From: an uncultured Devosia sp.
GTDB lineage: Bacteria > Pseudomonadota > Alphaproteobacteria > Rhizobiales > Devosiaceae
DNA length: 64,000 nt
Assembly (NCBI RefSeq): GCF_913055165.1
Contig: NZ_CAJXJS010000015.1
Span: 276 to 64,275 of the forward strand
Direction of reading: 5' to 3'
Part shown: one piece after another, positions 1 through 64,000 of the stretch
Numbering within the stretch: position 1 is the stretch's first letter
Layout of the letters: each line of letters begins with the position of its first letter
Position numbers and translations under genes: made by a program
The notes under the pieces: model-generated
The model's input: the letters and a program-made list of their open reading frames with translations, nothing else
Databases searched by the model: none
Told to the model about the DNA's origin: nothing

Positions 1-1614
1 ATCCTCCGCGCTCTCCGCCTGGTGCTACTGGCCCTGCCGTTCCTGCTGCTGCCGAACAGCGCCATCCGCGCGCAGGAGGCAGCAACCGACATTCCGGCCG
101 CGATCCAGGCCATGGGCGAAGCAAGTCTCAAGGAACTGCAGCAGATCGTCGCCGACCTCGCCGCCACCGGCAGCGATAGCGTCGTTCCCGCCCTGACCGC
201 CCTGGGCGCCGGCAATCTCTACCTCGACGAAACTTCCGGCACCGTGCTGATCGAACGCGGCTCGACCTATCTCGACCCGATTTCCGGCGAACCCGTGGAA
301 CTGGGCGCCGATGCCGACCTTTCAAAAATCCGCGTCAATAACGGCCTGAGGCGCGATATCGCCGCCGCCCTCGCCGGCATGACATTGATGAGCGACAATC
401 CATCGCGTCGCCTCACGGCTGCGCAGGGCTTTCTGGCCAATCCAGACCCGGCCAACATCCCGCTGCTCGACGAAGCCATTGCCGCCGAAACCGACGCCAA
501 TGTGCTCAAGGCCATGCAGGCGGCGCGCGCTGTGACCATCCTGGGCGACGGCGAGCAGAGCGTTGAAGACCGGCAGGCCGCCGTGCCGCTCGTCGCCTCG
601 GGCGCCGGTCGCAACGCCTTGACCATTCTCAACTCTGCGCTCAATGGCGCGCCAGAAGAGCTGGTGCCTACAATTCACTCGGCCATCGCGGGCCTTGAAC
701 AGGAACGCGCCATCTGGGGCGCCCTGCAGAATGTCTGGTTTGGCCTGTCACTAGGCTCCGTGCTGTTGCTGGCCGCCATTGGCCTGGCCATCACCTTCGG
801 GGTCATGGGCGTCATCAACATGGCGCACGGCGAAATGGTGATGCTGGGCGCCTACACCACATTCATCGTGCAGCTTGTCATCCGCCAGAATTTTCCGGGC
901 CTGCTCGACTATTCCCTGCTCATCGCCCTGCCCTGCGCCTTCCTCGTCACCGGGGCGATCGGTGTCGGCATCGAACGCGGCATCATCCGCTGGCTCTATG
1001 GCCGGCCGCTGGAAACCCTGCTCGCCACCTGGGGCCTGTCGCTGATCCTGCAACAAACGGTGCGCTCGATCTTCGGGCCAACCAACCAGATGGTGATCGC
1101 CCCAACATGGATGGCCGGCTCGACTGAATTCTTCGGTCTTTCCATCACCTATGGCCGCTTCTGGATCGTGATTTTCGCGCTGATCGTCTTCTTCATGCTG
1201 CTGCTGATCCTCAACCGCACACCGCTGGGCCTGCAGATGCGGGCGGTGACGCAGAACCGCCGCATGGCTTCGGCCATGGGCATCCGTACCCCCTTTGTCG
1301 ACGCCATGACTTTTGGCCTCGGTTCCGGCATTGCCGGTCTCGCCGGCGTAGCCCTGACCCAGATCGACAACATCTCCCCGAACCTGGGGCAGAACTACAT
1401 CATCGACAGCTTCATGGTCGTCGTGTTTGGCGGGGTGGGTAATCTCTGGGGCACGCTTGTGGGCGCGCTGACGCTGGGCGTCGCCAACAAGTTCCTCGAA
1501 CCCTATGCCGGCGCAGTGCTCGGCAAGATCCTGATCCTCGTCCTCATCATCCTCTTCATCCAGCGGCGTCCGCGGGGCCTGTTCGCCCTCAAGGGCCGGG
1601 CGGTGGAACAATGA
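1..1614 (+). CDS. urtB: Urea ABC transporter permease UrtB, 5'-truncated by the window edge (frame open from base 1; ORF track starts at GTG 22)
   Basis: C-terminal LivH-type permease (GLSLGSVLLLAAIGLAITFGVMGVINMAHGE) with a long N-terminal periplasmic extension. First gene of a 4-gene run upstream of urease. Confidence 0.92.
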   Translation: MLRALRLVLLALPFLLLPNSAIRAQEAATDIPAAIQAMGEASLKELQQIVADLAATGSDSVVPALTALGAGNLYLDETSGTVLIERGSTYLDPISGEPVELGADADLSKIRVNNGLRRDIAAALAGMTLMSDNPSRRLTAAQGFLANPDPANIPLLDEAIAAETDANVLKAMQAARAVTILGDGEQSVEDRQAAVPLVASGAGRNALTILNSALNGAPEELVPTIHSAIAGLEQERAIWGALQNVWFGLSLGSVLLLAAIGLAITFGVMGVINMAHGEMVMLGAYTTFIVQLVIRQNFPGLLDYSLLIALPCAFLVTGAIGVGIERGIIRWLYGRPLETLLATWGLSLILQQTVRSIFGPTNQMVIAPTWMAGSTEFFGLSITYGRFWIVIFALIVFFMLLLILNRTPLGLQMRAVTQNRRMASAMGIRTPFVDAMTFGLGSGIAGLAGVALTQIDNISPNLGQNYIIDSFMVVVFGGVGNLWGTLVGALTLGVANKFLEPYAGAVLGKILILVLIILFIQRRPRGLFALKGRAVEQ

Positions 1615-1654
1615 TCGCCTTGTCCATTTGCCCGCTGACAATCGGAGGCTGCTC

Positions 1655-2863
1655 ATGCTGACCCAAGCCCTGTTCCGCGCCCTGGACAAGAAAGCCGTCT
1701 GGGTCATCGGCATCTTCCTGGCCGTTGCGATCCTCGTGCCCATGGCCAATCTGCTGATCCCGCCGGGCCAGTTCGGCCATGTGCCGACCTACCTGGTCTC
1801 GCTGATGGGCAAATATCTGGCCTATGCGATACTCGCCTTGGCGCTCGATCTGGTCTGGGGCTATTGCGGCATTCTCTCGCTCGGGCATGGCGCCTTCTTC
1901 GCCCTCGGGGGCTATGCCATGGGCATGTACCTCATGCGCCAGATCGGCAGCCGCGGCGTTTATGGCAACCCGGTGCTGCCTGACTTCATGGTGTTCCTGA
2001 ACTATTCCGAACTGCCCTGGTTCTGGCTCGGCTTCGACAATTTCTGGTTCGCCATGCTCATGGTCGTGTTCGTGCCGGGCCTGCTGGCGTTCGTGTTCGG
2101 TTTCTTCGCCTTCAGAAGCCGCGTCACCGGCGTCTATCTCTCCATCATCACCCAAGCGATGACCTTCGCCCTGCTGCTCGCCTTCTTCCGCAACGACATG
2201 GGCTTTGGCGGCAATAACGGGCTCACCGATTTCAAGGACATTCTCGGCGTTCCCGTGCAGGCGCAAACGACCCGTGCCACACTGTTTGCCGCCACCGCCA
2301 TTACCCTGGCGCTCTCGGTGCTGGTCTGCTCGCTGATCGTCAATTCCAAGCTGGGCAAGGTGATGGTTGCTGTGCGAGACGCCGAAAGTCGCACCCGGTT
2401 CCTCGGCTATCGCGTCGAATATGTGAAGCTCTTCGCCTTCACCGTATCGGCCATCATGGCGGGCATCGCCGGCGCCCTCTATGTGCCGCAGGTCGGTATC
2501 ATCAATCCGTCCGAGTTTGACCCGGCCAATTCCATCGAGGTGGTCATCTGGACCGCCGTTGGCGGGCGCGGCACGCTGATCGGGCCGATCATCGGCGCCA
2601 TTGTGGTCAATCTGGGCAAATCCTGGTTCACCACAACCCTGCCCGAGCTGTGGCTGTTTGCACTGGGTGCCCTCTTCATCTTCACCACCCTGTTCCTGCC
2701 CAAGGGCATTGTCGGGCTGTGGAACCAGATCTTCGGCGCCCGGAAAACGGTCGCTGCGGGCGATCAGCCTGAGGCCCCGACGCCTGAACAATCCGCCGAT
2801 ATCGAGCGGGGGGAAGACCCGTCCAGTTTCGGCCACGAAGCCCAACCGAAGCCCGCGGAGTAA
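1655..2863 (+). CDS. urtC: Urea ABC transporter permease UrtC
   Basis: LivM-type permease (ALDLVWGYCGILSLGHGAFFALGGYAMGMYLMRQIG). ATG at 1655 preceded by GGAGG. Confidence 0.92.
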   Translation: MLTQALFRALDKKAVWVIGIFLAVAILVPMANLLIPPGQFGHVPTYLVSLMGKYLAYAILALALDLVWGYCGILSLGHGAFFALGGYAMGMYLMRQIGSRGVYGNPVLPDFMVFLNYSELPWFWLGFDNFWFAMLMVVFVPGLLAFVFGFFAFRSRVTGVYLSIITQAMTFALLLAFFRNDMGFGGNNGLTDFKDILGVPVQAQTTRATLFAATAITLALSVLVCSLIVNSKLGKVMVAVRDAESRTRFLGYRVEYVKLFAFTVSAIMAGIAGALYVPQVGIINPSEFDPANSIEVVIWTAVGGRGTLIGPIIGAIVVNLGKSWFTTTLPELWLFALGALFIFTTLFLPKGIVGLWNQIFGARKTVAAGDQPEAPTPEQSADIERGEDPSSFGHEAQPKPAE

Positions 2864-2866
2864 GCC

Positions 2867-3616
2867 ATGAGCGCCCATACCGACACCATGCTCTATCTCG
2901 ACGGCGTCTCGGTAGCCTTTGACGGCTTCAAGGCCATCAACAATCTGTCCATCATCGTCAAACCCGCCGAAATGCTGGCGATCATCGGGCCCAACGGGGC
3001 GGGCAAGACCACGATGATGGACATCATAACCGGCAAGACCAGTCCCGACGCCGGTCAGGTTCTGTTCGATGGCCGAACCGATCTCACCAAGCTGGACGAG
3101 GCGGCGATCGCCAATCTCGGCATCGGCCGCAAGTTCCAGAAGCCGACGGTGTTCGAGAGCCATACGGTCTGGGACAATCTCGAAATGGCGCTGAAAAAGC
3201 CACGCGGCATCTTCAGCACCTTGTTCTACACAGCGAGCGAAGATGACATCGCCCGGATCACCGAAATCCTCGAGACGGTTCGGCTCATCGCCCGCAAGGA
3301 TGAACTGGCCGCAAATCTCAGCCACGGCCAGAAGCAGTGGCTCGAAATCGGCATGCTGCTGGCCCAGGACCCCAAGCTGCTGCTGGTCGACGAGCCGGTC
3401 GCCGGCATGACTGACAGTGAAACCGAAGAGACAGCGAAATTGCTGCGCGAGATTTCGCAGACCCGCTCGGTGGTCGTGGTGGAACACGACATGAGTTTTG
3501 TGCGCGACCTGGGCTCTCGCGTCGTCTGCCTTGCCGAAGGATCGGTGCTCGCCGAAGGCTCGCTCGATCAGGTCAGCGCCAATCCCGTCGTCATCGAACG
3601 CTATCTGGGGAGGTGA
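2867..3616 (+). CDS. urtD: Urea ABC transporter ATP-binding protein UrtD
   Basis: Walker A GPNGAGKT, LSHGQKQWLEIGMLL signature, Walker B LLLVDE. Confidence 0.93.
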   Translation: MSAHTDTMLYLDGVSVAFDGFKAINNLSIIVKPAEMLAIIGPNGAGKTTMMDIITGKTSPDAGQVLFDGRTDLTKLDEAAIANLGIGRKFQKPTVFESHTVWDNLEMALKKPRGIFSTLFYTASEDDIARITEILETVRLIARKDELAANLSHGQKQWLEIGMLLAQDPKLLLVDEPVAGMTDSETEETAKLLREISQTRSVVVVEHDMSFVRDLGSRVVCLAEGSVLAEGSLDQVSANPVVIERYLGR

Positions 3617-3618
3617 GG

Positions 3619-4323
3619 ATGACAGCTGCACTCTCAATCAATGCCATCGACCTGCATTACGGCGCTGCCCAGGCGCTCAAGGGCATTTCCATCACCTGCC
3701 AGCCGGGCAAGATCACCGCTGTGCTGGGCCGCAATGGCGTGGGCAAGTCATCCACCCTCCGCGCCATCACCGGCATCAACCACATCTCGGCGGGCGAGAT
3801 AACCTTTGGCGACGATGTGCTCAAACGCTCGCCCCCCTACAGGCGGGCGCGCATGGGCATCGGCTATGTGCCGCAGGGTCGCGAGATTTTTCCACTGCTT
3901 ACGGTCAAGGAAAATCTCGAAACCGGCTATGCCGGCCTGCCCCGATCCGAGCGCAACGTCCCCGAATACATTTTCGAGCTGTTTCCAGTTTTGAAGTCCA
4001 TGCTGGGCCGCCGGGGCGGCGACCTCTCTGGCGGACAGCAGCAGCAATTGGCGATCGGCCGGGCCCTCGTCACCCGGCCCAAGGTCCTCGTGCTGGACGA
4101 ACCCACCGAAGGCATCCAGCCCTCGATCATCAAGGATATCGGCCGCGCCCTGCAATTCCTGCGTGACGAGAAGGGCATGACCATCCTCTTGGTCGAACAG
4201 TTCCTCGATTTCTGCCGCGAGATTGCCGACGACATTTATGTGATGGACCGAGGCGAGATCATGCACACCGGTCCAGCCGCCGATCTCGACCTGCCCGAGG
4301 TTAGGCGGCACCTGATGGTCTAG
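3619..4323 (+). CDS. urtE: Urea ABC transporter ATP-binding protein UrtE
   Basis: Walker A GRNGVGKS, LSGGQQQQLAIGRAL, DEPTEGIQPSII. Confidence 0.93.
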   Translation: MTAALSINAIDLHYGAAQALKGISITCQPGKITAVLGRNGVGKSSTLRAITGINHISAGEITFGDDVLKRSPPYRRARMGIGYVPQGREIFPLLTVKENLETGYAGLPRSERNVPEYIFELFPVLKSMLGRRGGDLSGGQQQQLAIGRALVTRPKVLVLDEPTEGIQPSIIKDIGRALQFLRDEKGMTILLVEQFLDFCREIADDIYVMDRGEIMHTGPAADLDLPEVRRHLMV

Positions 4324-4333
4324 GCCTGCACAC

Positions 4334-4368
4334 AAAAAGAAGCGCCCGGCCAAAGCCGAGCGCCTCTT
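4334..4368 (-). terminator. Rho-independent terminator for the minus-strand gene 4389-4724
   Basis: Minus strand AAGAGGCGCTCGGC-TTTG-GCCGGGCGCTTCTT forms a 14-bp stem (2 G-U pairs) and runs into a U-tract. No U-tract follows on the + strand. Confidence 0.8.
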
Positions 4369-4388
4369 AGTTGGACGTGAGGTCCAAA

Positions 4389-4724
4389 TTAGTCGTCGAG
4401 CCAGCCGTCGGCCTGGCAATCCTGGAGGGTGACAATGTCCAGATCGACCGAAGTGGCAGTTTCGGACTGGGTTGCCGGAACGTCATCAATGGTCGCGTCG
4501 CCAGCAACGGAGGGTTCGCTGCCATCATCCTCGGGTTCCGGCTGGACGTCCGAAAGAGACTCGGTTTCGGCCGCCAGCTGCAGGTCGGCGCAGCGGGCTT
4601 CCACAGCGGCCACATCATTCTCGGCAACAGTCTGGGTGCCAATCATCATGCCCTGAGCGAATGCGGGGGCCGCAACCATACCGGCGGCAAGGGCGACAAC
4701 GGAAAGAGCAGATTTAATGGTCAT
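4389..4724 (-). CDS. Hypothetical secreted acidic protein (111 aa)
   Basis: Sec-type signal peptide (MTIKSALSVVALAAGMVAAPAFA), acidic body, two Cys, upstream GAGG, own terminator. Confidence 0.75.
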   Translation of the reverse strand: MTIKSALSVVALAAGMVAAPAFAQGMMIGTQTVAENDVAAVEARCADLQLAAETESLSDVQPEPEDDGSEPSVAGDATIDDVPATQSETATSVDLDIVTLQDCQADGWLDD

Positions 4725-4803
4725 CTTGATATAACCTCTTGAAAATTATCTCTGAAAGAGCACTTGCTCAGCCCCACAACGGACCCAAAGCAGGATCGTT
4801 GCA

Positions 4804-5646
4804 GTGAATTCGCCAAAACCAGAAATCGTGAACGGACCGATCTTGCAGCGCGCGCGCGGCATCGGCCGCATCGCGGCCAAGCAGGATGGCGACCGCACGC
4901 GGCTGGAGACGCTGTTTCAAGAAGGCTGTGGCAAGATCCGCCTGCCGAACACGCATTCACACAGCCTGGAGGCCGTTCTCATCAACACGGCCGGTGGAAT
5001 CACCGGCGGCGATCATCTGCAGTGGAGCGCCGAGCTGGCGCCGGGCGGGCACATGGTCCTGACCACCCAGGCCTGCGAACGCAGCTATCGCTCCACAGGG
5101 GATTTTGGCCGGGTGGAAACAGCGCTGCGCGTCGGCGCGGATGCGCATCTCGACTGGCTGCCTCAGGAAACCATCCTCTTTGCAGCCAGCAAGCTCGACC
5201 GGCGGCTGGAGGTCGAGCTGGATGAGGGGGCAACGCTCACCGCGATCGAAGCGGTGCTCCTGGGCCGCGACGCCATGGGCGAAGACGCCGCCGATGCTTT
5301 GTTGCGCGATAATTGGCGCATCCGCCGGAATGGCAGGCTGATCCATGCCGAGGCCACCCAACTGCAGGCAACCGCCGCGGAGCGCCACAGCGCCTCGCTG
5401 CTCGCGGGCAACCGCGCCTTTGCCACGGTTCTGCACGTAGCCGCAACGCCGGACCGGGCGGCGGCCATGGGCACGCGCATCCGCTCGTGCCTGCGGGGCG
5501 AAGGAAATATTGCCGCCAGCGTCAGCCAATCCCGCCTGGTCATACGTGCCATGGCCCCGACCGGGCTTGCCCTGCGCCGCATGATCGTACCAGTCTTGCT
5601 CGAACTCACTGCCGCGGGCAGCCTGCCCCGCCTCTGGCACCTCTAG
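4804..5646 (+). CDS. ureD: Urease accessory protein UreD
   Basis: LINTAGGITGGD, TTQACERSYRS, WLPQETILF motifs; lies directly before ureA. Confidence 0.92.
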   Translation: MNSPKPEIVNGPILQRARGIGRIAAKQDGDRTRLETLFQEGCGKIRLPNTHSHSLEAVLINTAGGITGGDHLQWSAELAPGGHMVLTTQACERSYRSTGDFGRVETALRVGADAHLDWLPQETILFAASKLDRRLEVELDEGATLTAIEAVLLGRDAMGEDAADALLRDNWRIRRNGRLIHAEATQLQATAAERHSASLLAGNRAFATVLHVAATPDRAAAMGTRIRSCLRGEGNIAASVSQSRLVIRAMAPTGLALRRMIVPVLLELTAAGSLPRLWHL

Positions 5647-5655
5647 GATGGCTCA

Positions 5656-5958
5656 ATGAACCTCACCCCCCGCGAAAAAGACAAGCTGCTGATCTCCATG
5701 GCCGCCATGGTGGCGCGCCGTCGCCTGGAGCGCGGCGTCAAGCTCAACCACCCAGAAGCCATCGCCCTGATTACTGACTTCGTCGTGGAAGGTGCGCGCG
5801 ATGGCCGCGCCGTGTCCGAACTGATGGAAGCCGGCGCCCATGTCATCAGCCGAGACCAGGTCATGGAAGGCGTTGCCGAGATGATCCACGACGTCCAGGT
5901 CGAAGCTACCTTCCCAGACGGCACCAAGCTCGTCACTGTTCACCAGCCGATCCGATAA
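5656..5958 (+). CDS. ureA: Urease gamma subunit
   Basis: [12 protein letters not shown]...KLNHPEA...[17 protein letters not shown]. Confidence 0.98.
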
Positions 5959-5968
5959 GAGGCCAAAC

Positions 5969-6547
5969 ATGCTCAAGCGAAGCCTGCTCACACTGGCGAT
6001 TTCCCTGGCAGCCACCCTGCCCGCCTTTGCCCATCTCGATCCGGCAGAACATGGCTCCCTTGCTGCCGGCTTCAGCCATCCGCTGTTCGGCCTTGACCAC
6101 ATCCTGGCCATGGTGGCGGTTGGGCTCTGGGCGGCTCAACAGAGTGGCCGAGCCCTTTGGCTGGTTCCCGCCGCCTTTGTCGGCACCATGGCGCTGGGCT
6201 TTGCCTCGGCCATCGCCGGCATGCCCCTGCCCTTTGTCGAACCGGTCATCCTGGCATCGGTGATCTTCATCGGCATTGCCATCGCCCTGGCCCTGCCCGT
6301 TCCCACGCCTGCGATCGCCGCTATGGTCGGCTTCTTTGCCTTCTTCCACGGCCATGCCCATGGCGTTGAGCTGGGCGGTGCCGGCGCCTGGGAATTCGCA
6401 GCGGGCTTTATCCTCGCAACCGCCGTCCTGCATGCCGTGGGCATTGCTGCAGGCCTGTTACTGGCCCGATTCAGCGGCAAACTGCTGACGCGTATCGCCG
6501 GCGCAGCGACTGCGCTGGGCGGCATCTATCTGGCCATCGGCGGCTAG
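5969..6547 (+). CDS. ureJ: HupE/UreJ family nickel-binding membrane protein
   Basis: AGFSHPLFGLDHILAMVAVGLWA and FHGHAHG motifs. Confidence 0.9.
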   Translation: MLKRSLLTLAISLAATLPAFAHLDPAEHGSLAAGFSHPLFGLDHILAMVAVGLWAAQQSGRALWLVPAAFVGTMALGFASAIAGMPLPFVEPVILASVIFIGIAIALALPVPTPAIAAMVGFFAFFHGHAHGVELGGAGAWEFAAGFILATAVLHAVGIAAGLLLARFSGKLLTRIAGAATALGGIYLAIGG

Positions 6548-6556
6548 GAGGCCAGC

Positions 6557-6862
6557 ATGATCCCCGGAGAAATCATCCCTGCATCGGGCGACATCGAGCT
6601 CAATGCCGGTGCCGAACAGATCGTCATCGAAGTTGCTAATGCCGGCGACCGCCCTATCCAGGTTGGTTCGCATTACCACTTCTATGAAACCAATGCCGGC
6701 CTCCGCTTTGATCGCGACAAGGCGCGCGGCATGCGGCTGGACATCGCGGCAGGAACCGCGGTGCGCTTCGAACCAGGCCAATCGCGCGAAGTCCGCCTCG
6801 TCCCGATCTCTGGCGATCGCCGGGTATTCGGGTTCAGGCAACAGATAATGGGAGACCTTTGA
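6557..6862 (+). CDS. ureB: Urease beta subunit
   Basis: MIPGEI...[17 protein letters not shown]...[15 protein letters not shown]. Confidence 0.98.
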
Positions 6863-6955
6863 CCGCGCGGGCGGGACGCAATTTGTCACCTCCGAGCATG
6901 GCGCTCGCTGGGGAAAGCTGGTTAAAGGGCACGTCTCAAGACCAAGGACCGTGCC

Positions 6956-7357
6956 ATGACCAGCGAACCCAGCAAGGAAGCCCAGTTCAAGCAGCGCTTC
7001 ATTTCCGTCGTTGCGGATTTGCAGCAGAACGGGATCAACGACCCCGAGGCCATGGCGCTGGTGGGCAGTCTCGCATCCGAACTGGCCGATGCGCTCAAGC
7101 AGAACAGCTGGGTGGGGGTGAAGCAGAACCTGACGCCCGAAATCTACAACGAAATGCTGGAGAGCTTCCGCAAGCGCGGCAATGAATACCACAAGGATGG
7201 CCGCACCAAGCATGCCTACGCCATCCAGCTTCTGAGTGTTTCGCTGGTCGCTGCGACCCAGCGGAACGACGCCGACATTGCGGCGGGCGAGCAATTGACC
7301 GATCAGTTGATCGAGCGCGCCGCAACGATCTATCGCCAGAACCGCTCAAGGCACTGA
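6956..7357 (+). CDS. Hypothetical helical protein (133 aa) between ureB and ureC
   Basis: Host-like codon usage, AAGGA upstream, co-oriented inside the urease cluster; family not recognised. Confidence 0.7.
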   Translation: MTSEPSKEAQFKQRFISVVADLQQNGINDPEAMALVGSLASELADALKQNSWVGVKQNLTPEIYNEMLESFRKRGNEYHKDGRTKHAYAIQLLSVSLVAATQRNDADIAAGEQLTDQLIERAATIYRQNRSRH

Positions 7358-7475
7358 TACCGCCCGGAGCGCGCCTGGTCAGCCACCGCGCTCCGAGCCC
7401 TTGAAAGCCCGGTTGCGACACGCCAAAGTCACACCCGGGAAGCCTTTGTTCCGGGGCAATTGAACGGGACACGAC

Positions 7476-9185
7476 ATGCCAGCACGGATCTCTCGCGCCA
7501 CCTACGCCGATATGTACGGCCCCACCACCGGTGACCGCGTCCGCCTCGCCGATACCGAGCTCTTCATCGAGGTGGAGAGGGACTTCACCACCTATGGCGA
7601 GGAGGTCAAATTTGGTGGCGGCAAGGTCATCCGCGACGGCATGGGCCAATCCCAGCGCAGCCGTGCCGAAGGCGCCGTTGATACCGTCATTACCAATGCA
7701 CTGATCGTCGACCATACCGGCATCTACAAGGCCGACATCGGGCTTAAAAACGGCCTCATCGCCGGCATCGGCAAGGCCGGCAACCCCGATACCCAGCCCA
7801 ATATCGACATCATCATCGGCCCCTCGACCGAGGCTATTGCGGGCGAAGGCAAGATCATCACTGCCGGCGGCATGGACGCGCATATCCACTTCATCTGCCC
7901 CCAGCAGATCGAGGAAGCGCTGATGAGCGGCGTCACCACCATGCTCGGCGGCGGCACCGGCCCCGCTCATGGCACGCTCGCCACCACCTGCACGGGTGCC
8001 TGGCATATCGAGCGCATGATCGAAAGCTTCGACGCGTTCCCGATGAACCTGGCCCTGGCCGGCAAGGGCAATGCCGCCGTTGCCGCGCCGCTCGAAGAGA
8101 TGATCCTTTCCGGCGCCTCCTGCCTCAAGCTCCACGAGGATTGGGGCACCACGCCGGCCGCCATCGACAACTGCCTCTCGGTTGCCGACGCCTTCGACGT
8201 GCAGGTGATGATCCACACAGACACGCTCAATGAGAGCGGCTTTGTCGAGGACACGGTGGGCGCCTTCAAAGGTCGGACCATCCACGCCTTCCACACAGAA
8301 GGCGCCGGCGGTGGGCACGCCCCGGATATCCTGAAGGTCGCGGGCCTGCCCAATGTCATTCCCTCCTCGACCAACCCGACCCGGCCCTACACGGTCAACA
8401 CCATTGCCGAGCATCTCGACATGCTCATGGTCTGTCACCATCTCGACCAATCCATTCCAGAAGACGTGGCCTTCGCAGAATCGCGCATCCGCAAGGAGAC
8501 CATCGCGGCCGAGGACATTCTCCACGACATGGGCGCGCTGTCGGTCATTTCGTCCGACAGCCAGGCCATGGGCCGCGTCGGCGAAGTGCTGATCCGCACC
8601 TGGCAGACGGCCGACAAGATGAAGCGCCAGCGCGGGCGCCTCCCGGAGGAAACCGGCGACAACGACAATTTCCGCGTCCGCCGCTATGTCGCCAAATATA
8701 CGATCAACCCCGCTATCGCCCATGGCATGAGCCAGCATATCGGTTCGGTCGAAGTGGGCAAGCGCGCCGATCTCGTGCTCTGGAACCCGGCCTTTTTCGG
8801 CGTGAAGCCGGAAATGGTGCTGCTTGGCGGCTCCATCGCCGCCGCGCCGATGGGTGACCCGAACGCCTCCATCCCGACCCCACAGCCCATGCATTACCGG
8901 CCCATGTTCGGCGCCTATGGCAAGCTGGTCAGCCGCTCCTCGGTGGTCTTCATTTCCCAAGCAGCCCACGACGCGGGTCTGCGCGGGCGCCTCGGCGTCG
9001 ACAAGCAATTGCTGCCGGTCAGCAATACCCGCTCCGGCATCGGCAAGGCCGCCATGAAGCTCAATACCGCCACGCCGAAAATCGACGTGCACCCGGAAAC
9101 CTACGAGGTCCGCGCCGATGGCGAATTGCTGACCTGCGAACCAGCTACGGTATTGCCCATGGCGCAACGCTATTTCATGTTCTGA
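7476..9185 (+). CDS. ureC: Urease alpha subunit
   Basis: Ni-ligand motifs [37 protein letters not shown] and SSDSQAMG are all present. Confidence 0.99.
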
Positions 9186-9269
9186 GCGCTCTTGCGCAGT
9201 CGCGCAATCGACATGAAGCTGGGATGGTGTGGGCAGAGCGAACCGAACTATCCCGCTGGAGACCAAGCC

Positions 9270-9689
9270 ATGACTGCGCGACTGCCACTCGCCGCTATTC
9301 TGACCGCTGCCCTGATCACTCCGGGGATGGCCCAGGATGACATCACCACCATCGCGACCGTGCCGACGCTGCCGCAGACGTCGGCGTCGCTGTCGCTCAC
9401 CCTGGAGAGCCAGGGCAATATCGAGCGCCGCGTGGTGACCTATCTTTGCGACGACGAGCAGGCGCTCTCAGTCCAATACCTCAACGCTGCGCCCAACTTT
9501 CTCGCCATCGTTCCCGTGGACGGCCAGAACCTGGTCTTTGCGACAACCATCTCTGCATCCGGCGCTCGTTATGTGTCGGGTCCCTATGAGTGGTGGAGCC
9601 ATCAGGGCGAGGCCACCCTGCGCGATCTCATGCAGGACGAGGACGCTGAACCCCTCGCCACCTGTACAGAAGCCAGCAACACCCCCTGA
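9270..9689 (+). CDS. MliC/PliC-family (lysozyme-inhibitor-like) exported protein
   Basis: Signal peptide, VTYLCDD..L.VQY, and the ISASGARYVSGPYEWWSHQGEATL motif (SASGARY is the MliC hallmark). Confidence 0.8.
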   Translation: MTARLPLAAILTAALITPGMAQDDITTIATVPTLPQTSASLSLTLESQGNIERRVVTYLCDDEQALSVQYLNAAPNFLAIVPVDGQNLVFATTISASGARYVSGPYEWWSHQGEATLRDLMQDEDAEPLATCTEASNTP

Positions 9690-10276
9690 TGGACCCATCG
9701 CCCCTTCCCGAGCTGTTTCCGCATGTGCGCATCGTCATGGGCACAGTCATTGGCCTGGCCATCACGCGGCTGCTGATGACCGTCGCGGGCATTATCCAGC
9801 ATCCGCAGCGGGGCAAGCGCTCCTTGCTGCACCTGCTCTGGATGGGTTCGATGTTGCTCGAGCTGATTCTGTTCTGGTGGTGGGAATTCGCCTTGCACCA
9901 GATCGAATTCTGGAGCTTCGGCCTGGTCCTGTTCATCATGACCTATGCCACCACGCTATTCCTGATGGCGGCCCTGCTGTCTCCCGACAGCGTCTCGGAT
10001 TACACCGGCTATGAGGATTTTTTCCTCAAGCGCCGCCACTGGTTCTTCGGCCTGCTGGCTGCAACCTTCCTGCTCGATACCATAGACACCCTGGTCAAGG
10101 GCCAGAACCACTGGTCGCGGTTCGACTGGAGCTATTTCAGCCAGGTTCCGCTGGGCCTGATGCTGTGCGTCATCGCCTGGCGCAGTGCCAGCCGCAACAT
10201 TCACCTGACCGTTGTAGGTCTCCACATTGCCTTCCAGGTCTTTCTTATCATCCGCTTCTTCAACACAGTCAGTTAG
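9689..10276 (+). CDS. Hypothetical integral membrane protein (195 aa)
   Basis: About 5-6 hydrophobic segments; start codon overlaps the upstream stop (TGATG). Confidence 0.75.
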   Translation: MDPSPLPELFPHVRIVMGTVIGLAITRLLMTVAGIIQHPQRGKRSLLHLLWMGSMLLELILFWWWEFALHQIEFWSFGLVLFIMTYATTLFLMAALLSPDSVSDYTGYEDFFLKRRHWFFGLLAATFLLDTIDTLVKGQNHWSRFDWSYFSQVPLGLMLCVIAWRSASRNIHLTVVGLHIAFQVFLIIRFFNTVS

Positions 10277-10281
10277 TGCCC

Positions 10282-10752
10282 ATGCGTCGCGCCCTTGCCC
10301 ACCTGCCACCCGGTCATGGCAGAACCCCGATTGATACGATCACCCTGGCCCACGACGAACGCCGCCTGCGCCGCAAGCTGCTTGTTGGCACCCAGGGCAC
10401 CGAGGTCATGGTGGATTTTCCCGCGACCGTCACACTGGACCACAATGGCGCACTCGAGCTGGATAATGGGGAACTGGTGAGCGTGATCGCCGCTCAGGAG
10501 CCGCTCTATGAGATCCGGGCCCACGATGGCGGCCACCTGCTGCGCCTGGCCTGGCATATTGGCAACCGCCATACGCCTGCCCAGCTTGAACCGGGGCGCA
10601 TCCTGATCAAGTGCGACCATGTGCTCAAGACCATGCTGGAGGGACTTGGCGCGACCGTCACCAACGTCACTGAGCCTTTCTTTGCCGAGCATGGTGCCTA
10701 TCACAGCCACGCACATGGGGATGGCGGCCACGCCCTCTTGAACCGCAAGTGA
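10282..10752 (+). CDS. ureE: Urease accessory protein UreE
   Basis: RLAWHIGNRHTPAQL, DHVLKTMLEGLGA, His-rich tail HGAYHSHAHG. Start moved to ATG 10282. Confidence 0.92.
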   Translation: MRRALAHLPPGHGRTPIDTITLAHDERRLRRKLLVGTQGTEVMVDFPATVTLDHNGALELDNGELVSVIAAQEPLYEIRAHDGGHLLRLAWHIGNRHTPAQLEPGRILIKCDHVLKTMLEGLGATVTNVTEPFFAEHGAYHSHAHGDGGHALLNRK

Positions 10753-11405
10753 GTGCCGATCTGCAGAAATTGCTGACCTGGATGTCCCCCGCCTTTCCGG
10801 TGGGCGCCTTTGCCTGGTCGGCGGGGCTTGAAACGGCCATTGTCCAGGGCAAGGTCACCGATCGCCCCTCCACCCAGGACTGGATTATGGGGGTTCTCCA
10901 TCACGGCGCCCTCAAGACAGACGCCGTGCTGCTCGCCAATGCCCATGCCGGGCATGCCGATGGGGCACGACTCGCCGAGATCGCCGATCTCTGCCTCGCC
11001 CTCACCCCGGCCCAGGAGCGGCACACCGAAACGACCCTGACGGGCAATGCCTTCATGCTCGCCAGCGCTGCCTGGCCAACCAGCACGCCCGTCCAGCTTC
11101 CCAAGCCGTGCCCCTATCCCGTCGCGGTGGGTGCGCTCGCCGGCGCGCATGGTATCGACCGGCGCGACACGCTGGTCGCCTTTCTGACTACCAGCGTACA
11201 TTCTCAGGTATCCGTCGCCGTGCGGCTGGTGCCCATCGGCCAGAATGATGGCCTTGCGATCATGGCCGCCCTTGAACCAGATATCGCCCGTATGGCCGAT
11301 CTGTGCCTTCATGCCGCACTGGACGATATTGGCAGCCTTGCCTATGGCGCAGATATTGCGCAGATGCAGCACGAGACCCTGGCAACGAGGATTTTCCGGT
11401 CATGA
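10749..11405 (+). CDS. ureF: Urease accessory protein UreF
   Basis: WMSPAFPVGAFAWSAGLE, AVRLVPIGQ, C-terminal [11 protein letters not shown]. Confidence 0.93.
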   Translation: MSADLQKLLTWMSPAFPVGAFAWSAGLETAIVQGKVTDRPSTQDWIMGVLHHGALKTDAVLLANAHAGHADGARLAEIADLCLALTPAQERHTETTLTGNAFMLASAAWPTSTPVQLPKPCPYPVAVGALAGAHGIDRRDTLVAFLTTSVHSQVSVAVRLVPIGQNDGLAIMAALEPDIARMADLCLHAALDDIGSLAYGADIAQMQHETLATRIFRS

Positions 11406-11833
11406 ACATGCTTTTCGCTTCTCTGATGTTCATTGGCCTTTTCGCCGTTTCCATCGCCCATTTCATGTGGGCCCTGGGCCGCACCTGGCCGATCCGCAAC
11501 GAGAAGCTGCTGGCCCAGACCGTAGTCGGCTTCAAGGATATCGAGCGCATGCCGCCACGCCTGGCTTCGCTTGCCGTGGCCATCGCGACCTTCACCGCCG
11601 GATGCTTCGCCCTGGCCCTGGCCGACCACGACAGCGGCGGCTGGCAACTCAACCTGATCGGCTTCGCACTTGCCGCCGTGTTCCTGGCCCGAGGCATCGT
11701 CGGCTACACCCCCTGGTGGGCCGGGGTGACGCCCGAACCCAATTTCCGCCTCAATGACCGCCGGGTCTATTCCCCGCTCTGCCTTTTCCTTGGCATCGGC
11801 TTCCTGGCCCTCATCTTTCTCCGCCTGACCTGA
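11402..11833 (+). CDS. DUF3995-like small membrane protein
   Basis: [29 protein letters not shown] pattern; ATGA overlap with the ureF stop. Confidence 0.72.
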
Positions 11834-11849
11834 CAAAAGGAGCATTGTC

Positions 11850-12482
11850 ATGCCAAAGAGCCTCAATGGACCCCTGCGCATCGGCATTGGCGGGCCTGTC
11901 GGCTCGGGCAAGACGACGCTGTGCGAGATGCTGCTCAAGGCCATGCGCGACCGCTATTCCATGGCCGTGGTCACCAATGACATCTACACCCAGGAAGATG
12001 CGCTGATCCTCTCGCGCGTTCAGGCGATTTCGGAGGACCGCATTGTCGGCGTGGAAACTGGCGGCTGCCCACACACCGCCATTCGCGAGGACGCTTCGCT
12101 GAACCTGGCCGCCATCGACGCCCTCAACCAGAAATTCCCCGACCTCGATATCGTGCTGATCGAAAGCGGCGGCGACAATTTGGCGGCCACCTTCTCGCCG
12201 GACCTGGCGGACCTCACCATCTATGTGATCTCGGTCGCCCAGGGCGAAAAGGTGCCGCGCAAGGGCGGCCCGGCCATTTCCCGCTCGGACCTGCTGGTCA
12301 TCACCCACACCGATCTGGCCCCCTATGTCGGTGCCAGCCTCGAGGTCATGGAAAGCGATACGCAAAAGGTCCGTGAAGGCCGCCCCTATGTCTTCACCGA
12401 CCTCTTGCGCCGCGAAAGCCTCGACCAGATCATCGGCTTCATCGAGAAGCACGGTGGGTTTGCGGCCGAGGCGGCGGAATAG
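11850..12482 (+). CDS. ureG: Urease accessory GTPase UreG
   Basis: [38 protein letters not shown]; G4 motif is the atypical THTD. Confidence 0.97.
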
Positions 12483-12483
12483 G

Positions 12484-12948
12484 TTGAGCGGTTATCTGCG
12501 CCTGCGACGCTCGCTCATCGAGCCCGTCGCGGTTCCCGATCTGCCGCCCGGTGTCGGATTGTTGCCGCTCTGGCGCGCCAAGCCCGTAAACCTGCACCGC
12601 ATTCTCAAAGCGGCGTATGCCGATGGCGGCGGAGAAGTCGGCAGCTTCGACCAATGGTGGTGGCCCTTGGTCGATGACGCCGAATTCGCCCCCCACTTGG
12701 TCATCATTCTGGCAGACGAAGAGGACGACCCGCTGGGGCTGGTCCAGTGCTGGACCAGCAGCTTCATCAAGGACATCGTCGTCCACCCCCGCGCACGCGG
12801 CCGCGGCCTTGGTTCCGCTCTGCTAACCCGAGCCTTTGTGCGCTTGCGCGAGCGCGGACATCTGCATGTGGACCTCAAGGTGCAGGTGGCCAACCAGGCA
12901 GCAAGGCGGTTCTATGCACGCCACGGCATGGTCGAGGCAGAGGGTTAA
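12484..12948 (+). CDS. GNAT family N-acetyltransferase
   Basis: VHPRARGRGLGSALL acetyl-CoA motif, N..A.RFY.RHG; probable TTG start at 12484. Confidence 0.82.
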   Translation: MSGYLRLRRSLIEPVAVPDLPPGVGLLPLWRAKPVNLHRILKAAYADGGGEVGSFDQWWWPLVDDAEFAPHLVIILADEEDDPLGLVQCWTSSFIKDIVVHPRARGRGLGSALLTRAFVRLRERGHLHVDLKVQVANQAARRFYARHGMVEAEG

Positions 12949-14945
12949 CCGGGCCGCACCAGCGCCACGACAGACCGTGGCGGCAGGGTTGCGGTGCCCT
13001 CAGTAAGCGGCACGTCGGAGCCGGGATCGGATTGGATGCCCAGCATCCACTCACCTTCCGGCAGGCGCGCCACCACCGGTTCGATCCGCCGGTTGAACCA
13101 GACGAGCACGTCGTCTTCCTTGTGGCGAAGATGCATGCCCAGCACCGAGGCGCCGCTCTCGTTCCAGTCGCCTTCGGTCATTTCCCGGCCATCGGGATGC
13201 AGCCAGACCACGTCGCGCACCTCGTTGCGGCCCTGGCCGGTCAACCAATGATCATGGCTGACCGCCGGATGCGCCTTGCGGAAGGCGTTGATTGCCGCCA
13301 CGAAATCGACCAATGCGCCGTCGGCGCTTTCCCAATCCACCCAGGTAATCTCATTGTCCTGGGCATAGGCATTATTGTTGCCCTGCTGGGTCCGATACAT
13401 CTCGTCGCCCTGCTGGATCAGTGGCGTGCCGCGTGACAGGAACAGGGTGGCCAGCAATGCCCTTACATCGCGCCGGCGCGCAGCGTTGATCGCTTCGTCC
13501 TCGGTCTCACCCTCCACGCCGCAATTCCAGGAGGAATTGTGATTGTGGCCATCGCGGTTATTCTCGCCGTTCGCCTCGTTATGCTTGTCGTGGTAGCTGA
13601 CGAGATCGCGCAGGGTGAAGCCATCATGCACCGCCAGCATATTGACGCCATTGCTCGGCTTGCGCCCGGAGACATCGAAGATTTCGGCCGACCCCGATAC
13701 CTTGCCGGCAAGCGCCCCGATCTTGCCGCTCTCGCCCTTCCAGAAGCCCCGGATTTCGTCGCGATAGGTGTCGTTGTGCTCGGCAAATTCCTTGCCGAAC
13801 TTGCCCAGGCCATAACCGCCCGGACCTGGATCCCAGGGTTCGGCCACCAGGATAGCCTTGCTCAAAACCGGGTCCGCCTTGATCTTTTTCAGCATCTCGG
13901 CTTCGGGGTCGAAACCGGGATTGCGTCCCAGCACCGTGGCGAGGTCAAAGCGAAAACCGGAAACGCCAAGCTCTTCCACGTAGTAGCGCAGGCTCTCGAT
14001 CACCAGCCGCTGCACCGCCGGGTGGTCGCAGCGCAGCGTATTGCCCGTGCCGGTGTCGTTCACGAGGTGCTTTTTGCCGTCCACCTCGACAAAGCGATAA
14101 TAGGTCTGCGGGTCCAGCCCCATCATGGAAAGGATCGGCCCCTGGCTGTCCCCTTCCCCGGTGTGGTTATAGACCACGTCCAGGATCACCGAGATGCCGG
14201 CTTTGCGATAGGCGTCGGTCATCACCCGCATCTCCTGCGGGCCGCGCGGCGCCAGCCGTGGGTCAACAGCAAAATAGGCCACCGGATTGTAGCCCCAGGC
14301 ATTGGTCAGCCCCAGGGCTGGCAGGTGCCCTTCATCGATCCATGCCGCCGTGGGCATCAATTGCACCGTGTCGACACCAAGATATTTGAAATGGTCGATC
14401 ACCCGGCGCGTCGTCAGCGCCGCCACGGTCCCGCGCAACGGTCCCTGCACGCTGGGATGCCGCATAGTGAAGCCACGCACATTGACCTCGTAATAGAGGC
14501 TCGGCGCCTTCTTGCGGGGATGCGCAGGCTCGTTGCCGCCTCCCGGCACGATGGCCTTGGGAACCAGTTCAGCAGTATCCACCGCATCCTCGCGCGGCAG
14601 CCGCAACCGTGGCGAACGTACAAACACCCGGTCCAGATGCCGGGCATAGGGATCGACCAATAGCTTATTGGGATCGAAGAAATAGCCTTGATCGGGGTCA
14701 TATCGGCCGTCGGCGCGCAGGCCATAGCGCGCTCCAGGGCCGACATTGGCGATCAGCCCGGCGTGAACATTGTCCTTGTGCACGTCCAGCTCGAACCGAT
14801 CGATCTCCTTGTCCTGCTCGTCGAACAGGCAGACCCAGATGGCGCTGGCGCTCTCGGAATAGACAGCAAAATTGACGCCCTCGGCACTCGCGACGGCGCC
14901 GAGTTGGTCCGTGCGCCCGGCATGGGGCACCAGTTCGGGTTTCAT
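12945..14945 (-). CDS. glgX: Glycogen debranching enzyme GlgX
   Basis: GH13: WGYNP, DVVYNHT, GFRFDLA, AEPWD, HDGFTLRDLVSY. Start taken at ATG 14945 (TTG 14951 is an alternative). Confidence 0.95.
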   Translation of the reverse strand: MKPELVPHAGRTDQLGAVASAEGVNFAVYSESASAIWVCLFDEQDKEIDRFELDVHKDNVHAGLIANVGPGARYGLRADGRYDPDQGYFFDPNKLLVDPYARHLDRVFVRSPRLRLPREDAVDTAELVPKAIVPGGGNEPAHPRKKAPSLYYEVNVRGFTMRHPSVQGPLRGTVAALTTRRVIDHFKYLGVDTVQLMPTAAWIDEGHLPALGLTNAWGYNPVAYFAVDPRLAPRGPQEMRVMTDAYRKAGISVILDVVYNHTGEGDSQGPILSMMGLDPQTYYRFVEVDGKKHLVNDTGTGNTLRCDHPAVQRLVIESLRYYVEELGVSGFRFDLATVLGRNPGFDPEAEMLKKIKADPVLSKAILVAEPWDPGPGGYGLGKFGKEFAEHNDTYRDEIRGFWKGESGKIGALAGKVSGSAEIFDVSGRKPSNGVNMLAVHDGFTLRDLVSYHDKHNEANGENNRDGHNHNSSWNCGVEGETEDEAINAARRRDVRALLATLFLSRGTPLIQQGDEMYRTQQGNNNAYAQDNEITWVDWESADGALVDFVAAINAFRKAHPAVSHDHWLTGQGRNEVRDVVWLHPDGREMTEGDWNESGASVLGMHLRHKEDDVLVWFNRRIEPVVARLPEGEWMLGIQSDPGSDVPLTEGTATLPPRSVVALVRPG

Positions 14946-14958
14946 GGACAAGGCGAGC

Positions 14959-18033
<3,075 letters not shown>

Positions 18034-18037
<4 letters not shown>

Positions 18038-19305
18038 CGATCCGCCAGATATTTGTTGATCATGGGCTGGGTGATGAGCGTGACGCCCTCATCTGTGCGC
18101 CGGAACCACTTGGCGTCGAATTCGGGATCCTCGCCAACCACCAGGCCTTCGGGGATATTCACCCCACGGTCAATCACCACCTTCTTGAGCCGCGCGTTGC
18201 GCCCAATATCGCAATAGGGCAGCACCACTGCGTCTTCCAGCATGGAATAGGAATGGACCCTGGAGCCGGTGGAAAGCAGTGTTCGCTGCAGATAGCCACC
18301 CGAAATGATGCAGTCGCCCGAGACCAGCGAATTGACCGCCGTGCCCCGCCGACCGTCGAAATCATGCACGAACTTGGCCGGCGGCGTAATCTCGGCATAG
18401 GTCCAAATCGGCCAGTCGCGGTCATAGAGATCGAGCTGCGGGGTTATGTCGGTGAGGTCGATATTGGCCTTCCAATAGGCGTCCACCGTACCCACGTCCC
18501 GCCAGTAGCTGACCTTCTCATTGCTTGAGCGCACGCAGGAACGGTTGAACCGGTGCGCCCAGGCGGTACCGTTCTTGACGATATAGGGGATGATGTCCTT
18601 GCCAAAATCGCGGTTCGAGCCTTCCGTGGCCGCATCGCGCTTGAGCTGCTCCATCAGGAACCGCGTTTCGAAAACATAAATACCCATCGAGGCCAGGGCC
18701 ATGTCCGGCTTGTCGGGAATGCCCGGCGGGTCCTTGGGCTTTTCGACGAAATCGACGACGCGGTCACGCCCGTCCACATGCATGACGCCGAAGCCAGTGG
18801 CCTCCATGCGCGGCACTTCGAGGCACCCAATGGTCACGTCCGCGCCGGTGTCCACATGCTGGCGTAGCATGATTTCATAGTCCATCTTGTAGATGTGGTC
18901 GCCCGCCAGAATGACGATATAGCGCGCGCCATAATCCTCGATGATGTCCATGTTCTGGTACACCGCATCGGCGGTGCCGGCATACCACATGTCCTCGGCA
19001 ACGCGCTGCGAAGCGGGCAGCACGTCGAAACTTTCGTTGCGTTCTTGGCGCAGGAAGTTCCAGCCGCGTGACAGGTGCCGGATTAGGCTGTGCGCCTGAT
19101 ATTGTGTGGCCACCGAAATGCGGCGGATGCCGGAGTTGATCGCATTGGAAAGCGCAAAGTCGATGATGCGCGCCTTGCCGCCGAAATAGACTGCAGGCTT
19201 GGCGCGCCTGTCAGTCAATTCCATCAGGCGCGTGCCGCGCCCGCCCGCCAGCACATAGGCCATGGCCTCACGCGCCAGTGGCGATGGTACTCGGTAATCA
19301 GCCAT
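18034..19305 (-). CDS. glgC: Glucose-1-phosphate adenylyltransferase
   Basis: [39 protein letters not shown] 19305 preceded by GGAGGG. Confidence 0.97.
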
Positions 19306-19361
19306 ATTATTTCCCTCCGCATATGCCCGGCTTCTGCCGGGTCTTGGTTCCCTCAACCGTC

Positions 19362-21563
19362 CTATGACGGCTCATATTTCAAGAACAATGTCGCCAGTGG
19401 CGGCAGGTAGACCTCCGCCTCCGCCGGCCAGTGCTGCCCTTCGACGGCCTTGGCAATAACAGCGCCCTGGTTGCCGGTGTTCCCGCCCGAGTACCAACCG
19501 GCATCGGTATTGATCCGCTCGACCCAGCGCCCCGCCTTGGGCAAAGGCACCTTGTAGTGGCTCCGCGGCACTGGCGTGAAATTGGAGATCACCAGCACAG
19601 GGTCCGCGTCGGGTGCCTGGCGAATCCAGGCCAGCACCGAATTGGCCTGGTCATTGCCGATCAGCCACTCGAAGCCCTCTGGCTCGCAATCCCGCTCGTG
19701 CAGGGCCGGCAGGCTGCGATAAGCCGCATTGAGGTCGGCCACCAAACGCCGCATCCCCTCATGTGGCGGAGAATCCAGCAACCACCAGTCCAGCGACTTG
19801 CTCTCGCTCCACTCTTCGCGTTGCGCGAACTCCTGTCCCATGAACAAGAGCTTCTTGCCCGGGTGCCCCCACATGAAGGCCAGATAGGCCCTGAGATTGG
19901 CAAATTGCTGCCAGTCGTCACCCGGCATCTTGCTCAGCAGCGCGCCCTTGCCATGCACCACCTCGTCATGGCTGAGCGGCAGCACGAAGTTTTCGCTGAA
20001 GGCATAGACCAGGCCAAAGGTCATGTCATTGTGGTGGAAGCGCCGATGCACCGGCTCACGGCTCATGAACCGCAGGGTGTCGTTCATGAAGCCCATATTC
20101 CACTTGAACCCGAAACCCAGCCCGCCGGCATATGTCGGCGCACTGACCCCCGGCCACGCCGTGGACTCCTCGGCGATCATGAAGGCGCCTGGAAACTGCC
20201 GATAGACTTCGGCATTGACCCGCTGCAGGAAGGCCACGGCTTCAAGATTCTGGTTGCCACCATGCTGGTTCGGCACCCACTGTCCCGCCTGGCGCGAATA
20301 ATCGAGATAGAGCATCGAGGCCACGGCATCCACGCGCAGCCCGTCGATGTGGAACTGGTCGAACCAGAACAGCGCATTATTGGTGAGGTAGGCCGAAACC
20401 TCCTTGCGCCCGAAATTGTAGATCGCCGTGTTCCAGTCCGGGTGGAACCCCTGGCGAGGGTCCTCATGCTCATAGAGCGCCGTGCCGTCGAAATGCGATA
20501 GGCCGTGCTCATCGGTCGGGAAATGCGCCGGTACCCAGTCCAGGATCACTCCCAACCCCGCTTCATGCGCGGCATTGACCAGCCGGGCAAACCCCGCCGG
20601 GTCACCAAAACGCGCGGTAGGCGCGTAGAGCCCGGTCGGTTGGTACCCCCAGCTGGGGTCGAAGGGATGTTCGGAAACCGGCAGGAACTCGAGATGGGTA
20701 TATCCCATGTCCGCAGCATAGGGCACCAGTTGCTCGGCCAGCTGGTCATAGCTCATGAAGCTGCCGTCCGGCCGCCGCCGCCATGATCCCAGATGCACTT
20801 CGTAGATCGACATGGGTGTGCGCCGCCAATCCTTGGAGGCGCGCTCTTCCATGTATGTCTGGTCGGTCCAGGTGAAGGGCGTCGGGTCGGGCACGACAGA
20901 GGCGGTGCGCGGCCGCATTTCCGCCTGCCGCGCAAACGGGTCAGCCTTCAATGGCAGCACCTGCCTGTTGGGGCCGACGATCTCGTACTTATAGATCGTG
21001 CCCGTCCCCAGCACCGGGATGAACACTTCCCAGATGCCGTTGCGATTGCGCATGGGGTGGCGCCGGCCGTCCCAGTCATTCCAGGGACCCACCACCGAGA
21101 CGCGCTGCGCATTTGGCGCCCACACGGCGAAATGCGTGCCATGGATGCCCTCGAACTCCATCTCGTGGGCGCCCATCTTGTCGAAGAGCCTCAGGTGGCT
21201 GCCTTCGCCGATATAGTAGTCGTCCATAGGCCCGAGCACCGGCCCAAAGGAATAAGGGTCGAACACAGTCCAGCTGCCACCGGCGTTCTTCGCCTCGTAG
21301 CGGACGGGCTGGCGTTCATCGATATCGACCTTCGCCTCGAAGAACCCGTCGGCGTGGCGGGGGATCATGTGGCCCAACGGTGTGCCGTCGAGCGCAAAGG
21401 CATTGAGTGTTTCCGCGTGAGGAACGAAGGCCCGCAGCACCCAGTGTCCTTCGACCTGGTGCAGGCCCAGAAAGGCGAAGGCATTGCTGTGGCGACCCGC
21501 CACGATAGCTTCCACTTCCCACCCGTCTGCCTGCCAGCTTTCCTTGCTCACGCTCACTCCCAC
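19362..21563 (-). CDS. glgB: 1,4-alpha-glucan branching enzyme
   Basis: [52 protein letters not shown]. Exact GTG start uncertain. Confidence 0.97.
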
Positions 21564-21659
21564 ATTCCCCCACTGGCCCTTGCACGCATCGCGGACCCGA
21601 CAACAATTGGCGCACAGTCCTGATCTTGTGTGTCAGGCATGGAACCGCGCACCTCTGCA

Positions 21660-24131
21660 CTAGGACGTTGGAACGTCCCATATATCTTCTGCATATTGCC
21701 GGATCGTCCTGTCCGACGAGAAGAAACCGACGCTGGCCGTGTTCCGGATCGCCATAGCGGTCCACTTCTTCTTGTCACGCCAGATACCATCCACCTTGCC
21801 CTGCGCGGCGGCATAGGCATCGAAGTCCCGCGCCACCATGAACCAGTCATGGTCATACAGCCCGCCAATCAGGTCGCGATAGCGATGCGGGTCGTCCGGG
21901 GAGAAAACTCCCGAAGCGATGGAATCGAGCGCTTCACGCAGGCGCGGCGACGCATCTATCGCCGCCCGCGGCACCTCCGAGCGTGCACGCTTGTCCTCCA
22001 CCTGGTCAGTGGTCAGGCCGAAGATGACGATGTTCTTGTCGCCCACTTCCTTATGCATTTCGACATTGGCGCCATCCATCGTGCCGATGGTGATCGCGCC
22101 ATTGGCCATGAACTTCATGTTGCCGGTGCCCGAGGCTTCCATGCCGGCGGTCGAAATCTGCTCTGACAGGTCGGCGGCCGGCACGATGACTTCGGCCAGG
22201 CTCACATTGTAATTGGGCAGGAACACAACCTTGAGCAGCCCGCGCACTGCGGGGTCGTTGTTGATGACCCGCGCGACGTCGTTGATCAGCTTGATGATCA
22301 GCTTGGCGTTCCAATAGCTCGGCGCCGCCTTGCCCGCGAAGATCTTCACCCGCGGCACCCACTCCCTCTCGGGATGGGCGCGGATCTCATCGTAGAGCGC
22401 CACTGCATGGATGATATTGAGCAGCTGGCGCTTGTATTCATGGATGCGCTTGATCTGCACATCGAACATGGCGTCGGGCGAAACGGTGATGTTGAGCCGG
22501 TCCTTGATAAGCTTGGCCAGCTTCTTCTTGTTTTGGAGCTTCACCTCGGCAAACTGCTTCTGGAAGCTGGGGTCCTCGGCATGCGGCACAAGCTGGTGCA
22601 GCTTGTCGATATCGTCCAGGAAATCGGGACCGATGCGGTCCGAGATCAGCCGCGTCAGCAAAGGGTTACACTGCATCAGCCAGCGGCGCGGCGTAATGCC
22701 GTTGGTCTTGTTGTTGATGCGCTCGGGATAGAGCTTGTGCAGGTCGGCAAACACGGTCTGCTTCATCAACTCGGTATGCAGCGCCGACACGCCATTGATC
22801 GAGTGTGACCCAACAAAAGCCAACTGGCCCATGCGCACGCGGCGCCCGCCATGCTCGTCGATCAGCGACACATTGGCGATCTGCTGGTCAGAAAACTTCG
22901 CCTTGGTGCGCGCCTCGGCCAGCACATCGGCATTGATCTGATAGACGATCTGCATGTGACGCGGCAGCAGGCGTTCGAGCAGCGCCACCGGCCAGCTCTC
23001 CAGCGCCTCGGGCAACAGGGTGTGATTGGTATAGCCAAATGTACCCTTGGTGATCTGCCAGGCCTTGGCCCATTTGATCCCGTTGTCGTCGACCAGAATG
23101 CGCATCAGCTCGGCCACAGAGATGGCCGGATGCGTGTCATTGAGCTGGATGGCGACCTTGTCGGCCAGTGATCCGAGGTCTCCATATTGCTGCAAGTGCC
23201 GGCGCACGATGTCCTGCAGGGAGGCCGAAGAGAAGAAAAACTCCTGCCGCAGCCGCAGTTCCTGCCCTGCCGCGGTTGAATCGGCGGGATAGAGCACGCG
23301 GGTGATAGCTTCCGCCTTGGCGCTCTCCTCGAGCGCGCCGATATGGTCGCCCGAATTAAACTTGTCGAGCAGGATCGGGTCGATCGGCTGAGCGCTCCAG
23401 AGCCGCAACGTATTCACGCGGGCCCCGCGCCAGCCCACGATCGGGGTGTCATAGGCCACAGCCAGCAAGTGCTCGTTCGGATGCCATTCCTGGCGCACTT
23501 CACCATCTGGATCGGTCACCGGTTCTACATGACCGCCGAAACCAACCTCATAGGCACTCTCGCGCCGCTCGAACTCCCAGGGATTGCCATGCGCCAGCCA
23601 TTCCTCGGGCAGTTCGACCTGCCAGCCCTCGCTCATCTCCTGGCGGAACAGGCCATGCACATAGCGGATGCCATAGCCATAGGCCGGAATTTTCACCGAA
23701 GACATGGATTCAAGGAAACATGCGGCCAGGCGGCCGAGACCGCCATTGCCCAGCGCCGCATCGGGCTCGAGATTGATCAGGTCGCCGAGATCGACATCGA
23801 GGTTTTTCAACGCCTCGGCGACCGGCTCCATCAGCCCCACATTGCTCATCGCGTCGCGCATCAGCCGGCCGATGAGGAATTCGAGGCTGAGGTAATAGAC
23901 GCGCTTGTTCGAGGTGCGCCAGGTCTCGCGCGAACTCTCCATCCAGCGGTCCATGATGCGATCACGCACCGCCAATATGGTTGCGCGCAGCCAATCATGC
24001 GGCCGGGCAACGATCGGGTCCTTGCCGACCGAATAGATCAGCTTTTCTAGGATCTCGGCCTGAATGGCCTCAACGGTGATCGCGCGGGGTTCTGGCGTGG
24101 GCGCATCGTAAACGATCGGCTTTTGCGGCAT
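21660..24131 (-). CDS. glgP: Glycogen phosphorylase
   Basis: LGNGGLGRLAACF, QLNDTHP, KRIHEYKRQ, PLP site EASGTGNMKF. Confidence 0.97.
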   Translation of the reverse strand: MPQKPIVYDAPTPEPRAITVEAIQAEILEKLIYSVGKDPIVARPHDWLRATILAVRDRIMDRWMESSRETWRTSNKRVYYLSLEFLIGRLMRDAMSNVGLMEPVAEALKNLDVDLGDLINLEPDAALGNGGLGRLAACFLESMSSVKIPAYGYGIRYVHGLFRQEMSEGWQVELPEEWLAHGNPWEFERRESAYEVGFGGHVEPVTDPDGEVRQEWHPNEHLLAVAYDTPIVGWRGARVNTLRLWSAQPIDPILLDKFNSGDHIGALEESAKAEAITRVLYPADSTAAGQELRLRQEFFFSSASLQDIVRRHLQQYGDLGSLADKVAIQLNDTHPAISVAELMRILVDDNGIKWAKAWQITKGTFGYTNHTLLPEALESWPVALLERLLPRHMQIVYQINADVLAEARTKAKFSDQQIANVSLIDEHGGRRVRMGQLAFVGSHSINGVSALHTELMKQTVFADLHKLYPERINNKTNGITPRRWLMQCNPLLTRLISDRIGPDFLDDIDKLHQLVPHAEDPSFQKQFAEVKLQNKKKLAKLIKDRLNITVSPDAMFDVQIKRIHEYKRQLLNIIHAVALYDEIRAHPEREWVPRVKIFAGKAAPSYWNAKLIIKLINDVARVINNDPAVRGLLKVVFLPNYNVSLAEVIVPAADLSEQISTAGMEASGTGNMKFMANGAITIGTMDGANVEMHKEVGDKNIVIFGLTTDQVEDKRARSEVPRAAIDASPRLREALDSIASGVFSPDDPHRYRDLIGGLYDHDWFMVARDFDAYAAAQGKVDGIWRDKKKWTAMAIRNTASVGFFSSDRTIRQYAEDIWDVPTS

Positions 24132-24181
24132 CTCGCAATCCAGTGTTCATGACGATGTTCCCCTCAGAATGGGGATAGTGT

Positions 24182-24198
24182 TGCACTTAATTTGTGCA
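24182..24198. promoter_or_regulatory. TGCAC-N7-GTGCA palindrome (NtrC-like box) upstream of glgP
   Basis: TGCACTTAATTTGTGCA. The outer half-sites match the NtrC consensus TGCAC-N7-GTGCA; the inner CA/TG bases do not. Confidence 0.35.
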
Positions 24199-24222
24199 GG
24201 GGAAAGCCCCCGTGAAAATCCC

Positions 24223-26085
24223 CTAGACCTGGCCCTCCTGCGCCTGCCGCGCCGACTGGCTGGCAGCGGCTTCCGCCTCTTCCTCAGCCACCGAGACGCC
24301 GCCTTCGCGGGCCTGGTCCCGCGCATTGCTGATCAGGAGCTGGCTGAGGTTACGCCAGTCCTCGCCTCCCAGCTGCAATTCGAAGCGCTGGCGGTCGCGG
24401 CTTCGCACCCCATCCAGCACCTCTTCCGCTTCGTCGTCCGTGGCCCCCAAGATCCGAATCGCGGTGCCACCGAACGTCAACGCCGACTCAAAAGTCTCGC
24501 GAAGCTGGTACTCAACGCCCGCCCGCACCAATTCGATCCCATGCGACCGGTCAAAGGCCCGCGCCATCACCCGCGCCAGCGGAAACTCGTCCCGCAGCAA
24601 TTCGGCAATGCGGGTGGTCTGCGCCTTCTGGTCGGTGCAGATCAGGATGAGGTCGGCCGTGGCCGCGCCGGCGGCGCGCAGGATATCGAGCCTTGTGCCG
24701 TCGCCATAATAGACCTTGAACCCGATCTGCGCCGCCGCCCTGATCATGTCCGTATCATTGTCGATGATCGAAACGCTGTGGCGCAATGCCAGCAGTGGCT
24801 GACTGACGATCTGGCCGAAACGTCCGAAGCCGATGATCAGCACCTTGCCGCTCAGGCCATCAGCCTCCTCCACGCCCTCCATGGATTGGGCCACTTTGGG
24901 CATCAGGTAGCGCATGCCGATGATGGCGAAGGGGGTTATCACCATCGAGATGATGACTGTCGCGGTGAAAATGGCATTTGTCGGCCCGTCGATCAGGCCG
25001 TTCGAGGCCGCGGTCGTATAGAGCACAAAGGCGAATTCGCCGCCCTGCCCCATCAGCACCGCCCGCTCCAGCGCCTCACCATGGTCGGATTTCAAGAGGC
25101 GCGCAATCACGTAGATCGCAACGGCCTTGACCAGCATATAAGCGATGACACTGAGTGCGATGATGCCCCAGTTCTCGGCCACCACGCGCAGATCCAGCGA
25201 CATGCCCACGGCCAGGAAGAACAGGCCCAGCAAGAGACCCCGGAACGGCTCCACATCGGCCTCAAGCTGATGCTTGAAGGTGGAAGTGGAGAGCAGAACA
25301 CCGGCCAGGAATGCCCCCATGGCCATCGACAATCCGCTCACCTGAAACAGCAAGGCGGCGCCCAGCACCACCAGCAGCGCGGCCGCCGTCATCACCTCGC
25401 GCACCTTGGACTGGGCCAGAAGCGCGAAGAACGGATTCATGATCCGCCGCCCCAGAAAGATCAGCAGCAGGATGGCGCCGACCGCCACACCGAGCGAAAT
25501 CAGCCGCGCCAGCATGCTCACATCGCCGGTCGACGGCGCCAGCAACGCGACCACCGCCAGCAGCGGCACGATCGCCAGGTCTTCAAGCAATAGCACCGAC
25601 ACCATTTTCTGCCCGCCCGGCGTCGCCAACTCGCCGCGCTCGCCCAATATCTGCATGACGATGGCGGTGGAGGTCAGCACAAAGCCCATGCCGAAGACGA
25701 ACGCCACCAGCGGCGCAAAGCCCAGCAACACGCCTACCCCGGTGAGCAGCGCGCCGCACACCGCCACCTGCAGCACGCCCAGTCCGAAGATCTGCTTGCG
25801 CAGCGCCCAAAGCCGGCTCGGTTCCATTTCGAGACCGATGATGAAGAGGAACAGCACCACGCCGAGCTCTGCCGCATGCAGCACCGATGCCGGATCGGAG
25901 ATTAGGCCTACGCCCGAAGGTCCCAGCAGCAAACCCGCCGCCAGATAGCCCAGGACCGCCCCCAGGCCTATGCGTTTGAACAGCGGGACCCCTATGGCAC
26001 CGGCCGCCAGCAAGGCGACCACCGGCACCAGGTCGAGGCCGTGATGCGCGGCCTCGGCCGCATGCGTGACAACGTCTCCAGCCAT
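24223..26085 (-). CDS. CPA2 (KefB/KefC-like) K+/H+ antiporter with a TrkA-N domain
   Basis: LGLGAVLGYL.AG, AELGVVLFLFIIGLE, QGGEFAFV, GFGRFGQ and YYGDGTRLDIL KTN motifs. Confidence 0.9.
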   Translation of the reverse strand: MAGDVVTHAAEAAHHGLDLVPVVALLAAGAIGVPLFKRIGLGAVLGYLAAGLLLGPSGVGLISDPASVLHAAELGVVLFLFIIGLEMEPSRLWALRKQIFGLGVLQVAVCGALLTGVGVLLGFAPLVAFVFGMGFVLTSTAIVMQILGERGELATPGGQKMVSVLLLEDLAIVPLLAVVALLAPSTGDVSMLARLISLGVAVGAILLLIFLGRRIMNPFFALLAQSKVREVMTAAALLVVLGAALLFQVSGLSMAMGAFLAGVLLSTSTFKHQLEADVEPFRGLLLGLFFLAVGMSLDLRVVAENWGIIALSVIAYMLVKAVAIYVIARLLKSDHGEALERAVLMGQGGEFAFVLYTTAASNGLIDGPTNAIFTATVIISMVITPFAIIGMRYLMPKVAQSMEGVEEADGLSGKVLIIGFGRFGQIVSQPLLALRHSVSIIDNDTDMIRAAAQIGFKVYYGDGTRLDILRAAGAATADLILICTDQKAQTTRIAELLRDEFPLARVMARAFDRSHGIELVRAGVEYQLRETFESALTFGGTAIRILGATDDEAEEVLDGVRSRDRQRFELQLGGEDWRNLSQLLISNARDQAREGGVSVAEEEAEAAASQSARQAQEGQV

Positions 26086-26164
26086 TCACCAGCCCCTGCA
26101 TAATTGGAGGCAAAGACTGGTTTGGCCACACGCCGCCGTCAAGCGATTCAATGATTATGCAGTA

Positions 26165-27418
26165 TCAGGTGGTGCTCGGCTCCACCCCGGTCGGCCCGGT
26201 TCCCTGAGGTGGCGCCTCACGGTCCTGCCGGCGCTCCTCCCCCTCGGCATCCTGCCGCTGCTCACGGATGGCCTGGGCCGCATTGGCCAGCAATTCGTCG
26301 CGGTCGGTCATGTTCCGCGTCCTTCGCACCGGGCGGCGGGGCCTGACTGGCTTGCTGGGCAGGGCATGCGAAATAACCGATTGCGCGATCAGCAAGGTCG
26401 GCACGGCAACCAGCCCTCCCACCGGCCCCCAAGCCCAGATCCAGAAAGTAATCGACAGGAAGATGATGAACGGGTTCAGAGTCAGCGTCCGGCCGATGAA
26501 ATGCGGCGTGAAGATCTGACCTTCGACAAAGTTGATGCTGGCATAGCAGGCTACCGGCAACAGGATTTGCACCAACTCGGTCTGCGTACCCAGACCGACC
26601 GCGAGCAGCACCGTGATCATGATCGCCTGCCCGACATAGGGTATGTAGTTGAGTACTGCCGCCATGGCACCCCACAATAGCGGGGACGGCATGCCGATCA
26701 GCCACATGGCAATGGTCACCGCGGTGCCCACGCACATATTGATCAGCGTCACCGACAACAGGAACCGGCTGACCTTCTGTTCGACATCGCGGAATACGTG
26801 GGCTGTCCGCCAGCGCATGCGGCGGGTCACGCACATCGAGAGCACTGACATGCGGATATGGTCGCGCGTGGCCACGAAAAAATAGAGGCTGGCCAGGAAG
26901 ATCGCTACCCGCGCCAGCACCGCCGGCGCCAGCATGGCCATGCCCGCGACTGTGCTCGAATCCTCGACCTGAACGGACATGGCGCTGTCCGACCCGAGGG
27001 CCGAACTGAGCTGCTCCTGGAAAGCACCAATCGATTCCAGCGGCTCTCGCAGATTGGCCAACTGAGCCTGCAATTTTTCCCAAATCAGCGGCGCCCGCGC
27101 CACCCACTCGCTGAGTGGCACCGCGAACAGCACGCCGAAGGCGGCAATTACCCCCAGGAGCAATAGAACCACCACACCTGCCGACAGCGCAGGCGGAACA
27201 CCCCAACCCTCCAATCGATCAGCGACAGGGCCAAACATCAGCCCCACGACTATGGCGAGGGTGACCGGCGCCAGAAACAGCTGCCCCGCCTGCAAGACCG
27301 TTAGCAAGACGGCGAAGCCGATACCGACCATGGCTAGCCGCGCGGCATTGTTGAGAATGCGCTCGAACTGGCTTTCATCCAGGGCAGCAGAGGAAGCGGA
27401 CGGAAGGTGACGCATCAA
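26165..27418 (-). CDS. AI-2E family transporter
   Basis: LNYIPYVG, EGQIFTPHFIGRTLTLNP, W.WGPVGGLVAVP motifs. Confidence 0.88.
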   Translation of the reverse strand: MMRHLPSASSAALDESQFERILNNAARLAMVGIGFAVLLTVLQAGQLFLAPVTLAIVVGLMFGPVADRLEGWGVPPALSAGVVVLLLLGVIAAFGVLFAVPLSEWVARAPLIWEKLQAQLANLREPLESIGAFQEQLSSALGSDSAMSVQVEDSSTVAGMAMLAPAVLARVAIFLASLYFFVATRDHIRMSVLSMCVTRRMRWRTAHVFRDVEQKVSRFLLSVTLINMCVGTAVTIAMWLIGMPSPLLWGAMAAVLNYIPYVGQAIMITVLLAVGLGTQTELVQILLPVACYASINFVEGQIFTPHFIGRTLTLNPFIIFLSITFWIWAWGPVGGLVAVPTLLIAQSVISHALPSKPVRPRRPVRRTRNMTDRDELLANAAQAIREQRQDAEGEERRQDREAPPQGTGPTGVEPSTT

Positions 27419-27446
27419 ATATGTCCACGCGTTGGGAATATCCGAG

Positions 27447-27472
27447 AACGCTTGCCCTGAGGCTTTCGTTCC
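27447..27472 (-). promoter_or_regulatory. EcfG/RpoE2/SigT-type general-stress promoter of the AI-2E gene
   Basis: Minus strand GGAAC-N17-CGTT, an exact match to the alphaproteobacterial general stress consensus, about 30 nt before the start. Confidence 0.7.
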
Positions 27473-27553
27473 GCAGTCGCGGCCGGGTCATCGACCATGT
27501 CATGGCCCTTGGATAAGCTCCGGCCAAATTCAAACTGAGTCTCTGGAACAACC

Positions 27554-28495
27554 ATGCCTCGCAAGATCATCATCGATACCGACCCCGGCCAGGACGATGC
27601 CGTCGCCATCCTGATGGCGCTGGCCTCCCCCGAGGAGCTGGAAGTGCTGGGCGTGGTGGCCGTGGCCGGCAATGTGGGCCTGCATCACAACGCCAACAAC
27701 GCCCGCAAGGTGGTGGAACTATCCGGTCGCACCGAAGTGCCGGTCTATGCTGGCTGCTCCCGGCCCATGCGGCGCCATCTGGTCACTGCCGAACACGTGC
27801 ACGGTGAAACCGGCCTCAATGGCCCGGATCTGCCCGAGCCAATCATTCCCCTCCAGCCGCAGCACGGCGTCGATTTCATCATCGACACGCTGATGAATGC
27901 CGAGCCCAAGACCATTACCCTGTGCACCCTCGGGCCACTGACCAATATCGCCATGGCGCTGGTCAAGCAGCCCGCCATTGCCGAGCGCATCCAGGAAATC
28001 GTCATGATGGGCGGCGCCTATTTCGAGGTGGGCAACATCACCCCGGCGGCCGAGTTCAACATCTATGTCGATCCCGAGGCGGCCGATGTGGTCATGCGCT
28101 GCGGCGCCCCGATCACCATCCTGCCGCTCGACGTGACCCACATGATCCAGTCGACGCCCGATCGGCTCGCCGCCATCAAGGCACTGAACAGCCGGACCGG
28201 CGATGCGGTCCACGCCATGCTGACCTTCTCGGAGACCTTCGACCTGCAGAAATATGGCTGGGACGGCGCGCCGCTGCACGACCCCACCGTGATCGCCTAT
28301 CTCTTGCAGCCGGGCCTTTTCGAGGGGCGGCACTGCAATGTCACCATCGAGACGGCGAGCGAGCTGACCATGGGCATGACCGTAGTCGACTACTGGCACG
28401 TCTCAGGCCGCAGCTATAATGCCAACTATCTCCGCTCGGGCGACGCCGAGGGCTTCTACGCACTGCTGCTGGAGCGGCTGGCCCGACTGCCATAG
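27554..28495 (+). CDS. Nucleoside hydrolase (IU-NH/Rih family)
   Basis: DTDPGQDDA, GNITPAAEFNIYVDPEAA, PLHDP. Confidence 0.93.
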   Translation: MPRKIIIDTDPGQDDAVAILMALASPEELEVLGVVAVAGNVGLHHNANNARKVVELSGRTEVPVYAGCSRPMRRHLVTAEHVHGETGLNGPDLPEPIIPLQPQHGVDFIIDTLMNAEPKTITLCTLGPLTNIAMALVKQPAIAERIQEIVMMGGAYFEVGNITPAAEFNIYVDPEAADVVMRCGAPITILPLDVTHMIQSTPDRLAAIKALNSRTGDAVHAMLTFSETFDLQKYGWDGAPLHDPTVIAYLLQPGLFEGRHCNVTIETASELTMGMTVVDYWHVSGRSYNANYLRSGDAEGFYALLLERLARLP

Positions 28496-28654
28496 GCCGC
28501 GCCCAAAAAGTGGATGCGTGATCCTCTCGCCAGATCGTCCCAGCCTCACGCAAGCGTGATGCCGTCGCCGAAACTGGGCGCAAAAACGCCCCGTAGCTCT
28601 CTGTGATCGGCCCGGCGGGAGGAGCCGCCAGCCGCACCAACAGGGAGACGCATC

Positions 28655-29206
28655 ATGAATATCGCCCGGTCCGCAGTCGCCATTGCAGCCTTCGCCCTTG
28701 CCTCCGGCATGGCTATCGCGCAGGACAACCCCATGGTCGGCGGTGCCGCCATGTTTGCAGACAAGAACATCGTCGAGAACGCCGTCAACTCGGCTGACCA
28801 CACCACGCTGGTCGCCGCCGTCACGGCTGCAGACCTTGTCGAGACACTGCAGGGCCCCGGCCCCTTCACCGTTTTCGCACCCACCAATGACGCCTTCGGC
28901 AAACTGCCCGCGGGCACCGTTGATACGCTCCTGATGGAGGAGAACAAGGACCAGCTGGTCAAGGTGCTTACCGCCCATGTCGTGGCCGGCAAGCTTTCGG
29001 CCGGCGACCTTATCAGCCGCGCTCGCGCCAATGGCGGCCGCTACAATATGCAGACCGTGAGCGGCGACGCCCTCACCGCCGAGGTCCGCGGAAACCACGT
29101 CTATATCTACGACGAAGCCGGCGGCGCCGCCCTGGTGACCATCGCCGATGTCAACCAGTCCAACGGCGTCATCCACGTCGTCAACGACGTGCTGCTGCCG
29201 CGATAA
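28655..29206 (+). CDS. Fasciclin (FAS1) domain secreted protein
   Basis: Signal peptide, NPMVGGAAM, GPFTVFAPTNDAF, HVV.G, SNGVIHVVNDVLLP. Confidence 0.93.
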   Translation: MNIARSAVAIAAFALASGMAIAQDNPMVGGAAMFADKNIVENAVNSADHTTLVAAVTAADLVETLQGPGPFTVFAPTNDAFGKLPAGTVDTLLMEENKDQLVKVLTAHVVAGKLSAGDLISRARANGGRYNMQTVSGDALTAEVRGNHVYIYDEAGGAALVTIADVNQSNGVIHVVNDVLLPR

Positions 29207-29229
29207 CCCCTTCCTCTCCGGCGCGGCAC

Positions 29230-29257
29230 AGGCCCTGCACGAAAGTGCAGGGCCTTG
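29230..29257 (+). terminator. Probable terminator hairpin after the fasciclin gene
   Basis: AGGCCCTGCAC-GAAA-GTGCAGGGCCT is a perfect 11-bp stem with a GNRA loop; the U-tract is weak. Confidence 0.6.
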
Positions 29258-29437
29258 TCGTGTGGAGATGGCGAACGGGGGGCGTGGCCGGCTTCGACTC
29301 AATCGCGGACATTGGCGTTTCGCTTCCGCAACAATCGCTTCTCGCCTCAAGCGGTCAATCAGAAACCGGGCTGACGGCAGACCTTTCAGGACATCGTTGG
29401 AGCGGCCGCACGATTTCGGACGACCGCTCTTGCGCCG

Positions 29438-29932
29438 TTAGTACATCAACCGCTTGTTGGTTGCGTCTTCCGGAACCTGCTGCATCACGTCCCAGTGTTC
29501 GACGATCTTGCCGTCCGCAACCCGGAAAATATCGACAATGACAGTGACGGGGCCATTGTTCTGGCTGGGCTGGGCAATCTGGGTCATGACCAAATCGCCT
29601 TCGGCAATTACGCGCAGAAACTCGATCTTCTGCGTGGGCGCATTGAGAATACCCCATTGTTCCAGCGCCTGCTTCACGGCCTCCCGACCGTCACCCATGT
29701 AGGGATTGTGCTGGACGTAGTCTTCAGCCCAATAGCGGTCGAGTGCCGCAAGGTCGTGGTCTCCGAACAGAGCCTGGTAGGCTGTCGTCACCAGCTGCTT
29801 GTTCTGCTCGGTCAGGTCATACTGCTGGACCTTCTGATCGGGTGTAATTTCCTGCGCTGCCACCGACGACAGATCGGCGGCCGCGAAGACTGCGGTCAGC
29901 GCTGCTGCCGCGAAAAGCCTTGACGAATTCAT
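29438..29932 (-). CDS. SnoaL/NTF2-like protein with signal peptide
   Basis: DYVQHNP..GDGREA, VIAEGDLV, DIFRVADGKIVEHWDV; N-terminal Sec signal. Confidence 0.85.
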   Translation of the reverse strand: MNSSRLFAAAALTAVFAAADLSSVAAQEITPDQKVQQYDLTEQNKQLVTTAYQALFGDHDLAALDRYWAEDYVQHNPYMGDGREAVKQALEQWGILNAPTQKIEFLRVIAEGDLVMTQIAQPSQNNGPVTVIVDIFRVADGKIVEHWDVMQQVPEDATNKRLMY

Positions 29933-29958
29933 GGTAGAAGTCCTTTCCAGTGTGATGA

Positions 29959-30348
29959 TCAGCTGAGCGCCCGCGACACCAGAACCGTGTCCACATACTG
30001 GGTCATGCGAACGATCTTGCCGCCGGCGATGTGGTAAAGATGCGCGAAGGGCGCGGTCATCGCCTTGCCCGTGGCTTTGTAGGTGCCCGAATAGACGCCG
30101 AAGGCGGCCACCCGGTCACCATCGGCGAGGTAGGTGTGAACGTCGGCCCGATAGCCGATCCACTCCGTCGCAAGGCGGTGAAACACGCCCTGCATCAAAG
30201 CATCAATGCCCACATAGGTGCCGGCATAAGGAAAGCCCTCGGCTTCCGTCCATTGGACATCGGGGGAGAGGACCGCAAGCAGGTTGCGGCCGTTCTCTTC
30301 GGAGGAGCCTTCATAAGTGGCCCGGACCAGGTCCAGATTGCCGCTCAT
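29959..30348 (-). CDS. NTF2/SnoaL-like protein
   Basis: W.EAEGFPYAGTY.G, GTYKATGK, GKIVRM.QYVDT. Confidence 0.87.
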   Translation of the reverse strand: MSGNLDLVRATYEGSSEENGRNLLAVLSPDVQWTEAEGFPYAGTYVGIDALMQGVFHRLATEWIGYRADVHTYLADGDRVAAFGVYSGTYKATGKAMTAPFAHLYHIAGGKIVRMTQYVDTVLVSRALS

Positions 30349-30349
30349 T

Positions 30350-31162
30350 TCAGCCCCACTTCATCTCGCCGGTCGCAACCTTGGCGCCGAGGTCGAGTGC
30401 CACGCCCATGCCTAGGCCCGGGAAGCGTGCTTCCATTGCAGCCTTGAGGCCGGCGGCGTCCTTGGCCTGTGCCAGCTCCGCCTCGAAGGCAAGGAGGTAG
30501 GACTTGGTATGTTCTATGGCCGCAAGGCCCAGCGGCGCTTCGGGATCCATGTGACCGGGGACGACCACGGCAGGGTTCTGGGCAGCGATCCGGTCCAGAT
30601 TGGCAATCCATGCGGCGCGCAGCTCTTTGGTGGCCGTGTCTGCCGTCCAAACATGAACGCCCGAGAAGATCATGACGCCGCCGAAAACCGCATTCAGCGA
30701 GGGCACGAACAGGGAGCGCCGATTGGCGAGACCGCTGGCCGGCACGATTTCGACCGTTTCGCCGTCGACCGACAAGGACGGTCCATCGAAGGCCTCCGGC
30801 ATCACGATGTCGGCGAGCGCCTGCGGACCGTTTTCGCCCAGTTGGGGTCCCCACGTCGCAAGCTTCTTGGCAACGTTGCCCCTGATCGCCTCGATGGTGG
30901 CCGACGCCGCCAGAACCTTGGCATCAGGAAAGGCGGCACGCACCGGCCCGAGACCAAAATAAAAGTCCGGATCGGACTGACTGACATAGATGGTCTTGAG
31001 CGACTTGCCGGTGGCCTTTATCGCCTCTGCCAGGGCACGTCCGTCGGCATAGGTGAAACCACCATCGACAAGCAGGGCCTCTGTCGGACCCGTTAGCAGG
31101 ACGGGCGCCCGAAAGAAGCCGTTGGGGCCCGCTGGGAAGTGTTTCCATTCAAGCGTAGTCAT
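30350..31162 (-). CDS. MBL-fold hydrolase with a degenerate metal motif
   Basis: LLVDGGF, SQSDPDFYFG in place of HxHxDH, VVPGH. ATG 31162 preceded by GGAG. Confidence 0.85.
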   Translation of the reverse strand: MTTLEWKHFPAGPNGFFRAPVLLTGPTEALLVDGGFTYADGRALAEAIKATGKSLKTIYVSQSDPDFYFGLGPVRAAFPDAKVLAASATIEAIRGNVAKKLATWGPQLGENGPQALADIVMPEAFDGPSLSVDGETVEIVPASGLANRRSLFVPSLNAVFGGVMIFSGVHVWTADTATKELRAAWIANLDRIAAQNPAVVVPGHMDPEAPLGLAAIEHTKSYLLAFEAELAQAKDAAGLKAAMEARFPGLGMGVALDLGAKVATGEMKWG

Positions 31163-31276
31163 CGCGCTCTCCGCGTCTGAAGTTGAAGTGATGCAGAGAT
31201 AGGCCGCCGCTATTGATTGATAAATCACCTCTTGGCTGATTAACTGTAAGCCAAAACCATACAATGGAGATCGGCC

Positions 31277-32206
31277 ATGGAGGCGATCAATCTCAACCGT
31301 CTAGCCTACTTCGTTGCGGTCGCCGAAACCGGCTCGTTCACCCGCGCAGCCGAGCGCCTCGGGATCACCAAGGCGGTGGTCAGCGAGCAGGTGCGGCGCC
31401 TGGAGGCCGACCTGCGGACAAGCCTGCTCATTCGCACCACCCGCCGCGTCGATCTCACCGAAGCGGGGCGGTTGCTGCATAATCGATGCGTGACGATCTT
31501 CAGCAATGCGGAGGACGCCATTGGCGAGGTGGCGCAGTTCAATGCGGAACCGCGCGGGGTGCTCAAGGTCACCGCACCCAATGACTTCGGGGCCTCGATC
31601 GTGGCGCCGGCTGTCGCAAAGTTCACCCAGCAATATCCGGAATGCAGGGTGGAACTGCTGCTCTCGGATACCAAGATCGATCTGGTCGAAGCCCACATCG
31701 ATCTTGCCATCCGCGTCGGCTGGCTTCAGGATTCCAGCAATCTGGCGCGCCGGATTGGTACGTTTCGACAGTTCGTTGTAGCGGCTTCGAGCGCTAACGC
31801 GGCGGGGCGCGTTGCAGGGCCTGCGGACCTGGGGGCCCTGCCGTTTATCGCAAATGCGTCGTTGAAAGATCCGCTGCTATGGCACTTCACCAGGGCCGGT
31901 GGCGATGAGACCACCGTGCGGTTGGGTCAGCATATTCTAACCAATTCCACGCCCGCTGCTCTGGCGGCCACTCTGGCTGGCGGCGGCATGTCCGTATTGC
32001 CCGACTTTCTGGTTGATGAGTACATTCGGTCTGGCCAGCTCGTGCGGCTGCTCCCTGACTGGGAGCTGCCCGAGGGCGGAGTCCATGTCGTCCTTCCCCC
32101 CGCTCGTTTTCGCCCGCCCAGGGTAACCGCGTTTGTAGCCATGCTGTCGGAACAGCGCCTGGGGGATACTGTCGAAGGCCATCGCACCCAAAGCAGGGTC
32201 AGGTGA
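31277..32206 (+). CDS. LysR family regulator, divergent from the MBL/NTF2 operon
   Basis: HTH GSFTRAAERLG.TKAVVS, LL.RTTRRV.LTEAG. Inverted repeats TGATT-N4-AATCA and TTGGCT-N11-AGCCAA lie in the intergenic gap. Confidence 0.93.
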   Translation: MEAINLNRLAYFVAVAETGSFTRAAERLGITKAVVSEQVRRLEADLRTSLLIRTTRRVDLTEAGRLLHNRCVTIFSNAEDAIGEVAQFNAEPRGVLKVTAPNDFGASIVAPAVAKFTQQYPECRVELLLSDTKIDLVEAHIDLAIRVGWLQDSSNLARRIGTFRQFVVAASSANAAGRVAGPADLGALPFIANASLKDPLLWHFTRAGGDETTVRLGQHILTNSTPAALAATLAGGGMSVLPDFLVDEYIRSGQLVRLLPDWELPEGGVHVVLPPARFRPPRVTAFVAMLSEQRLGDTVEGHRTQSRVR

Positions 32207-32318
32207 GATCTTGGTTTGCATGGGGCGCAGGGCCGTTCTTTGCGCGGAGCCGTCATTCGCACATCGACAACGGACTGACCGCTTCCCCCCCCCTCCTCGC
32301 CTCGAGCAATTCCTCCCC

Positions 32319-33896
32319 TCACCCCAGAACCACCTCCCGCTCTACCCCGATCGCCTCCAGGAACGCAGGATCGTGGCTGATCACCAGCAGCGCGCCGTCG
32401 AATGCCCGCAGCCCCGCCTCCACAACCTCTACGGCCTCGATGTCGAGATGATTGGTGGGCTCGTCCAGTACCACCAACATGGGCGGGGTCGCACCGCCGA
32501 GCACGCAGGCCAGCCCGGCACGCAGCATTTCCCCGCCGCTCAAAGTGCCAACGCTCTGCAGCGCAGCATCATTGCGGAACTTGAACGCCGCCAGCACCGC
32601 CCGGCAATCGTTGACAGAGCTTTCCGGATTGAGCCGCCGGAAATTCTCCAGGATGCTCTCCCTCCGGTCCAACAGCCCGACCTGCTGGTCGAGCAGCACC
32701 ATCGGCCCGCCGATCTGCACCGTGCCCGCGCTCGGCGCCAGCTCCCCGGTCAGCAGTTTCAGCAAGGTCGTCTTGCCCACGCCATTGGGCCCGGTGATCG
32801 CGACCCGCTCCGGCCCGATCATGTCGAGGGAAAAATCTTCGATCACCGGTCGCTCGGGATCGTATCCGCCGCTGACACCACTGGCCCGCAGCACCACCTT
32901 TCCCGAGGGCAATCCGCTCGGCTTGAGCTTGACGGCAAAGGGCGTCAGCACCTCGATCCTCGCCCGCGCCTCCTCCGCCTGCATCTGCGCCGCATCGGCC
33001 TGCTTTTCCCCCAGAAGGTCGAGCCCGCCCGCCGTCGCCTCGGCCCGCCGCTTCATGCCGCCGAGGAGGATTTTTGGCATGTCCCCCTTGGCCGCCTTCC
33101 TGCGACCCCCGGCATCGCGCCGGGCCTGTCGCTCGCGCGCCTCCTGCGCCGCCTTGGCCGTCTCGCCCACCTGCCGCTCCGCCACCGAGAGGTCGCGCTG
33201 GGCCGAGGCCAGTTCCAGCGCCTTGCGCTCCCGGTAGTGCGTGTAGTTGCCGCCATAGGTGGTGGCGCCAAGGCTGGTCAGTTCGACAATGGCATCCATG
33301 GTGTCGAGCAGGCCACGATCATGACTGATGACAATGGCCGCGTCGCGCCAGCCTGCCAGCATCACGGCCACCGCCGCCCTGCCCTCGGCATCCAGATTAT
33401 TGGTCGGCTCGTCGAGCAGGATCAGGTCCGGCGCATCGAACTGCAGGGCCGCCAAAGCCGCCCGTGTCCGCTGCCCACCCGAGAGGGTCGAGAGCAAGGT
33501 GTCCGGCCGAACATCCAGAGCCAGCGCCGCCAGCGCTGCGTCGAGCCGCGCCTCCAGCGTCCAGTCGGCCTCGGCCAGTTCCTCGGCGCTGGCCTCTCCC
33601 GCCATGGCGCGATCGATGAGGGCAAGGCCGGCCCGAACCCGGAACAGATCGGCAATGGTCTCATATGGCCCCGGCTGCACCTGCTGCCGCAACACGCCGA
33701 TCCGCCCGGCAACGCTGACCGTGCCGGATGCGGGGGGCAGCTCGCCGGTGATGAGCCGCAGCAGCGTCGTCTTGCCCACGCCATTGCGGCCGACAAGACC
33801 GGTGCGTCCGGTGCCGAAACTGAGGTCGAGATGGGAGAAAAGGGTCTGGCCGTCAGGGCCGGTGTAGGTCAGTCGCGATAGCGTTACGGAAGGCAT
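32319..33896 (-). CDS. ABC-F family ATPase (two NBDs, no transmembrane domain)
   Basis: Walker A GRNGVGKT and GPNGVGKT, LSGGQ/LSGGE, two LDEPTN motifs. Start at ATG 33896. Confidence 0.92.
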   Translation of the reverse strand: MPSVTLSRLTYTGPDGQTLFSHLDLSFGTGRTGLVGRNGVGKTTLLRLITGELPPASGTVSVAGRIGVLRQQVQPGPYETIADLFRVRAGLALIDRAMAGEASAEELAEADWTLEARLDAALAALALDVRPDTLLSTLSGGQRTRAALAALQFDAPDLILLDEPTNNLDAEGRAAVAVMLAGWRDAAIVISHDRGLLDTMDAIVELTSLGATTYGGNYTHYRERKALELASAQRDLSVAERQVGETAKAAQEARERQARRDAGGRRKAAKGDMPKILLGGMKRRAEATAGGLDLLGEKQADAAQMQAEEARARIEVLTPFAVKLKPSGLPSGKVVLRASGVSGGYDPERPVIEDFSLDMIGPERVAITGPNGVGKTTLLKLLTGELAPSAGTVQIGGPMVLLDQQVGLLDRRESILENFRRLNPESSVNDCRAVLAAFKFRNDAALQSVGTLSGGEMLRAGLACVLGGATPPMLVVLDEPTNHLDIEAVEVVEAGLRAFDGALLVISHDPAFLEAIGVEREVVLG

Positions 33897-34065
33897 GGTT
33901 GGGCAAATCCTCAAGGGCAAAGAAAGTCGGCTTTGCTGTGAGGATGCGATCCATTGGGAACCGTCCGGTCGGGTTGCGATCCGTCCTACATAATCGCTCG
34001 CGCCGCCTCTGGCAAATCGCCCTGCCGAGGCGTAATGTCCGGGCGCTTATTCCCGGATGCCCGCC

Positions 34066-34677
34066 ATGGATCTGTTCACCCTCTCGGCCTTCACCATCGC
34101 CTATGCCATCGCCGTGCTGGTGCCCGGCCCCGGCGTGGCCGCTGTGGTTGCTCGCGCTCTTGGTGGCGGCTTCAAGGGGGCCTTCCCCATGGTGCTGGGC
34201 ATTCTGGCGGGCGATCTGGTCTATTTCTTCTTTGCCGTTTTCGGCCTTGCCGCCATTGCCACCTGGTTCGGCCCGGTCTTCACCATCGTCCGTTGGGCCG
34301 GCGCAGCCTATCTGCTCTATATCGCCTACCGCTTCTGGACGGCCCGTCCCGGCTCGGAGCAGATGAAGCCCAAGAACGAAGACCCCTGGAAGACTTTCCT
34401 CGCCGGCTTCTCGCTGACCATGGGTAATCCCAAGACCATCGTCTTCTACCTCGCCATCTTGCCCACCGTCGTGCCTTTGGGCGAAATGAACCCGGTCGCC
34501 TTTGTCGAACTCACAGGAATAGTGGTGGTCGTGTTGCTGCTGATCGGCTGCGGCTATGCCTGGCTGGCCTCGGCCGCGCGCGACATGTTTCGCAGCGAAA
34601 AGGCCCTCGGGCGGCTCAACAAGACCGCTGGCGCCATGATGGCGGGCGCAGCCGGCCTTGTTGTGACGCAGCACTAA
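34066..34677 (+). CDS. LysE/RhtB family translocator
   Basis: PGPG in TM1, GAAYLLYIA, NPKTIVFYLAILP. Confidence 0.9.
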   Translation: MDLFTLSAFTIAYAIAVLVPGPGVAAVVARALGGGFKGAFPMVLGILAGDLVYFFFAVFGLAAIATWFGPVFTIVRWAGAAYLLYIAYRFWTARPGSEQMKPKNEDPWKTFLAGFSLTMGNPKTIVFYLAILPTVVPLGEMNPVAFVELTGIVVVVLLLIGCGYAWLASAARDMFRSEKALGRLNKTAGAMMAGAAGLVVTQH

Positions 34678-34696
34678 GCTTACGCGGTCGCAAATG

Positions 34697-34734
34697 TTAG
34701 CAGTCTGCTAACCACTTTACCTTTGGTTAACCAT
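34697..34734. promoter_or_regulatory. Tandem CtrA-like boxes upstream of a small ORF
   Basis: TTAG-N7-CTAA (34697-34711) and TTTA-N7-TTAACCAT (34716-34734), compared with CtrA TTAA-N7-TTAA and TTAACCAT. Confidence 0.55.
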
Positions 34735-34754
34735 AATCAGCCAGCCTCACGGAC

Positions 34755-34976
34755 ATGGCTTATGGCAGCGTCAAGATCAACCGCTACAACATGCATCAGC
34801 TCTCCCCCTATGAGCGGATACAGTATCAGCGCGAGCGCCGCGCCATGGCCGCCGAAATCGCCCAGAAAAACGCCGGCTTGGCCAACAGCTTCGCGTCGAT
34901 CCAGGCGAACAACGCCGTGGAAATGGGCAACCTCTTCTCCCAGATCGCCATGCAGCGCATCTCCAAGATCGCTTAA
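34755..34976 (+). CDS. Small hypothetical protein (73 aa)
   Basis: Clean host codon usage, GGA upstream, own AT-rich promoter region. Confidence 0.72.
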   Translation: MAYGSVKINRYNMHQLSPYERIQYQRERRAMAAEIAQKNAGLANSFASIQANNAVEMGNLFSQIAMQRISKIA

Positions 34977-35039
34977 GCCAAGCCGTTCATGAACGCCGAA
35001 CTGCCAAAAATGAGCAGACTCACCATGAAGGCCCGGCCC

Positions 35040-35561
35040 TCAGGCGGGCTGTGGTGAGATGCGCTTGAGCAGAGCAGAGAGCTCGGCCGGCGGCTTCTGC
35101 TCGATGCGCCGATAGGTTCTCCCATCGGGGGTACGGGTCACATAGCCCAAATCCACCAGCGCCCTTCGCAGCAAGGCGTGATCGCCGAAGCTTGCCCAGG
35201 CATTGAGCAGCTCGGTGTTCTCCTTGTCGCTATAGGCGCGGTTCGGCTCCATGCGCGCCCACAGCGCCCATAGGCACAACGGCTGCAGGCTGTTCCTGGA
35301 TGGCCAGCGCAGCAACACACCTTGGGCGTCAAAGTGCCGGCTGACCTTCTCCACCAGTGTCAGATCCACCGCTTCGGGCTTTGGCAAGTCCTGGGCAATG
35401 CTCCTGAAATGCTGAAAATTCCGAAACCCGGCCGAACGGGCCAGCATGTTGAGCATTTCAACATGGCTGGGTTTGTCATCAGCCTTGACGACCTGCTCGC
35501 GCAGGCTTTTGGCGAAGGCCGACACATCGGCAATGGTCAGGGAAAGGACCTGTCTCGACAT
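35040..35561 (-). CDS. DUF2087-domain protein
   Basis: H..MLN.LAR.AGFRNFQH N-terminus; D.ALLRRALVD.G...R..DG..Y.R C-terminus. Confidence 0.8.
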   Translation of the reverse strand: MSRQVLSLTIADVSAFAKSLREQVVKADDKPSHVEMLNMLARSAGFRNFQHFRSIAQDLPKPEAVDLTLVEKVSRHFDAQGVLLRWPSRNSLQPLCLWALWARMEPNRAYSDKENTELLNAWASFGDHALLRRALVDLGYVTRTPDGRTYRRIEQKPPAELSALLKRISPQPA

Positions 35562-35806
35562 AGCTCATCCTCAAGCGTGCCCATACCCGTCCGCAAGAGA
35601 CGGTGTCGTCGGTCGCCGGCTTGCGACGGGCACCAGAGAAAGTGCGTGTCGAATGGGTCGAAGAAGAGCAGGTTTAGCTTCCCGGATGGGACGGCGACGC
35701 CTCGGTGAACTGCAGACCGTTGCGTTGAAATATCCCGCCCCAGACCCGAAATCAAGCCGGCTGGTTTGTCACCAGATGATATTGACGGCCCACGCGCATT
35801 GAGGCT

Positions 35807-35834
35807 TTGACACCCGCCGCGACCCTGATATGAC
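35807..35834 (+). promoter_or_regulatory. Sigma70 promoter of the tRNA
   Basis: TTGACA at 35807, a -10-like element (GATATG/TATGAC) about 15-16 nt downstream, and a GC-rich discriminator. Confidence 0.6.
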
Positions 35835-35842
35835 CCGCACAG

Positions 35843-35918
35843 GGGCCTATAGCTCAATGGTTAGAGCCGACCGCTCATAACGGTCTGGTTCCAGGTTCGA
35901 GTCCTGGTGGGCCCACCA
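35843..35918 (+). tRNA. tRNA with CAT anticodon, most likely tRNA-Ile2 (lysidine-modified)
   Basis: 76 nt. GGGCCTA/TGGGCCC acceptor stem, D-loop AGCTCAATGGTTAGAGC, anticodon arm GACCG-CTCATAA-CGGTC, T-loop GGTTCGAGTCC, encoded CCA. The GGGCC start and D-arm resemble alphaproteobacterial Ile2 rather than Met or fMet. Confidence 0.93.
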
Positions 35919-35928
35919 ACAAATTCGA

Positions 35929-35959
35929 GGGGTTAGCAGTGTATCTGCTGACCCCTTTT
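35929..35959 (+). terminator. tRNA terminator
   Basis: GGGGTTAGCAG-TGTAT-CTGCTGACCCC followed by TTTT. Confidence 0.8.
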
Positions 35960-36063
35960 CGTTGGGGCCCGGATTATGGCCCGGTAATGGGCTCGTGTTC
36001 GAAGGCGAGATAGCAGCCGCATTGCGGCGACAGGATCAGAGCCGACTTATCCATTGTGCGATT

Positions 36064-36921
36064 TCAGGCCGTGCGCGAACCGGCCCCGGTCAGAATGAAG
36101 TCGAAGCTTGATTTCCACACTGTATCAGTGCCGGGCTCCATTGAAGCGATCAACGATGCTTTCACGCCAAACACAGCGTCCGAGGTGAGCCACTGGTCGC
36201 CCTCGACGAAGGTGTGTGTGACGATGGTCTGGTAGCCCGGAGCGGTCACCAGGAAATGCATATGCGCCGGTCGGTTGGGGTGACGGCCAAGGGCGGCAAG
36301 CATCTGGCCGACTGGCCCGTCGTCGGGGATGGGATAGGAAACCGGGCGGATGCCCCGAAAGCTATAGGCCCCGTCGGGTCCGGTAACGAAAATGCCGCGA
36401 TTGTTCCATTTGGGCTGAATGTCGGGCTGTTGCACATCGTAAAAGCCCTCGGCGTTGTCGCACCACACATCGATACGCGCCCCTTCAACAGGCTTCCCGT
36501 CGATGTCACGGACATGACCGACAAAGAGGCAACTCTCACCCTTCCCATCAAGCGATATGTTGGTGCCCATTGGGTATTCGGGCGCCCCGTCTACGTGGAA
36601 AGGACCGAAAACGGTGTTCTCCGTCGCCCCGGTCGGACGGCGATTATTGATGGCGTCGACCAGCATCGAAAAGCCGAGGACGTCGCTGAGGAGAATGAAC
36701 TCCTGCCGGTTGGCGTTGCTGATCTGGCCGGTGCGGGTGAGAAAGTCGATGGCGACACCCCATTCCTCCTGGGTCAGTTCAATGTCCTTGGCAAAGGCAT
36801 GAAGGTGTTTGACCAAAGAAGCCATGACCGTTGCCAGCCGTGGATTTATCCCCTCGCGCATGCGGGCGTTGACGGCCTCGACGCTGCGCGCCTCGGTGAA
36901 ATAATCGATAGTGTCGGCCAT
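36064..36921 (-). CDS. Intradiol ring-cleavage dioxygenase (hydroxyquinol 1,2-dioxygenase-like)
   Basis: QEFILLSDVLG, TENTVFGPFH, YPIPDDGPVG, RPAHMH. ATG 36921 preceded by AGGAGG. Confidence 0.9.
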   Translation of the reverse strand: MADTIDYFTEARSVEAVNARMREGINPRLATVMASLVKHLHAFAKDIELTQEEWGVAIDFLTRTGQISNANRQEFILLSDVLGFSMLVDAINNRRPTGATENTVFGPFHVDGAPEYPMGTNISLDGKGESCLFVGHVRDIDGKPVEGARIDVWCDNAEGFYDVQQPDIQPKWNNRGIFVTGPDGAYSFRGIRPVSYPIPDDGPVGQMLAALGRHPNRPAHMHFLVTAPGYQTIVTHTFVEGDQWLTSDAVFGVKASLIASMEPGTDTVWKSSFDFILTGAGSRTA

Positions 36922-36931
36922 TTTCAGCCTC

Positions 36932-38716
36932 CTATTCTGCAGCGCTGCGCTGGGCGAGATTGTCACGGTCAAGGATGGAGGACAGGACGCGGCTCAGTTC
37001 GCCGGCAGGGTCGGCCACCATTTCTTCGGCGCGCCAGGCAACATGATGGTCGGGCCGCACCAGCACGCAGCCGCTGTCAGTCACTTCTCTTGCCCTCGCC
37101 CAGGAGCCTTCGAGGTCCGACAAGGCGCGACGTGGGCCGATGACATGGGTCACCAGCGAAACACCCATGGCCTTGGCCACCTTTTCGGCCGCCTTTGCCC
37201 AAGTCTCGCCAGCAATGCCGGTGAGGATGGTGAAACGCCCCTTGCCGGTCACGTCCAGGGTTGAGTGCTTGCCGCCATGGGCATCAAAAAGCCAGGCATG
37301 TGGCAGACGCGCACCGGGCCAGGTGGTCGGCTGGTAATGCAGTTCAGCGTCGAGTTCGAAGCTCGGCTCCATCTGGCCGTCGGCAACCACGGCCTCAGAC
37401 TTGTAGCGCTGGTTCATCTCGACGCCATGCGCGTCGAACTCGTATTTTTTGAACGCGATGGCCTGGCGCAAGGCCTCGCGCTGGCGTTCGGCAGCCGGCG
37501 TCGCATCGCAACGGGCCTTCATCGACGCCTTGATCTTCTCAATGTCGGTGCCGCCGGTCATGCCTAGTGCTTCGAATATCGCACCGGTTTCACCAATGGA
37601 CTGGTTGGCGCGCGTGACGATCTGCTTGGCAACCGGGGCTCGTTCCACCGAGTAGGAGTCGAGCAGTCCCATTCCGGCCTCGCCCCGGATCACCGCGGCA
37701 AGCTTCCAGGCCAGGTTAAATCCGTCCTGAATGGACGTATTGGAACCAAGGCCATTGGAGGGCGGATGCCGGTGCGCGGCGTCGCCCATGATGAAGACGC
37801 GGCCTTTCTGCATATGGGTCGCGTACATGTTGTTGACAGTCCAGGTATTGGCGGACAGGAGTTCGATATTGAGGTCGGGATCACCGACCAACTGACGGGC
37901 GACGCCGGTCGCAAACTCTGCATCCACAACCGGGGCCGGTTGGTTGATGTCGTAGCCCCAAACGATCAGCCACTCGTTCCAGGGGCGGACCATGCGCACC
38001 AGGCCCATGCCGATGCCACCCACGTCGGCGCCCGGCTGCAGCACCCAATAGAGCACGGACGGCCTGTGTGCGACGTAGCGCGAGAGATCGGCGCGGAAGT
38101 GGATGTTCATGGAACCGCCAACGCCCATCTGGCCCTCAAAGGGCAGGCCGGCATGTTCGGCGACCTTGGAGTTGCCGCCATCGGCCCCGACGAGAAATTT
38201 GGAGCGGATGGTGATTTCCTTGCCGGTCAGGCGGTCGAGGCAAGTCGTGGTGACACCTTCTGCATCCTGCTCATGGCGCAGGTATTCAGTCGACATGCGG
38301 GCCTGTGATCCACGCGAGCACGCAGTCTTGAACAGCAGCGGTTCCATGAAGGTCTGCGGCAGGTCGTTCATCTTGCTGGGTGAGGACAGATCATGCTCGG
38401 CCCTCGAGAGCGGGTGGTTGCCCCAGCTCTTCATGCGGCCGATTTCCTCTCCGGCGAGGCTCTCGCAGAAGATATTCTCGCCCATCAAGTCCTGGTGCGT
38501 TGCAAAGAGGTATGCCTCCTCTTCGACGTCCCGGCCCATGTCGCGCAACACTTCCATGGTGCGCTGGTTTGTGATGTGCGCGCGCGGCGTATTGGCCAGC
38601 CACCGATACCGGTTGATGACCACGTTATCCACGCCATAGCTGGACAGCAGTGCGGCCGTCGCCGAGCCGGCAGGACCCGTGCCGATGACCAGAACGTCGG
38701 TTGTGATTTCCGCCAT
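36932..38716 (-). CDS. FAD-dependent phenol monooxygenase (TfdB/PheA-like)
   Basis: VLVIGTGPAG, PRAHITNQRT, GADG, GDAAHRHPP.NGLGSNTSIQD, C-terminal LVRPDHHVAWR. Confidence 0.9.
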   Translation of the reverse strand: MAEITTDVLVIGTGPAGSATAALLSSYGVDNVVINRYRWLANTPRAHITNQRTMEVLRDMGRDVEEEAYLFATHQDLMGENIFCESLAGEEIGRMKSWGNHPLSRAEHDLSSPSKMNDLPQTFMEPLLFKTACSRGSQARMSTEYLRHEQDAEGVTTTCLDRLTGKEITIRSKFLVGADGGNSKVAEHAGLPFEGQMGVGGSMNIHFRADLSRYVAHRPSVLYWVLQPGADVGGIGMGLVRMVRPWNEWLIVWGYDINQPAPVVDAEFATGVARQLVGDPDLNIELLSANTWTVNNMYATHMQKGRVFIMGDAAHRHPPSNGLGSNTSIQDGFNLAWKLAAVIRGEAGMGLLDSYSVERAPVAKQIVTRANQSIGETGAIFEALGMTGGTDIEKIKASMKARCDATPAAERQREALRQAIAFKKYEFDAHGVEMNQRYKSEAVVADGQMEPSFELDAELHYQPTTWPGARLPHAWLFDAHGGKHSTLDVTGKGRFTILTGIAGETWAKAAEKVAKAMGVSLVTHVIGPRRALSDLEGSWARAREVTDSGCVLVRPDHHVAWRAEEMVADPAGELSRVLSSILDRDNLAQRSAAE

Positions 38717-38718
38717 GA

Positions 38719-39807
38719 TTATTCCTCCCTTGAGGGCGTTTTGATGGTGAGCGGTCCGCCCATGAGGCGCCGCCGAATTGGGAAAAGCTGAATGCCGGTG
38801 CGGTCGGAGAAGCTGCCCCACAGCCCGCGCGGGGCGAGCAGCATGACGCCGATGCCGATGAGGCCGAGGATCATCAGGTACCAGGCACCGTACTGGGCCA
38901 GCAGCGTCTGGAGCAGGAAAAAGATCAGAACACCGACGATTGGGCCCTCGATCGTGCCGATGCCACCGATCACGACGATGAAGATGACATAGGCTGTCCA
39001 GTCATTGAGCGAGAAGGCTGCGTCCGGCGAAATGCGCGCCTTCTGCATGTAGATCAGCGCACCGGTCAGCCCGGTACCGAGCGCGGCCGTCAGGAAGACA
39101 AACCATTTGACGCGCTGCGCATCGACGCCGACTGAACGCGCCGCTTGTGGATTGTCACGCACGGCCGCCAGGCCCAGACCGCGCTTGGAGCGCAGAAGCC
39201 AGTAAATGCCGCCAATGGTCAGAATGGCGAGAACGAGCGCGAGCCAATAGGCGAGAATGTCGCGCGCCGCCGAGGCCCGCACGTCGAACAGGGCAGCAAT
39301 CTGGTCGGTGAAGATGATGTTTTCCGTGGCGGTGCGCGGCAGCGAGGTGCCGGTGCCACCACCCACGGCGCGCCATTGCGCCACGATCAGGCGAACAACT
39401 TCCGCCAGGACCCATGTGCCGATGGCGAAATAGGCTCCCTGCAGGCGGAATGCAAAAAACCCGAAGGGCACTGCCAAAACCAGCGCGGCAACACCGCCGA
39501 GCAGAATGGCAGGCACCGGATCGAGACCCCAAAGAATAACTGCCGCGAAGAGCGCGTAGGCGCCGATGCCCACGAATGCCTGCTGGCCGACCGAAACCAG
39601 CCCGCCATAGCCGGCCAGCAGGTTCCAGAACTGGGCCAGTGTCAGCATGGTCAGGATAAAGAACAAATCCTGGATAAGGCCTCGCGAGGCAAAGGCGGGC
39701 GCCGCGAAGAGCACGAGAATGAGCACGATGCCAACGAGCCCAGCAATCGTCGAAGTTCTCGTTCTGGTTTCGACACGGTAGATCGTGTCTGGCGCGGAGA
39801 TCGTCAT
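38719..39807 (-). CDS. Branched-chain-type ABC permease (LivM-like)
   Basis: WNLLAGYGGLVSVGQQAF.G.GAY, IGGIGTIEGPIVG. Confidence 0.9.
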   Translation of the reverse strand: MTISAPDTIYRVETRTRTSTIAGLVGIVLILVLFAAPAFASRGLIQDLFFILTMLTLAQFWNLLAGYGGLVSVGQQAFVGIGAYALFAAVILWGLDPVPAILLGGVAALVLAVPFGFFAFRLQGAYFAIGTWVLAEVVRLIVAQWRAVGGGTGTSLPRTATENIIFTDQIAALFDVRASAARDILAYWLALVLAILTIGGIYWLLRSKRGLGLAAVRDNPQAARSVGVDAQRVKWFVFLTAALGTGLTGALIYMQKARISPDAAFSLNDWTAYVIFIVVIGGIGTIEGPIVGVLIFFLLQTLLAQYGAWYLMILGLIGIGVMLLAPRGLWGSFSDRTGIQLFPIRRRLMGGPLTIKTPSREE

Positions 39808-39815
39808 GGCCGGCC

Positions 39816-40679
39816 TCAATCAAATGCGCGCGGGAAAAGGCCGCGCGGCTTGAACAGCAGAACAAGGAGGAAGGCGATGTGGCCGGAAAGGATCTGCCAC
39901 TCCGGGTTGATCGCTGCGCCGATCGTCTGCGCAAGACCAATAATCACGCCGCCCGCCAGAGTGCCCCAGAGCGAGCCCAGTCCCCCGATGATCACGGCCT
40001 CGAAGGCATAGATAAGCCGCGCCGGGCCCACCGCCGGGTCAAAATTGGCCCGCATGCCAAGATAGAGCGCGGCGATCGTGACAATCATCATCGCGATGCC
40101 TGTCGCCTGGGCGAAAACCGCGTTTGGCCGGATCCCCATCAGGCTCGCCGTTGTCGGGTCATCCGAAGTGGCGCGGAAAGATCGGCCCAGCGCGGTGCGA
40201 TAAAAAACGTGATTGAGGATGAGGATGACGGCGACGGCCGATCCGAAGGTCAGAAGCGGCAGAATGCCGACATTGATGCCGCCAAGACTGATGGAGGCCA
40301 CACCAACATCACCCGTAGGCAGGCGCCTCGTATCGGCTGATGCCCCTTGAAGCAGCGCATTCTGGATGACGACCGAAATGCCGAAAGTCACCAGTAGCGG
40401 GGGAAGGATGTCCTCGCCAAGGACGCGGTTCAGCACCACCTTCTGCAGCACATAGCCAAGGCCGAACATCAGCGGGAGGGCGATCAGCGCCGCAACGAAG
40501 GGCGAGAGGCCGAGCAGCGACACGATCAGGAGGATCAGGTAGGCGGCGAGCACGATAAGGTCGCCATGCGCGAGGTTGACCAGCCGCATGATACCAAAAA
40601 CGAGGCTGAGACCGGCGGCGAACAGCGCGTAGAGTCCGCCGAGCAGGATGCCCTGCACGATTGTGTCGATCCAGTTCAT
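39816..40679 (-). CDS. Branched-chain-type ABC permease (LivH-like)
   Basis: GGLYAL.AAGLSLVFG.MRLVNLAHGD, IIGGLGSLWG. Confidence 0.9.
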   Translation of the reverse strand: MNWIDTIVQGILLGGLYALFAAGLSLVFGIMRLVNLAHGDLIVLAAYLILLIVSLLGLSPFVAALIALPLMFGLGYVLQKVVLNRVLGEDILPPLLVTFGISVVIQNALLQGASADTRRLPTGDVGVASISLGGINVGILPLLTFGSAVAVILILNHVFYRTALGRSFRATSDDPTTASLMGIRPNAVFAQATGIAMMIVTIAALYLGMRANFDPAVGPARLIYAFEAVIIGGLGSLWGTLAGGVIIGLAQTIGAAINPEWQILSGHIAFLLVLLFKPRGLFPRAFD

Positions 40680-41383
40680 GCTGCCGCTCCGAAATAGGCG
40701 GCGTGGATGGCCTCGCGCGTGAGGTCTGTCGGCGTGCCCGACAGGGTCACCCTGCCCTCCATCATGCAGTAGACCCGGTCCGCCACCTCCAGAGCCTGGC
40801 CGATATCCTGCTCGACGATGATCACCGCCGCGCCGCCTTCGCGGATGCGGGGCATGGCTTTGTAGATGTCACGGATAACCACCGGAGCCAGGCCGAGCGA
40901 AATCTCGTCGCAAAGAAGCACATCAGGATTGCTCATCAGCGCGCGACCGATGGCCACCATCTGCTGTTGCCCACCGGAGAGTGCGGTGCCCGCATTGTCG
41001 CGGCGCTCCTTGAGGATGGGGAACAGATTGTAGATGGCATCGAGCGTCCAGGAGCCCGAACCCCTGCGCGCATGAGCGCCGATCAGCAGGTTTTCCTCAA
41101 CCGTGAGGGAGGGAAACAGCTTCCGCCCTTCAGGGACCATGGCAACGCCACGCTTCATGACTGCGTCGGCCGGCAATGCACCGATGGGTTCGCCCCGGTA
41201 ACGGATCGATTGCGGCTCGTTGCGCAACACGCCCGACAGCGAGCGCAGCAGCGTTGTCTTGCCGGCGCCATTGGCGCCGATAATGGCCACGCATTCGCCC
41301 GCATCAAGCGTGATATCGACGCCGAACAGCGCCTGAAACTGACCGTAGTGGGCGGTCAGCCCGTGGGTGGAGAGCATCGCCAT
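40676..41383 (-). CDS. ABC ATP-binding protein (LivF-like)
   Basis: GANGAGKTT, LSGGQQQMVAIGRALM. Confidence 0.92.
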   Translation of the reverse strand: MAMLSTHGLTAHYGQFQALFGVDITLDAGECVAIIGANGAGKTTLLRSLSGVLRNEPQSIRYRGEPIGALPADAVMKRGVAMVPEGRKLFPSLTVEENLLIGAHARRGSGSWTLDAIYNLFPILKERRDNAGTALSGGQQQMVAIGRALMSNPDVLLCDEISLGLAPVVIRDIYKAMPRIREGGAAVIIVEQDIGQALEVADRVYCMMEGRVTLSGTPTDLTREAIHAAYFGAAA

Positions 41384-42102
41384 CAGACTTCGATCCCCAG
41401 ATAGATTTCACGTACTTGCGGCCGCGCCATGATGCCCGCGGGCTCGCCCACTGCGATGACCTTGCCGAAATCGAGCACAAGCAACCGCTCAACCACGGAG
41501 GTGAGCGCATGCAGAACGTGCTCGATCCAGATGATCGTCGTCCCGGTGGCATGGATGTCCTTGATAGTCCCCACGAGTTGGCTGCACTCGCCCTCAGTGA
41601 GACCGCCCGCGATCTCGTCAAGCAGGAGCAGCCTGGGGGCCGTGGCCAGCGCGCGCGCCAGTTCCAGCCGCTTGCGCTCCAGGAGGGAGAGGCTATCCGC
41701 GACCGTGTTGGCGCGACCTATGAGACCGGTGCGATCCAGAATATCGGCGGCAGCCTGTTCAACGGCGCGCTCGCTCTTGCCCTGCCCGAAAGAGCCGGCA
41801 ACCAGCAGGTTCTCGAATACGGTCATCTTGCCGAAGGGCTGCGGAATCTGGAACGAGCGGCCAATGCCGTTGAGGCAGCGTTGCATGGCGCTCTGCCGGG
41901 TCACGTCCTCGCCGAGGAAATGAACTGTGCCGCTGTCTGCGGCGATGTTTCCGGTGATGAGATTGAAGAGCGTCGACTTGCCGGCGCCGTTCGGGCCGAT
42001 AATGCCCAGGGCCTCACCTTCGCGCACCTCGAAAGTGATTGCGTCGGCGACCTTGAGCGCGCCAAAGCTCTTGCAGACGCTATCGAGCGATATGATGGAC
42101 AT
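41383..42102 (-). CDS. ABC ATP-binding protein (LivG-like)
   Basis: [27 protein letters not shown]. Confidence 0.92.
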
Positions 42103-42155
42103 GTACGGCCCCTGAATGCCGGGCGTCCGAGGGCGCCCGGCCGGATTGGTCTGGA

Positions 42156-43430
42156 TCAGGAAATGGCTTCCATCGTTCCGCCGGTGGGAATGTTGTCGTG
42201 GCCGCTATTGTCCACAATGACGAGGTCGTAACCGCCGCCATCGCGCTTGCGCCACTGGCCGCCAACCAACGGGGTCTTGCAGACATTCCTGGCAGCAAAG
42301 GGTGGCAGGCCGGCGCCGTCGAACTTGATGGGGCCGACAATGGTCTGAAGATCCGTCGCGGCAATGGCCTCGACCACCGCGTCAGCATTGCCCGTGTCGC
42401 TGACGCGGCTCATCACATCCGCTGCCATCTCGAACAGCGCATGCACGAAGCCGATCGGCTGCGTCCACTGCTTGCCCGTCTCGGCGGCATAGGCATCAGC
42501 CAGCTCCTTGGAGCTCATCCCGTTTAGCGATGAACTGAACGGATGGCTCGGCGACCACCAGACCTCCGAGGATAGATTGTGACCGGTGTCGCCAAGGGCC
42601 TCTACGGCCTGTGGGAACAGGATGGCCTTGCCGATCGACGCCGCCTTGGGCGTAAAGCCCTGCTGACGGGCCTGGGTCCAGAAGGTGGTGAAATCGGGCG
42701 GGATCGGCACGCCGGTAATGATGTCGGCATTGGCCTGGCGGAAAGCGTTGATCTGTGCTGAAAAATCGTCGGTGAGGTTCTGGTAGCGGCCCGGATCAAA
42801 CATCTGGAAGCCTTGTTCGGCCAGCGCGGGCGGGAAGCCGGTGTTCGGATCGCCCCAGGCATTGCCGTCGGCATCATTCGGGAACAGGCCGCCGACGATC
42901 TTGTTGGTGTCCAGCTGTCCCCACATGTTGGTGAAGACGGAGATGACGTCTTCAAGGCCCCAGAAGAAGTGATAGGCATATTCGAATGGACGCCAGCTTT
43001 CGGGGTCGGCGGGGTTGCCCTGCTGTCCAATAAACCAGGGCTGCCAGGGCGCCACGGTGGAAATCAGCGGCACGCCTTCGGCTTCCGCGGTCGTGGTCAC
43101 AGGGTTGGTGGTTTCGGGCGTGGAAGCGACCATCATCAGATCGACTTCATCGTCAATGATCAGCTCCTGCGCGACTTCGGCTGCGCGGTTGGGATTGGAC
43201 TGGCTGTCCTTGACGATGATCTCGAAATTGGCCGCAGCCTCGCTCTTGGCAAAGTTGGAGAGGATGAAGTTGTCCGCCTCGGCAAAGGCTGCAAGCGGCC
43301 CCGATTGCGGGCTGACATAGCCTACCCGGATCTTGGCGCCCTGGGCGATGGCGGGCATGGGGAAGGCGCCGGTGGCGGCGATGAGGCCGGTGGCGGCTGT
43401 GCCTTTAAGCAGATTGCGACGGGTGATCAT
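42156..43430 (-). CDS. ABC substrate-binding protein with Tat signal
   Basis: MITRRNLLK Tat leader, Peripla_BP_6-like G.VSPQSGPLA.F, DSQSNPNRA. Confidence 0.9.
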   Translation of the reverse strand: MITRRNLLKGTAATGLIAATGAFPMPAIAQGAKIRVGYVSPQSGPLAAFAEADNFILSNFAKSEAAANFEIIVKDSQSNPNRAAEVAQELIIDDEVDLMMVASTPETTNPVTTTAEAEGVPLISTVAPWQPWFIGQQGNPADPESWRPFEYAYHFFWGLEDVISVFTNMWGQLDTNKIVGGLFPNDADGNAWGDPNTGFPPALAEQGFQMFDPGRYQNLTDDFSAQINAFRQANADIITGVPIPPDFTTFWTQARQQGFTPKAASIGKAILFPQAVEALGDTGHNLSSEVWWSPSHPFSSSLNGMSSKELADAYAAETGKQWTQPIGFVHALFEMAADVMSRVSDTGNADAVVEAIAATDLQTIVGPIKFDGAGLPPFAARNVCKTPLVGGQWRKRDGGGYDLVIVDNSGHDNIPTGGTMEAIS

Positions 43431-43472
43431 GATGGGTTCTCCTCCCAAAAATCATGAGCCTTTCGGCTTGGT

Positions 43473-44549
43473 TCAAAATGCCGGCGGATCGCCCCGGAAG
43501 GCGGCCTCCAGCAGGGTGACGATGTCCTCCTTCGTCACCGGTTGCGGGTTCCAGTAGGGTTTGGACGTTGCCAGTTCGGCGGCTTTGACGAGGTCTTCCT
43601 CGCGCATGCCGATCTCCATTAGCGCCAGCGGCGCACCAAGCCGGGTGGCGAAGTCGTAGAGCGCCCGGCCGGGATTGGCGTTGCCGAAGATGCGGCTTAC
43701 AGGCTCAAGCTCCCTGCCTGCTGCGCGCGCGTTGAATGCCAGGGCATGGGGCAGGATCACCGCATGGGTTTCAGCATGAGGCAGATCAAAGGAACCGCCC
43801 AGCGTGTGGCAGAGCTTGTGATGCAGGGCCATGCCCACCTGCCCCAGCACGGTACCGCAGAGCCAGGCGCCATAGAGCGTTCGCCCGCGCGCCTCGAGGT
43901 CGGCAGGATTGGCCACGACATTGTCGAGGGCTTCGGCAAAGGCCTCCAGCCCTTCAATGGCCAGCAGCGTCGATACGGGATTGCGATCCTTGGCATAAAG
44001 GCCTTCGGCCGCATGCGCCATGGCATTGAGCGCGCTCGTAACGGTCATGCCGACCGGCAGCGTTTTTACGAGTTCCGCGTCGTAGAGAATGACTTCAGGC
44101 TGCACCTTGGCGTCGGTGAGAGTGGTTTTCACGCCATTCTCGGTCTGACCAAGAATGTTGGTGGCCTCGGACCCGGCATAGGTGGTTGGGACCACGATTT
44201 GCGGAAGGTCGGTACGCAGGGCTATCGCCTTGCCGAGCCCGGTGGTCGAGCCGCCGCCAATGGCGACCAGGCAGTCTGCGCGCACTAAGTTGGCGTGGGC
44301 AACGGCCTCGTCTGTCACAGCCGTGGGCGTGTGCATGGTTGCGCGGGTAAAGACGCCAACAACCAGATCGCCGATCTCCTGGGCCATCTCCATGGCACTA
44401 TCGGCCTGTGGAGGCGTCGACAAAACGAGCGCGCGCTTGCAGCCGAGCCTGGCGATTTCCTCACTCACCTGGCTGCGAATACCGGCGCCGAAGCGCACGC
44501 GGACCGAGGCAAATTGAGCAGCAAAGCTGGACGTAAAATGCGACACCAA
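43473..44549 (-). CDS. Maleylacetate reductase (iron-ADH family)
   Basis: GGGSTTGLGKAIALR, PTTYAGSE, NAMAHA.E, MALHHKLCH.LGG.F.LPHAETH. Confidence 0.92.
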   Translation of the reverse strand: MVSHFTSSFAAQFASVRVRFGAGIRSQVSEEIARLGCKRALVLSTPPQADSAMEMAQEIGDLVVGVFTRATMHTPTAVTDEAVAHANLVRADCLVAIGGGSTTGLGKAIALRTDLPQIVVPTTYAGSEATNILGQTENGVKTTLTDAKVQPEVILYDAELVKTLPVGMTVTSALNAMAHAAEGLYAKDRNPVSTLLAIEGLEAFAEALDNVVANPADLEARGRTLYGAWLCGTVLGQVGMALHHKLCHTLGGSFDLPHAETHAVILPHALAFNARAAGRELEPVSRIFGNANPGRALYDFATRLGAPLALMEIGMREEDLVKAAELATSKPYWNPQPVTKEDIVTLLEAAFRGDPPAF

Positions 44550-44620
44550 GGCCTCCCTGCCCTTCAGCGGCGAGGCTAGACTTGCACGAATAACATACCG
44601 GCTTGATCGGATTTACGCAG

Positions 44621-44642
44621 CATAACATAACTTGATGTTATG
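44621..44642. promoter_or_regulatory. LysR-type inverted repeat overlapping the LysR start codon
   Basis: CATAACAT-N6-ATGTTATG perfect dyad; a partial copy TAACATA..CTTGAT lies near 44591. Confidence 0.6.
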
Positions 44643-45590
44643 AAGATCGACCCACGACATCTCGAAGTTCTTGCAGCCATCGTTGATGGCGGAGGCCTCA
44701 CGGAGGGCGCACAGGCCATTGGCCGCGCACAGCCAAGCGTCTCGCGGACGATAGCGATGCTGGAGGCACGAATTGGCGCGCCACTGTTTGAAAAGCACAA
44801 GCGTCCCCTTGTGCCCACCGAGCTGTGCCTGGCCCTGGCGGGTGAAGGGCGAAGAATTCTCGCCGCAGGCAATACGGCCTCGGCCATCGTCACCACGTTT
44901 CGCTCAGGCCATAGAGGCATGGTGCGGATAGGAGGCACCCCGGTGTTCATGGACGGGGTCATTTCCACGCTGATTGCGGAATTTCAGCAGAACAATCCGC
45001 AGGTCAGGATCGAGCAGTCATACGGCTATGCACGCGAACTGATGGATCAGCTCGATGCGGGAACGCTGGACGTGGCCATTTGCCCAATGAATCCCGCGGC
45101 AGTGGCACCGGGTTTCCAGTTCGTACCGGTGCTGCCGGGCCGCAATGTCATTGCCTGCAGCAGCCATCACCCGCTGCTGCGCAAGGGTTCGCTGCGGCTG
45201 ACAGACATTGCCCCTTACCCCTGGATTGCGCCGCCTGCGTCGAGCCCCCTTTACGAGGACATGCGCCACATTTTGCGAGATATCGGCGTGACAGACACCC
45301 GCATTTCGTTTTCCGGCGGGACGTTGGCGTCGATGACGGCCATTCTTTCCAATTCAGACGCGCTGACCATTCTGCCCCATTCGGTGGTTTTCATGGCGCG
45401 GCGCCAGAGGGTGCTCGCTGCATTGTCCATCCGCATTGGCCACCCCGAGCGCATGCTGGGCATCCTCACAAAGGACGCCGAGGCGGCCAATCCCACCGTG
45501 CGCCGCTTCCGTCGGTTCATCGATACCGAGTTCCGCAACCTTTCGCGCTTCATCCAGCAGCATGAGCAGAACACGCTCTGGAGAGATTGA
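44640..45590 (+). CDS. LysR family regulator of the aromatic cluster
   Basis: N-terminal HTH (QPSVSR.IAMLE), divergent from the maleylacetate reductase gene. Confidence 0.9.
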   Translation: MKIDPRHLEVLAAIVDGGGLTEGAQAIGRAQPSVSRTIAMLEARIGAPLFEKHKRPLVPTELCLALAGEGRRILAAGNTASAIVTTFRSGHRGMVRIGGTPVFMDGVISTLIAEFQQNNPQVRIEQSYGYARELMDQLDAGTLDVAICPMNPAAVAPGFQFVPVLPGRNVIACSSHHPLLRKGSLRLTDIAPYPWIAPPASSPLYEDMRHILRDIGVTDTRISFSGGTLASMTAILSNSDALTILPHSVVFMARRQRVLAALSIRIGHPERMLGILTKDAEAANPTVRRFRRFIDTEFRNLSRFIQQHEQNTLWRD

Positions 45591-45951
45591 TGCACTGGAC
45601 GTCCTCGTCTGCCTCGCAGTGAAGGCGCTTTCCCTCGCAATTCACATTTGCGTTGGCATTCTCCCGAAAGAGCCAGAGATCATGCGCAAAGCAGCAAGAC
45701 CACGGATGCGATCCTGCGGTCAGATCGATCATGGCGCGCCGGATAGAGGTTCGGCAACCACGGGACATGCGAGGTTATATGATGGGCGCCGATCCCTGGG
45801 CGACGGAAGGCCTGGGAGGCATCTGGTGCGTAGGGTCGACTTCGACGACATATCGCGCCATCAATTGAAGGATACAACCTGCCGGAAGATGGCTGTATTG
45901 GAAAAGACCATGTCGCCTGCTCCTGCTAAGGTCTTGCCCGGGGAGGGTGGA

Positions 45952-46890
45952 GTGCGCTTCAAAGGATTGGACCTAAATCTCATCGTAGCACTGGACGCGC
46001 TGTTGACGACGCGCAGTGTATCTCGTGCCGCCGAACTGACATGCATCAGCCAGCCTGCGATGAGCGCGGCCCTGGCGCGGCTGCGCGACTATTTTGACGA
46101 CCAACTGCTGATCACCGGGACAGGACTCGCGACACTTTCCCCATTGGGCGAAAGCCTTCGCTTACCCGCTGCACAGGCCTTGGCCTATATCAGCGACCAT
46201 CTGGTGTCCTCCGGCTCCTTTGATCCCGAGACCTCTGATCGCGAATTTCGAATCCTAGCCGCAGATACGGTGATCCAGGGGCTTCTCGCCGCCGCGCTAC
46301 AGCGCATTGATCCACTCGCACCCAAGCTGCGTTACTCGCTGCTCACGCCGACCGGAGTGAGCCTGGACAAGCTGGAGAGCGGGCAGCTTGATCTGCTGAT
46401 CGTGCCTGAGCGGGTAGCCAGTCCATCCCATCCCGCGGAACTCTTGTTCGAGGAGGAGCATACGGTCATCGCCTGCGCGCAGTGTTGGACCAGCGACACG
46501 CTTTCGCTGGAGGAGTTTCGCACCGCCGACCATGTCGAGGTCTTTATCGGAGGGCTGCCATACCTCCCCTCAGTCCTGGGCGTTCCCGAGTTCGACAGGC
46601 ACATTGCAGTACGGCTCGACCAGTTCGCGCTGGTTCCATCTTTCGTGAGCGGTAGCAGGCGATTGGCCACATTTCCCGGGATGACTGCGGAGATATTTTC
46701 CCACTCCGCCCAGCTCCGATATTTCCGGCCACCCTTCCCGATCCCGCCGGTTCGCCTCGCCATGCAATGGCACAGCCGTGCCAATGCCGATGCGGGTCTC
46801 CAGTGGCTGCGCCGTGAGTTGCGGGCGAGCATTACTCAGAACCGTTCCCATAAACGGCGCTTATACCGGGTCGTAAATCAATCGATTTGA
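45952..46890 (+). CDS. NodD-like LysR regulator
   Basis: GTG start after GGGAGGG gives MRFKGLDLNLIVALDALL...SQPAMSAALARLR.YF.D, the NodD-subfamily N-terminus. Confidence 0.88.
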   Translation: MRFKGLDLNLIVALDALLTTRSVSRAAELTCISQPAMSAALARLRDYFDDQLLITGTGLATLSPLGESLRLPAAQALAYISDHLVSSGSFDPETSDREFRILAADTVIQGLLAAALQRIDPLAPKLRYSLLTPTGVSLDKLESGQLDLLIVPERVASPSHPAELLFEEEHTVIACAQCWTSDTLSLEEFRTADHVEVFIGGLPYLPSVLGVPEFDRHIAVRLDQFALVPSFVSGSRRLATFPGMTAEIFSHSAQLRYFRPPFPIPPVRLAMQWHSRANADAGLQWLRRELRASITQNRSHKRRLYRVVNQSI

Positions 46891-46955
46891 ACCCCGACAC
46901 GCTCTGCGACGATGGTATCGCCGAGCCCGGAAAAACGGGCCGGGAGGATATCGAC

Positions 46956-48380
46956 ATGAATGTAGAGAACAGATTGGCCCTGTCACGCCGTGGGGCATTG
47001 GGCGCCCTCGGCGGAGCCATGGCGCTGGGCCTGGCGGGCAAGGCGTTCGCCCAGGCGACCCAGTCCAATGCCAGCGAGGCCGCGGAAATCGTGCTGCGCG
47101 GTGGCTACGTGCTGAGCATGGACCCAGCCCTTGGCGACCTGGAGACTGGCGACGTGCACGTCCGTGACGGCAGCATCGTCGAGGTCGCGCCTGAGATCGC
47201 GGCTCCCGGCGCTCTGGAGATCGACGCCCGCAACACGGTTGTCATGCCAGGCTTCGTCGATACGCACTGGCATATGTGGAACAGCATCTGGCGCGGCATG
47301 GCCAACGACGCCAGTTCCTATTTCGCCCTGCACGGCCTGGCGGCGCACTATACACCCCAAGACCACTACATCGCAGTGCGTTACGCTGCACTCGAGGCGC
47401 TCAGTGCCGGTTTTACAACCTGCCATAACTGGGCACACGGCGCAGATACCATCGAAGATGCCGAGGCGGAGCTTCGCGCGTTGGCGGATACCGGCATTCG
47501 CGCCAAGATGGGGCTGGCAGGATTTCTGGGCGGTCAGCCGACCACGCGTGATCAAGTACAGGCCATGCTGGACTGGATCGCGTCGAACGGCGGCGGCAGG
47601 ATCGGCCTTGGCATGATTCTCGATGGAGCCGGCGAGGCGCTTTCCGAGCGTGTGGAGCTCGCACGCAATCTCGATTTACGGCCGATTACCGATCACGGTG
47701 GCTCGCTGGCGCAACCGGACCTGCTGGGCCCCGAATTCCTCTTTACCCACGGCACGGCAGTAACACCCGAGCAGATCGCCTTGATCCTCGACAAGCATCT
47801 GGGCGTCGCCCTCTGTCCCGGTACCGATCCCATGATCGGAGCGGGGCTGCCGCCAATTCATGCCCTGCTCGCCGGAGGCGTACCGCTGGACCAGATCAGC
47901 ATGACGGTCGATGTCACCGCGCAGACGCCAGCCGATCCGTTCGCCATGCTTCGCACCATTGTTAACGCTGGACGCATCCAGCAGGCCAACAATCCCAACC
48001 TGATGAGTATCGTGCAGGCCGCTCCACAATGGCTTCTGAGCTACCGCGACGCGCTCGCAATCGGCACCCGCGGCGGCGCCAACGTTCTCGGGCTTGGTGA
48101 TCAGGTCGGCTCGCTGACACCCGGCAAGCGGGCAGACATCATCGCCGTGCGCACTGACGCTCTCAACATGATCCCGGCGGCCAACACCAACATGACGTTT
48201 CAACTGGTCCAGCACGGGCTGCCATCCAATGTCGATACGGTGATCGTCGACGGCCACATTCGAAAGCAGGCTGGCGCGCTGGTCGGAGTAGAGGTTCGAG
48301 AAATCCTCGCCGAGGCAGCAGAGAGCCAGGCCGCGATCCGCAAACGTGCGGGCCTGCCACCACTCGACACGTCGCTCTGA
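46956..48380 (+). CDS. Tat-signal amidohydrolase (deaminase/chlorohydrolase-like)
   Basis: SRRGALG leader with AFA cleavage site, MPGFVDTHWH metal motif, GSLTPGKRADII, NVDTVIVDG. Confidence 0.87.
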   Translation: MNVENRLALSRRGALGALGGAMALGLAGKAFAQATQSNASEAAEIVLRGGYVLSMDPALGDLETGDVHVRDGSIVEVAPEIAAPGALEIDARNTVVMPGFVDTHWHMWNSIWRGMANDASSYFALHGLAAHYTPQDHYIAVRYAALEALSAGFTTCHNWAHGADTIEDAEAELRALADTGIRAKMGLAGFLGGQPTTRDQVQAMLDWIASNGGGRIGLGMILDGAGEALSERVELARNLDLRPITDHGGSLAQPDLLGPEFLFTHGTAVTPEQIALILDKHLGVALCPGTDPMIGAGLPPIHALLAGGVPLDQISMTVDVTAQTPADPFAMLRTIVNAGRIQQANNPNLMSIVQAAPQWLLSYRDALAIGTRGGANVLGLGDQVGSLTPGKRADIIAVRTDALNMIPAANTNMTFQLVQHGLPSNVDTVIVDGHIRKQAGALVGVEVREILAEAAESQAAIRKRAGLPPLDTSL

Positions 48381-48602
48381 CCCAGGATGAGCTAAGCGCC
48401 GGACCGGCATCTCTACAGTCGGTCCGGCCCATTGCCTTTGCCAGAAAGGCCAGACAACCGCATACTTTCTTGACCAGACCGACGGCGGCACGTCGCCTGG
48501 CTTGGTTGCGCAAGGCAACTAGAGAAGGATCAGGTTGGGGACGCGTGGTTGCAGCACCCTTCTGCGGCAGAGCTTGAGACCAGACCGACCGAGCATTGCC
48601 GA

Positions 48603-49943
48603 TCAGATTGAAGATGTCGTCGTAGGGAGGCGGAAACGCGCTTCGAATCCATCCTGCGCGCCTGCCCGCGGCGATGCCAGCGTAAGCCGGCCCCCAGTGC
48701 GCGTCGCGATTGCGGCGACAATGGTCAGCCCAAGACCGCTGCCGTCCGCCTTGCGCACGTCACGGTGAAAGCGATCAGTCAGGTGCGCAAGGACATCCGG
48801 GGCCAAGACTGGCCCAGAATTTGCGACGACCAGATCGCCGCCTGGCGTGATGGTTAGCTGAACCTCGTCATTGCCAGAGCCGTGACGGAGCGCGTTCTCC
48901 ACTAGGTTCCGGCAGACGATTCCCAATGCGTCGGGGTCGATTGTCGAAAAGACCGGGGTCCGGGGCAGGTCGAGCGCAATCGGCGGCGACTGCGGGCTAC
49001 GAGTCATGTCGTCAATGACCAGCCGTACGGCCGTCCTTAAATCGTATGGCGTGTCGGACTGGAGACGTCCGCCCTCGGCACGAGCCAGTTGCATCAGGCG
49101 CTCCGTCCGCCGCGTCAGGCGTTTCAACGTCTCCTCGATGTCGACCGCACGCTGTATGGCAGCCTTGTCTTCGGTTTCAGATCGAAGTCGTTGCGCCTGA
49201 GCGATGGCCCCCGCAAGGGGAGTCCGCAACTCGTGAGCGGCGTTGGCGGCGAAGCTGCGTTCGGCCTCGAACGCTTCGCGGAGCTTGACCAGGAGGCTGT
49301 TGAGCGTTTCGGCCAAGGGGCCGATCTCCGTGGGCAGATCGTGCGCAGGAACTTCCGACAGGTCACGGGCGCTGCGCACCTCAAGCCGCGAACGAAACCG
49401 GCGCAGAGGATCGAGGCTGAAACGGACCGCCAGTACGATGGCCGCCAGCGCGACAGGGAGCATGATCAGAAGCGGCAACCCAAGGCCCATCTGGATTTCC
49501 CGTGCGACCGACGCTCGATGGGCCAGCGGTTCGGCAACGGTGATGCGGATAGTCTCCTGAAGTGCTGCGTCGCTATAGAATCGGTGGGTTGCCGTCTGCC
49601 GAAAGCCTGGCCCGTCCCAGGGCGGAAACAGCGCAGGATCTGCCGCGTGCGACTGCAGAAGGATGCGCCCCTCGGCATCCCGGACGAGGTAGGTGAAGAA
49701 CTCGTCGTGCCCCCGGATCGGAGCAAGTCGCTGTGTGATCCCCTGCTCTTCCCGACCCACGATATCGGTCACCGCCAGCGGCAGGATCCGTTCCGCTGTT
49801 TCGCGCAGGGCGCTGTCGAACACCTCGTCCATCTCGTCGCGGACAATCACGGACGTCACCGTCGCAGCCAGTAGCCACAGCACCGTCAGCGCAAAACCAA
49901 GCGAGAGGCTCAGTCGACCACGAAGGCTTGCCGGCCACTTCAT
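48603..49943 (-). CDS. Sensor histidine kinase (QseC/PmrB-like)
   Basis: Two TM segments, H-box FAANAAHELRTPL, NLVENALRH, GSGLGL; ATGA overlap with the response regulator. Confidence 0.92.
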   Translation of the reverse strand: MKWPASLRGRLSLSLGFALTVLWLLAATVTSVIVRDEMDEVFDSALRETAERILPLAVTDIVGREEQGITQRLAPIRGHDEFFTYLVRDAEGRILLQSHAADPALFPPWDGPGFRQTATHRFYSDAALQETIRITVAEPLAHRASVAREIQMGLGLPLLIMLPVALAAIVLAVRFSLDPLRRFRSRLEVRSARDLSEVPAHDLPTEIGPLAETLNSLLVKLREAFEAERSFAANAAHELRTPLAGAIAQAQRLRSETEDKAAIQRAVDIEETLKRLTRRTERLMQLARAEGGRLQSDTPYDLRTAVRLVIDDMTRSPQSPPIALDLPRTPVFSTIDPDALGIVCRNLVENALRHGSGNDEVQLTITPGGDLVVANSGPVLAPDVLAHLTDRFHRDVRKADGSGLGLTIVAAIATRTGGRLTLASPRAGAQDGFEARFRLPTTTSSI

Positions 49944-50599
49944 GCCTTGCCCAGCCGGTAGCCCAAGCCGCGCTCGGTGTCGATGACGGCTGCGCCGAGC
50001 TTCTTGCGCAGCCGGCTGACATGGACTTCGATGGTGTTGCTCTCCACCTCGGCGTCGAATGCATAGAGCTTTTCTTCCAGTTGAGCCTTGGACAGAAGTT
50101 GCCCCGGGCGCGCGAGAAAGGCTTCCAACAGCGCCCACTCACGGGCTGTCAGTTGCACCGGCCTGCCGTCACAGTGAACGCTGCGCACGGCAAGATCGAT
50201 CTCCAGCGGTCCATGAGTCACGATGGGGTTCGGATTGCCGCTATAGCGGCGGGCCACCGAACCGATCCGGGCCGACAGCTCTGCGAGATCGAAGGGCTTG
50301 ACCAGGTAGTCGTCGGCGCCAGCGTTCAGCCCCTCAATCCGATCCGACACTTGGTCGAGTGCGGTGAGGATAATGACGGGCGTCACGTCGCCCCGTGCAC
50401 GCAATCCCTTGAGAAACCCAATGCCGCGCCCATCGGGCAGCATCAGGTCGAGGAGGATCAGATCGTAGGGCGTGGACTTCACCGCGCTGCCGGCAGCGTC
50501 GAGCCGCGTCAGCCAATCCACCGACTGGCCATCGGCCGCGATCTGGTCGCGCACTGCAGCCCCCAGAACCGTGTCGTCCTCGATTAGCAGGATGCGCAT
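49940..50599 (-). CDS. OmpR-family response regulator
   Basis: MRILLIEDD, LLDLMLPDG, GADDYLVKPF, IDTERGLGYRL. Confidence 0.94.
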   Translation of the reverse strand: MRILLIEDDTVLGAAVRDQIAADGQSVDWLTRLDAAGSAVKSTPYDLILLDLMLPDGRGIGFLKGLRARGDVTPVIILTALDQVSDRIEGLNAGADDYLVKPFDLAELSARIGSVARRYSGNPNPIVTHGPLEIDLAVRSVHCDGRPVQLTAREWALLEAFLARPGQLLSKAQLEEKLYAFDAEVESNTIEVHVSRLRKKLGAAVIDTERGLGYRLGKA

Positions 50600-50643
50600 C
50601 CTCGTCCCCGTCCTTTTCCGATAACCCTCCATGATCCGCCCGG

Positions 50644-50692
50644 CTGACAGGAAGCTGAAGTGGTGGGCTGGGCCCGTTCAGGCTGTTGTCAG
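50644..50692. promoter_or_regulatory. 49-bp composite operator, copy 1
   Basis: CTGAC-N6-CTGAA-N17-TTCAG-N6-GTCAG between the divergent response regulator and PepSY genes. Confidence 0.7.
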
Positions 50693-50743
50693 CTTTGCCC
50701 TGCATGAATTGTATCAATATGACCGCAGCGCGGAGTTTGGCGC

Positions 50744-51058
50744 ATGAAGAAGACATTGACAATTCTCGGCTTTCTTGCGGTCTTCCCGGCCAGCGCAGCG
50801 CTGGCGGACGACGATTGTTTCGTGCCGATGACCGACTGGCAGCCGCGCGACGCCGTCGCCCGACTGGCTGAGGAGAACGGCTGGACTGTACGCCGCATCA
50901 AGATCGATGACGGCTGCTACGAGATCGATGGCCGGGATGCCGAAGGGCGCCGGATCGAAGTGACCGTCCACCCGGCAACGCTGCAGGTCATCGAGGTTGA
51001 GTATGAGGACGACGACGATCGTCTACTCCAGGAACAGAAAGACGGTGTTGCTGGCTGA
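50744..51058 (+). CDS. PepSY domain secreted protein
   Basis: Signal peptide, C...MTDWQPR.AV, IKIDDGCYEI.GRD..G..IEV...PATL. Confidence 0.87.
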   Translation: MKKTLTILGFLAVFPASAALADDDCFVPMTDWQPRDAVARLAEENGWTVRRIKIDDGCYEIDGRDAEGRRIEVTVHPATLQVIEVEYEDDDDRLLQEQKDGVAG

Positions 51059-51236
51059 CCCGCACACCCGAGGGTGAATTCGGTCTGTCATATCTTCGCG
51101 CTGCGCGCCCCTAACCCGCACCATGTTTGCGCAAGATCCGGCGCGAATGTCCACTTGCGTCGATCTCCAGCCCCGATCCTTAGTCCCCATCTTCCACACC
51201 CTGACGGGACTGGTCCTGCAGCAACCGAAAATGTTC

Positions 51237-51285
51237 CTGACGGCAAGCTGAAGCGGAAGCAGCCAAGGCGTCAGGATGTCCTCAG
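51237..51285. promoter_or_regulatory. 49-bp composite operator, copy 2
   Basis: CTGAC-N6-CTGAA-N17-GTCAG-N6-CTCAG, same spacing as copy 1. Confidence 0.7.
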
Positions 51286-51330
51286 GTCGGCTCTCCAGAT
51301 TGTCCCCAGCAGACAAAAGGAGACCCTGCC

Positions 51331-51705
51331 ATGAAAAAGATCCTGACCCTCCTGGTCGCATCCACGGCGCTGACAGTCGCCATCGGCGTCCCTGCCTGGA
51401 GCGCGATGCATGCCCCGACCGACGGCGTCCTCCGGTCCGTCGCGGCACTCTTCGACGACAGCGCGCAAACCATGTCGCTCGCTCAGGCAGGCGACGATGG
51501 TGATGACGACAATCACTGGCAAGAAAGGACGTCGCGCGGCCACGACGACGATGACGACTGCGGCAACTTTGAAGACGATGATGACGATGACGATGACGAC
51601 GATTGTCGCAATGGGACCCGCAATCCCAAACCCGCCGGCACTGTCGCCCCGCCGCAGAACGGTCTTTTCGGGAACGGCGCTCCTCCACAAGTTCAGGTGA
51701 ACTGA
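51331..51705 (+). CDS. Secreted Asp-rich hypothetical protein
   Basis: Signal peptide, poly-Asp tracts with two Cys, C-terminal PAGTVAPPQNGLFG; AGGAG upstream. Confidence 0.8.
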   Translation: MKKILTLLVASTALTVAIGVPAWSAMHAPTDGVLRSVAALFDDSAQTMSLAQAGDDGDDDNHWQERTSRGHDDDDDCGNFEDDDDDDDDDDCRNGTRNPKPAGTVAPPQNGLFGNGAPPQVQVN

Positions 51706-51742
51706 CCCGCTCGGCGGCACTCTCACAACAAGGGATCATCCA

Positions 51743-52210
51743 ATGAAATCGCTCCTCGCAACGCTCGCGCTGACGACAGCGCTGACGTTTCCCGGCCTCG
51801 CCATGGCGCGGCCGGTGACGCTCACCACCACTCTCAACAGCTATGGCGGCGACGGCGCCTATCTTGCGCTTTACGTCACCGACGCCTCGGGCGCCTATGT
51901 CGGCAGTCTCTGGATGGCCGGCGGCAAGTCCAAATATTACGAGCACCTGAGCGACTGGTACCGCGCCACAGGCGGAGATGCCGGCCAGGTGAACGGCATC
52001 ACCGGCGCCAGTGTCGGCGCGGGGCGCACGCTCGAGATCACGCTCGACCTGGCCGATGCGCTCTTCGATGCAGGCTACACGCTCCACATCGATGCCGCGG
52101 CCGAAGATATGCGCGACAGCCCGAACGAGGTGGCCGTGCCCCTGACGAACGGGGGGACAGGCTCGCCGGTCGCTGGGCGCCGCTATATTGCCAGTTTCAC
52201 CTACAACTGA
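51743..52210 (+). CDS. DUF2271-domain secreted protein (candidate FMN-ylation substrate)
   Basis: Signal peptide, Y.G.GAYLALYVTD..G.Y, KYYEHL.DWYR, ITGAS motif. Confidence 0.8.
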   Translation: MKSLLATLALTTALTFPGLAMARPVTLTTTLNSYGGDGAYLALYVTDASGAYVGSLWMAGGKSKYYEHLSDWYRATGGDAGQVNGITGASVGAGRTLEITLDLADALFDAGYTLHIDAAAEDMRDSPNEVAVPLTNGGTGSPVAGRRYIASFTYN

Positions 52211-52220
52211 GGGAATGGCC

Positions 52221-54428
52221 ATGATCCGCGCACTCCATCGCTGGCCGGGTCTTCTTGCCCTCGCGCTCGTCACCGTCCTGAGCTTGAGCGGCGCAGCGCT
52301 GTCGGTTTTTCCTGCGGCTGAGCGCATCGCAACGCCGCAGGCGGAAGCCGAACTGACCGTCGCCGCTCTGGCTAACCGGATCCAGGCCGTCTATCCCGGC
52401 CTCGAGCAGATCCGCCGCTCGCCTTCAGGACGGATCACGGCCTATTGGTTCGACCAGGGGGCGCCGGGCGCCGCCGTGATCGATCCTGCAACGGGTCAGG
52501 GCATCGGCTCGGCCGATCCGAACCAGGTCGAACGCTGGCTCACCAACTTGCACCGTTCGCTGTTCCTCGGGGATGGCGGGCGCATCGCCATGGCCATGGG
52601 TGCTGCTGCGATGCTGGTCCTTTCGCTCTCCGGCGCAGCGCTGGTCGCGCGGCGGACAGGCGGCTGGCGGCAATGGTTCAAGCCCCTGCGCGGACCGCTC
52701 GCGAGCCGGGTGCATGTCGAGATCGCCCGCATCGCCGTCGTCGGCCTGGTTCTGTCCTCCACGACTGCCTTGTGGATGACGGCCTCCACTTTCGATCTTT
52801 TGCCAGACGGAGGTACCCAACCCGCCGTCCCCACCATCGTGAGCGGTGAGACGGGGTTCTCGCTCGACCAGATGCCCACGCTGCAACAGCTGCCTGTCAC
52901 CGAACTGCGTGAGCTGAGTTTTCCCTATCCCGGTGACGCGACGGACGTTTTCACGCTGAAGACCGATCAGGGTAGTGGATATCTCGATCAGGGCGACGGG
53001 GCCCTGCTGGCCTGGGCCGAGCTGACGGGATGGGAGCGTGCCTCGGAGACCATCTACATGTTGCACACTGGACAGGGCGCGGCGACGCTCGGGGTCGTGC
53101 TTGGGATCACGGCGCTCGGTATGCCGGCAATGGGTGCGACGGGCCTTCTGGTTTGGCTGGGCGGGCGGCGGGGTCGGCCGCGCATCCGGGGCAATCAGCC
53201 CGCGGGGCGCGCCGAGACGATCCTGCTCGTCGGCAGTGAGGGCGGCAGCACCTGGGGCTTCGCCGCGACGCTTCACGCCGCCCTCACCGAGGCCGGACAG
53301 AGCGTCCATGTCGGCCCGATGTCGAGCTTCGCTCCCGAACGCTACACTCAGGCCCGCCGCATCCTCCTGCTTGCCGCGACCTATGGCGACGGGGCGGCGC
53401 CGGCTTCGGCGAAACGCTTTGTCGACCGGCTGAACACGTCCGACCCAGTGCCGGACATTGGCCTGGCCGTGCTCGGATTCGGGGACCGCAGTTTTCCGGC
53501 TTATTGCGCCTTCGCCAGGACAGTCGCACAGACGGCGCGGAGGAAAGGTTGGCCCGAACTCCTGCCGCTCGACACCATCAACCGCCAATCACCACAGGAT
53601 TTCGCGCGCTGGGGCCGAGCGCTAGGAGAGGTGCTCGGCATCGCGCTGGACCTGTCGCACCAGCCGGTCCTGCCAGCCATCGACAGGTTGACCCTCGTCT
53701 CGCGCCGCGATTACGGCTCCGAGGTGCAGGCCCCGACCGCAATCCTGCGCTTCGCGCTTCCACATACTTCGCTTTGGCAAAGGCTGCGAGGGGTCGGGTT
53801 CGCCCGGTTCCAGGCCGGTGACCTGATCGGCATCCTGCCCGAGGGCACCGCCGTCCCGCGGCTCTACTCCCTCGCCTCCGGGCGCCGTGACGGCTTCATC
53901 GAGATCGTGGTCAAGAGGCATCCCGGCGGTCTCTGCTCGGGGCAACTGACGGCGCTTGAGCCGGGCGACAAAGTGTCTGCCTTCCTCCGCCGCAACCCCA
54001 GCTTCCGTCCGGGCCGGCGCCGGGCACCACTCATCCTGATCGGCGCAGGGACGGGCATCGGGCCGCTCGCGGGCTTCGTGCGCGGCAATGCGCGCCGCAG
54101 GCCGCTCCACCTGTTCTTCGGCATGCGCCATCCAGACAGTGACTATTTCTACGGGGAGGAGATGCCCGGTTGGCAGGGTGAGGGACGCCTGACCCGACTG
54201 GTCACGGCCGTCTCGCGCGGGGCGCGTCCCCACTACGTGCAGGACGCGCTGCGAGGAGAGGCGGTTCAGGTCGCCGAACTCGTCCGCAACGGGGCACGCA
54301 TCATGGTTTGCGGCGGACGGGACATGGCCGCAGGCGTGGCCGAGGCCCTTGCCGAAATTCTTGCGCCGGCCGGGTTCACGCCAGCAGCTCTGAAAGCGGA
54401 GGGACGATATGTCGAAGATGTCTACTGA
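52221..54428 (+). CDS. PepSY-associated TM helix protein fused to flavodoxin and FNR-type FAD/NAD(P)-binding domains
   Basis: LHRWPGL, NLHRSL, MLHTG (TM His residues); GSEGGSTWGFA and ATYGDG.AP flavodoxin motifs; RLYSLAS, GAGTGIGP, MVCGG..MA.GV, RYVEDVY FNR motifs. Confidence 0.88.
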   Translation: MIRALHRWPGLLALALVTVLSLSGAALSVFPAAERIATPQAEAELTVAALANRIQAVYPGLEQIRRSPSGRITAYWFDQGAPGAAVIDPATGQGIGSADPNQVERWLTNLHRSLFLGDGGRIAMAMGAAAMLVLSLSGAALVARRTGGWRQWFKPLRGPLASRVHVEIARIAVVGLVLSSTTALWMTASTFDLLPDGGTQPAVPTIVSGETGFSLDQMPTLQQLPVTELRELSFPYPGDATDVFTLKTDQGSGYLDQGDGALLAWAELTGWERASETIYMLHTGQGAATLGVVLGITALGMPAMGATGLLVWLGGRRGRPRIRGNQPAGRAETILLVGSEGGSTWGFAATLHAALTEAGQSVHVGPMSSFAPERYTQARRILLLAATYGDGAAPASAKRFVDRLNTSDPVPDIGLAVLGFGDRSFPAYCAFARTVAQTARRKGWPELLPLDTINRQSPQDFARWGRALGEVLGIALDLSHQPVLPAIDRLTLVSRRDYGSEVQAPTAILRFALPHTSLWQRLRGVGFARFQAGDLIGILPEGTAVPRLYSLASGRRDGFIEIVVKRHPGGLCSGQLTALEPGDKVSAFLRRNPSFRPGRRRAPLILIGAGTGIGPLAGFVRGNARRRPLHLFFGMRHPDSDYFYGEEMPGWQGEGRLTRLVTAVSRGARPHYVQDALRGEAVQVAELVRNGARIMVCGGRDMAAGVAEALAEILAPAGFTPAALKAEGRYVEDVY

Positions 54429-55389
54429 GAACGTCCGGGTCGCCCTCAACGGCCCCACGATGGGTACGCGCTGGTCCGCTTTATTCTTTGCAGAACCGGG
54501 TCTCGACTCCCAGCCGATCCGCGCGGCTCTGCAAGCAGCAGTGGACGACGTGGATGCTCAGATGTCCACTTGGAAGCCCGCCAGCGATCTGATGCGGCTC
54601 AACGCAGCGCCAGTGGGCGAATGGCTGGCAGTTCCCCGGCAGCTGGCCGCGCTCTTGCAACTCGGTCTCGATATCGGCAGGGCCTCGGGCGGGGCCTTCG
54701 ACGTCGGTATGGGCGATGCGGTGACGGCCTGGGGCTTCGGGCCGGAGGGCGCTGCGCCCGAACGCATCCGTACCGCGATGTCCGCCGTGCGTCGTCCGGC
54801 GCATGAAATCCTCGAGATCCACGGCGACCATGTCCGCAAATCCGCAGCCCTGGCACTCGACCTCAACGGCATCGCCAAGGGCCATGGCGTTGATCGGCTG
54901 GCCGAGACACTGCGCGACCATGGGATCGCTGACGGGCTCGTCGGAATTGATGGGGAAATGCGCGCCATGGGCCTCCGGCTGGACGGCGACGCCTGGATCA
55001 TCGCGGTCGAGGCGCCGGACCCCAAGCGTCGGGTGCCTCAATCGATTCTCACGCTTGAGGATGCAGCCGTGGCCACTTCGGGCGACTACCGCCACTGGGT
55101 GGAGGTGCAGGGGCAACGTCTGTCGCACACGATGGACCCAAGGCGCGGCGCGCCGCTGACCGCATCGCCGGCCTCTGTCACAGTCATCGCGCGCACCTGT
55201 GCCGAGGCCGACGCCTGGGCCACGGCGCTCATGGTGCTCGGTCCCGTCAGGGGCGCAGAAATGGCCCGCCAAAGTAGGCTCGACGCCCTGTTTCTCCTGC
55301 GCGATAGTGATGGAAATATCAGAGATGAGGGTGTCGGACCGATTTTCTCCAAAGAGCTAGCGGCAAGTGGCTCAGCAGAGGGGAGATGA
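54409..55389 (+). CDS. apbE: FAD:protein FMN transferase (ApbE family), no signal peptide
   Basis: GPTMGTRW, LDLNGIAKG, A.ATSGDYR, SHTMDPR.G.P, ADAWATALMV. Confidence 0.9.
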   Translation: MSKMSTENVRVALNGPTMGTRWSALFFAEPGLDSQPIRAALQAAVDDVDAQMSTWKPASDLMRLNAAPVGEWLAVPRQLAALLQLGLDIGRASGGAFDVGMGDAVTAWGFGPEGAAPERIRTAMSAVRRPAHEILEIHGDHVRKSAALALDLNGIAKGHGVDRLAETLRDHGIADGLVGIDGEMRAMGLRLDGDAWIIAVEAPDPKRRVPQSILTLEDAAVATSGDYRHWVEVQGQRLSHTMDPRRGAPLTASPASVTVIARTCAEADAWATALMVLGPVRGAEMARQSRLDALFLLRDSDGNIRDEGVGPIFSKELAASGSAEGR

Positions 55390-55595
55390 ATTGCATGGAA
55401 ACGCTTCGAACCAATCGCTTCAAGATGGCGACCCCGCTCGTTGCCGCGATAAACCACATCTCGGGCGTGGGGTTTCATGCGCTACGCGCCACGCCAGCAC
55501 CCGACCAGGTGGTCCTGTACGCTCTCTCCGAGCAAGAGTGTGGGCCCGTCATGATGCTGGATGACGGTTTGAACACCCAAGGAGCCGCTACATGA
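55386..55595 (+). CDS. Small ORF (69 aa) coupled to both neighbours
   Basis: ATGA overlap with the apbE stop and with the VIT1 start; upstream GAGGGGAG. Confidence 0.5.
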   Translation: MNCMETLRTNRFKMATPLVAAINHISGVGFHALRATPAPDQVVLYALSEQECGPVMMLDDGLNTQGAAT

Positions 55596-56293
55596 GCCGT
55601 CTGTCCCATTCCGAGATCCATATGGTGCATCGCATTGGCTGGCTGCGGGCGGCCGTTCTAGGTGCCAATGATGGCCTCGTCTCGACCGCGAGCCTGGTTG
55701 TCGGCGTGGCCGCTGCGGGATCCGGGAAGCCGGAGGTGTTGATCGCGGGGCTGGCAGGTCTGGTGGCCGGTGCGATGTCCATGGCGGCGGGAGAATACGT
55801 CTCGGTCAGTTCACAGACCGATGCCGAACGCGCCGATCTTGCTCGCGAAGCGCGCGAACTGGCGGAAACGCCTGACGCAGAACTCGAGGAGCTGATCCAA
55901 ATATATGTGGGCCGCGGGCTCGACCGGGATCTGGCCGAGCGGGTAGCTGTTCAGCTCACCGAACGAGACGCGCTCGGGTCGCATGCGCGAGACGAACTCG
56001 GCATCTCCGAAACCGTGACCGCCCGCCCGATCCAGGCCGCGCTGGTTTCGGCGCTCACCTTCGCCGTCGGCGCGGTGGTTCCACTGATCGTCACGCTGCT
56101 CGTGCCGGAAAGCGCTGTCGCGCTTCTTGTTGCGGCATCGACCATTCTTGGTCTCGCGATTCTGGGTGGACTGGGCGCATCGGCCGGGGGTGCGGGCGTT
56201 ATTCGCGGCGCCGCCAGGGTCACCCTCTGGGGAGCTCTCGCAATGGCCGCGACAGCGGCAGTCGGAGCGCTGTTTGGCGTCACGGTAGGCTAG
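55592..56293 (+). CDS. VIT1/CCC1 family Fe/Mn transporter
   Basis: WLRAAVLGANDGLVS, AGAMSMAAGEYVSVSSQ.D.E, HARDELG. Confidence 0.94.
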   Translation: MSRLSHSEIHMVHRIGWLRAAVLGANDGLVSTASLVVGVAAAGSGKPEVLIAGLAGLVAGAMSMAAGEYVSVSSQTDAERADLAREARELAETPDAELEELIQIYVGRGLDRDLAERVAVQLTERDALGSHARDELGISETVTARPIQAALVSALTFAVGAVVPLIVTLLVPESAVALLVAASTILGLAILGGLGASAGGAGVIRGAARVTLWGALAMAATAAVGALFGVTVG

Positions 56294-56352
56294 AAACGCT
56301 TTCCTTGGGCTCGCCAGCGGCCAAATAGTGGAATTCAGCACGCCTACACTCA

Positions 56353-56535
56353 GCGGTGCTTGGGCTCCTGTTGTCCGCCACCGGTGCGGCGTACCTGGGA
56401 GTGCCGTTCTTGCCGGACCCGCTCGTGGTGCTACTGGCCTTTGGGTTTTCTGGCCTGGTCGGCATCATTTTTGGATATTTTCCGGCCCGCGGCGCTGCGC
56501 GTCTGGACCCGATCGAGGCGCTCAGGCGCGAATAG
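56353..56535 (+). pseudogene. Remnant C-terminus of a MacB/FtsX-type ABC permease
   Basis: Frame not in the ORF track: ...[34 protein letters not shown]. In-frame stop at 56326, and the rest of the gene is absent. Confidence 0.8.
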
Positions 56536-56630
56536 GTCAGGCCACGGTTTCCGTTCACGACACCGGCAGTCTGATGACAGGCAAGCACCACGGATCAGGA
56601 ACGGCACATAGGCCCCTCTGGTGGTGGCTC

Positions 56631-57074
56631 TCAGGCAGATTCACGACGGGCAATTGAGGGCCAGAGTTGCCGCAGACCCTTGGGGAAATGATCGATGACC
56701 TTGGCTGTTTCGCCCGGGTCCAGCTTCTGCCAGACAACATCGAAAACGGCTTCAGCGACCATCTTGGGGTTGCGCTGGTAGTTGGGCGGCAGTTCACCGG
56801 CCAGCCGCTCGCAGAACTCCTCCACGGTGTTGTCGGGTGTGGGTTTTCCAGCCATCTTCCAGCCTTCGAAGAAGAGGCCTCGGACAATCATCGGCAATTG
56901 TGCCGACAGGTGTACAGCTGCTTCCGGAGGCAGGCGGTCGCGCAAGGCGTGCAGGGCAGCGCGCAGGGCCGGATAGGCCAGCCGTGAATCGTCCAGGTGC
57001 AGTTTCTCTGCCGTGGCCTTGAGCCAGATATTGCCGTCGTCAATGGCGGCGTCGAAGGGGGAATGTCTGGTCAT
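56631..57074 (-). CDS. DUF2267-domain protein
   Basis: WLK, ALRA.LHALRDRLP, QLPM.VRG.F.EGW, V..HFPK..R.LWP; GGAGG upstream of ATG 57074. Confidence 0.85.
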   Translation of the reverse strand: MTRHSPFDAAIDDGNIWLKATAEKLHLDDSRLAYPALRAALHALRDRLPPEAAVHLSAQLPMIVRGLFFEGWKMAGKPTPDNTVEEFCERLAGELPPNYQRNPKMVAEAVFDVVWQKLDPGETAKVIDHFPKGLRQLWPSIARRESA

Positions 57075-57147
57075 GCGTTCCTCCGTTGTGTTTCCTGATG
57101 GGCAGGATTGGCCCTTTGGATACTGGCCGCTATCGACCGTCGAAGCT

Positions 57148-57161
57148 TTGACCGGGGTCAT
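57148..57161. promoter_or_regulatory. FNR/FixK-type box 1 (for DUF2267)
   Basis: TTGAC-CGGG-GTCAT. Confidence 0.65.
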
Positions 57162-57213
57162 TTTCTGCATCGCTTCATGTGCCGCCCGACCGCCAGGCGC
57201 GTGCGGCCTGCGC

Positions 57214-57227
57214 TTGACAGAGGTCAA
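57214..57227. promoter_or_regulatory. FNR/FixK-type box 2 (for ftsH)
   Basis: TTGAC-AGAG-GTCAA. Confidence 0.78.
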
Positions 57228-57283
57228 TGCCGATCATTCCGCAGAGCCGTAACAAGGACGGGCTTGGGTCCTGGAGGTCGATA

Positions 57284-59134
57284 ATGAACAAGAGTCGGCA
57301 GTATACCCTCTGGTACTGGGTCGTTGCGTTGGCCCTGTTCGGCCTGTTCCAGTTATGGATGGGATATCGGTCAGTTGCGACGATCACCTACAGTGAGATG
57401 CTGGACTATCTCGACAGAGGCGTCATCGCCGAGGTGTCCATCACCGACACCGTGATCGAAGGACAGTTTCAGTCGCCCCAGAACGGCTACGACCACTTCA
57501 TAACGCGCCGCGCTGACCCCCAAATGGTCGAGCTGTTTACCAAAGCGGGCGTGCCGGTGCGCGGCGCAAGCGATGAGAACTGGCTGGGGACGCTGATTTC
57601 GTGGATCGCCCCTGCCCTCGTCCTCGTAGCCTTCTGGTGGTTCGCATTTCGGGGCATAGCCGAGCGCAGCGGCATCGGAGGGCTTACCGCCATCGGCAAG
57701 TCGGGCGCCCGCGTCTATGTTGAGAAGGATACCGGCGTGACTTTCGCCGACGTGGCCGGCATTGACGAGGCCAAGGCGGAACTGCTCGAGATCGTCTCCT
57801 TCCTCAAGGACAAGGAGAGATATGGCCGCCTCGGGGCACGCATCCCCAAGGGCGTATTGCTGGTCGGTCCACCCGGTACCGGAAAGACCCTCATGGCGAG
57901 AGCGGTCGCAGGCGAGGCCAATGTGCCGTTCTTTTCCATATCGGGATCGGAATTCGTCGAGATGTTCGTAGGCGTGGGTGCGGCCCGGGTTCGAGACCTT
58001 TTCGAACAGGCGCGGCAAGTGGCACCCTGCATCATCTTCATCGACGAGCTCGACGCGCTGGGACGTGCCCGTTCGCCATTCGGCAATCTCGGCGGACAGG
58101 ACGAGAAGGAGCAGACGCTCAACCAGTTGCTTTCGGAACTGGACGGCTTCGATCCGCGTGTCGGCATCGTGCTGCTGGCGGCGACAAACCGGCCGGAGAT
58201 TCTCGATCCGGCGCTGTTGCGGGCCGGCCGGTTTGACCGGCAAATCGCCATCGACCGACCCGACGTGCGGGGGCGCGCCGCCATTCTGGCGGTCCATATG
58301 CGCAAAGTGCGGTCGGTTCAGGGGCTGAAGCTCGACGACATTGCCGCTCTGACGCCGGGCTTCACTGGCGCCGATCTCGCCAATCTCGTCAATGAGGCGG
58401 CGATCGTCGCCACCCGTCGCGGTGCCGAGGCGGTGACCATGGACGATTTCACCCGCGCCGTGGAGCGGATCATTGCCGGCACCGAGCGCAATCGCCTGTT
58501 GCTGCCCAGCGAGCGCAGGCGCGTTGCCTATCACGAAATGGGGCACGCACTGGTGGCCGCGTCCATTCCCGGTACAGACCGGGTGCACAAGGTTTCCATC
58601 ATTCCACGCGCCATTGGGGCGCTGGGCTACACCATCCAGCGCCCCACCGATGACCGCTATGTCATCACATCAGCCGAGTTGCTCGATCGCATGGCCGTAC
58701 TCATGGGCGGACGGGCCGCCGAGCAAATCGCCCTGGGTGACGTGTCGACCGGCGCTGCGGACGATCTGGCCAAGGTCACAGACATTGCCCGCCAATACGT
58801 CGCCCGTTTCGGCATGCACGAGGCCACCGGCCAGGCCGTGCTGGAACAGGAAAGACAGGCCTATCTCAATGTGGTCGAGCCACGCTCGATGCGGGACTAT
58901 TCGGAGGAAACCGCGCGGGAACTGGACCTGGCTGTGCGCGGCCTGATCATCGATGCCTTCGGGCGCGCCAAGGCGATCCTGGCCGGCCGTCGCCCCGATC
59001 TCGACCGGGGTGCCGCGCTGCTGCTTGAGCGCGAGATTGTCACGCCCGACGATTTCCCGCCGCTCAGGCCCGCCGAGGTACAGGCAGAGAAGGCGGTCCC
59101 CTCCAGTGCGTCCCAGCGTGCGGCAGGCGCTTGA
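57284..59134 (+). CDS. ftsH: ATP-dependent zinc metalloprotease FtsH (probably an accessory copy)
   Basis: Two TM segments, [43 protein letters not shown] zinc motif; GGAGG upstream of ATG 57284. Confidence 0.95.
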
Positions 59135-59185
59135 CGCAAACAGGCAAGAAACCACCCCCCCGCGACATCATCCCGCCCTCTGCGA

Positions 59186-60808
59186 CTAGCCGGTGAGTTC
59201 CTCAGGCATGGCTATTTGCGGCCTTGGTTCGGGGACCTCCGTCATCGTCGCCTCGGTCAGGAGCAGCACGCCGGCGACGCTCACTGCGTTCTCCAGGGCG
59301 ATGCGCACGACCTTGGTGGGATCAATGATGCCGGTCTCGATCATATCCACATAAGTCTTGCGCCCCGCGTCAAAGCCGATATTGCCGCTGCCCTCGAGCA
59401 TGCGGGCAACAACAATGCCCCCGTCCGTCACCGAATTGTCAGCGATCTGCCGGGCGGGGGCCTCGATGGCGCGCCGCAGAATCTGGACGCCTGTATGTTC
59501 GTCGCCCTCGCAGAGCTTGGCCTCTTCATCCAGAGCACTGGCACAGCGCAGCAGGGCAAGGCCGCCACCAGGCACAATGCCCTCAGCCACAGCGGCCTTG
59601 GTGGCGCTGATCGCATCGTCCAGTGCCTCCTTGCGCGACTTCATCTCCGCTTCCGTCGGTGCACCAACGCGGATCACAGCGACGCCGCCGCTGAGTTTTC
59701 CCAGGCGTTCCTGAAGTTTTTCCCGGTCATAGTCGCTGGAGGTTCCGGCAATTTGCTGGCGTAATTGCTGGCGCCGCCCGTCTATCGCAGACTTCTTGCC
59801 CTTGCCGCCCACGATGGTGGTGGTGTCCTTGTCAACCAGAACGCGGGCGGCGTGACCAAGCTGGTCCGTGCCGACGTTCTCGAGCTTCATCCCCAGATCC
59901 TGCGAGATGACCTGACCGCCAGTCATAATCGCCAGGTCTTCCAGCATGGCCTTGCGCCGGTCGCCAAAGCCGGGCGCCTTGACCGCGCAGTTGTGAAAGG
60001 TGCCGCGGATATTGTTGACGATGAGCGTGGCCAGCGCTTCGCCTTCGACATCCTCGGCAATGACCAGCAGCGGTATGGCGGCCTTGGCGACGGTCTCAAG
60101 CAATGGCAACAGATCGGCGAGCACGGCAATCTTGCCGTCCACGATCAGAATTCCGGCATTCTCGAATTCGGTCTTCATGCGCTCGGGATCTGTGACGAAA
60201 TAGGGGGACAGGAACCCCCGGTCGAATTGCATTCCTTCCACGACGTCCAGCGAGGTCTCGGTGGTCTTGGCTTCCTCCACCGTTATGACCCCTTCTCCAC
60301 CGACCTTTTCCATGGCGTCGGCAACCAATGCGCCGACAGTGGGGTCGTTATGGGCAGAGATGGTCGCCACCTGCTCCTTTTCCTTGCGGCTCACCACCGG
60401 CCGCGAGATATCCTTGAGCACCGCCATGGCGCGCTTGAGCCCGCGGTCGAGCCCATGCTTGATTTCGATGGCGCTGGCGCCGGCCACCACGTTGCGGATG
60501 CCATCGGCGAAGATGGCGTGGGCGAGGATGGTAGACGTGCTGGTGCCATCGCCCACCATGTCCCCGGTACGCTCCGCCGCTTCTCGGAGCATGCGGGCAC
60601 CGAGGTTTTCTTCCGCGTCCTTGAGCTGGAACTCCTTGGCGATGGTCACACCATCATTGCAGACCAGTGGTGGGCCCCATTTGCGCTCGATCAGCACCGA
60701 TTTCGACCTTGGCCCCAGCGTCACCCTGATCGCGTCAGCCAGTTGCGTGGCACCGCGCAGGATTTTCTCCCGCGCCTCGGATCGAAACAGAACCTGCTTG
60801 TGCGGCAT
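59186..60808 (-). CDS. groEL: Chaperonin GroEL (accessory copy; no adjacent groES, no GGM tail)
   Basis: TLGPR, NDGVTIAKE, GDGTST, FDRG.LSPYF, KAPGFGDRRK, GIVPGGG. Confidence 0.95.
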   Translation of the reverse strand: MPHKQVLFRSEAREKILRGATQLADAIRVTLGPRSKSVLIERKWGPPLVCNDGVTIAKEFQLKDAEENLGARMLREAAERTGDMVGDGTSTSTILAHAIFADGIRNVVAGASAIEIKHGLDRGLKRAMAVLKDISRPVVSRKEKEQVATISAHNDPTVGALVADAMEKVGGEGVITVEEAKTTETSLDVVEGMQFDRGFLSPYFVTDPERMKTEFENAGILIVDGKIAVLADLLPLLETVAKAAIPLLVIAEDVEGEALATLIVNNIRGTFHNCAVKAPGFGDRRKAMLEDLAIMTGGQVISQDLGMKLENVGTDQLGHAARVLVDKDTTTIVGGKGKKSAIDGRRQQLRQQIAGTSSDYDREKLQERLGKLSGGVAVIRVGAPTEAEMKSRKEALDDAISATKAAVAEGIVPGGGLALLRCASALDEEAKLCEGDEHTGVQILRRAIEAPARQIADNSVTDGGIVVARMLEGSGNIGFDAGRKTYVDMIETGIIDPTKVVRIALENAVSVAGVLLLTEATMTEVPEPRPQIAMPEELTG

Positions 60809-60869
60809 GGCTGACCTCGTCGGACCGGATTGTCGACAAAGAGTCTAGGACTGGCACCCGCCGAGGGAA

Positions 60870-60883
60870 TTGATGGTGGTCAA
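60870..60883. promoter_or_regulatory. FNR/FixK-type box 3 (for groEL)
   Basis: TTGAT-GGTG-GTCAA. Confidence 0.75.
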
Positions 60884-61066
60884 GATTGTGACCGGCGGGA
60901 CGCCCGCCAAAATGCGCGGCGAGCGGCACGCTGACCAGGCAGGTGAACGCTCACGCGGAAAAGACCACAGCCGAAAAGGTCGCATGAGCAGCGCCGGCCG
61001 TGCAATCGCTGGAAGACAATTTGCGCTTCGACTGACCGGGCCCATCGGATCAACTCCTTCGAAATC

Positions 61067-61080
61067 TTGACGCCGGTCAA
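61067..61080. promoter_or_regulatory. FNR/FixK-type box 4 (for DUF883)
   Basis: TTGAC-GCCG-GTCAA. Confidence 0.78.
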
Positions 61081-61136
61081 ACCGCTCAGTCGGCATGTTT
61101 CTAGGCTCGCATCAGGTATCAAAGAGGACCGCCATC

Positions 61137-61460
61137 ATGACGAGCGCAAACAAAGCAATGCCCTACGATCAGGCTTTCAATGACCTTGTGAGCAAGGTCT
61201 CGCGTCTGCAAACCGACCTGTCCGACATTGCGGGGGGCCTAGGCGCCATTTCCGCACACGGCATGGAGGATCTTCGCGAGGAGACGACCGAACGCGCCTC
61301 TGCTCTTGCGAGAGAAAGTCAGCGCCTAGCCGAGCAGGCAAGGCGCAATGCTGCAAGCCTCGAAAGATCATTCGAGGATTCCCTGCGCCGTCAGCCCCTG
61401 CTGACCGTCGGGGTTGCCGCAGCGATCGGCTTCCTGCTTTCCTTGGCTGTGCGCAGGTAG
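61137..61460 (+). CDS. DUF883/ElaB/YqjD-family tail-anchored protein
   Basis: Amphipathic body ending in ..RRQPLLTVGVAAAIGFLLSLAVRR. Confidence 0.82.
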   Translation: MTSANKAMPYDQAFNDLVSKVSRLQTDLSDIAGGLGAISAHGMEDLREETTERASALARESQRLAEQARRNAASLERSFEDSLRRQPLLTVGVAAAIGFLLSLAVRR

Positions 61461-61622
61461 CCCGGCCCCAGCTCAAGCATTGGATGACACCGGCGCCCTG
61501 GACACTCTGGGGCGCCGGCATAGTCATGTAATTTCGCTCTAGGGCCGATAATCCACGGGCCCAGGCGCGGCCGATCCGAGACGTAGATCAGCACGACGAG
61601 TCGATGGTCTTGTGTTTCATTT

Positions 61623-61636
61623 TTGACGGTCGTCAA
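61623..61636. promoter_or_regulatory. FNR/FixK-type box 5 (for the E1 operon)
   Basis: TTGAC-GGTC-GTCAA. Confidence 0.78.
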
Positions 61637-61690
61637 GGCGGCCCCGAACCCCCCTCCCATAATTCATGGACAATTGCGGAGGACTTCAAA

Positions 61691-62902
61691 ATGCACCGTG
61701 AGACCGATACTGATTGCCAATCGTCCGAGCCGGGATTTTCGCCGGGACGGCGCACCTTCCTCAAGATTTCGGTCCTGGCCGGCGCGGCGGCGACAATCTC
61801 CAGCACTGTGGCCTATGCCGCTGGCGAAAGCGGGTTCTGGGCCAAGGATCTGGAAGATGAGCAACTCGTCGACATGTACCGACGCATCCTCCGCATCCGC
61901 TGGCACGAGCGGACCATGGCCGACAAGATGCTCACCGACCCCACCTATCGCGGCTACAACCACTTCTATGCCGGCCAGGAGGCGGTTGCGGTTGGCATCT
62001 GCTCGGCGCTGCGGAATGAAGGCGGCGTGGAGAAGGCGGACCTGGTCTATTCGACCCACCGCCCCACCGGTCACGCTATAGCCAAGGGCATCGATCTCAA
62101 GCGCATGTGCGCCGAGAACGACTTCCGGGCCACCGGCCTCAACAACGGCTATGCGGCGGAAATGCATATTTCGGACCCGACCATCGGGTTCATGGGGGCC
62201 GATGGCATGATCGGCCCGGGTCCGGTGATCGCAACAGGATCGGCCCTGGCTATCCAGGCCCGTGGGAGCGGCCAAGTGGTCGTCAACTTCGGTGGCGACG
62301 GGACCTATGCGACACCGCATTTCCATTCGGCGTTGAACAATTCCACGCTGCTCAAGCTGCCATTCATCTACGTGATCGAGAACAATCTCTACCACCAGTA
62401 CGCCCACTATTCCCTGTCCGTCCCGATGAAGGACATTGCCACGGCCGCAGAGCCCTATGGCATTCCGGGCATCGTGGTGGACGGCCAGGACGTGATGCAG
62501 GTCTACAATGCCGCCAAGATCGCGGTAGACAGGGCGCGGGCTGGTGAGGGCCCGACCCTGATCGAGGCCAAGACCTACCGCTATTACAACCACTGGGGCG
62601 CTCCCGGTGCCACCCCCGGCGAGCTTGGTGCCTTCGGCTACGATCCGCTGGCGATCTCCTCATTCCGGCCCGAGCGCGAACTGCGCGCCTGGATGCAACG
62701 CGATCCCGTCGACATCTCGCGCCGGATCCTCATCGATTGGGGCCTGCTCGATGACGCCGAAGCCGATGCCATCGAAACCGAAGTGAAAGCCGAGGTCACC
62801 GAGGCCTTTGCCTGGGCCGCCGAGCAGCCGCTCTGCAGGCCTGAGGACGGTCTCAAGCACGTATTCGTCGACGGCGAAGTTGAAGCCCGCCAGCTGGCGT
62901 GA
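61691..62902 (+). CDS. TPP-dependent dehydrogenase E1 alpha subunit (AcoA/PdhA-like) with a twin-arginine leader
   Basis: H.YAGQEAVAVG, STHRP.GH, TPP motif GDG-X26-NN, GEGPTLIEAKTYRY; N-terminal GRRTFLK...AYA. ATG 61691 preceded by GGAGGA. Confidence 0.9.
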   Translation: MHRETDTDCQSSEPGFSPGRRTFLKISVLAGAAATISSTVAYAAGESGFWAKDLEDEQLVDMYRRILRIRWHERTMADKMLTDPTYRGYNHFYAGQEAVAVGICSALRNEGGVEKADLVYSTHRPTGHAIAKGIDLKRMCAENDFRATGLNNGYAAEMHISDPTIGFMGADGMIGPGPVIATGSALAIQARGSGQVVVNFGGDGTYATPHFHSALNNSTLLKLPFIYVIENNLYHQYAHYSLSVPMKDIATAAEPYGIPGIVVDGQDVMQVYNAAKIAVDRARAGEGPTLIEAKTYRYYNHWGAPGATPGELGAFGYDPLAISSFRPERELRAWMQRDPVDISRRILIDWGLLDDAEADAIETEVKAEVTEAFAWAAEQPLCRPEDGLKHVFVDGEVEARQLA

Positions 62903-62922
62903 CCTAATCAGGAGTTCCGAAA

Positions 62923-63894
62923 ATGACTGAGAAAAGCTGGATGTACGCCGTCCTTGAGGCCGTGCAGTACGAGATGCGCCAGGATCCGAATATGCTCTGG
63001 CTGTTCGAGCTGACGGCTCCCGTGGCGTCCAATCCCGGGCTCCCGGTGATCAATCTGGAAACAGAATTCACCCGCAAGCGGGTCATCAACACCGGCATCG
63101 ATGAAATGTGGATGGTAGCAGCGACGCTGGGCGCCGGTCTCGCCGGCTCGAAAGCGGCCACCTATATTCCCTATCAGGGGGCGGCTATGCCCTTTCAAAT
63201 CATCCAGAACCATGCCGGCAAGTTGCGCCACATGACTGGTGGAGTGGCCTCCATGCCGGTGGTGTTCGTCATGGAGATGACAGGCCAGACCCCGGGCTTT
63301 GCCGGGCAACATTCCGACTACGAGATCGATTCCTATTACATGCACATCCCGGGCGTGAAGACGGTCGTGCCGTCCACCCCCTACGATGCCAAGGGCATGA
63401 TGGCGTCGGCGCTGCGCGACCCCAATCCTGTGGTCTTCCTTTATCCGGCGGGCCTGCGCGAACTCGTAGCGGAGGTGCCGGACGAGCAGTATGACGTGCC
63501 ACTCGACAAGGCGGCGGTGCTGGCAGAAGGCACCGATCTCACCATAGTGGGCTCGGGTGCCGGCATGCCCGAAATCCTCAAGGCGGCCGACGCGCTCAAA
63601 GCCGACGGGATGAGCGTGGAAGTCATCGACTTGCGGTCGCTCAAGCCCATGGACACCGAGACACTCGTGGCCTCGGTGGGCAAGACCAAGAAGCTGCTCG
63701 CGGTCGATCAAACCTACTACACGCTGGGCCCCGCGGCCGAAGTGGTGGCCCGCGTGGCGGAAAATGTCGACGGCGCCCGCTTCAAGCGCATCGCATTTCC
63801 GGACGCCCCGCCCCCCGCCTCTCCTGAAATGTTCCTCTGGATGCGGGTCAATGCCGACCACATCGCCAATGCGGCGCGCAAGCTGGTTGGTTAG
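62923..63894 (+). CDS. TPP-dependent dehydrogenase E1 beta subunit (AcoB/PdhB-like)
   Basis: NTGIDE, GQHSD, PG.KTVVPSTPYDAKG, D.NPVVF, EVIDLRSLKP.D, SV.KT. Confidence 0.9.
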   Translation: MTEKSWMYAVLEAVQYEMRQDPNMLWLFELTAPVASNPGLPVINLETEFTRKRVINTGIDEMWMVAATLGAGLAGSKAATYIPYQGAAMPFQIIQNHAGKLRHMTGGVASMPVVFVMEMTGQTPGFAGQHSDYEIDSYYMHIPGVKTVVPSTPYDAKGMMASALRDPNPVVFLYPAGLRELVAEVPDEQYDVPLDKAAVLAEGTDLTIVGSGAGMPEILKAADALKADGMSVEVIDLRSLKPMDTETLVASVGKTKKLLAVDQTYYTLGPAAEVVARVAENVDGARFKRIAFPDAPPPASPEMFLWMRVNADHIANAARKLVG

Positions 63895-63914
63895 GAAGCA
63901 GCGGGAGAGGCATC

Positions 63915-64000
63915 ATGAACTACCAGGATAGAGAGGGCGAACAATCGCCGGCTGGCGACGCCCGGTGCCCGCAGTGCGGCAGCGCCGCGATCGGCCCCAC
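63915..64000 (+). CDS. 5' fragment of the next gene, starting with a CxxC knuckle
   Basis: GGAGAGG then MNYQDREGEQSPAGDARCPQCGSAAIGP..., open to the window end. Confidence 0.55.
   Translation, partial: MNYQDREGEQSPAGDARCPQCGSAAIGP

Follow-up and report, generated by a model that had tools for sequence, protein, structure and literature searches.

Experimentally characterised precedents exist for regulons of the kind considered here, namely the Bradyrhizobium FixK2 regulon, with its groEL5, hspC2 and USP genes, and the Burkholderia lxa locus, with its Zn protease. In Bradyrhizobium, the FixK2-dependent groEL5, hspC2, USP and cytochrome c genes all carry such boxes (PMC9104804), and fixL, fixJ and the genes for Hsp20, a class I cytochrome c and a CBS-domain protein are among the members of the predicted alphaproteobacterial FixK core regulon (PMC2908626). 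The lxa locus of Burkholderia cenocepacia is strongly induced at low oxygen (PMC3721108); it has an FNR-like motif, and its ATP-dependent Zn protease is up 130-fold (Sass et al. 2013, PMC3721108).

Here we describe a block of five transcription units in an uncultured Devosia sp., located within a 64-kb window (the whole stretch of DNA analysed, 64,000 nt), which resembles each of these systems in part. As in the FixLJ-FixK2 system of Bradyrhizobium diazoefficiens/japonicum, the genome encodes a FixL haem-PAS kinase, a FixJ and a FixK without Fe-S cluster. As with the FixK2 box (TTGA/C-N6-T/GCAA), 14-bp palindromes lie tens of nt before the start codons, and the gene content recalls the FixK2 targets: an extra GroEL (groEL5), Hsp20 (hspC2), USP, CBS proteins and cytochrome c (PMC9104804; PMC6515984). 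Unlike FixK2, the FixK found here, on contig C43, has Pro aligned at the position of the redox-sensitive Cys183, and its recognition-helix tail is ILRR instead of ALSQ. The module is also accessory in its genus, and the FixK2 targets given in these papers include no FtsH paralogue, no DUF2267 and no Tat-E1/cytochrome operon.

The FixK core regulon predicted by Dufour, Kiley and Donohue (2010) likewise has a motif in common with FNR and DNR, but their study lists no FtsH paralogue, orphan GroEL, DUF2267 or E1 enzyme and places FixK mainly in Bradyrhizobiaceae (PMC2908626). Like the present genes, the lxa set is clustered and partly accessory, with a TGA-N6-TCA FNR/Anr-like motif at many intergenic points; it holds USPs, Hsp20, phospholipid-binding (BON) proteins, the Zn protease, cytochrome c, CRP/Anr-type regulators and two-component systems (PMC3721108). 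It differs in being betaproteobacterial, in having an unproven regulator and in its metabolic content of PHA, ADH and RNR (PMC3721108), and is a functional analogue, not the same locus. The half-site core, 14-bp spacing and inferred -41.5 position are shared with E. coli FNR and R. sphaeroides FnrL (TTGAT-N4-ATCAA). These sense oxygen directly via a [4Fe-4S] cluster near the N terminus, whereas the likeliest regulator of the present boxes lacks the cluster and would be controlled by FixLJ, and positions 5 and 10 of the boxes are mostly C/G.

Results

Five boxes precede five transcription units

A pattern scan of the window for TTGAY-N4-GTCAW recovered all five boxes listed in an earlier note on this DNA, at 57148, 57214, 60870, 61067 and 61623. 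The motif density is well above chance, with nine strand-hits observed against 0.33 expected and none of 100 shuffles reaching at least nine. Four of the five boxes match TTGA-N6-TCAA exactly; the exception, at 57148 (TTGACCGGGGTCAT), has a single deviation from the consensus, at the outermost position. A sixth match at 14688 falls within a 716-aa ORF and is probably due to chance. Permitting one mismatch revealed no extra promoter-proximal box in the 64 kb outside the 57-62 kb cluster, so the box cluster is restricted to that interval. As had been claimed, each transcription unit has one box, four of the units forming two divergent pairs and the E1 operon making up the fifth.

The DUF2267 gene (147 aa, 56631..57074, minus strand; Pfam PF10025, E 2e-29) starts at 57074. 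Its box, 57148..57161 on the minus strand, reads ATGACCCCGGTCAA towards the gene with one consensus deviation and is centred 80.5 nt from the start; a predicted -10 hexamer, CAGTAT (57120..57125, minus strand), begins 23 nt past the box and implies a transcription start at about 57113. On the plus strand, the exact box TTGACAGAGGTCAA (57214..57227) is centred 63.5 nt from the ATG at 57284 of an ftsH paralogue (ftsH2, 616 aa, 57284..59134, plus strand), whose product shares 45% identity with the housekeeping FtsH encoded on contig C96. Here the predicted hexamer TAACAA (57250..57255, plus strand) begins 23 nt past the box, with an implied start at about 57262.

The second pair comprises a GroEL paralogue (groEL2, 540 aa, 59186..60808, minus strand), which shares 53% identity with the housekeeping GroEL encoded on contig C17 and has no adjoining groES, and a gene for a small membrane-anchored protein (107 aa, 61137..61460, plus strand). 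The groEL2 start at 60808 lies 68.5 nt from the centre of an exact box (60870..60883, minus strand; TTGACCACCATCAA in the direction of the gene), and the hexamer TAGACT is predicted 23 nt past it (60842..60847, minus strand; implied start at about 60835). For the small protein, the exact box TTGACGCCGGTCAA (61067..61080, plus strand) is centred 63.5 nt from the ATG at 61137, with a predicted hexamer TAGGCT beginning 22 nt past the box (61102..61107, plus strand; implied start at about 61115). The earlier gene identities hold except for the name DUF883 given to this protein: its resemblance to DUF883/YqjD-ElaB-type proteins is weak, both DUF883_C (E 0.003) and the YqjD/ElaB-type PRK10132 (E 2.7e-4) falling below the cut-off.

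The fifth box, TTGACGGTCGTCAA (61623..61636, plus strand), is also exact and precedes the operon for a TPP-dependent enzyme, E1 alpha with a Tat-type leader followed by E1 beta (61691..63894, plus strand). Its centre is 61.5 nt from the E1 alpha ATG at 61691; the predicted hexamer CATAAT (61658..61663, plus strand) begins 22 nt past the box and implies a start at about 61671. Two genes for monohaem cytochromes c, located past the end of the window, also belong to the operon. All five distances, measured to start codons read from the sequence, are those previously given.

Hexamer spacing points to a probable class II position

The spacing seen in the block is general. Across the genome's 28 boxes that are oriented towards a gene, a T-A-N3-T hexamer begins 22-23 nt past the box, with all three key bases present in 10/28 and at least two in 26/28. 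With the orientation reversed, none of the 28 boxes has a full match; the background rate is 0.4%. The E1 alpha promoters of other taxa, 50 in all and examined as an independent set, agree: 21 have all three bases and 49 have at least two. A hexamer 22-23 nt past the box implies a box centre at -41.5, and no sigma-70 consensus promoter is present in the box region. By the spacing of this -10-like hexamer, the boxes are FNR/FixK-type sites in a predicted class II position.

The same boxes surround a fixL-fixJ-fixK cluster

The genome contains 17 perfect TTGAC-N4-GTCAA palindromes, nearly all promoter-proximal, and most of them occur in two places: the window block (contig C15) and contig C43. 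On C43, eight boxes are found around fixL-fixJ-fixK, near which lie genes for USP, BON (two copies), CBS, Hsp20, Pat-like and PRS-like proteins; the boxes precede USP(-fixLJ), BON, CBS, Hsp20 and SDR genes, among others. The best solved relatives of the FixL are FixL haem domains (1D06, E 4e-40), with the FixL kinase core matching at E 5e-85, and a FixJ ORF adjoins it (C43:7045-7665). The FixK has its best match in B. japonicum FixK2 (4I2O, E 1e-33), carries an ETVSR recognition helix and has no Fe-S Cys cluster in its sequence. The predicted components of a FixLJ-FixK system (haem-PAS FixL, adjacent FixJ and FixK without Cys cluster) are accordingly encoded in this genome.

Three CRP/FNR regulators with an E-x2-S-R recognition helix are encoded in the genome, on contigs C43, C34 and C9. 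The C9 gene, for an FnrN-type (Fe-S) protein, adjoins cydDCAB, and the C34 gene, for a FixK-like protein, adjoins hemN, an OmpR-type regulator gene and a second FixL-like kinase gene. Boxes of this type are also found before fixGH and ccoN.

Boxes and gene linkage recur in other genomes

An exact box lies 20-260 nt upstream of E1 alpha at 50 of 77 loci, where about 0.03 is expected by chance. At the same chance level, boxes precede 10/12 Hsp20, 8/19 BON, 9/22 DUF2267 (including other alphaproteobacteria) and 2/4 FtsH2 homologues. E1 beta, an internal gene, has an exact box upstream in none of 76 homologues. For groEL2 the count is one of seven, and the DUF883-like gene has no box support from orthologous promoters.

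At one Dongiaceae locus the gene order is Hsp20-fixL-fixJ-fixK-ftsH2-box-DUF2267. DUF2267 is joined to fixLJK, CBS, Hsp20 or BON at loci of Maricaulis, Dongia, Devosia nitrariae and Cypionkella, and one Devosia MAG locus brings together PRS, Hsp20, a FixK-like gene, the E1 operon, GroEL2 and USP. Such physical linkage at loci of other genomes places the window genes in the same predicted module as fixLJK.

None of the 24 same-genus genomes examined has DUF2267 or the Tat-E1 enzyme, and an orthologue of the C43 FixK is found in two of the 24. TTGAC-N4-GTCAA occurs 17 times here compared to a median of 4 in these genomes; the next-highest count, 9, belongs to a genome with the FixK orthologue (G021), where four of the nine are around its fixLJK cluster. 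We take the block to be a branch, gained by horizontal transfer, of a hypoxia regulon of a well-known type.

C5/G10 is a bias of the accessory clusters

The consistent C and G at positions 5 and 10 had been taken as a possible sign of a dedicated paralogous regulator encoded elsewhere on the island. This idea receives partial support: an accessory FixK does sit amid C-type boxes, but on another contig, C43, and C5/G10 is not exclusive to it. Half-sites are not independent (17 CC, 7 mixed and 6 TT boxes versus 14, 13 and 3 expected; p = 0.012). In the accessory clusters, 23 half-sites are C-type and 3 T-type, compared to 18 and 16 elsewhere (Fisher p = 0.005). C-type boxes are also present at genus-conserved promoters in genomes without a C43-type FixK. 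One of these, TTGACCTATGTCAA, precedes an aminotransferase I/II gene, suspected to be hemA, in G000 and recurs in genus members without the C43 FixK. Boxes before E1 alpha orthologues are mixed (CA 18, CG 13, TA 12, TG 7).

Discussion

The proposal that the block is one CRP/FNR-family, probably low-oxygen, regulon joining proteostasis genes with the Tat-E1 enzyme is supported by four lines of evidence: the promoter geometry, the genome-wide boxes centred on the fixL-fixJ-fixK cluster, the linkage of the gene families to fixLJK elsewhere and the conservation of boxes upstream of orthologues. Taken as a whole, we consider it likely that the boxes are class II FixK/FNR-type sites that place five units in an accessory low-oxygen stress regulon, as read from sequence.

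In this model, the five palindromes would be bound by a dimeric FixK/FNR-type activator of the CRP family, centred about 41.5 nt before the transcription start, where it would stand in for the -35 element and recruit RNA polymerase. The units driven would be those of two putative small stress proteins (DUF2267 and the DUF883/YqjD-like protein), the second FtsH, the GroES-less GroEL and the E1 operon, the last supplying a Tat-exported TPP-dependent E1 alpha/beta enzyme together with two periplasmic monohaem cytochromes c. The window block would form one arm of the accessory low-oxygen stress regulon and C43 the other, with the haem-PAS kinase FixL, FixJ and the FixK2-like regulator without Fe-S cysteine cluster. 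At low oxygen, deoxygenated FixL would become active and phosphorylate FixJ; phosphorylated FixJ would induce fixK; and FixK would switch on the boxed promoters, including that of USP-fixLJ, resulting in positive feedback. These boxes may in addition be recognised by two resident regulators, the FnrN-type protein and the second FixK-type one.

A somewhat doubtful version of this picture keeps the class II sites and has them read mainly by the genus-wide C9 FnrN-type and/or C34 FixK-like regulators, or by all three proteins. The E-T-V-S-R recognition motif is common to the three, FNR, FixK and DNR reportedly bind near-identical sites and have overlapping regulons (PMC2908626), TTGAC half-sites are numerous among R. 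sphaeroides FnrL ChIP sites, and the box TTGACCTATGTCAA is found where the C43 FixK is not. Nevertheless, several lineages show physical linkage between fixLJ-fixK and the gene families of the window, the excess of TTGAC-N4-GTCAA within the genus follows the accessory FixK cluster, and the C bias of the accessory clusters is strong (Fisher p = 0.005). The signal, too, could differ: NO, CO, redox state or general stress might act through a DNR/NnrR-type or effector-binding CRP-family regulator. Haem-PAS sensors can bind NO and CO, and the targets serve general stress responses and proteostasis, not respiration. DNR-type proteins also recognise similar boxes (PMC2908626). We regard this as improbable given that the kinase encoded alongside is closely related to FixL and has a haem-PAS domain, that the nearest structural relative of the regulator is FixK2 (E 1e-33) and not DNR (4e-12), that fixGH and ccoN carry the same box type upstream, and that low oxygen induces homologous gene sets in Bradyrhizobium and Burkholderia.

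The reading of the palindromes as something other than activator sites (chance palindromes, ordinary -35 hexamers, or hairpin or repeat elements) is effectively refuted. TTGAC does resemble the sigma-70 -35 consensus (TTGACA), but the distance between the TTGAC half and the -10-like element is 30 nt instead of 16-18 nt, and there is no hexamer enrichment at -35-type spacing. A 5-bp hairpin could form, but no T-run follows the palindromes. Chance would yield only about 0.3 hits, and the N4 spacer varies while half-sites and position are conserved across phyla.

Beyond the favoured low-oxygen regulon, a bolder joint reading, that of a self-contained, horizontally mobile hypoxia-persistence module with its own C5/G10 dialect and an E1 output, strikes us as speculative and, with all its parts together, unlikely. 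If true, the module would consist of FixLJ-FixK with USP, BON, CBS, Hsp20, FtsH2, GroEL2 and DUF2267; the dialect would fit the unusual FixK helix ETVSR-ILRR and partly insulate the module from the host FnrN and FixK. The metabolic output most conserved in the module would then be a periplasmic TPP-dependent E1 enzyme, as yet uncharacterised, handing electrons to two monohaem cytochromes c.

Promoter boxes of the window

Five boxes of the form TTGAY-N4-GTCAW had been described in the earlier note, at 57148, 57214, 60870, 61067 and 61623, and these are borne out: shuffles predict 0.33 strand-hits for the window, which has nine. Four of the five contain the exact palindrome TTGA-N6-TCAA, and the box at 57148 deviates from it at one outer position. 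A sixth pattern match, at 14688, lies within a long ORF. Scanning the rest of the window, the supposed island, for more boxes gave only chance-level one-mismatch matches, mostly within ORFs. From the start codons read in the sequence, we reproduced the box-to-start distances of 61.5-80.5 nt. The gene identities stand for DUF2267, FtsH, GroEL, E1 alpha and E1 beta, but the 107-aa protein bears only a weak resemblance to DUF883/YqjD. Both the FtsH and the GroEL are diverged second copies, with 45% identity to the housekeeping FtsH on contig C96 and 53% identity to the housekeeping GroEL on contig C17, respectively.

To describe promoter geometry beyond the window, 28 promoter-proximal boxes of the genome were oriented towards their genes and the downstream sequence was inspected. 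At 22 or 23 nt past the box, 10 of the 28 have the start of a T-A-N3-T hexamer with all three key bases, and 26 have it with at least two of the three. The signal is absent at other offsets and in the opposite orientation of these boxes, and the background rate is 0.4%. If positions -12 to -7 are assigned to the hexamer, the centre of the box falls at -41.5 relative to the predicted start, which is the class II position of FNR/CRP activators. All five window promoters fit this geometry, with the predicted -10 hexamers CAGTAT (DUF2267), TAACAA (ftsH2), TAGACT (groEL2), TAGGCT (DUF883-like gene) and CATAAT (E1 alpha). Equal spacing is found among 50 E1 alpha promoters of other taxa (21 with all three bases, 49 with at least two). 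The 5′ UTRs implied by the predicted starts of the five window units measure 20-39 nt, which explains the near-constant spacing between boxes and start codons.

We also considered whether the boxes could be plain -35 elements. We rejected this reading on two results: -10 elements are not enriched at a spacing of 16-18 nt from the TTGAC half, and a promoter scan found no sigma-70 consensus promoter in the region. Taken with the -10 geometry, these two results argue that the boxes replace the -35 element and are not -35 elements themselves.

CIRCE control of groEL2 was likewise rejected, since the only CIRCE element of the genome is elsewhere, at C3:122978. Some 100 nt separate this element (TTAGCACTC-N9-GAGTGCTAA) from the end of contig C3, and the housekeeping groEL begins at the end of contig C17; the two contig ends may therefore be neighbours in the genome.

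Boxes fall into a C type (half-site TTGAC) and a T type (TTGAT). The contig with the window's C-type cluster also has a T-type site, the classic box TTGATGCCGATCAA at L011:8226-8239 (C15:68226; L011 is the locus that reaches past the window end), about 4 kb beyond the window end. A DUF302 gene follows 124 nt downstream of this box, with an IclR-type regulator after it.

A fixLJ-fixK cluster in the same genome

In the whole assembly (3.87 Mb in 123 contigs, with the window at C15:276-64275), perfect palindromes number 17 for TTGAC-N4-GTCAA and 7 for TTGAT-N4-ATCAA, nearly all just upstream of genes. A second, denser cluster is located on contig C43 (C43:1-18100, locus L001), with eight boxes within 17 kb, six of them perfect. 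It contains an SDR gene, a 184-aa ORF, a tandem USP gene followed by fixL-fixJ, a fixK-like gene, BON, a Pat-like acetyl-CoA synthetase/GNAT protein, a second BON, CBS, a PRPP-synthetase-like (PRS-like) gene, 350-aa and 96-aa ORFs, Hsp20 and DUF1153. The kinase matches both the haem-PAS domains and the kinase core of FixL. The regulator has B. japonicum FixK2 as its best solved relative, carries an ETVSR helix and is without a Cys cluster. Further boxed genes are fixGH, ccoN, flavodoxin, an EF-hand protein, glyoxalases and an aminotransferase I/II gene that we suspect to be hemA.

Besides the C43 FixK, the genome has two more E-x2-SR regulators. One is of the FnrN type with a Cys cluster (contig C9) and adjoins cydDCAB, where a TTGAT-type box is present. 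The other is FixK-like and shares the stretch C34:15858-20615 with a hemN-like gene, a response regulator of the OmpR type and a second FixL-like PAS kinase. This arrangement calls to mind the hFixL-FxkR-FixK cascade of Rhizobium etli; this type of regulator is present in most genus members. We infer the regulator assignment for the boxes, the oxygen signal and a putative positive feedback on USP-fixLJ.

The perfect palindrome C43:4608 may act in both directions, for the divergent promoters of USP-fixLJ and of the 184-aa ORF. A second Met of this ORF is 63.5 nt away from the centre of the box, and on the same side a CATGGT hexamer is 22 nt from the box. Two perfect TTGAC-N4-GTCAA palindromes, C22:40262 and C43:1633, are without an obvious downstream gene. 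One falls where a doubtful 320-aa ORF ends and faces a convergent LacI gene; the other falls within a low-GC3 138-aa ORF, and a small unannotated ATG follows it after about 75 nt. Small genes or sRNAs are possible at these sites.

Linkage and boxes in other genomes

Upstream of DUF2267 homologues, a TTGAY-N4-RTCAA box is found in Rhizobium, Ciceribacter, Maricaulis, Devosia, Hyphomonadaceae, Rhodobacteraceae and Dongiaceae, and in several of these lineages DUF2267 is at most 6 kb from fixL-fixJ-fixK, CBS, Hsp20, BON or Pat genes. For example, one Dongiaceae contig reads Hsp20-fixL-fixJ-fixK-ftsH2-box-DUF2267. One cluster in a Devosia MAG unites C43-type and window-type genes. Homologues are preceded by a box in 10/12 cases for Hsp20, 8/19 for BON, 9/22 for DUF2267, 4/6 for PRS, 2/4 for FtsH2 and 1/7 for GroEL2, compared to 0/76 for the internal control gene E1 beta. 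The findings show that such hypoxia/stress modules travel between lineages as units, with their own regulator and promoter boxes.

The genes for E1 alpha, with its Tat leader, and E1 beta (61691-63894) are followed by two paralogous genes (L011:4513-5654, i.e. C15:64513-65654) encoding monohaem cytochromes c of about 180 aa each, with a Sec-type signal and a single CxxCH. This four-gene operon is 67-85% identical in all 80 loci fetched, whose record titles include alpha-, beta- and gammaproteobacteria among others, and it was not found in 40 sampled relatives. Of the 77 usable loci, 50 have an exact box 20-250 nt upstream of E1 alpha and another 13 have a box with a single mismatch, with a chance expectation of about 0.02-0.03; the enzyme is almost always behind an FNR-type box. 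Frequent neighbours of the operon in the fetched loci are Hsp20, BON, CBS, USP, PRS, GroEL2, FtsH2, DUF2267 and FixK-like genes. The enzyme scores far under the NCBIfam cut-offs for PDH E1 (220 vs 394 bits). The operon seems to encode a periplasmic TPP enzyme, as yet uncharacterised, that would donate electrons to cytochromes c.

Accessory status and box type

DUF2267 and the Tat-E1 gene are missing from all 24 sampled same-genus genomes, and C43 FixK orthologues (at least 64% identity) are found in only 2 of the 24; best matches make Devosia the probable genus. The count of 17 TTGAC-N4-GTCAA palindromes stands against a median of 4 in the genus, where no other sampled genome has more than 9. 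The count of 7 TTGAT-N4-ATCAA palindromes is ordinary for the genus. The maximum of 9 belongs to G021, which carries a FixK orthologue and has 4 of its 9 boxes in a syntenic Hsp20-USP-fixLJK-BON-Pat cluster (L083/L084), at places equivalent to those on C43. Within the genome, half-sites are non-independent (CC 17, mixed 7 and TT 6 vs 14, 13 and 3 expected, p = 0.012), and the two accessory clusters are C-biased (23 vs 3 half-sites, compared to 18 vs 16 elsewhere, p = 0.005). The absence from the sampled genomes, the FixK orthologue pattern, the G021 counts and the half-site bias are consistent with the acquisition of a FixK along with C-type boxes.

The earlier note had suggested that there may be a dedicated paralogue recognising boxes with C and G at positions 5 and 10. 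The accessory FixK and the C-biased clusters speak for it; against a strict dialect of this kind, C-type boxes recur in genus members without a C43-type FixK, boxes before E1 alpha orthologues freely mix C/T and G/A, and FNR, FixK and DNR are reported to have near-identical sites and overlapping regulons (PMC2908626). We therefore read the C/G signature as a hint and not as a diagnostic mark, and the idea of a paralogue with its own dialect as partly supported.

Across the fetched loci, we saw no clear covariation between the tail of the recognition helix and box type, since the ILRR tail is limited to close orthologues and the Maricaulis FixK, with a TITQ tail, has C-rich boxes too. A single-sequence search of genome contigs for close relatives of the C43 FixK returned only five distant loci. 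In a MAFFT alignment of the fixK-BON1 intergenic region with G021, the boxes are out of register because of indels, leaving no usable footprint; G021 nevertheless has a fixK-BON1 box and a TACCCT hexamer 21 nt past it.

In G039, a genome of the same order, there are 57 TTGAT-N4-ATCAA matches, and TTGATCGACATCAA / TTGATGTCGATCAA account for most of the matches listed. The likely source is a dispersed repeat with an FNR-like palindrome in it by coincidence, a caution for counting motifs.

Relation to known regulons

The FixK2 box consensus quoted in the earlier note agrees with the published one (PMC9104804). FixK2-dependent genes bearing a box are groEL5, hspC2 (Hsp20), USP, a DnaJ-domain protein and cytochrome c (PMC9104804), and the predicted FixK core regulon has fixLJ, Hsp20 and CBS proteins (PMC2908626). 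In the Burkholderia lxa locus, an FNR-like motif is found at many intergenic points, among genes for USPs, Hsp20, BON-type phospholipid-binding proteins and an ATP-dependent Zn protease that is 130-fold up at low oxygen (PMC3721108). Therefore, the window block belongs to a known kind of regulon. Among its outputs, FtsH2, DUF2267 and the Tat-E1/cytochrome operon seem to be less well documented; a full-text search of the term DUF2267 gave only one paper, on haloarchaeal genome annotation.

Promoter geometry, the fixLJK regulon on C43, linkage elsewhere and the boxes of orthologues support the main proposal of one CRP/FNR-family, probably low-oxygen, regulon. The regulatory principle itself is textbook. 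A regulatory input is assigned to several poorly understood genes: DUF2267, the second FtsH, the orphan GroEL and the exported E1/cytochrome c system probably respond to oxygen limitation through FixLJ-FixK.

Follow-up and report, generated by a model that had tools for sequence, protein, structure and literature searches.

Remodelled active-site loops in a conserved, predicted Tat-exported family of E1-type ThDP enzymes encoded apart from E2

Genes for the alpha and beta subunits of an E1-type ThDP enzyme were identified near the end of a 64,000-nt stretch of DNA from an uncultured Devosia sp. (the window), and the unusual active-site motifs of this enzyme are probably, if far from certainly, the signature of a constrained family inside a monophyletic, Tat-exported alpha2beta2 E1-type clade that stands outside the E1-E2-E3 complex. 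Judged from the sequence, the decarboxylating machinery is intact, with the ThDP/Mg motif, the ThDP-activating Glu and the catalytic His of each subunit preserved. Rebuilt are the elements that PDH and BCKDH use for their second half-reaction, namely the inner and outer loops and the proposed inter-site proton-wire residues. The E1s of 2-oxo-acid dehydrogenases are textbook cytoplasmic or mitochondrial proteins, with the E2 lipoyl arm as the defining feature of their second half-reaction. The clade described here appears to keep the first half-reaction, bears a signal for export, and the loops replaced in it are precisely those that accommodate the lipoyl arm. These features point to a previously undescribed periplasmic, E2-free E1 enzyme; its independence from E2 is well supported, and a substrate, an electron acceptor and an acyl-relay role are tentatively proposed below. 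If true, this would be the first periplasmic ThDP-dependent E1 and the first E1 coupled to c-type cytochromes.

The gene for the ThDP-binding alpha subunit (61691-62902, plus strand; 403 aa), which carries an N-terminal Tat signal, is followed 20 nt past its stop codon by the gene for the beta subunit (62923-63894, plus strand; 323 aa), which is devoid of a signal peptide. Alpha residues are numbered from the ATG at 61691, which is preceded by a GGAGGA ribosome-binding site; a longer open reading frame from 61604 spans a FixK-type box and exceeds every homologue in length. Next comes the start of a gene for a YgiT-type zinc-ribbon protein (63915-64000, plus strand; 108 aa, truncated at the end of the window; TIGR03831, 5.8e-9), which gave no match in a PDB sequence search, and genes for two CxxCH cytochromes, an MBOAT and a DltD-like protein are located on the same contig just beyond the window end. 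The resulting cassette (E1 alpha, E1 beta, zinc ribbon, two c-type cytochromes, DltB-like MBOAT, DltD-like protein) has an identical seven-gene order in 67 of 83 loci, the remaining 16 being interrupted by contig ends, and its flanks vary from genome to genome. The same cassette is found in a sister group that is about 40% identical (14 loci). Cultured bacteria that carry the gene pair include Chelativorans and Ramlibacter lithotrophicus. An E2 gene is absent from all 67 complete cassettes and from the 14 sister-group loci, and the host genome encodes two E2s only, each adjoining its own canonical E1. This context, along with a conserved twin-arginine signal, agrees with the E2-independent activity advanced in the original prediction.

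The domain content of both subunits is that of E1 enzymes: an E1_dh fold in alpha (Pfam E1_dh, 8e-54) and transketolase-like Pyr and C-terminal domains in beta (Pfam Transket_pyr and Transketolase_C, 1.6e-17 and 1.8e-29; PDB 3duf_B, 2e-47). The top Foldseek matches for a model of alpha alone (pLDDT 82.6) are all E1 alpha chains (3dva_A, 1umb_A; TM 0.75-0.82, 24-30% identity), and the fold is shared with the heterotetrameric PDH and BCKDH E1s, namely G. stearothermophilus (Gst) E1p (1w85/3duf), T. thermophilus E1b (1um9) and human E1p (1ni4). Unlike those enzymes, to which it is 24-30% identical, the family has an added N-terminal Tat signal and lacks an E2 or E3 partner. The signal peptide (61691-61819, plus strand) comprises SPGRRTFLK, a hydrophobic stretch and AYA, followed by A, at residues 41-43. 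The RR pair is invariant in 81 orthologues and the remainder of the signal region is variable in sequence, with RR, a hydrophobic stretch and AxA conserved among the 81 and across the clade down to 38% identity; the RR motif is present on 59 of the 65 tips of the Tat-type E1 clade. The Pfam TAT_signal match is weak (0.0053, below threshold), and alpha residues 1-49 are modelled with pLDDT <50. Alpha is probably exported to the periplasm by Tat.

Database names for alpha are pyruvate or acetoin dehydrogenase alpha, several using AcoA, and these names, like the subthreshold Pfam TAT_signal match and the variation of some of the flagged positions among E2-coupled enzymes, would fit an ordinary cytoplasmic AcoAB- or PDH-like paralogue that borrows a genomic E2, with the changes reflecting another 2-oxo-acid specificity and the RR being fortuitous. 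We consider this explanation very improbable: the signal elements are kept throughout the orthologues and the wider clade, the gene pair never adjoins E2 and always lies beside exported partners, and NCBIfam equivalog cut-offs are widely missed. In particular, alpha scores 219 bits against TIGR03182, under the 394-bit cut-off, and the other curated cut-offs for PDH E1 alpha and beta are missed as well (TIGR03181, 172 vs 411; PRK09212, 189 vs 321; PRK11892, 182 vs 454). AcoAB, the E1 of the acetoin dehydrogenase system, is cytoplasmic and its partner is the lipoylated E2 AcoC. As 'acetoin:DCPIP oxidoreductase', it can be assayed using artificial acceptors, and it belongs to the AcoA/PdhA-like majority of E1 alpha, which, like the present family, has a His at the position of Gst Y102 (87% of non-Tat representatives).

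All motifs quoted in the original prediction are present in the sequence, and the interval given, 62290-62610, contains those of alpha except that the outer-loop insertion runs 55 nt beyond its end. The claim that the catalytic His and the cofactor site are retained holds: the catalytic core residues D203, N232 and H301 of alpha and E61 and H130 of beta align gap-free with Gst D173, N202, H271a, E59b and H128b, and conservation of each within the family (81 orthologues sharing 67-96% identity) is 98% or higher. The ThDP/Mg motif, G202-D203-G204 ... N231-N232, has the GDG-X26-NN form found in PDH and BCKDH E1s, which also share the beta Glu, the beta His and the alpha His at equal spacing; for Gst E1p, the alignment to alpha contains no indels between D173 and H271. 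Across alpha residues 296-330, 28 of 35 columns are at least 98% invariant, a level matched by only 6 of 322 sliding windows (top 2%). The motif changes are not noise; the altered segments rank with the best-conserved regions of the protein.

The Mg/ThDP motif continues into a remodelled interface helix, GDGTYATPHFHSALN (62294-62338, plus strand; alpha residues 202-216). In an ungapped alignment to 1w85_A and 1w88_A, D203 corresponds to Gst D173, P209 to G179, H210 to D180 and S213 to E183. D180 and E183 of the G. stearothermophilus E1 are proposed proton-wire residues (cf. the title of PDB entry 1w88); the helix that follows GDG occupies these positions and lies outside the lipoyl channel. 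The Gst proton-wire positions D180, E183, E88b and D91b read H, S, P and Q in the family, and F85b is replaced by Ala. The Glu at the E183 position is missing from the E2-coupled T. thermophilus enzyme too, which has Ala there. Among 87 non-Tat cluster representatives, the corresponding consensus is GDG-A(81%)..G(94%).F.H(79%)E(98%)..N; the GDGA..G.FHE pattern of this majority and the short G-H-x loop common among the same sequences are both absent from the family. The consensus used as reference in the original prediction (GDGA.NQG.FHEALN, GHS) describes the AcoA/PdhA-like majority but not the E2-coupled E1s of G. stearothermophilus and T. thermophilus, in which the GDG-helix and His flanks read GDGGTSQGDFYEGIN and Y-G-P-H-T, and GDGATSEGDWYAGIN and Y-G-P-H-S, respectively.

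The second half of the cofactor motif leads directly into the inner active-site loop (ENN plus LYHQYAHYSL, 62378-62416, plus strand), with N232 as the Mg ligand equivalent to Gst N202. The loop itself (alpha 233-242, 62387-62416), which had been overlooked, is as invariant as the quoted motifs, with 9 of 10 columns unchanged in the 81 orthologues; it replaces Gst 203-212, RFAISTPVEK, with Q236 at the position of I206, and is entirely different from the inner loops of the human and T. thermophilus E1s as well. In PDH, the inner loop prevents the enamine from undergoing side-reactions with a second carbonyl (PMC2663715). Both it and the outer loop become ordered around the activated cofactor, which controls recognition of the lipoyl domain, and the Gst substitutions H271A and I206A raise DCPIP activity and lower PDH activity (Pei 2008, PMC2663715).

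The catalytic His301 lies within YRYYNHWG (62576-62599, plus strand; alpha residues 296-303), flanked by N300 and W302, and is equivalent to Gst H271a and human H263a; W302 takes the place of human Ser264 and Gst T272. The octapeptide is 99.7% identical across the 81 orthologues, and N300, H301 and W302 are each 100% conserved. It is followed by an insertion in the outer loop, APGATPGELGAFGYDPLAISSF (62600-62665, plus strand; alpha residues 304-325; 16 of 22 columns invariant), which is aligned with a 15-residue gap in the T. thermophilus chain and a 12-residue gap in human E1 alpha, making the outer loop of the family 12-15 residues longer. Spacing between the His and the Arg amounts to 24 residues in the family, against 18-19 across the wider Tat clade and a mode of 8 (range 4-16) for the 87 canonical representatives. 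Both active-site loops have intermediate pLDDT, 62-80, in the alpha-only model. Replacement of the Gly before His by Asn is weak evidence, because the E2-coupled Gst (P-H-T) and T. thermophilus (P-H-S) enzymes do without this Gly; the flanks in human PDH are Y-H-G-H-S. Several of the altered positions are variable among characterised E2-coupled enzymes too, where the His can be preceded by Pro and followed by Thr, and where the E183 position is Ala in T. thermophilus. Gly and Ser do not define E2-coupled E1s, and around the catalytic His only the Trp and the insertion are unusual.

The loop bearing this His is the 'outer loop', or phosphorylation loop A, whose ordering controls lipoyl-domain docking (Pei 2008, PMC2663715), a role also described by Kato 2008 as summarised in PMC3397410. 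The link that had been made between the GHS loop and the lipoyl arm agrees with this role, and the loop is lengthened, with a spacing of 24 against a mode of 8. The original interpretation is supported in part: a remodelled lipoyl channel is suggested by the rebuilt inner and outer loops but not by the GDG-proximal motif, which does not line the channel, and a new substrate may or may not be involved.

In beta, the segment that usually reads GEDVG..GGVF is replaced by FELTA plus PVASNPGLPVINLE (63004-63060, plus strand). The replacement of GEDV by FELTA (beta residues 28-32, 63004-63018) is as first described, except that the Glu of GEDV is retained, E29 being equivalent to Gst E28b. The GIDE motif (63094-63105, plus strand; beta residues 58-61) provides E61, the counterpart of the ThDP-activating Glu, Gst E59b (PMC2663715), and GQHSD (63304-63318, plus strand; beta residues 128-132) provides H130, the counterpart of Gst H128b, which contacts substrate and acts as proton donor (PMC2663715); the placement of H128 was taken from the HMMER alignment, the MAFFT alignment differing by one position.

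The alignment and tree place the Tat-type E1s apart as a monophyletic group with support of 0.995 (65 tips). Two features, the insertion core in the outer loop and the absence of the conserved Glu, are common to the whole Tat clade; confined to the family are W302, N300, P209 and the inner-loop sequence LYHQYAHYSL. Group B (P0337-type), another sister group, carries the same core loop insertion, and neither a cytochrome nor an MBOAT gene is found within about 6 kb downstream in group B loci. Since the core insertion occurs in a group free of these cytochromes, it is not a dedicated cytochrome dock, and that interpretation was rejected; the insertion marks the exported clade and not any single new partner. 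The idea of the zinc-ribbon protein as a universal third subunit is weakened by its adjacency in only 8 of the 20 group B loci with room for the gene. Searching 300 evenly drawn genomes of the phylum with a profile of the Tat clade gave no further strong Tat-type match: the host genome reached 450 bits and the others at most 336 bits, in matches that leave the signal region of the profile uncovered.

Two sub-clades are locked to dedicated cytochromes and to a trans-membrane acyl-transfer pair. Both CxxCH proteins, CytA and CytB, bear visible signal peptides, and C122, C125, H126 and H150 are invariant in 53 CytA/CytB sequences. In exported proteins, CxxCH serves for the attachment of haem c. 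The Pfam search found no match for CytA and CytB of the locus itself, whereas 28 of 53 relatives weakly match Cytochrome_CBB3 (best 6e-5) and 18 of 53 match Cytochrom_C; CytB also has a weak match to the SorB family (1.2e-3, below cut-off). In a Foldseek search of the PDB with the CytB model (pLDDT 91.8), every match had E >1, the local match being 4pw9_B. This lack of a significant fold match would suit an arrangement in which the CxxCH proteins are protein-disulfide surrogates of lipoamide, the enamine reducing CxxC to give an S-acyl cysteine that feeds the DltD-like/MBOAT pair. Such a scheme mimics E1-lipoyl chemistry and supplies an acyl relay with a defined donor, but it is quite improbable given that both paralogues invariably have a His directly following the second Cys and another, distal His, that the relatives match Cytochrome_CBB3, a class-I cytochrome c family, and Cytochrom_C, and that exported CxxCH is established as a haem c site.

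The MBOAT is closest to DltB (PDB 6bug_C, 2.5e-25; TIGR04091, 146 bits) and retains the RWH and WHxG histidines, and the DltD-like protein carries a membrane anchor at its N-terminus together with an invariant serine in GASH and a DxDH motif, and matches DltD weakly. The pair differs from the D-alanylation system in several respects: DltA and DltC are missing here, the host is Gram-negative, the scores are far under the equivalog cut-offs and, unlike in that system, the pair is linked to E1 and cytochromes. To our knowledge, the acyl donor of AlgI/PatA-type MBOAT systems is unknown.

A tentative scheme for the whole cassette follows from these associations. The heterotetramer would be assembled with ThDP in the cytoplasm, and Tat would then export it by means of the signal on alpha, carrying beta along; in the periplasm, the enzyme would decarboxylate a 2-oxo acid to a hydroxyalkyl-ThDP enamine, which would be re-oxidised by a non-lipoyl acceptor, most likely the two co-encoded monohaem c-type cytochromes, and the acyl-ThDP would be either hydrolysed or passed to the co-encoded DltD-like/MBOAT pair. 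The rebuilt loops, with the family-specific Trp beside H301 and an inner loop rich in His and Tyr, might then form the exit for electrons and acyl groups of a novel periplasmic machine, a ThDP-dependent 2-oxoacid:cytochrome c oxidoreductase whose acyl-ThDP product, made in a compartment that lacks ATP and CoA, would pass its acyl group to the co-inherited DltD-like/MBOAT pair, either to supply activated acyl groups for envelope O-acylation or to carry the acyl group inward; in this complete form, the proposal is speculative and has a low probability. We hold it unlikely that the enzyme acts non-oxidatively, as a ThDP lyase, carboligase or decarboxylase, cleaving or forming an acyloin or diketone or transferring two carbons as do some E2-free E1-like pairs, with its product or substrate tied to the DltB/DltD-like acyl relay and the cytochromes serving another purpose. 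Synteny is as strict for the MBOAT and DltD-like genes as it is for the cytochromes, group B has the core insertion and no cytochromes, and the inner loop that guards against enamine side-reactions in PDH is wholly different here, all of which such chemistry would accommodate. Against it stand the two dedicated, invariant CxxCH proteins encoded between E1 and MBOAT in all complete cassettes of two sub-clades, and the 100% retention of alpha H301, which aids the oxidative half-reaction in PDH and BCKDH.

Oxidation by cytochromes has partial parallels. Among ThDP enzymes, lipoamide-free oxidation of the hydroxyethyl-ThDP enamine is known from pyruvate:ferredoxin oxidoreductase and pyruvate oxidase (PoxB), in which the electrons go to Fe-S clusters or flavin, and which demonstrate that E2-free oxidative decarboxylation is feasible; they differ in belonging to other folds and families, in being cytoplasmic or membrane-associated and in having internal redox cofactors that are missing from the E1 described here. 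The outline of SorAB sulfite dehydrogenase and comparable periplasmic dehydrogenases is similar, with a Tat-exported, cofactor-loaded catalytic subunit and a small monohaem cytochrome c as acceptor, but the catalytic subunit is unrelated (molybdenum vs ThDP) and the cytochrome similarity is below family thresholds. A full-text literature search found no account of a Tat-exported or periplasmic E1, of an MBOAT beside a ThDP enzyme or of DltBD beside cytochromes. Handles for mutagenesis and annotation are provided by H301/W302, the inner loop 233-242, the insertion 304-325 and the missing Glu equivalent to E183.

Finally, a FixK/FNR-type box, TTGACGGTCGTCAA (61623-61636, plus strand), is located about 62 nt 5' of the alpha start codon. 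Five TTGA-N6-TCAA sites are observed in the whole 64,000-nt window against 0.55 expected. The literature match that linked FixK to such an enzyme dealt with ordinary PDH.

The interval 62290-62610, for which altered active-site motifs had been reported, falls within the E1 alpha gene, and the E1 beta gene begins 20 nt past the alpha stop codon. The longest alpha ORF opens at 61604, and we take ATG 61691 (403 aa) as the true start because the homologues are all 398-411 aa long, a GGAGGA ribosome-binding site lies ahead of this codon and a FixK/FNR-type box (TTGACGGTCGTCAA, 61623-61636) is located inside the longer ORF; alpha residues are numbered from this Met. In Pfam, alpha is assigned to E1_dh and beta to Transket_pyr and Transketolase_C. 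Both score far under the NCBIfam PDH E1 cut-offs (e.g., 219 vs 394 bits for TIGR03182), and the enzyme is outside the PDH/AcoA/BKD equivalog families. The AlphaFold model of alpha (pLDDT 82.6; residues 1-49, the signal region, disordered) can be superposed on E1 alpha chains of solved structure (TM 0.75-0.82, 24-30% identity). All the motifs quoted in the original prediction were located, namely GDGTYATPHFHSALN (alpha 202-216), YRYYNHWG (296-303) and the insertion APGATPGELGAFGYDPLAISSF (304-325), as well as FELTA (28-32), GIDE (58-61) and GQHSD (128-132) in beta; this observation is confirmed and extended.

Alpha and beta residues were mapped onto CHARACTERISED enzymes, chiefly the G. stearothermophilus E1p (Gst; a and b denote alpha and beta residues), with human E1p used for the outer loop. 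From the pre-GDG region to the catalytic His, the alignment with Gst alpha is gap-free at an offset of +30. In particular, alpha D203, E230 and N232 correspond to Gst D173, Q200 and N202, which hold Mg; alpha H301 corresponds to H271a (H263 in human E1p), which contacts the thiazole S and helps acetyl transfer to lipoate; beta E61 corresponds to E59b, which activates ThDP; and beta H130 corresponds to H128b, which contacts pyruvate and is the proton donor in the second step (Pei et al., 2008, PMC2663715). The catalytic His, the activating Glu and the QHS His are all kept, as had been proposed. FELTA is indeed found where GEDV was expected, but the Glu is retained (E29, equivalent to Gst E28b). 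The mapping therefore indicates that the apparatus of the first half-reaction is kept, and for this step the enzyme is clearly predicted to work like an E1.

Three elements are rebuilt. The first is the helix after GDG, which includes proton-wire positions and in which T208/P209, H210 and S213 replace Gst Q178/G179, D180 and E183. Beta carries Ala, Pro and Gln at the positions of F85b, E88b and D91b. A proton wire linking the two ThDPs has been proposed to comprise alpha D180 and E183 and beta E88 and D91 (bioRxiv 10.1101/2022.05.17.492373); PDB 1w88 is the D180N,E183Q variant. The second element, not mentioned in the original prediction, is the inner loop, LYHQYAHYSL (alpha 233-242) in place of Gst RFAISTPVEK (203-212), with Q236 at the position of I206; the Gst variants I206A and H271A show increased DCPIP activity and decreased PDH activity (Pei et al., 2008, PMC2663715). 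The third is the outer loop, in which W302 corresponds to Gst T272 and to human Ser264, phosphorylation site 1. In Gst, the lipoyl domain is recognised only once these active-site loops become ordered (Pei et al., 2008, PMC2663715). In human E1p, disorder of this loop blocks binding of the lipoyl domain, according to the account of Kato (2008) in PMC3397410. Both alpha motifs had been read as remodelling of the lipoyl channel; this holds for YRYYNHWG, whose loop lines the lipoyl entrance, whereas the GDG motif is part of the post-GDG helix and does not line it.

We compared 81 close orthologues of this alpha subunit (this family) with 125 other Tat-signal E1 alpha and 87 non-Tat (canonical) representatives of 50%-identity clusters. 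The E183-equivalent is Glu in 98% of canonical sequences, Ser/Gly/Ala in the wider Tat clade and Ser/Ala/Gly in this family; the G179-equivalent is Gly (94%), mixed and Pro (100%), respectively. The residue preceding the catalytic His is Gly (70%), Asp (95%) and Asn (100%) in the same three sets, and the following one is S/T/Y/F/H/V/A, S/Y/A and Trp (100%). The Asn and Trp are real, but the argument from loss of the flanking Gly and Ser is weak given that solved E2-coupled E1s vary here (Y-G-P-H-T in Gst, Y-G-P-H-S in T. thermophilus, Y-H-G-H-S in human) and T. thermophilus E1b, also E2-coupled, has Ala at the E183 position; hence the "GHS"/"FHE" consensus belongs to one subfamily and is no hallmark of E2 coupling. 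The insertion is a lengthened loop, with a His-to-Arg spacing of 24 vs a canonical mode of 8 (4-16) and 18-19 in the wider Tat clade; its last nucleotide, 62665, lies past the interval first delineated. Gly/Ser and Glu vary among characterised E2-coupled enzymes, whereas no characterised or canonical sequence examined has a counterpart of the inserted loop segment, of the Trp or of the inner-loop sequence.

Alpha has hundreds of close relatives (67-96% identical) in Hyphomicrobiales, Rhodobacterales, Burkholderiales, Rhodocyclaceae and some non-proteobacterial MAGs. Across the 81 non-identical orthologues, 45% of mature alpha positions are invariant (>=98%), a level exceeded in the flagged segments: YRYYNHWG is 99.7% identical, and invariant columns make up 16/22 of the insertion (304-325), 9/10 of the inner loop and 28/35 of the outer loop (296-330), the last equalled by only 6 of 322 sliding windows. 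On this alignment evidence, the motif changes are fixed and under strong purifying selection in this family.

In a tree of 165 sequences, all Tat-type E1 alpha form a single clade (support 0.995) with an RR motif in 59 of its 65 tips and at least three groups, namely this family, group A (P0128-type, ~40% identical) and group B (P0337-type). In this family, an identical seven-gene arrangement is present at 67 of 83 loci. The Tat-signal E1 alpha is followed by E1 beta, a zinc ribbon of the YgiT type (TIGR03831, 5.8e-9), a pair of exported CxxCH paralogues (CytA and CytB), an MBOAT resembling DltB and a DltD-like protein with a membrane anchor. The other 16 loci end at contig ends, with none unexplained. 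The sole rearrangement among the 67 complete cassettes is in an Alkalilacustris MAG (L084, 12776-14247), where the MBOAT/DltD-like gene pair is inverted with respect to the E1/cytochrome genes. The flanking genes vary from genome to genome. On the contig of the window, beyond the window end (L003, 4191-8129), the zinc ribbon, two CxxCH, MBOAT and DltD-like genes are followed by DUF302 and an IclR-type regulator. In Chelativorans sp. (CP120361.1), the cassette lies beside fixI/fixS-type, thioredoxin, MgtC, BON-domain, host-attachment protein and HSP20 genes, a hypoxia/stress neighbourhood as in the window, with different individual genes.

All seven parts are present in 14/14 group A loci with enough DNA, divided between divergent operons in L089 and L127. 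Group B (L091, L160-L199; alpha of 398 aa; some labelled Planctomycetota) has alpha and beta, with the zinc ribbon adjoining in 8/20 loci and no cytochrome or MBOAT genes in any of 41 loci, about nine of which extend ~5-6 kb past the beta gene. The neighbourhood of sulfatase, glycosidase (glycoside hydrolase) and sulfotransferase genes at L091, the one example inspected, suggests that group B may act in the degradation of sulfated polysaccharides in the periplasm, with keto-uronic acids as possible substrates. The insertion core GxxGxKxGxxGAFGL and the Glu loss are common to all three groups; the core therefore arrived with the exit from the E2 complex into the export pathway, not with a particular new partner. 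Only this family has W302, N300, P209, an inner loop rich in His and Tyr, and six extra loop residues (GYDPLAIsSF for GLPY), all of which could relate to partners or a substrate of its own. In a search of 300 genomes drawn evenly from the phylum, the only Tat-type match is in the window's own genome, and confirmed stretches number only 144 in 185,579 species genomes. This rare, patchy distribution, together with 67-96% identity between members from different classes, argues for horizontal spread of the whole cassette.

Both CxxCH paralogues retain this motif and a second His. Their relatives give weak class-I cytochrome c matches (Cytochrome_CBB3 in 28/53), and there is a weak SorB match; a PDB fold search with the confident CytB model (pLDDT 91.8) yielded no significant neighbour. 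CytA and CytB (L003, 4514-5062 and 5086-5655) have an additional N-terminal helical domain of ~90 residues, in which F-x-P-x-GG and W are invariant and for which no recognisable relatives were found; group A cytochromes are single-domain proteins of 104-147 aa without it. The histidine motifs of DltB are retained in the MBOAT, as are an invariant GASH serine and a DxDH motif in the DltD-like protein.

The alignments show the predicted ThDP chemistry to be intact, the putative lipoyl-docking loops to be both rebuilt and constrained, and the signal peptide to be conserved. E2 is absent from the cassette and exported haem-motif partners are co-encoded. The window's genome has one Tat-type E1 and two E2 genes, each adjoining a canonical E1 (OGDH-type and PDH-type). 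E2-independent activity is well supported, mainly by this context and the clade-wide loop insertion, and the original interpretation as a whole is partly supported. We propose that alpha2beta2 would be assembled with ThDP, exported by Tat via the alpha signal and would decarboxylate a 2-oxo acid in the periplasm; beta H130, whose Gst counterpart contacts the pyruvate carboxylate, is kept. CytA and CytB would then oxidise the enamine in one-electron steps, and the acyl-ThDP could either be lost to hydrolysis or be taken over by the DltD-like/MBOAT pair. No account of an enzyme of this kind turned up in the open literature searched. Finally, the window contains five TTGA-N6-TCAA (FixK/FNR-type) boxes (619-632, 57214-57227, 60870-60883, 61067-61080 and 61623-61636) vs 0.55 expected by chance, four of them within 57-62 kb, ahead of ftsH, groEL, a DUF883 gene and the E1 operon. 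The box at this operon hints that the enzyme is used when oxygen is low and a cbb3 oxidase or denitrification enzymes would drain the cytochrome c pool.
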